From an uncultured virus (IMG/VR IMGVR_UViG_3300001687_000011) (Duplodnaviria > Heunggongvirae > Uroviricota > Caudoviricetes), in IMG/VR virus record IMGVR_UViG_3300001687_000011: 20,000 nucleotides of DNA; one strand, given 5' to 3'. The translations under genes and the position numbers were made by a program. Every line of letters starts with the position of its first letter. Position 1 is the first letter of the stretch. The notes under the pieces are model-generated. The model was not told where the DNA came from and made no database searches. It worked only from the letters and a program-made list of their open reading frames with translations. Shown here piece by piece: positions 1-20,000 of the stretch.

Positions 1-1155
1 TTCCACCAATAAACTATATTCCCCCTCATACTTCTCTTCTAAGGTAGGCATTAACTTGAATATTGAATTGAAAGAATCTCTAACCTGAGCTACAAAATCT
101 TCCCAAAAATCTGCATCAAGGTATTTCCTGGCATTTTCTTTTAGCTTACCTGGGCTGCAATCTATATTACAAAGCACCTGACTATCATTAAAATCTATTC
201 TTGTCCCAAATTTAGACCAGGTTAATCCCATTTCATATTTACAGTTATAAGTCCAGGGTTGTTTCCTTTTGAAAAAGTTCAGAAGAATATCTGCTAAATT
301 TTTAGGAAGAACATAATCTTCAGAGGGCCAATAAAAATAAATAGCTTTTAAAGGTTCTATCCCCACTAAAGAGAATCCTAATATTTTGTTATTTGGAGAC
401 CATACTTCAAGATCTGTAGCTTCATAGTCAAATCCAAGATCATTATATTTTTCAAACTCTGGTAAAGCTGTTTCCAACTCTTCAATATTTATTATCTCAA
501 ACCAGTCAGGGTCTTTAATAATAGGAGTATTTATTATAGTATCACTTGTATCAAATCTTTGTATAAGCTGCTTTATTCGTATTATCCATGATCTATACAT
601 ACTACTCCCCAGACCACCATTTCTTGCAATATAGCTTGGATGGAAAGCTGCTCCATATCTAACATCAGCAATTTGATAAGGAGACATATGAGAGAGTTTA
701 GTAATCTTATAATCTTTTTTGTAACTATCTGGTAGCATTGAGTAAGCTGCTGTGCCACCTAAGAGAATGACAGTATTAGCATTTAACTCATTTAAGAATT
801 GTTGTAAATGTATTTTACAGAATTTACACTCATCCTCTTCAGGAGTTCGTGTTCTTCCATCAGCTTTGACGGGCCAACAGCAATTTATATTTGCTATTGC
901 ATAATCGGTAAGACCTAATTCATTTATTGCTGCCCGTAAAATACTTCCAGACTTAGCCTCTGGATAAAAAGGTCTTTTATATTTAGCCTCTTGTTCCCCA
1001 GGTGCTTCCCCTACAAAAATTACTCTAACTTTTTCAGGACTACCAAAAATTTCAAAAGGGGCAAACTTCGTATCCATCTGTCTGCCCCTCATTGGACAAC
1101 CTTTATCACAAATATTCAATTTTTCACGTAAATCTACAAAGGTAATATTATCCAT
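1..1155 (-). CDS. DNA polymerase, SPO1-type: N-terminal family-4 uracil-DNA glycosylase domain plus 3'-5' exonuclease domain; 3' end lies outside the window
   Basis: Manual translation from ATG at 1155 gives 385 open codons to the window edge: MDNITFVDLREKLNICDKGCPM...VIFVGEAPGEQE...RPFYPEAKSG...ANINCCWP...RTPEEDECKFC...VILLGGTA...AAFHPSYIARN. This carries UDG-F4 motifs GEAPG (997-1011) and HPS (634-642) and Fe-S-type cysteines. It continues LGFDYEATDL (ExoI DxE, 415-432) and WTYNCKYEM (ExoII-like). The polymerase domain itself is not in the window and is inferred from the architecture. Confidence 0.85.
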   Translation of the reverse strand, partial: MDNITFVDLREKLNICDKGCPMRGRQMDTKFAPFEIFGSPEKVRVIFVGEAPGEQEAKYKRPFYPEAKSGSILRAAINELGLTDYAIANINCCWPVKADGRTRTPEEDECKFCKIHLQQFLNELNANTVILLGGTAAYSMLPDSYKKDYKITKLSHMSPYQIADVRYGAAFHPSYIARNGGLGSSMYRSWIIRIKQLIQRFDTSDTIINTPIIKDPDWFEIINIEELETALPEFEKYNDLGFDYEATDLEVWSPNNKILGFSLVGIEPLKAIYFYWPSEDYVLPKNLADILLNFFKRKQPWTYNCKYEMGLTWSKFGTRIDFNDSQVLCNIDCSPGKLKENARKYLDADFWEDFVAQVRDSFNSIFKLMPTLEEKYEGEYSLLVE

Positions 1156-1224
1156 ACCTAACCAAACACCTTCCACTACTCCCGTTCGGGAATATTCCTG
1201 ACAATATCCTACAAGATCTAAAAA

Positions 1225-1434
1225 TTATTCCTGTACGGGAATACTGCCTTCATCAATTTCTTCTTCTTCCAATGGTTCATTCATAGACTGTACTTCAACA
1301 GCATCTTCAATCATATCCTCAGGAACTTCACTGAGAAGAAGATCCTCTTCGGTATTAGCTAAAACTTTACCAGATTCGGCAAGTTTATTTAGATCCCCAG
1401 GATCAATATCATCTTTCTTAACTTTATATGCCAT
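1225..1434 (-). CDS. small acidic hypothetical protein (69 aa)
   Basis: ORF with GAGGT Shine-Dalgarno; strongly Asp/Glu-rich. Confidence 0.75.
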   Translation of the reverse strand: MAYKVKKDDIDPGDLNKLAESGKVLANTEEDLLLSEVPEDMIEDAVEVQSMNEPLEEEEIDEGSIPVQE

Positions 1435-1444
1435 ATTTTACCTC

Positions 1445-1720
1445 TTACATAGAGAGATTTGAGAGAAGATTATCTAATTGACTCTTGGCCCCATCAGCCT
1501 CATCAATCTCTGCACGATGTTCTTTATTTTTGATAGCCATCTCAGTTTTGAGGTCTGCTAACTGTTGTGTTTTCTTCTCCACTACTTCATCATTGGAGTC
1601 AATCATGGTCTGTTGCTTGGTCTGAATAGTTTCCAGATCAGTCTTGGCCTTTTGGATTTTACCAGCCATCTTTTGTAGCTCTTTTGCTACTGTGTCTTGT
1701 ACTGCTTGTACCTTCTTCAT
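1445..1720 (-). CDS. coiled-coil hypothetical protein (91 aa)
   Basis: GAGGAGG SD upstream of ATG; heptad-like K/Q/E/L pattern. Confidence 0.8.
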   Translation of the reverse strand: MKKVQAVQDTVAKELQKMAGKIQKAKTDLETIQTKQQTMIDSNDEVVEKKTQQLADLKTEMAIKNKEHRAEIDEADGAKSQLDNLLSNLSM

Positions 1721-1748
1721 TTTAGATCCTCCTCTAAAAGGTTTAGGT

Positions 1749-1994
1749 TTAAAATAATACTGTTACTTTGACTTTTTGAGGGTTTAACTCTTTTATGATA
1801 ATAAATGATCCCTCAACATCATCTACATCACAATTTTCATAACCATTATCTGTGTAGATTATTGCTTCACAACTACCTATGAACATAATACCATATGTAG
1901 GATGTATATCCCTTGATTTTACAAGATAAATATTTCCTTCCTCTATTTCATCAGGTATTTCATCTTTCATATATTCTTCAGCTAAGTCTAACAT
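1749..1994 (-). CDS. hypothetical protein (81 aa, MLDLAEEYMKDE...)
   Basis: ATG at 1994 is preceded by GGAGGT; the extension to 2117 in the ORF track runs through a repeat array and is unlikely to be real. Confidence 0.7.
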   Translation of the reverse strand: MLDLAEEYMKDEIPDEIEEGNIYLVKSRDIHPTYGIMFIGSCEAIIYTDNGYENCDVDDVEGSFIIIKELNPQKVKVTVLF

Positions 1995-2060
1995 ATAATA
2001 CCTCCATAAAATATGAGGTGGAGTTAGGGGCCATCGGCTCATGGAAGGCAGCCCCACGTT

Positions 2061-2181
2061 CAAAAAACCAAGAGACAAAAACCCACAGAATAAAAAAACC
2101 AGATAGCAAAAAACCAAGAGGAAAAGGAGTAAACCTCAAGGAAAAAATCACATCTGGAAAAAATCTTCTATAGAAAAACTC
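2061..2181. repeat. array of imperfect A-tract direct repeats with ~15-16 bp spacing (iteron-like)
   Basis: CAAAAAACCAAGAG exact at 2061 and 2107; related CAAAAACCCACAG at 2076 and TAAAAAAACCAGATAG at 2091; GGAAAAAATC exact at 2140 and 2156; AGAAAAACTC at 2172. Confidence 0.6.
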
Positions 2182-2264
2182 TTTCCATGATTAACGTTAT
2201 GATTAGTGTCATACTCACACTCCACCCCTATTATATAATAATGTATTTCACACTATATTTTGTA

Positions 2265-4784
2265 TTAGTCCATCCTGTAACTTGATTTTCCCTCTTCATC
2301 CATAGATGTTACAATCTGTGAATTATAATATGGAAAGTTAGCCACATGACTTACCACAAAACAGTTGTCTACAGGTAACTTTTCAGTAATATGCATAGCT
2401 TCTTCAGTGTTCTTTTTATCAAGTGCAGCTAAGAACTCATCAAAGACCAGTAATCCACACCCACCAGCTATCTCAAATAGTTTAGATAAAATGTATAGAT
2501 CTATTAAACACTTTTCCCCACCAGAACAATTATCATAATTAATCCAACGTTTGTTTTTCAAATAATAAACTCCGAAATCTGGTTTAATCTTTTTATTCTT
2601 CTGTTGTTTGTAAGTCTCTACTTTAAATTTTTCATTTGTCAAAACTTTAGCTACTCCTGCCAGAATTGTCAATATTACTTCTCCATCAGGGGACACCAAA
2701 TCCATATATTCCTTATTGAGACTCATAATAGCTTTAGCAGCTTCATAATCATCTTTCAAAGAAAGACACTGTTGTTCCAGAGTGCCTATTGTATTATATG
2801 CTTTATTGATATTTTCTATCCTAAGTTTCTCTGTAAATAACTCATTGAAATGGTTCTGTAATGTTTTAACCTTTTCTTGGAGCATAGCACTCATCTCTAT
2901 CAAATTATCATACTTGCCAGTATCAACTGCTTGTTCCATTACTTCCTGTAACTCTTTTTGAAACTGTTCCTTATTATGCAGAATTCTTTGGGCCATAGCT
3001 TCCATTTTATCTTTATCGATAATTTGACCACAAGCATAACACTTATTATTATGTATATCCGTCAACTGGGTATCACAAACTATTAATTCTCGTTCTACCC
3101 TGGATTTATTCTTCTGTTGAGAAGACATCAATTCTCTCATTGTAGCAATTTGATTACTGACTTGTTCATACATTTTACTGAAAGTATCTTTTTCACTCTT
3201 TACTTTAGATAAATCCCCTTCTACCTCTGAGAGTCTTTTATTAAGACCTTCTAAATCCATAGAGGTCTCAGTAGAAATCATTTTGTTGATCTCTTCAATT
3301 CTGATATTAATATTACTGATGTCTGTTTCTAACTCTCCAACATAGTCTTTAGAAGAATCATATAAAGCCTTTGCAGCATCATAAATATTATCTATGGTTG
3401 TCAAACCTAAAATATTACTTATCAGTTTTACCCTCTCGGTAAATTTATAACTACTTAAAAATTCTTTTCGATCCTGATTAAAAATCATGAGATCGAGACG
3501 TTTTATAAAGGGTAACTCTTTTTCCAGAAAGTCACATGTTGTAGAATGAAGACCTTTATCCTCAGGCTTCCCATCAATCTCAACCTTAGTAAGTCCTGAT
3601 CCCTTCTCTGTACCCCTTATTATAGTGTAAACATGACCACTATAAGCAACTTTTAATGTTAATTTAAAATCCTCTGCCCACCAAGATACATAATCTTTAG
3701 GTGCAGTAGCTCCCTCTAAACTAACTCTTATAGCTTTTAACAATGAACTCTTACCAGTACCATTTTCCCCAGACATCAAGGCAACTCCACCGAGTTCATT
3801 AAAATCAACATCCAAATTTGGAATTGTCAAAAAGTTTTCTATAGACAATGACAGCAATCTAAACCTTAGATCTAAAGCCTTATCGTCCATAGAAACTTTT
3901 GTAATAATATTCCCATGTATATCCATTAAATGGTGTTTATCCTCTAAAACCTTATCTAAAATAGTCAGTGGATTAAAAATCTTAGTAGGTTCCAAGTCAA
4001 TAGCTTCCTTGATTACTGACTCTAAAGGCTTTTTAGTCTTGATATAAGGATCTTTATAAATCTTATTAGTTGTCAAGAACCTAAGTCTTTTTGTCCCCTT
4101 GACTAATTCTTTAGGAGTCTCTATTCTTTCCCATTTAAGGGTAGAAGAATCGAGCATTATAACCCCAACATCTGGACTATCAGAAAATGAGTTCTGCAAT
4201 GGAGTCCCTGGGACTACAATTTTATCCTTTACAATTTGATGTTTGTGTATATCACCCACGAAAGCAAGTTTAAATTTAGATAAGTCTATACTAAATCCAG
4301 ATTTCATTTTATATCCAGATCCAGTAGAAACTCCTTGAGGAGTAAAATGACCTACAAAAATATCATGTTCCTCTACTTCATCAAAATTTATAGTAGGTTC
4401 CCATCCAAGAAAATAATATTTAAGTCCTTCTATATTAATATATTCACGATGTAAATATTTAGCATTAGATACCCTATTAACAATAGTTAAATAAGTATTT
4501 TCCTCAAAAACTGTAGTATCACTCCTGACCTCATCTAAATCATGCTGCCCATGAGTCATATAAACTGGGCAATCAAATTTTTCTATAAAATCAATTGCTA
4601 CATTAGTTGTTTTTGCAGAGGGTTTGGATACATGAAATAGATCCCCTGATATAACAACCGAAGTAGGTTTAAATGATGATAACCAATCACCGAGATACAA
4701 AAATTGGTGTAATCGATAATATGGTTCATCTATGTTATATACTCTAAAATCGTTTATATGCACATCTGCAAGATGTAAAATCAT
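2265..4784 (-). CDS. sbcCD: Mre11-Rad50 (SbcD-SbcC / T4 gp47-gp46-like) fusion nuclease-ATPase
   Basis: N-terminal phosphoesterase motifs HLADVH, SGDLFH, HGQHD, VGH, VGDIH, PGTPLQ. Then SIENF, Walker A GENGTGKS, Q-loop FNQ, coiled coil with central zinc hook CYAC, signature CSGGE, Walker B LLVFDE, D-loop AALD, H-loop VSH, all in one 839-aa frame. Confidence 0.93.
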   Translation of the reverse strand: MILHLADVHINDFRVYNIDEPYYRLHQFLYLGDWLSSFKPTSVVISGDLFHVSKPSAKTTNVAIDFIEKFDCPVYMTHGQHDLDEVRSDTTVFEENTYLTIVNRVSNAKYLHREYINIEGLKYYFLGWEPTINFDEVEEHDIFVGHFTPQGVSTGSGYKMKSGFSIDLSKFKLAFVGDIHKHQIVKDKIVVPGTPLQNSFSDSPDVGVIMLDSSTLKWERIETPKELVKGTKRLRFLTTNKIYKDPYIKTKKPLESVIKEAIDLEPTKIFNPLTILDKVLEDKHHLMDIHGNIITKVSMDDKALDLRFRLLSLSIENFLTIPNLDVDFNELGGVALMSGENGTGKSSLLKAIRVSLEGATAPKDYVSWWAEDFKLTLKVAYSGHVYTIIRGTEKGSGLTKVEIDGKPEDKGLHSTTCDFLEKELPFIKRLDLMIFNQDRKEFLSSYKFTERVKLISNILGLTTIDNIYDAAKALYDSSKDYVGELETDISNINIRIEEINKMISTETSMDLEGLNKRLSEVEGDLSKVKSEKDTFSKMYEQVSNQIATMRELMSSQQKNKSRVERELIVCDTQLTDIHNNKCYACGQIIDKDKMEAMAQRILHNKEQFQKELQEVMEQAVDTGKYDNLIEMSAMLQEKVKTLQNHFNELFTEKLRIENINKAYNTIGTLEQQCLSLKDDYEAAKAIMSLNKEYMDLVSPDGEVILTILAGVAKVLTNEKFKVETYKQQKNKKIKPDFGVYYLKNKRWINYDNCSGGEKCLIDLYILSKLFEIAGGCGLLVFDEFLAALDKKNTEEAMHITEKLPVDNCFVVSHVANFPYYNSQIVTSMDEEGKSSYRMD

Positions 4785-4802
4785 TCTTCTATTAACCTTC
4801 CC

Positions 4803-5012
4803 CTATTCCTCTAACACATAATCTCTATACTTACCCTCAAAGACTTCCTCTATCCTGTATCTTAATTTCTCAGACAAATTTGTTTTCATAAGTAGACACT
4901 TTGGACATGGTTCAATACAAGGGTCAAAGCAAGACAAAGCACATACACACTTTGCTTTACTGTAAAAAATCTCACAGTCCTCAATTACAGGACACCCCTC
5001 ACACTTACACAC
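4803..5012 (-). CDS. small cysteine-rich, probably metal-binding protein
   Basis: About 10 Cys in the first 41 aa including CxxC pairs; GAGGT SD with GTG start. Confidence 0.65.
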   Translation of the reverse strand: MCKCEGCPVIEDCEIFYSKAKCVCALSCFDPCIEPCPKCLLMKTNLSEKLRYRIEEVFEGKYRDYVLEE

Positions 5013-5035
5013 TCACACTAACCTCTCTCTCTAAA

Positions 5036-5155
5036 TTACTTAGTTTTTTCTTCTAAGCTCCTCCTTAATCTTTTCATATCCTCAATGATCCTTTCACAAG
5101 CTTCATCGATTTTATCACAACATTTTGATATAACTTCAAATATATTTTCAGACAC
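5036..5155 (-). CDS. very small hypothetical protein (39 aa, MSENIFEVISKCCDKIDEACERIIEDMKRLRRSLEEKTK)
   Basis: Manual translation; GTG start after AGGTGG, directly downstream of the promoter at 5164-5201. Confidence 0.55.
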   Translation of the reverse strand: MSENIFEVISKCCDKIDEACERIIEDMKRLRRSLEEKTK

Positions 5156-5163
5156 TTTTCCAC

Positions 5164-5201
5164 CTACTTATATTATCGTCACTTTATTAAAAAATCTTCA
5201 A
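5164..5201 (-). promoter_or_regulatory. putative promoter, copy 1 of conserved motif
   Basis: minus strand TTGAAG-N15-GACGATAA-T-ATAAGTAG, intergenic. Confidence 0.75.
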
Positions 5202-5208
5202 TAGATTT

Positions 5209-5820
5209 TTATTTGTGTTCTTTTTCAGTATCTTCCAGCACTTCCTCTGTAGAGTTACTACCAATACCACCAACAGCACTTAGGTCAACTTGCATATTCT
5301 CTTGTTCACCATCTTTAAGTCTAAGATCTGCTTCATATTTCAAGATCTTTTCTTCAAGAAGGGTAATAACCTGTTCCATTTTATTTGGTTCATTGAAGAT
5401 TGAAGCAAGACGATCTGAGTATCTGGCTAATACACCAGAGGTCATTCTGTTATTTATCATAGTGGTAAATATAAATTCTGCAATTTCTTCTGAAGGTTTA
5501 TCGAAGAATTTAACAGTAGACTTATTTGCCTTTGCTGCTTCTTCCAGATCACCAGCTTGTTTGTCTATAATACCAAGAAGGGTCAAGAACTGTTGATAAT
5601 ACATTCTGGCTTCACCAAATTCATTACGAGTGAAGACACCTTCATCCATACATAATTGTATCATAACTTCTACAGTATTCATAAGAGAAGTTAATCTCAT
5701 GTTTAAGACACCAATAGATTGAGCGATCTCACGAATAGTAGCGTCCATCTGAATAAAAGCCCTTTCGATACTCTTTTGTTTGTCCATTTTTCTTGTTTGA
5801 TTTCTAAGTTGATTACTCAT
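5209..5820 (-). CDS. hypothetical helical protein (203 aa)
   Basis: AAGGAG SD; long ORF; no recognisable motif. Confidence 0.8.
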   Translation of the reverse strand: MSNQLRNQTRKMDKQKSIERAFIQMDATIREIAQSIGVLNMRLTSLMNTVEVMIQLCMDEGVFTRNEFGEARMYYQQFLTLLGIIDKQAGDLEEAAKANKSTVKFFDKPSEEIAEFIFTTMINNRMTSGVLARYSDRLASIFNEPNKMEQVITLLEEKILKYEADLRLKDGEQENMQVDLSAVGGIGSNSTEEVLEDTEKEHK

Positions 5821-5835
5821 AAATATCTCCTTATG

Positions 5836-5888
5836 AAAAAGTGGTGATAAACCCCAGGGAAAAAGGAGGAAACCCCAGGGCTATCACC
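5836..5888 (-). promoter_or_regulatory. hairpin (terminator/attenuator-like) whose loop carries an anti-SD sequence
   Basis: minus strand GGTGATAG-CCCTGGGG-TTTCCTCCTTTTT-CCCTGGGGT-TTATCACC followed by ACTTTTT; internal direct repeat AAACCCCAGGG x2 on plus strand. Confidence 0.6.
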
Positions 5889-5898
5889 TATTAAAAAC

Positions 5899-6762
5899 TT
5901 AACCAGAAGGTATTGAAGGTCTATATACAGGTAATGTAGAATTCGGATACACATATAATTTTACTATATCAGTATCTACATTATCTGAATTAAACTCAAA
6001 ACTGAAAGGACTTCCCAACTGTTGGGTATCACCATAGAACATGACAGTCCTGTAAGAATTTTTACCGTAGCCTCCTAAACCCCCACTCAAAAATTTATTT
6101 CCAAACTTTTCATTTATTGACTGCTGAAGTTTGTCAGAATACTCCTTTAGATTATCTACAAGATGTTTATAATCATGTTTGTACATAACCACAATATAAT
6201 TTTTAACTATAAGATCCAATATACACCAGGTATATTCTTTATCTCTATTCCTGAGATATTGTAATTCATCATCAAATATAAGATTAACATGTTTCAATGA
6301 GAGACGATGCCAATCCCCATCAAAAATCCGTCTCTTTGCTATATATAAGATCCCCTCCTTATAGTGACTTTCTATAACACTGTTTATGAAGTCATATTTA
6401 TCTGGGACATATACATCACACAATATTTTACTATAATCGAAGAATAGCTCATAAGCTACTTCTTCAGGTGTAACATTGTAATGAGATGGTTCAAAAGCTG
6501 TTGGTTGAACATATAAGACGGACAAGGAATTTTTTTTGTTGTCTATTAAGAATTGAGATAGTTTACCTGCTAAAGCTTTTAGGTAATCTGTCATATTAAA
6601 AGGATATACGGGCAATAGTTGTACAGGGATATAAATCTTTGGTTTACAGTGCCCAAAATTGAAAGCAATTAAAGATCCATATTTTTTCATACCTTCTGAA
6701 CTTATCCTTTGGATATTGGAACGATCAACTAAAACCATACTATCTGTCTTATTAGACATCAC
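5899..6762 (-). CDS. hypothetical protein (287 aa)
   Basis: long ORF with GGGGGT SD; no family recognised. Confidence 0.8.
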   Translation of the reverse strand: MMSNKTDSMVLVDRSNIQRISSEGMKKYGSLIAFNFGHCKPKIYIPVQLLPVYPFNMTDYLKALAGKLSQFLIDNKKNSLSVLYVQPTAFEPSHYNVTPEEVAYELFFDYSKILCDVYVPDKYDFINSVIESHYKEGILYIAKRRIFDGDWHRLSLKHVNLIFDDELQYLRNRDKEYTWCILDLIVKNYIVVMYKHDYKHLVDNLKEYSDKLQQSINEKFGNKFLSGGLGGYGKNSYRTVMFYGDTQQLGSPFSFEFNSDNVDTDIVKLYVYPNSTLPVYRPSIPSG

Positions 6763-6769
6763 ATACCCC

Positions 6770-7072
6770 CTATGTTAATGTAACAAGTGGTTCTTCCTTT
6801 GGTTCATCTTCATCATCCAAATCAGTCACATCCATAGCTCTTCCACATCTACTACAAACAAAGATCTCCATAGGATAAGCTTTTACATGCGGTTCAGGTC
6901 TTTGTAAAAGTGGTAACTTCTTAAAAATACATGATCTAAGAAATATTACATTACCACACCTGGGACACACATGATCCTTAAGTTCACTCAAATCAACACT
7001 TATTGTTTGATGTTGTTTTTGTTTTTCCTGAATCTGCTTCATTCGTTCTTTAACTAAGTCGTCATTATTCAT
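6770..7072 (-). CDS. zinc-ribbon protein
   Basis: CPRCG...CSRCG pairs; AGGAAGGT SD. Confidence 0.8.
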   Translation of the reverse strand: MNNDDLVKERMKQIQEKQKQHQTISVDLSELKDHVCPRCGNVIFLRSCIFKKLPLLQRPEPHVKAYPMEIFVCSRCGRAMDVTDLDDEDEPKEEPLVTLT

Positions 7073-7101
7073 ACTTTTACCTTCCTTTTTTAACCAATTA
7101 A

Positions 7102-7360
7102 TATGTGATGGACTGGCTAACCCCCACCAATCTACCCACTAATAAGCCACAAGAAAAAGTTAATATAGGCCCTCAAACTTTTTCCATACAACTTATTTGA
7201 CCATCTTCTCGTTTATCCTATTGACCACAATTACTGGGAGCAGTAATTGTCCCTTCAACAAGAGGTAGTCCTACTCATTCAAGAGGTACGTTACGGAAGT
7301 CTCAATGGTCGAACTTTCCTGGATATTTATTTTCATCCCGTTCTATATCCACATCACATA
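7102..7360 (-). ncRNA. candidate structured non-coding RNA (259 nt), family unrecognised
   Basis: ORF-free gap closed by a 9-bp terminal stem TATGTGATG/CATCACATA with at least five nested helices (see findings); several helices extend by G:U pairs only on the minus strand. Confidence 0.7.
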
Positions 7361-7367
7361 AATTTAA

Positions 7368-7658
7368 TTATTCTTCACCATCTAAAGCATCAATAGCAGC
7401 AACTATCGGAGCAACTTCATCAGCTACACCATATAGCCATGCTTTTACTTTATCAAAACCTGCTTTAACCTTATTTTCATAATAGGTCTCTATAGCATTA
7501 ACAATAGCATCATCCTTCCTGGTAAAAGTAGTAACATTTGCCAGACCAGCCAAGGATTTAATTACCTGGCCTACTGCCAATAAGATTTCTTCTACAATAC
7601 CAATCAAGAGACCAACATTTTTACAAAAATAAGCTAAAATCGCTTTAACCTTACTCAT
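7368..7658 (-). CDS. small amphipathic/membrane-associated protein, possibly holin-like
   Basis: GGAGGT SD; hydrophobic N-terminal half followed by TxTxKDD. Confidence 0.7.
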   Translation of the reverse strand: MSKVKAILAYFCKNVGLLIGIVEEILLAVGQVIKSLAGLANVTTFTRKDDAIVNAIETYYENKVKAGFDKVKAWLYGVADEVAPIVAAIDALDGEE

Positions 7659-7678
7659 CTTTTAACCTCCAAAAAATA

Positions 7679-8590
7679 TTACCAATCGTAATTTACTAAA
7701 CCATAGACTGTCTCGGAATTATCTTCACGATCATGTCTTACACCTACAGCCACTCCAAAAGCTGAAGTACCATTACTCCAAGTAACTCCATGACTGATCG
7801 ATGTAGTCTTTGAGTCCGTAAATAATGAACTCTTATGATCCAGACCATATTTATTCTCAAGGACAATCCTGGATTGAGCTAATAGCTCATTATTCGCATT
7901 ATAAAACTGTACATAAGTGTTTTCAGTCCAGTAGGTTCCATGAGGCATTGTAACCAAAACCTCAACATAACTTATAGGACTACATTCGGAAAATCCCATA
8001 ACAGGTTTTATCAGAGTCACTACCTTACTGTTGTTCGTTTTGGCATATGCAAAACCAGGAGAATCAGCTTTTACTGCAATAATAAATCTATAGAACTCTC
8101 CCTTTGCCAACTTAACAATAGTCTTATTTGGGGATACAGCAACACCAGTTACAATACTATTGGTATCCATCAGATCTACCGTACCACTGACTAAAGGTGC
8201 CCCTATAGATTCTTGGTAAGTACCACCACTATTTAAGGTATTCACTGACTGATTATAGGCATTTGATTGAAAACCTTCATAGTCTTCCATCAGTTCATTG
8301 TTCACAGTGGTTATAGTATCACCTTCATTTACTACATTGATGGTATTATTTATAACATTTGTATTATTGATGGTATCACCTTGATTAGGATTTCCATCAG
8401 GGCCAGGAGGAGGATTACCATTGTTACCACCCTGACCTGGGCCAGTATAACCAGAACTATGAGGATTATGTGGATTCTCCCACCCATAGGCATTTCCATT
8501 ATCGGGATCTGCATATACTTTTGTACCCATTCCTACACTTACAATCATCAACATGAACATAATCATTACTACTACTGCAATCTTTTTCAT
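7679..8590 (-). CDS. secreted/surface protein with signal peptide, low-complexity G/N/P region and C-terminal amphipathic beta strands
   Basis: MKK + hydrophobic core + VYA cleavage site; GPGQGGNNGNPPPGP; ends ...AFGVAVGVRH...TVYGLVNYDW; AAGGAG SD. Confidence 0.8.
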   Translation of the reverse strand: MKKIAVVVMIMFMLMIVSVGMGTKVYADPDNGNAYGWENPHNPHSSGYTGPGQGGNNGNPPPGPDGNPNQGDTINNTNVINNTINVVNEGDTITTVNNELMEDYEGFQSNAYNQSVNTLNSGGTYQESIGAPLVSGTVDLMDTNSIVTGVAVSPNKTIVKLAKGEFYRFIIAVKADSPGFAYAKTNNSKVVTLIKPVMGFSECSPISYVEVLVTMPHGTYWTENTYVQFYNANNELLAQSRIVLENKYGLDHKSSLFTDSKTTSISHGVTWSNGTSAFGVAVGVRHDREDNSETVYGLVNYDW

Positions 8591-8698
8591 ACCAGTCTCT
8601 CCTTTTATTTTAAGGATTAATATTAATAGAAATAACTATAAGCATACCCAACCAGACTAAAAATAGAATAAGAAATTTCTTATCCCCTCCCCTCTGTA

Positions 8699-9526
8699 CT
8701 AAGACTGACTTCCTTCAACCCAAATTACATCATCTTGTGGTCTTAATTTGAACACAGGACAACCTAATGTAGTTGGAGGATACAATTTCATTTCTCCATA
8801 GGAAGCAGCTATTCCTTTTGTATAAGTTCTAAACCAGCTTCCTGTAACTACTCCTGTTCTTTTTACATTTATTAACTTCAAATTTTTGTTTGTTGTTATC
8901 CTGGGACTGGAACTTTCTAAGATGTCATGCATATGAGCATAAGCATAAATATCAGCAATGAATTCCCCCATAAACCGTTCCAGCTTATTCAACTTAGCTC
9001 CACGAGTCAGAGCATTTCCTGATCCATGAGCAAAAACACCTTTTATAAGTTTTGAACTTGTCCTTGTTCGTTTGAAATATAAATGAACAAAAGAAGTCCA
9101 TCCTAAGTTTGGAACTCCCAGTCTCTTACAAATATTGTGTTGGACATTAACGTGATTGTGTTTTCTGATAGCTTCTTCATGATTACCTGTTAATAATCCA
9201 ATACATTTATCCTTTATAGGATAAAGCAAATCAACTATCCACTCTGTTTGGCATTCAGCTATGTTATCTTGTTCTACCCAACTACATACGGATCTACCGC
9301 TTGGTTCCCACCTTGGATCTGAAGGGGTAATAAACTCTCCATAATCTCCCATCCCAATCCAGTATGCAAATGGGTTATCTCTTATTTCTTTTATCTTGCG
9401 TCTAAGATCATTCTCTGTACAATGGATAGTTCCGCAATGTATATCCCCTAAAGGATACAGACTGATAACATCAGACCTTCCATGCCTGATTTCATAATCA
9501 ATAGCTTGCACTCTTCTAACCTCCAC
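8699..9526 (-). CDS. calcineurin-like metallophosphoesterase
   Basis: motifs GDIH, GMGD, GNHE, AHG, YAHMH in canonical order; start codon uncertain (GTG, no clear SD). Confidence 0.88.
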   Translation of the reverse strand: MEVRRVQAIDYEIRHGRSDVISLYPLGDIHCGTIHCTENDLRRKIKEIRDNPFAYWIGMGDYGEFITPSDPRWEPSGRSVCSWVEQDNIAECQTEWIVDLLYPIKDKCIGLLTGNHEEAIRKHNHVNVQHNICKRLGVPNLGWTSFVHLYFKRTRTSSKLIKGVFAHGSGNALTRGAKLNKLERFMGEFIADIYAYAHMHDILESSSPRITTNKNLKLINVKRTGVVTGSWFRTYTKGIAASYGEMKLYPPTTLGCPVFKLRPQDDVIWVEGSQS

Positions 9527-9648
9527 TTCTAACCATTAACCAAAAATTACTGAAAAATTAAGTTTCTATAAAATCACCTCTTTAAAAATTTTTAAAAGTT
9601 GAACAACTACACCCTTACTGTAATACGGTTTTCAAGTGACAATTTGTA

Positions 9649-9855
9649 TCACCTTTTTTCATCTTCTTCAAATTCGTCATCAATTACCTCTTCTTCTTCC
9701 TCCAAATTCCTTAATATGTCTTGAGTATTCTGTTTAAAATTTTTACGATCATACCTGGTCTTATCTTTGAAAGGGACATCACCTATAGGAACATGTTTAC
9801 GTATTTTAAAGAATGCAGAATTGGTATTTTTACCGACTCGTTTGGTTTTTGACAT
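9649..9855 (-). CDS. small protein with basic N-terminus and acidic tail
   Basis: KIRK...KDKTRYDRK followed by EEEEEVIDDEFEEDE; GAGGA upstream. Confidence 0.7.
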   Translation of the reverse strand: MSKTKRVGKNTNSAFFKIRKHVPIGDVPFKDKTRYDRKNFKQNTQDILRNLEEEEEVIDDEFEEDEKR

Positions 9856-9883
9856 CTTGTACTAAAATCCTCTATTATGGTTC

Positions 9884-9923
9884 AAAGTGGAGGTGTTGTC
9901 CATTTGGGCAACACCCCCATTTT
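9884..9923. terminator. intrinsic terminator, probably bidirectional
   Basis: AAAGTGGAGGTGTTGTCC-ATTT-GGGCAACACCCCCATTTT inverted repeat just downstream of the 9937 stop. Confidence 0.75.
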
Positions 9924-9936
9924 AGACAACACCCTA

Positions 9937-10629
9937 TTACAATCTGTAACCGATATTCTCTTCGGTTAATCTCAATCGTTCTCTGACTCTATATTCTGCC
10001 TGTCTGACTATTTCATCCTTAGAAGTCTTGATGTAAGTCTCAGGCCGAAATACTTTCACATTATCAATACTGGTGAAATACACCAAATCATTTCCATACC
10101 TTTTTACCAGGGCAGGGTCTTTATTGGGATCATTTAAAACTTCCCAGGTCTTAGGATCGAGAGCTTTAAGGCCCACTTTTTTACCATAAGGTGTTTCACC
10201 AATCCAGAAGATCTCACCAAACGTCCCAACTGGAACTTTCCGACCCTTAAAGACTGTGACCTTTTTACCTTTGATGATTCTCTCTGATTCAGCCTGTACT
10301 TCATTTTGTACCTGCTGAAGGTTGTACTTCATGAGATATTCTTTTACCTCTTCAAGTACCTCTGGGGTTGCATCAATAACTGCTGAGTTTGGGTATGTCC
10401 AACCACGAGTTGTAGCATATTCAATTCTCTTAAGGGATTTGGTTTCCTTGTCCCATACTTCAGCATAAAAATCACTGTCATCATATCCGTTTCTTTCATA
10501 TACCCGAAGTACACAACCCTTATAGGTAGTCTCCATGTACAGATCCCCTTTGGCCCCAGGGTAATCTTTGAGCACCTTAACATTGGGTTTTCCTGAATTT
10601 TCCTTTGAGGTCATCATGTGAACTGCCAT
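9937..10629 (-). CDS. phage hypothetical protein with SH3/KOW-like C-terminal segment
   Basis: GGAGGTG SD, first gene after the promoter at 10668-10705; GKKVTVFKGRKVPVGTFGEIFWIG. Confidence 0.85.
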   Translation of the reverse strand: MAVHMMTSKENSGKPNVKVLKDYPGAKGDLYMETTYKGCVLRVYERNGYDDSDFYAEVWDKETKSLKRIEYATTRGWTYPNSAVIDATPEVLEEVKEYLMKYNLQQVQNEVQAESERIIKGKKVTVFKGRKVPVGTFGEIFWIGETPYGKKVGLKALDPKTWEVLNDPNKDPALVKRYGNDLVYFTSIDNVKVFRPETYIKTSKDEIVRQAEYRVRERLRLTEENIGYRL

Positions 10630-10667
10630 TTTGCACCTCCAAGTAAAAGGTTTATGTTTTTTACCCT

Positions 10668-10705
10668 CTACTTATTATATCGGCAATTCACCATTTTTTC
10701 TTCAG
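10668..10705 (-). promoter_or_regulatory. putative promoter, copy 2 of conserved motif
   Basis: minus strand CTGAAG-N15-GCCGATAT-A-ATAAGTAG; GCCGATAT is the sigma-28/SigD -10 consensus. Confidence 0.75.
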
Positions 10706-10888
10706 TTTATAATATATTAGCATACTAACAGTAAACCAACTCCCAACCACAAGGATTATAGTACATATTTTAAAGAATAAATCATTAGCCAGTTTCATAT
10801 TGATTTTATATGGTTTACAATTACTTAATCCTACAGCAGCTAAGAAACTACCAACTAAATATAATACCCACCACATTAAATAACCCAT
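10688..10888 (-). CDS. small two-TM membrane protein
   Basis: two hydrophobic stretches, basic C-terminus; AGGAG upstream. Confidence 0.65.
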   Translation of the reverse strand: MGYLMWWVLYLVGSFLAAVGLSNCKPYKINMKLANDLFFKICTIILVVGSWFTVSMLIYYKLKKKW

Positions 10889-10910
10889 CTCTCATCTCTC
10901 CTACAAGATT

Positions 10911-10944
10911 TGGTAGGGGATCTTAATTGATCCCCTACCATTTT
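10911..10944. terminator. intrinsic terminator-like hairpin
   Basis: perfect 12-bp stem TGGTAGGGGATC-TTAATT-GATCCCCTACCA; T-run follows on the plus strand only. Confidence 0.7.
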
Positions 10945-10973
10945 ATAAATGAAAAGAAATATATATATAAAGC

Positions 10974-11570
10974 TTAATCCCTCAGGTTGATGGGATCAGC
11001 TTCACCAGTCTCAAAGGCTTTATTGGTATCAGCATCAAGAACAATTATAATCTTGTCAGGATCATACTTGTCTTCCTTGGGAAAACCCATAAGGTGCATT
11101 GCAATCCAACCTGTGGGCATCTGTCTAAGGTAGTCCTTATACACACGGGCTTTCTCAATCAACATTTGTTGATCAGCAGCAAACGTGGCCCTTTGAGACT
11201 CTATGACCGTCATTAATTTATTATACATGGTCGAATCAAAATTGGGGTTGTGTTCTTTTAACCAAGTAAACATGGCCTGAACACCCTCTTGACCATAACG
11301 TTTTTCACAGACCGAATCAAAAACTTTCTTTAGATCATTGGTATACATTTCGGGCACCTGGGCAGTCTCCTTAATGGTCTTGAACATATTGGAACGTGAA
11401 TTTTTGTTCTGCTTCTGCTGTGCTTCTAAAGTATTCTCATACTGAACACATTGGTTATTGATACCCATCAAGTACCCCCCAACACCCAGGAGTGTAACCA
11501 AACCAAATATAAAAACAATGGCTATAATGATCAATACAATCTTCATACTTCCATGATTATTACCGAACAT
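10974..11570 (-). CDS. LemA-like membrane-anchored helical protein
   Basis: ATG at 11570 with AGGAGGT SD; single N-terminal TM, then helical region with NPNF...MYNKLMTVIESQRATF...Y...PTGWIA...GF, resembling the LemA pattern. Confidence 0.7.
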   Translation of the reverse strand: MFGNNHGSMKIVLIIIAIVFIFGLVTLLGVGGYLMGINNQCVQYENTLEAQQKQNKNSRSNMFKTIKETAQVPEMYTNDLKKVFDSVCEKRYGQEGVQAMFTWLKEHNPNFDSTMYNKLMTVIESQRATFAADQQMLIEKARVYKDYLRQMPTGWIAMHLMGFPKEDKYDPDKIIIVLDADTNKAFETGEADPINLRD

Positions 11571-11571
11571 T

Positions 11572-12714
11572 TTAATAATACCTCCTTTTGAAGTGATGAC
11601 CATCATCAAAGGGATCTTGTACCCAGAAGAATATTGTCATCCCTATAGTTAAAATCAATGTGATAACCCAAAGGATTATCATTGCCTTTTTTGTAGGTTT
11701 AATGCTTGCTTTAAGAAAATCAAACTCTGCCATCTTTCGTCTGACAAACTTCTCTTCGATCTTACTGTGTATTAAAGTAGTTATATCCTCCTTTCTCTCT
11801 AAGGTTTTTATATCTACTCCTATACCATCTCTTACTTCCACCATAAGGTCTTTTTTACTTGTCCAGGAAACTGTTCTAACCCAATCAATATTAGGGTAGT
11901 TTGTGATCCCCAGGACAACAATAAAATCATTTTTCTTACCCCCTATCCAAGCTTCTTCTAAGGCATGGACATATGAGTGGTCAAGAGTATTTACAGCTAC
12001 TATAATAACATTTACTTGCTTCTTAGGCCCCAGGTTAGAATTTATCTTCATAAGTTCCTTATTCCACCATTTCTTAACTGGTTCTGGGACAGGCACACCC
12101 ACTGTCAAAAATCTATTTACATGATAGTAGTCATAAATACCTACAGGATAAGCAGGGATCATTTTCTGAAACTTTTCCATGTTTCCTGTTCTTCTCAAGA
12201 TTGAGTCAGGACATGCTTTTATGTAGTTTTCAAAGTTATGTGTCCTGGATGTTGGGTCTCCTACCTCAACTATTGTCCAACGTGGAGGCTCTTTTAAACC
12301 TTGTCTATCAAGCCTCCTAATTTCAATTCTTTCCCTCAACATACCATAGTCAATATAGACAGCCCAATCAATATCATAATCGTGTTCATAACAGGTACTA
12401 CAGTGCTCAGTACATACTCTACTGGCCCCTTCCCCACTACAAGTTTCCCAACAGGGAGGACAACTATAGCTGTGAGTACATGGAACTTTCTCTCTAACCT
12501 TTTTTACTACTGCTCCATTAAGTAATTCTATATCCCTTGTTCTGCTACTCTTAGCAATGAAAAATCCTGTTGTAGCAATGATAAGAACAACTAACTCCTG
12601 AACAAGAATTTCTTTCCATGAGATGGTAAACTCAGGATGGGATAAATGACTTATCAGACAACATATCCCAGCAATACCTAATGGTACAAGCAAGAGTAAA
12701 AATAAGCCGAACAT
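11572..12714 (-). CDS. membrane protein (2 N-terminal TMs, Cys/His-rich loop, TPM-like alpha/beta domain, C-terminal TM)
   Basis: hydrophobic segments at both ends; CTHSYSCPPC...CSTCYEH; QVNVIIVAV...AWIGGKKNDFIVVLG; abuts the LemA-like gene. Confidence 0.75.
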   Translation of the reverse strand: MFGLFLLLLVPLGIAGICCLISHLSHPEFTISWKEILVQELVVLIIATTGFFIAKSSRTRDIELLNGAVVKKVREKVPCTHSYSCPPCWETCSGEGASRVCTEHCSTCYEHDYDIDWAVYIDYGMLRERIEIRRLDRQGLKEPPRWTIVEVGDPTSRTHNFENYIKACPDSILRRTGNMEKFQKMIPAYPVGIYDYYHVNRFLTVGVPVPEPVKKWWNKELMKINSNLGPKKQVNVIIVAVNTLDHSYVHALEEAWIGGKKNDFIVVLGITNYPNIDWVRTVSWTSKKDLMVEVRDGIGVDIKTLERKEDITTLIHSKIEEKFVRRKMAEFDFLKASIKPTKKAMIILWVITLILTIGMTIFFWVQDPFDDGHHFKRRYY

Positions 12715-12725
12715 GATGTCCCCCT

Positions 12726-12890
12726 TTAATAACTATTAACCAATCTCTGGTAAAGATGTTGGTAATACTTTGATGTACTCTGGCTCTCCCCAAGTTCATC
12801 AATACGTTTCTTGAGTTGAACTTTTGTCATTTTATTAACCTTTCGGTTTCTCCACTCTTTTTTATGTCTTTCGACTTTTGGTTTTGCCAT
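12726..12890 (-). CDS. small basic protein (54 aa, MAKPKVERHKKEWRNRKVNKM...)
   Basis: Manual translation, ATG 12890 to TAA 12726; fills the gap; below the ORF-track cutoff. Confidence 0.65.
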   Translation of the reverse strand: MAKPKVERHKKEWRNRKVNKMTKVQLKKRIDELGESQSTSKYYQHLYQRLVNSY

Positions 12891-12952
12891 TATGGTTTCC
12901 CCATTTAAAAAGGATTATGGTAAGTTAATGGATCTTCAAAAATTTCTTCTGC

Positions 12953-13228
12953 TTAAGCATCTTCACCCTGTAGAAACAACATAGCAATGTATGTGATAAC
13001 AGCCCCAGGAAGACATACCCAGCCAACAGCAGGAACAAGAGCAAAAACAAATCCCATATTGGAAGATAGGGCAGGTTTCTTTCCAGCATACTTCAACCAA
13101 GTATTTACTGTGTAAGGCCAAAGATAAGCTCCAATTGTCCCTACTATAACAATGTAGACCATTAAGGCAATCATGGTCATAACAAATCCGATGAAAATAT
13201 TTCCACTACTAAATTTTGTAAAAAACAT
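12953..13228 (-). CDS. small membrane protein (91 aa)
   Basis: two long hydrophobic segments; start coupled to the upstream stop by TAATG. Confidence 0.8.
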   Translation of the reverse strand: MFFTKFSSGNIFIGFVMTMIALMVYIVIVGTIGAYLWPYTVNTWLKYAGKKPALSSNMGFVFALVPAVGWVCLPGAVITYIAMLFLQGEDA

Positions 13229-13395
13229 TACAGTAATCCCCTTTCCTTTTTAATTTTTTCAATTTCCTGGGACACAGAGATGAGTCTTCCACGTTGGAAA
13301 TGTGCCTCAGCTATCAATTGATTTTGGGTTTTAATACCATCAACCACCCCAGCTATTGCTGCAAGACCTACTGAAAAAAGAAGTAAATAAAACAT
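13228..13395 (-). CDS. small protein with N-terminal TM/signal (55 aa, MFYLLLFSVGLAAIAGVV...)
   Basis: Manual translation; AAGGAGGT SD; TAATG overlap with the next gene. Confidence 0.75.
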   Translation of the reverse strand: MFYLLLFSVGLAAIAGVVDGIKTQNQLIAEAHFQRGRLISVSQEIEKIKKERGLL

Positions 13396-13419
13396 TTTAA
13401 ACCTCCTTGGTTTAATTAA

Positions 13420-13572
13420 TTAATCATCAATCACATCAGTTATTTGATATGATGGAAAATTTATATTTACTATCTTAGCAAATTCAATTGTCTCACTACA
13501 TAAAAACCAAAACCCCAACATTGATAGTACAAATAATATAGCTAAAACTGTCTTAACTGGGTTCTCCCACAT
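13420..13572 (-). CDS. small single-TM protein (50 aa, MWENPVKTVLAILFVLSMLGFWFL...)
   Basis: Manual translation; fills the gap and overlaps the end of the upstream ORF. Confidence 0.5.
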   Translation of the reverse strand: MWENPVKTVLAILFVLSMLGFWFLCSETIEFAKIVNINFPSYQITDVIDD

Positions 13573-13750
13573 CTTCTTCAACTTCCTTCCCCAATGAGAG
13601 AAGACCTAAAGCAATACTACAAGCTTCAAATAAAGCTATTCTCTGATCTTGTGAAAGATCATCTATATACTTATCGGTCACTTCTTCATTTTTCTTCGGT
13701 TTCACTTGAAACCCCTTTTTAATAAGATTAATATTTGTTTTAGAGATCAT
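13553..13750 (-). CDS. hypothetical protein (65 aa)
   Basis: ORF track; AAGGT upstream. Confidence 0.65.
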   Translation of the reverse strand: MISKTNINLIKKGFQVKPKKNEEVTDKYIDDLSQDQRIALFEACSIALGLLSLGKEVEEDVGEPS

Positions 13751-13903
13751 GAATAGGAACCTTCAGCTTAGGAATAATAGCAGTTCCAGATGTTATATCC
13801 ACAAACATGTATTCTTACCCCAATATACATGTATTATATTTGTTATTTCAAATATATATCCCTAATTCACCACATGATTACCGTCATGTTCGGTTCATGA
13901 CCT

Positions 13904-14131
13904 CTAAAATTCCTCTAACTCTAAAACTTGTGTACCTTCTGGAACAACCAGAACATGTTTACCTAATAACTCTTTAGCTTTATCACCTAAAGCAACTACA
14001 TCTTTCAGAGGAAGATTATTCTTAAGTGACAAAACAACTGCATCCTCAAATTCATATAGATTTACTTCAACCACAATGTCCTGTTCAAGCTCTTTAGGCT
14101 CCACTATCTTTAGTCTGTATCTTTTTTTCAT
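13904..14131 (-). CDS. hypothetical protein (75 aa)
   Basis: ORF track; AAGGGGT SD; overlaps the upstream gene end. Confidence 0.7.
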   Translation of the reverse strand: MKKRYRLKIVEPKELEQDIVVEVNLYEFEDAVVLSLKNNLPLKDVVALGDKAKELLGKHVLVVPEGTQVLELEEF

Positions 14132-14477
14132 TCCCTAACCCCTTCAAAAATCTCTCAACCTTATTTCTAACTTGTTGCCAAGTGTAACTTTCAGTACACT
14201 CTCTTTCAACCTCATTTACTTCAAATACATAAACTACTGAATTATCTCTCTCAATAGTGATTTCCCAATAATATTCATCCAGATAGGCAACAACTTGAAT
14301 TTCTCCCTCTATTCCAGGGAAAGCATCAGTTTTAACTCCATACCCATTAAAAAAATCATTTATCTTATGAGCTTTTTCCATACGTTTCTTGGATGCTGGG
14401 ACTCCTTCACCATAATGCCATCCTTTAGGGAGTTTACCAAAGCTGTCTATCTTATTCTTTATAAGTTTATAACTCAT
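14094..14477 (-). CDS. hypothetical protein (127 aa)
   Basis: AGGAGG SD; LPKGW...FPGIEGEIQV pattern. Confidence 0.8.
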   Translation of the reverse strand: MSYKLIKNKIDSFGKLPKGWHYGEGVPASKKRMEKAHKINDFFNGYGVKTDAFPGIEGEIQVVAYLDEYYWEITIERDNSVVYVFEVNEVERECTESYTWQQVRNKVERFLKGLGNEKKIQTKDSGA

Positions 14478-14478
14478 G

Positions 14479-14892
14479 TTACCCTCCTATAATAAGACTA
14501 TTTGCCCATTCAATTATTGGGAGTAGCCTATCAGGAAGCAATTTCCTTGCCTCTTGATATTCTAACCATCTATACTCATCGTGTTCAGGTCTTCCTAACT
14601 CTGGATTGATAGAAAAATTAACCTCAGAGATTTCAGTTTCAGCAATATAATATCTGGCAATTTTTTTACCATTTCGATAAGGTAATGTCTCTTTACATAT
14701 GTCACTCCACTTGAAATGTAATCCAGTAATCCCAGTTTCTTCTTTTGTTTCCCTCATAGCAGTATATAAAGGATGCTCTTCAGACTCTACTATCCCTTTT
14801 GGGAAGTCCCAATTACTGTAGGCTCTCAAAAGAAGATACTTCCAAACACCAGATTCTTTTCTAACTATTATCACCCCTGCTGACAGTACCAT
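14479..14892 (-). CDS. Nudix hydrolase, Ap4A-hydrolase-like
   Basis: SAGVII, WDFPKG, Nudix box GIVESEEHPLYTAMRETKEETGI, EHDEYRW. Confidence 0.92.
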   Translation of the reverse strand: MVLSAGVIIVRKESGVWKYLLLRAYSNWDFPKGIVESEEHPLYTAMRETKEETGITGLHFKWSDICKETLPYRNGKKIARYYIAETEISEVNFSINPELGRPEHDEYRWLEYQEARKLLPDRLLPIIEWANSLIIGG

Positions 14893-15220
14893 CTTTTTTC
14901 ATCCTTAATTTAACAGCTAAGTCCATAAAATCAAAACCACTTACGGAAAACATTGTAGCAAAATCCCACACACTCAATTCTTTTGCCAAAGCAGGGTCAT
15001 CTGTAATTTTCATAACGAGATCAATCAAAATATCAAAATCATACCCACTCTTACCCTGCTCAGAAATATAAACAACATAATCTTTTATTTCTTCCTCAAA
15101 CTCTTCTTCCGTGATATCTCCGTTAGATAACAACTGATAAGTTTCCAGGAATTTATTTCGTCTACATAGGTTTTTGACTGCTGTTATCAAGTATTCAATA
15201 GCCAGGTCTTTTTTATCCAT
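14861..15220 (-). CDS. hypothetical protein (~119 aa)
   Basis: ORF track frame; likely start MDKKDL at 15220 after GGTGG, overlapping the upstream stop. Confidence 0.7.
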   Translation of the reverse strand: MDKKDLAIEYLITAVKNLCRRNKFLETYQLLSNGDITEEEFEEEIKDYVVYISEQGKSGYDFDILIDLVMKITDDPALAKELSVWDFATMFSVSGFDFMDLAVKLRMKKDGTVSRGDNS

Positions 15221-15458
15221 TCTTATCAACCACCAAATATTTTTTAGGGTTCCTACCAAATTCGTTTAAGGTTATTTCCCTGATATGGATCAAGGGGATA
15301 ACACCTGTTGGATGATTCTCTAATAATTCTTCTCTCCGTTCCTCAGTCGAATGGGGAAAAACCCCTTTACCATGCCAATAGGCATTTACCAGTTCACGAC
15401 TCTTTGCCAAAACTATATCTATAACTCTACCATTATAATCATATGCAATATATACCAT
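15213..15458 (-). CDS. hypothetical protein (81 aa)
   Basis: ORF track; AAGGGT SD; tight packing. Confidence 0.75.
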   Translation of the reverse strand: MVYIAYDYNGRVIDIVLAKSRELVNAYWHGKGVFPHSTEERREELLENHPTGVIPLIHIREITLNEFGRNPKKYLVVDKNG

Positions 15459-15461
15459 TTT

Positions 15462-15851
15462 TTACCCTTTCAAAATTTTTAAAATATTATCCTTTATTAC
15501 CACTATATCTTTGTAACTATAATGTGTCTTTTTATCAGGAGTTTTAATCTTCCACATAAACAAATAAGCAGGTACTTTATTTTCTATATAATGATAATTT
15601 TTATTTCTATATTCCTCTATCAAGTTGTAATCAAAAACAAGATATATATCGTCCATTAAGGTAACTGTACTGTTTTCAGGATTAAATTTAGCAGGAAATG
15701 TACACAGTGCCTTGAAACTATCAAATTTCTTTATTAAGACCTGATCCATTCGATATTCTTTATCCAGTTCATAAATGACTAACTCAAAATCTAATGTTTT
15801 AAAATAATCATTTATTACAGTTCTAAATGCTAATTCTGGTTCAAACTTCAT
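15462..15851 (-). CDS. hypothetical protein (~129 aa)
   Basis: likely start MKFEPEL at 15851 with AAGGAG SD rather than 15899. Confidence 0.7.
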   Translation of the reverse strand: MKFEPELAFRTVINDYFKTLDFELVIYELDKEYRMDQVLIKKFDSFKALCTFPAKFNPENSTVTLMDDIYLVFDYNLIEEYRNKNYHYIENKVPAYLFMWKIKTPDKKTHYSYKDIVVIKDNILKILKG

Positions 15852-16080
15852 CTGTCTTCTCCTTAAATGGCAACCATCCTTCAGGGATAGGAACATCATC
15901 TAAAGCCATTTGAGCTAACTCCCTGGCCTTATTATCATCCCAAGAAAAATAATCAAAATATTCTTTTATTCTCGTCTGTACTTCCATAGGTAAATCAATT
16001 TGAGGGTGAATTTTTCCCTCTTCGTCTTTCCAAACCAACCCACAACATTGAGATATTCTATAAGCAGTTCGTTTCATCAT
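15841..16080 (-). CDS. hypothetical protein (79 aa)
   Basis: ORF track; overlaps neighbours in operon fashion. Confidence 0.7.
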   Translation of the reverse strand: MMKRTAYRISQCCGLVWKDEEGKIHPQIDLPMEVQTRIKEYFDYFSWDDNKARELAQMALDDVPIPEGWLPFKEKTDEV

Positions 16081-16744
16081 GTATCAATCCATTCTTTTCT
16101 ACTTTTTTATACATCCAATGATCCTCACCAATATTATTGGCAAATTCCTTACGTACAAATTTGGCTACATTATGCTTAAAATCATTGAAGTGAAATCCGT
16201 CTATATTACGTACAACATACCCTTCACAAGTATCACCATAGACTGAGGTAATTCTATTATTATACTCTTTTATGATGTTTTCATTCCACTTCATATATCC
16301 AATTATCGGGACTACCTCTAATCCTACTGTATGACAAAATTCCAGAGTACGTTCCCAACTCAAACACATATTATTCTCATCCCAAATAGAATAGACCAGA
16401 AAATAACTTGGGAGGTGTTGATAATAGATAGTATGTTTAGCATACATATTTTCTCCACATATTCTCCACCCCTCAGGGATCTCCCAACTTAATTCAGCTT
16501 GTAGAGCTTTTACCCAATTCCTGGATTCATGACCTTTACTATCAAGTGACCTGGCATGAATATAATCAGGATACATGGAGGTAGATTCCCCATCCATTTT
16601 TTCTGTGACTACAACTATCTGGTCTTTATAGACTTCAAGATCACTTAGAGTAAGTATTTTATCATCACTCGTTCCATGACTCCAAGGAAAATGGTAAGTC
16701 CTGGGATATTTAGTATATTTAACATCCTGCATCGTTATCTTCAT
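16058..16744 (-). CDS. ATP-dependent RNA ligase (nucleotidyltransferase domain only)
   Basis: KYPRTYHFPWS, motif I EKMDGE, HARS, motif III ICGEN, IIIa FLVYSI, IV EGYVVR, V AKFVR; start may be 16732. Confidence 0.9.
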   Translation of the reverse strand: MKITMQDVKYTKYPRTYHFPWSHGTSDDKILTLSDLEVYKDQIVVVTEKMDGESTSMYPDYIHARSLDSKGHESRNWVKALQAELSWEIPEGWRICGENMYAKHTIYYQHLPSYFLVYSIWDENNMCLSWERTLEFCHTVGLEVVPIIGYMKWNENIIKEYNNRITSVYGDTCEGYVVRNIDGFHFNDFKHNVAKFVRKEFANNIGEDHWMYKKVEKNGLIHDETNCL

Positions 16745-16919
16745 CCTCTTTATAGTGCTTACTTGAAAAAAGTTTATCCACCTTTTCTTCTTTGATAAAT
16801 TCAGTCACCATTGCATATTCTATGATATCCAATAAATCGAGAACAACATCCCCAGTATATACACAATCTGGATGATTATTAACATAATCTCTTATTTTCT
16901 TCAAAGATTTTAAGCTCAT
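16719..16919 (-). CDS. hypothetical protein (66 aa)
   Basis: ATGA overlap with the upstream gene; GAGGAG SD. Confidence 0.7.
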   Translation of the reverse strand: MSLKSLKKIRDYVNNHPDCVYTGDVVLDLLDIIEYAMVTEFIKEEKVDKLFSSKHYKEDEDNDAGC

Positions 16920-17188
16920 TCTTCATACTCCTCTGGATATTTTCTACCAAGTTTTAATGTTTTGGTAGTATCCAACAAAGTCCCACAATACTTACAAACA
17001 TAGAGTTTTCTTATATCACCCTTTTCAAATTTGGATAATATCTTGAGTATAACAGAAAAATCTCCCGTTTGAAACTCTTCCAAAAGTTTAACAGGGATAA
17101 AATATCCTACATTATCCCCATCTTCTGTAACTATTGTATTCTGTTTTCCACAATTTGTACATGTAATCACTAAAGGATGTGATCTCAT
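16916..17188 (-). CDS. zinc-ribbon protein
   Basis: CTNCG...CKYCG; GGGGAG SD; first gene after promoter copy 3. Confidence 0.8.
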   Translation of the reverse strand: MRSHPLVITCTNCGKQNTIVTEDGDNVGYFIPVKLLEEFQTGDFSVILKILSKFEKGDIRKLYVCKYCGTLLDTTKTLKLGRKYPEEYEE

Positions 17189-17198
17189 AATTCTCCCC

Positions 17199-17235
17199 TT
17201 ACTTATTTATCGTCATCTACTACAAAAAACTTCAG
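17199..17235 (-). promoter_or_regulatory. putative promoter, copy 3 of conserved motif
   Basis: minus strand CTGAAG-N15-GACGATAA-ATAAGTAA. Confidence 0.75.
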
Positions 17236-17239
17236 TGTA

Positions 17240-17594
17240 TGGGTAGTGCAGAATCGAACATGCATGAAGCACTCATGAGCTAAGTCGAGAGGTAAAGATC
17301 CTTATGTGTTACTTGATTCGACAAAACTGGTATACCAGAACAATATACTACACGTTTTTACTATCTCTGCCACCTATGGAGTGCTTTTTTCATTAATTCC
17401 AGCGTCAGCCTTACCCTACTTACTTAAGATTTTTCAGGCATAGGTCTTACACTCTCCCTGGTTCTGTGGACTTTACTTTATGCTCTCTATATCTCTAATA
17501 TAATCAAGTAACAAGAATAATTACTTCGGCCCCCTATTGTGCCCAGGTCTGGGTTGCAACTCTCTTAGTTGCCAGACCAACCACCAGGCTACCC
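17240..17594 (-). ncRNA. candidate 355-nt RNA with tRNA-like ends (tmRNA-like architecture, non-canonical)
   Basis: 5' GGGTAG pairs with 3' CTACCC-A; the 3' end is preceded by a T-arm TGCA(T)G-TTCGATT-CTGCA; perfect 12-bp long-range helix 17502-17513/17307-17318; further hairpins. Confidence 0.65.
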
Positions 17595-17602
17595 TTAAAG
17601 AT

Positions 17603-17980
17603 TTACGCCTTTGCAACCATCTTTTCTACTGTCTTAACCAATTGAGAAACCAAACTCTTCATTTCGTTCTCATCAGGGACTACATTGATTTTACTATCAC
17701 TGATCAAGTTCACGAATGTCTGAAGGATAAGACCCTCTGCAAGGTCTTCTACTTCATCATCCTCACCCCAATAATTCTTTGCGACATCACCATCGTCATA
17801 AATGGTAATTTCTGATACACGATAATCAACACACTTCTCATCATCATCACATCCACCAAGATCATCATATCGATCTCTCAAGGCTTCCAACTCTGTTTCC
17901 ATTTTATCAATCTGAGCTTCCAGATCCCTTGCTTCTTGCTCTTCTGCTGACAACTCACGGTCTACACCAATCTTAATCAT
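17603..17980 (-). CDS. acidic protein with N-terminal coiled coil (125 aa)
   Basis: GGAGGG SD; very Asp/Glu-rich. Confidence 0.8.
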   Translation of the reverse strand: MIKIGVDRELSAEEQEARDLEAQIDKMETELEALRDRYDDLGGCDDDEKCVDYRVSEITIYDDGDVAKNYWGEDDEVEDLAEGLILQTFVNLISDSKINVVPDENEMKSLVSQLVKTVEKMVAKA

Positions 17981-17981
17981 A

Positions 17982-18362
17982 TTATCCCTCCAAACTGTTA
18001 ATAAAACACTCTGCCTTAGCTCCTGGTGTCTTCTCCTCTTTTTCTACCTTATTAGTAATCAAAATATCATTCTGTTCAATGACATACACATCTTCATCAT
18101 GCAACAAAAGAAGATATGTGCAGTCCCCACGTTCAACAAGACCCTTTACCTCTCCTACTACACGTTCTGCTGTAGATTTATCCTCTACAGTATGAACATA
18201 AATAATTTCAAAAGTCTCCCCTGTATTGAATGTAGGGGGCTGAACAGTTTCGACACTCTTGATTATTGTGGTAGGCTTAAGAGTTGATTCAGCCATAACA
18301 CTACTGCTTACTAAGATTAAGACACACAAAAACAATATAAACAAACCAATAAACCGTTTCAT
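17982..18362 (-). CDS. secreted protein with signal peptide and C-terminal CFI-like motif
   Basis: MKR + hydrophobic core + VMA; ends GAKAECFINSLEG; AGGAG SD. Confidence 0.8.
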   Translation of the reverse strand: MKRFIGLFILFLCVLILVSSSVMAESTLKPTTIIKSVETVQPPTFNTGETFEIIYVHTVEDKSTAERVVGEVKGLVERGDCTYLLLLHDEDVYVIEQNDILITNKVEKEEKTPGAKAECFINSLEG

Positions 18363-18673
18363 GATTTTCTCCTTTTCATTTTTTTATTGTAATAATGGTT
18401 GTAATGTTTCTTTCTTAACCAGTATAAATCTATGTAGATCTCGGCAGTCTTTTTAGCTTCTTCTTTATTCATTGCCCAGACTACACAAATTACATCATCA
18501 TCTGTCAAATATATCTCATCTTTGACAGATTTACATAAATATTCAACACCTCCCTTCTGTTGTACTTTTTCTACCTTCTTTAATGAAAAACCTATACGAT
18601 TAAAAACTACTTTAAAGACCCCCATTCCTACAGGGAGATCAAAGAATAATTTATAATCATTAAGTTTTATCAT
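18359..18673 (-). CDS. hypothetical protein (104 aa)
   Basis: ORF track; overlapping start/stop with neighbours. Confidence 0.7.
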   Translation of the reverse strand: MIKLNDYKLFFDLPVGMGVFKVVFNRIGFSLKKVEKVQQKGGVEYLCKSVKDEIYLTDDDVICVVWAMNKEEAKKTAEIYIDLYWLRKKHYNHYYNKKMKRRKS

Positions 18674-18911
18674 GTATATTGTCCTTTACATAATTCATCA
18701 ATCGATCTAATTCTGCATAGGTCTCGTCATTTCCCATAACTACTATACTATATCGACCTATTGATGCTCCCAGTTGAGCAGTAATTTCAACGTAATAAGC
18801 TTTTGCTCTTCCATTTTCACTCACTTCCAAGGAATACTGTACATCAACATTTCGTACAAATTCTCCTTCCAGGAGTGTTATTCGACCGTTGAAAAAAGAC
18901 AACCTGTTCAT
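18660..18911 (-). CDS. hypothetical protein (83 aa)
   Basis: ATGA overlap; GGAGGAG upstream. Confidence 0.7.
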   Translation of the reverse strand: MNRLSFFNGRITLLEGEFVRNVDVQYSLEVSENGRAKAYYVEITAQLGASIGRYSIVVMGNDETYAELDRLMNYVKDNIHDKT

Positions 18912-19186
18912 CCTTGATTAATCTCCTCCCAGTCCTCAATATTATACCAGGCATCTACAAATTCATCATCATTTGTGGGGAGTTCTTTAATGTAACGATA
19001 GACTTCCCCAGATCCAATAATTCTTTCCTCAAGGATTTGATCTCTTAGATTTAAAGTAATAATACAATCATATGCAGAAGTTTCATCTGGAATAGACTCT
19101 ACATGTGCCACAAATCCATTATCATTCTGCTCAAATTTTGTGACTACTCCCCAAGTAACATCCTCAATAATTTCTTTTGTAATCAT
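18908..19186 (-). CDS. hypothetical acidic protein (92 aa)
   Basis: ATGA overlap; AGGAG SD. Confidence 0.75.
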   Translation of the reverse strand: MITKEIIEDVTWGVVTKFEQNDNGFVAHVESIPDETSAYDCIITLNLRDQILEERIIGSGEVYRYIKELPTNDDEFVDAWYNIEDWEEINQG

Positions 19187-19461
19187 TCGTGTACTCTCCT
19201 AATTCTTTCCATTAAATAGTTTGCTATTTCATCCGATAGTTCCCCAGGTATTTTAATCGAGATATATTTACTTTTTGTGTTGTAACTTCCAGTAACACTA
19301 CCTATATCAGATTTATCCTCAAACCACCAGATCTCTCCACTCTTATCTATATTGTCACATTTAAAACCCATATGTTTTAGATATTCTTCTACCTTATCTT
19401 TTTTTATTCCATTTATCCTAAACGTAAAGGGAAATATCTCAAAGTGTAATTTTTCAAACAT
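19183..19461 (-). CDS. hypothetical protein (92 aa)
   Basis: ORF track; AGGGGA SD. Confidence 0.7.
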   Translation of the reverse strand: MFEKLHFEIFPFTFRINGIKKDKVEEYLKHMGFKCDNIDKSGEIWWFEDKSDIGSVTGSYNTKSKYISIKIPGELSDEIANYLMERIRRVHE

Positions 19462-19463
19462 AA

Positions 19464-19658
19464 TTAAAATCCCCTTTTCCTAATTGTAGTTACTTCCCCA
19501 GAAGATAATTTTGCACTTCTCCATCCATCCAACCAACAATACCAATAAAGTCTCCACTCATTAAATATATTCATAGGTATTTCATGGTCTATCATAAATA
19601 GTTGAAATGTGTAAAACAGTGGATGATTTTTTATTTCCTCTTCTTCATACATTGTCAA
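19464..19658 (-). CDS. hypothetical protein (~62-64 aa)
   Basis: GGAGGT SD; TTG at 19658 or ATG two codons later. Confidence 0.7.
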   Translation of the reverse strand: MTMYEEEEIKNHPLFYTFQLFMIDHEIPMNIFNEWRLYWYCWLDGWRSAKLSSGEVTTIRKRGF

Positions 19659-19986
19659 CCTCCCAAAAACCTCTACAAAATATAACCACTCCTATTGTAT
19701 CATAGTCAGAATAATATTTTTCCTTGTATTCATTCATAGATTTACCAGTAGTTAGAACATCATCAACAACTAATATGGGATCATCCAATCTGTTAGTCGA
19801 GTATGGTATCAATTTATCAGCAAATCGTATTCCTCCACTTGGAATACCAACAACAATTCTGAATTTAATCCTTTTACCCACAAGTTCAGCTAAGACTTCA
19901 AGATCCTCATCAGTTAAATGATCACATTCTATTTTCCAATCCAGGTTAAGACCTGAATGAGAAACAAATTTATCTCTTATGAACAT
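19645..19986 (-). CDS. minimal type-I phosphoribosyltransferase (orotate PRTase-like)
   Basis: FVSHSG..LDWKIECD, VVGIPSGG, PRPP-binding loop LVVDDVLTTGKS; ATG at 19986 (alternative TTG at 19995). Confidence 0.85.
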   Translation of the reverse strand: MFIRDKFVSHSGLNLDWKIECDHLTDEDLEVLAELVGKRIKFRIVVGIPSGGIRFADKLIPYSTNRLDDPILVVDDVLTTGKSMNEYKEKYYSDYDTIGVVIFCRGFWEVDNV

Positions 19987-20000
19987 AAACAACAAACCTT

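Follow-up and report, generated by a model that had tools for sequence, protein, structure and literature searches.

A predicted five-way-junction structure closed by a long-range stem between two small genes of an uncultivated tailed phage

Genomic context of the element

The window analysed in this study, a stretch of 20,000 nt from an uncultured virus, looks like part of a large tailed-phage genome. Its GC content is about 35% (0.347), and all of its plausible genes lie on the minus strand. The products recognised in the window include an SbcCD-like nuclease, a DNA-repair exonuclease, a Nudix hydrolase and an RNA ligase, together with a protein of the UDG superfamily and two conserved structural proteins. 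Among the matches listed, a structural protein of 380 aa shares about 32-41% identity with counterparts in Xanthomonas and Burkholderia jumbo phages and also in 150-160-kb phages of Serratia, Salmonella and Escherichia, and relatives of this protein occur in 40 IMG/VR contigs.

The gap under study (7073-7367, 295 nt) is the second-longest non-coding gap of the window and separates an upstream gene of 96 aa (7368-7658, minus strand) from a downstream gene of 100 aa (6770-7072, minus strand). The gap contains no ORF of at least 50 aa, and each of its three sense frames is interrupted by stop codons. The upstream ORF is terminated by UAA, and a separate AUG, preceded by a Shine-Dalgarno sequence, opens the downstream one. 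The downstream product carries a two-CxxC zinc ribbon, and the upstream product, one of a small family of proteins 66-103 aa long, has neither a Pfam nor a PHROG family. P0004, a protein of 3536 aa, contains 10 stretches that match residues 55-91 of the 96-aa protein, and parts of the latter also match proteins of 1093 aa and 655 aa; judged from these matches, the 96-aa protein may be derived from, or be a mimic of, a repeat unit of giant phage proteins.

No terminator-like site was identified in 6700-7800, and sigma-70-like sites were no more frequent than expected by chance (2 found vs 4.3 expected). A motif, TG[AC]CGATA(0-2 nt)ATAAGTA[AG]G, recurs in three intergenic regions, all of them minus-strand (17206, 10675 and 5171), but the focal gap lacks it. 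TG[AC]CGATA..ATAAGTA[AG] is probably the putative promoter consensus of this phage itself, and because it is absent from the focal gap, the gap would be internal to a single transcription unit. The element described below is thus probably carried inside a transcript running from about 10675 to a point before 5171.

Architecture of the predicted fold

Folding of the sense strand with RNAfold gave a minimum free energy (MFE) structure of -75.1 kcal/mol with 81 pairs, 9 of them G:U. On the basis of the MFE structure and of the pair probabilities (P), the whole closed element (7102-7360, minus strand) is predicted to form a five-way junction, composed of a closing stem and four arms. The closing stem P1 has 9 bp, all Watson-Crick (7360-7352/7110-7102, minus strand), with a mean pair probability of 0.97, and it keeps a P of at least 0.95 when 701 nt of context are folded. 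Its 5' strand, UAUGUGAUG (7352-7360, minus strand), starts 8 nt after the UAA of the upstream gene, and its 3' strand, CAUCACAUA (7102-7110, minus strand), ends 29 nt before the downstream AUG.

The four predicted arms are likewise on the minus strand. Hairpin A (UGGAUAU/AUAUCCA, 7351-7345/7326-7320) has 7 bp and an 18-nt loop, lies flush with the 5' strand of P1 and has a P of 0.71; hairpin D (GAUUGGU/GCCAGUC, 7132-7126/7117-7111), with 7 bp including 2 G:U pairs and the loop GGGGGUUA, lies flush with the 3' strand of P1 and reaches a P of 0.98. Arm B (7199-7310) is formed by GACCAU/AUGGUC (7310-7305/7204-7199, P 0.85), which closes a multibranch interior, and within it a perfect 10-bp hairpin with a CUCC loop (7250-7241/7236-7227) has a P of 0.99; in DNA, 7227-7250 is a perfect palindrome of 24 bp. 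Arm C (7141-7197) combines an 8-bp helix (7197-7190/7148-7141) with a 10-bp helix (7185-7176/7161-7152) and a 14-nt loop, contains 3 G:U pairs and has a P of 0.94-0.95. High pair probabilities were obtained for 5 of the 6 main helices. The Shine-Dalgarno-like sequence of the downstream gene, AAGGAAGG at 7087-7080, is unpaired in the MFE structure. At 0.398, the GC content of the element exceeds that of the window (0.347) and that of most other gaps (0.25-0.33).

All helices named in the first-pass annotation, which was made from the letters without database searches, were found on the minus strand where that annotation had placed them. The closing stem, the flush hairpins, the GACCAU/AUGGUC helix and the 3' arm that it described are all part of the MFE structure, while the long arm that it drew inside GACCAU/AUGGUC, UCUUGUUGA/UCAAUAGGA, belongs only to an alternative fold, which lies 0.7 kcal/mol higher (-74.4 vs -75.1 kcal/mol); the probability of the arm in the ensemble is about 0.37. 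Two near-isoenergetic foldings are available to the interior of arm B, and this ambiguity arises because two direct copies of UACCUCUUG (7288-7280 and 7267-7259, within 7259-7288, minus strand) supply alternative pairings inside the arm.

Complementarity between loops had also been taken as a hint of pseudoknots or kissing loops, a suggestion that did not survive comparison with chance: 3 inter-loop complementary runs of at least 5 nt were found, and 2000 loop shuffles average 2.97, with 1074 of them doing as well. One of the proposed partners, UUCCGU, is already paired in the MFE structure, and CUCC is a tetraloop. A third exact copy of UAUGUGAUG is located about 340 nt downstream of the element, at 6765-6757 (minus strand), where it overlaps the start codon of a 287-aa gene. 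Pairing of this copy with 7110-7102 as a switch would cost +8.1 kcal/mol and has an ensemble probability of about zero, and the idea of a pairing switch was therefore dropped.

Comparison with chance

The arrangement of stems was compared with 3000 dinucleotide-preserving shuffles of the 295-nt gap, with perfect stems of at least 9 bp being counted. At least three such stems were found in 3 of the 3000 shuffles, a stem closing the two ends in 12, at least two local hairpins in 1, and the closing stem together with two local hairpins in none. Natural controls were provided by ORF-free gaps of 200-450 nt from the window and 40 phage loci, which number 32 when ORFs of at least 60 aa are considered or 81 when ORFs of at least 75 aa are considered. 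The focal gap is alone among the 32 (or 81) in having an end-closing stem, and is one of 2 (or 3) that have two such hairpins. Perfect 9-bp stems spanning at most 260 nt are common as such, with 26 in the 20-kb window.

Thermodynamic support is modest. In the MFE comparison with shuffles that the first-pass annotation had put forward as a check, the sense strand has a z-score of only -2.27, a stability that 4 of 200 shuffles equal or exceed, and the antisense strand does better at -3.73. Once composition is corrected for by regression, the sense strand ranks only 31st of 988 windows (register 7101-7360; 19th of 988 on the plus strand). After this correction, coding windows such as 10861-11120 outscore the focal element. 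When the control gaps were run with 20 shuffles per fold, a z of -2 or lower was obtained for 21 of 64 strand-folds (32 gaps, among which are four copies of one sequence from different contigs), and the focal gap ranks 35th on the sense strand (z -1.42 in this noisy 20-shuffle run) and 4th on the antisense strand.

G:U pairs make up 9 of 81 pairs in the sense fold vs 2 of 67 in the antisense fold; helices C and D need G:U pairs, and the sense fold mirrored onto the other strand loses 9 pairs. Such pairs had been read in the first-pass annotation as a sign of selection on RNA, an argument that is not decisive, given the general G/U-richness of the sense strand across the genome and the better z-score of the antisense strand. 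Because of that better antisense score, folding energy does not discriminate between RNA and DNA, or between the strands, and the main stems, being perfect Watson-Crick helices, fit DNA palindromes or young sequence as well as they fit RNA. The arrangement of perfect stems is non-random, and since shuffles and natural gaps rarely match the closed, nested arrangement whereas stability scores are modest, it is this arrangement, rather than exceptional stability, that constitutes the distinctive trait of the element.

Other regions of the window are also structured. The strongest composition-corrected folding signal of the window is found at 10861-11120 on both strands (z -4.5 on the minus strand), a region that spans a 12-bp terminator-like hairpin (10911-10940) and, within the first part of a virion structural protein gene, a perfect long-range stem of 11 bp (11007/11200). 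The longest non-coding gap (17189-17602, minus strand; 414 nt, GC 0.40) immediately precedes small ORFs and the RNA ligase gene. In this gap, a 5' GGGUAG can pair with a 3' CUACCC that comes right after a T-loop-like GUUCGAUUC hairpin, so that its ends look like a tRNA-like acceptor/T-arm mimic, and further in, a perfect long-range stem of 12 bp (17307/17513) encloses an inner domain. ARAGORN called a permuted tmRNA there at the 80% threshold only, the fold z-score is +0.53, and neither an Rfam hit nor a match in phages or in the 40 loci was obtained. A further hairpin, GGUGAUA...UAUCACC, lies behind a gene at 5821-5898 (minus strand). It contains two direct copies of CCCUGGGGUUU, a U-rich tract comes after it, and it probably serves as a terminator that has a repeat inside.

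Relationship to described RNA families and mobile elements

The claim that the element belongs to no known family was borne out by Rfam 15 (4227 covariance models), which gave no match at the gathering threshold in the whole window and, at E <= 10 in 6950-7500, only 7 sub-threshold hits that amount to noise (E 1.6-5.7; 9.7-16.2 bits vs thresholds of 35.6-98). For one of these, DUF2815, the alignment falls on the ribosome-binding site and AUG. ARAGORN detected no tRNA or tmRNA in the window, nor in 7041-7400 when its thresholds were relaxed to 80%. None of the Rfam hits at E <= 10 was to a small self-cleaving ribozyme (hammerhead, twister, pistol, hatchet, HDV-like). An expression platform of the riboswitch type was considered and rejected on two observations, the lack of terminator-like sites in 6700-7800 and the unpaired state of AAGGAAGG at 7087-7080 in the MFE structure.

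An intron splitting one gene was likewise rejected: both flanking ORFs are complete, the homologues of the 96-aa protein are free-standing proteins of 66-103 aa with the same end point, and P0015, a variant of the 100-aa protein, shares its Met start. Intron_gpI gave no hit at E <= 10, the sensitivity of Rfam for divergent phage introns being limited, and a domain of P4-P6 size between the candidate strands was not seen by inspection. No reverse transcriptase was found by PADLOC in the neighbouring proteins of 69, 96, 100, 203, 230, 275, 287 and 303 aa, nor by Pfam or PHROGs in the same neighbours apart from the 69-aa one. Pfam domains of RuvC/HNH nucleases or DEDD recombinases (IscB/IsrB, IS110) were not detected in the downstream proteins of 100, 287 and 203 aa, and an Atlas search with the 287-aa protein was uninformative (pTM 0.19). 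HEARO omega-RNA gave no Rfam hit, either in the whole window at the gathering threshold or in 6950-7500 at E <= 10.

Tandem repeats or iterons were not found. In a search for MITE-like copies, no second copy was present in the window, and the termini pattern had 0 exact matches in genome_contigs and viral_contigs, a search by exact match in which diverged copies would be missed.

Search for relatives

Blastn of 6500-8000 against phages returned nothing, an exact 27-mer had no match in viral_contigs and an exact 28-mer none in metagenome_contigs. Neither blastn nor nhmmer found the gap in the 40 IMG/VR loci. These loci were collected through the 380-aa structural protein and share just two structural genes with the window; because of this, synteny did not lead to a comparable gap. 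A covariance model of 174 nt (R1), of low power because a single sequence was entered twice, retrieved only itself in the window and the 40 loci and had hits in 0 of 18 related IMG/VR phage records.

The flanking genes are orphans or near-orphans in the databases searched. The flanking proteins of 303, 287 and 100 aa had no match in viral_contigs, and in a database of 5.8 billion proteins those of 303 and 100 aa matched themselves only. The 96-aa protein family gave 11 phmmer hits, with P0003 the best at 87% identity, and P0015 is a cluster-mate of the 100-aa protein in clusters at 90% identity; P0003 and P0015 lie on ENA contigs of 618 nt and 872 nt, respectively. Tblastn of the 96-aa and 100-aa proteins against phages returned nothing, and tblastn of P0003, P0005-P0011 and P0014 (the 96-aa family) and of P0002 and P0015 (the 100-aa protein and its variant) against the loci produced only noise (E 0.35-0.92). 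An alignment of the 96-aa family (A1) was too diverse to be used as a query, a further one (A2) found nothing in metagenome, viral and genome contigs, and P0005 had no match in viral_contigs. Homologous DNA was thus not reached because the flanking genes are near-orphans. A literature search yielded only general papers on ncRNA discovery.

Discussion

In this study, a real, well-delimited and non-random predicted structure outside described families, modelled from a single sequence, is reported between two co-oriented genes of a tailed phage. We tentatively propose, at somewhat less than an even chance, that the element is an independently folding, cis-acting RNA domain within a polycistronic phage mRNA. 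In this model, the 9-bp closing helix would draw both ends of the spacer together and the four arms would stack on it to give the five-way junction, and the Shine-Dalgarno sequence of the downstream gene would stay free. With the usual sizes of ribosome footprints, the element would lie just outside the footprints of the terminating and the initiating ribosome, and since it starts 8 nt past the stop codon and ends 29 nt before the start codon, the fold could persist while ribosomes terminate and initiate on either side. Its most likely role would be that of a compact intercistronic insulator, stability element or processing element, which would block exonucleolytic decay or offer an entry site for an endonuclease, and the fates of the two halves of the operon would thereby be separated. 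Transcription of the element, its folding in vivo, selection on the fold and a role in cis are what we infer.

Intercistronic structures are known from other phage polycistronic mRNAs, such as the RNase III sites of T7 and the promoter-stem-loop cassettes of T4 type, which are single hairpins of about 30-60 nt. The focal element resembles them in lying between co-oriented phage genes, in being non-coding, in having stems just past a stop codon and in leaving the next ribosome-binding site accessible. It differs from them in being a 259-nt five-way junction with a long-range closing stem, and no nuclease site or promoter was identified in it.

A possible, if rather unlikely, explanation is that the gap is a neutral spacer left behind where small genes decayed or were exchanged, within a hyperplastic region populated by orphan genes, and in which independent post-gene hairpins sit side by side and the pairing of the ends is a coincidence. 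Single stable hairpins do occur just past the stop codons at 5821-5898, 8591-8698, 9856-9936 and 10889-10973, orphan or near-orphan neighbours are expected in a region of fast turnover, 9-bp perfect stems with a span of at most 260 nt are frequent (26 in 20 kb), the thermodynamic rank is unexceptional, and the element was picked from a scan of very many windows, in which rare chance configurations surface. Against this reading speak the shuffles (12 of 3000 for the end-closing stem, 0 of 3000 when the two local hairpins are required as well) and the other natural gaps, 0 of 31 (or 80) of which have such a stem, and the GC content of the element is raised rather than lowered. It is also conceivable, though unlikely, that the element works at the level of DNA, with palindromes serving as sites for dimeric phage proteins or as recombination or replication signals, or with the 9-bp stem strands being the terminal repeats of a small mobile insert. 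The perfect palindromes ACAATTACTG-CTCC-CAGTAATTGT (24 bp) and GAAAAAGTT-N14-AACTTTTTC would suit such a role, as would the strand symmetry of the major stems, all of which are perfect Watson-Crick, and the stronger z-score of the antisense strand. On the other hand, copies of the palindrome half-site are at chance level (5 matches with at most 1 mismatch in the window, a number that 14 of 200 shuffles equal or exceed), no iterons or tandem repeats were found, and helices C and D require G:U pairs, which DNA or the other strand cannot form. As to a mobile insert, MITEs are miniature inverted-repeat elements that occur in multiple copies sharing their termini. The 9-bp perfect inverted repeats exactly at the ends of the element, bounding a non-coding stretch of about 260 bp between genes, are MITE-like, but the interior is not one long palindrome, inspection of the flanks by eye revealed no clear target-site duplication, the termini pattern had 0 exact matches in genome_contigs and viral_contigs, and R1 found no other copy in the window, the 40 loci and the 18 related phage records.

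The first-pass annotation had favoured a new phage ncRNA, ribozyme or complex cis-regulator, and we regard a new trans-acting ncRNA, ribozyme or ligand-sensing regulator held together by tertiary loop-loop contacts as improbable. Its attraction lies in the compact multi-helix junction with a P1-like closing stem, in a size and GC excess typical of complex RNAs and in the lack of a match to any described family; that lack extends to ribozyme and riboswitch models even at E <= 10, and neither an expression platform (a terminator is lacking and the ribosome-binding site is accessible), nor loop complementarity above chance, nor a recognised adjacent reverse transcriptase, nuclease or recombinase speaks for such an RNA. 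The lysine riboswitch offers a comparison in shape, its aptamer being a five-way junction closed by a P1 stem. The element shares with it the P1 helix closing a multi-way junction and the position in the 5' region of a gene, but it has no Rfam riboswitch match and no terminator, and its ribosome-binding site is not sequestered. A related proposal, that the element is a new lineage-restricted phage ncRNA of about 260 nt, a five-way junction that would be excised from the operon transcript at the closing stem and have a role of its own, seems to us improbable to the same degree. By analogy, possible roles for such an excised RNA would be those of a ribozyme, a protein-sequestering scaffold or a self-assembling RNA like phi29 pRNA or ROOL. 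Phage-encoded structured ncRNAs include the pRNA of phi29 as well as GOLLD and ROOL (for the latter two, see PMC12286853). The focal element is similar to all three in being phage-borne, non-coding and multi-helix with paired ends. None of these families matched it in Rfam, GOLLD and ROOL are far larger, its loops, whose complementarity is at chance level, give no sign of self-assembly, and packaging or tRNA genes are not adjacent to it.

The reading that we tentatively favour remains that of a cis-acting intercistronic domain, and the present value of the element is that of a well-delimited candidate (7102-7360, minus strand) predicted from a single sequence. Should the fold be under selection, the small set of complex RNAs known from phages would gain a new family. 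Its source would be an uncultivated, large myovirus-like lineage in which the neighbouring genes are also without known function, and it would show concretely how a large RNA domain between cistrons can be accommodated between one gene's stop codon and the ribosome-binding site of the next.
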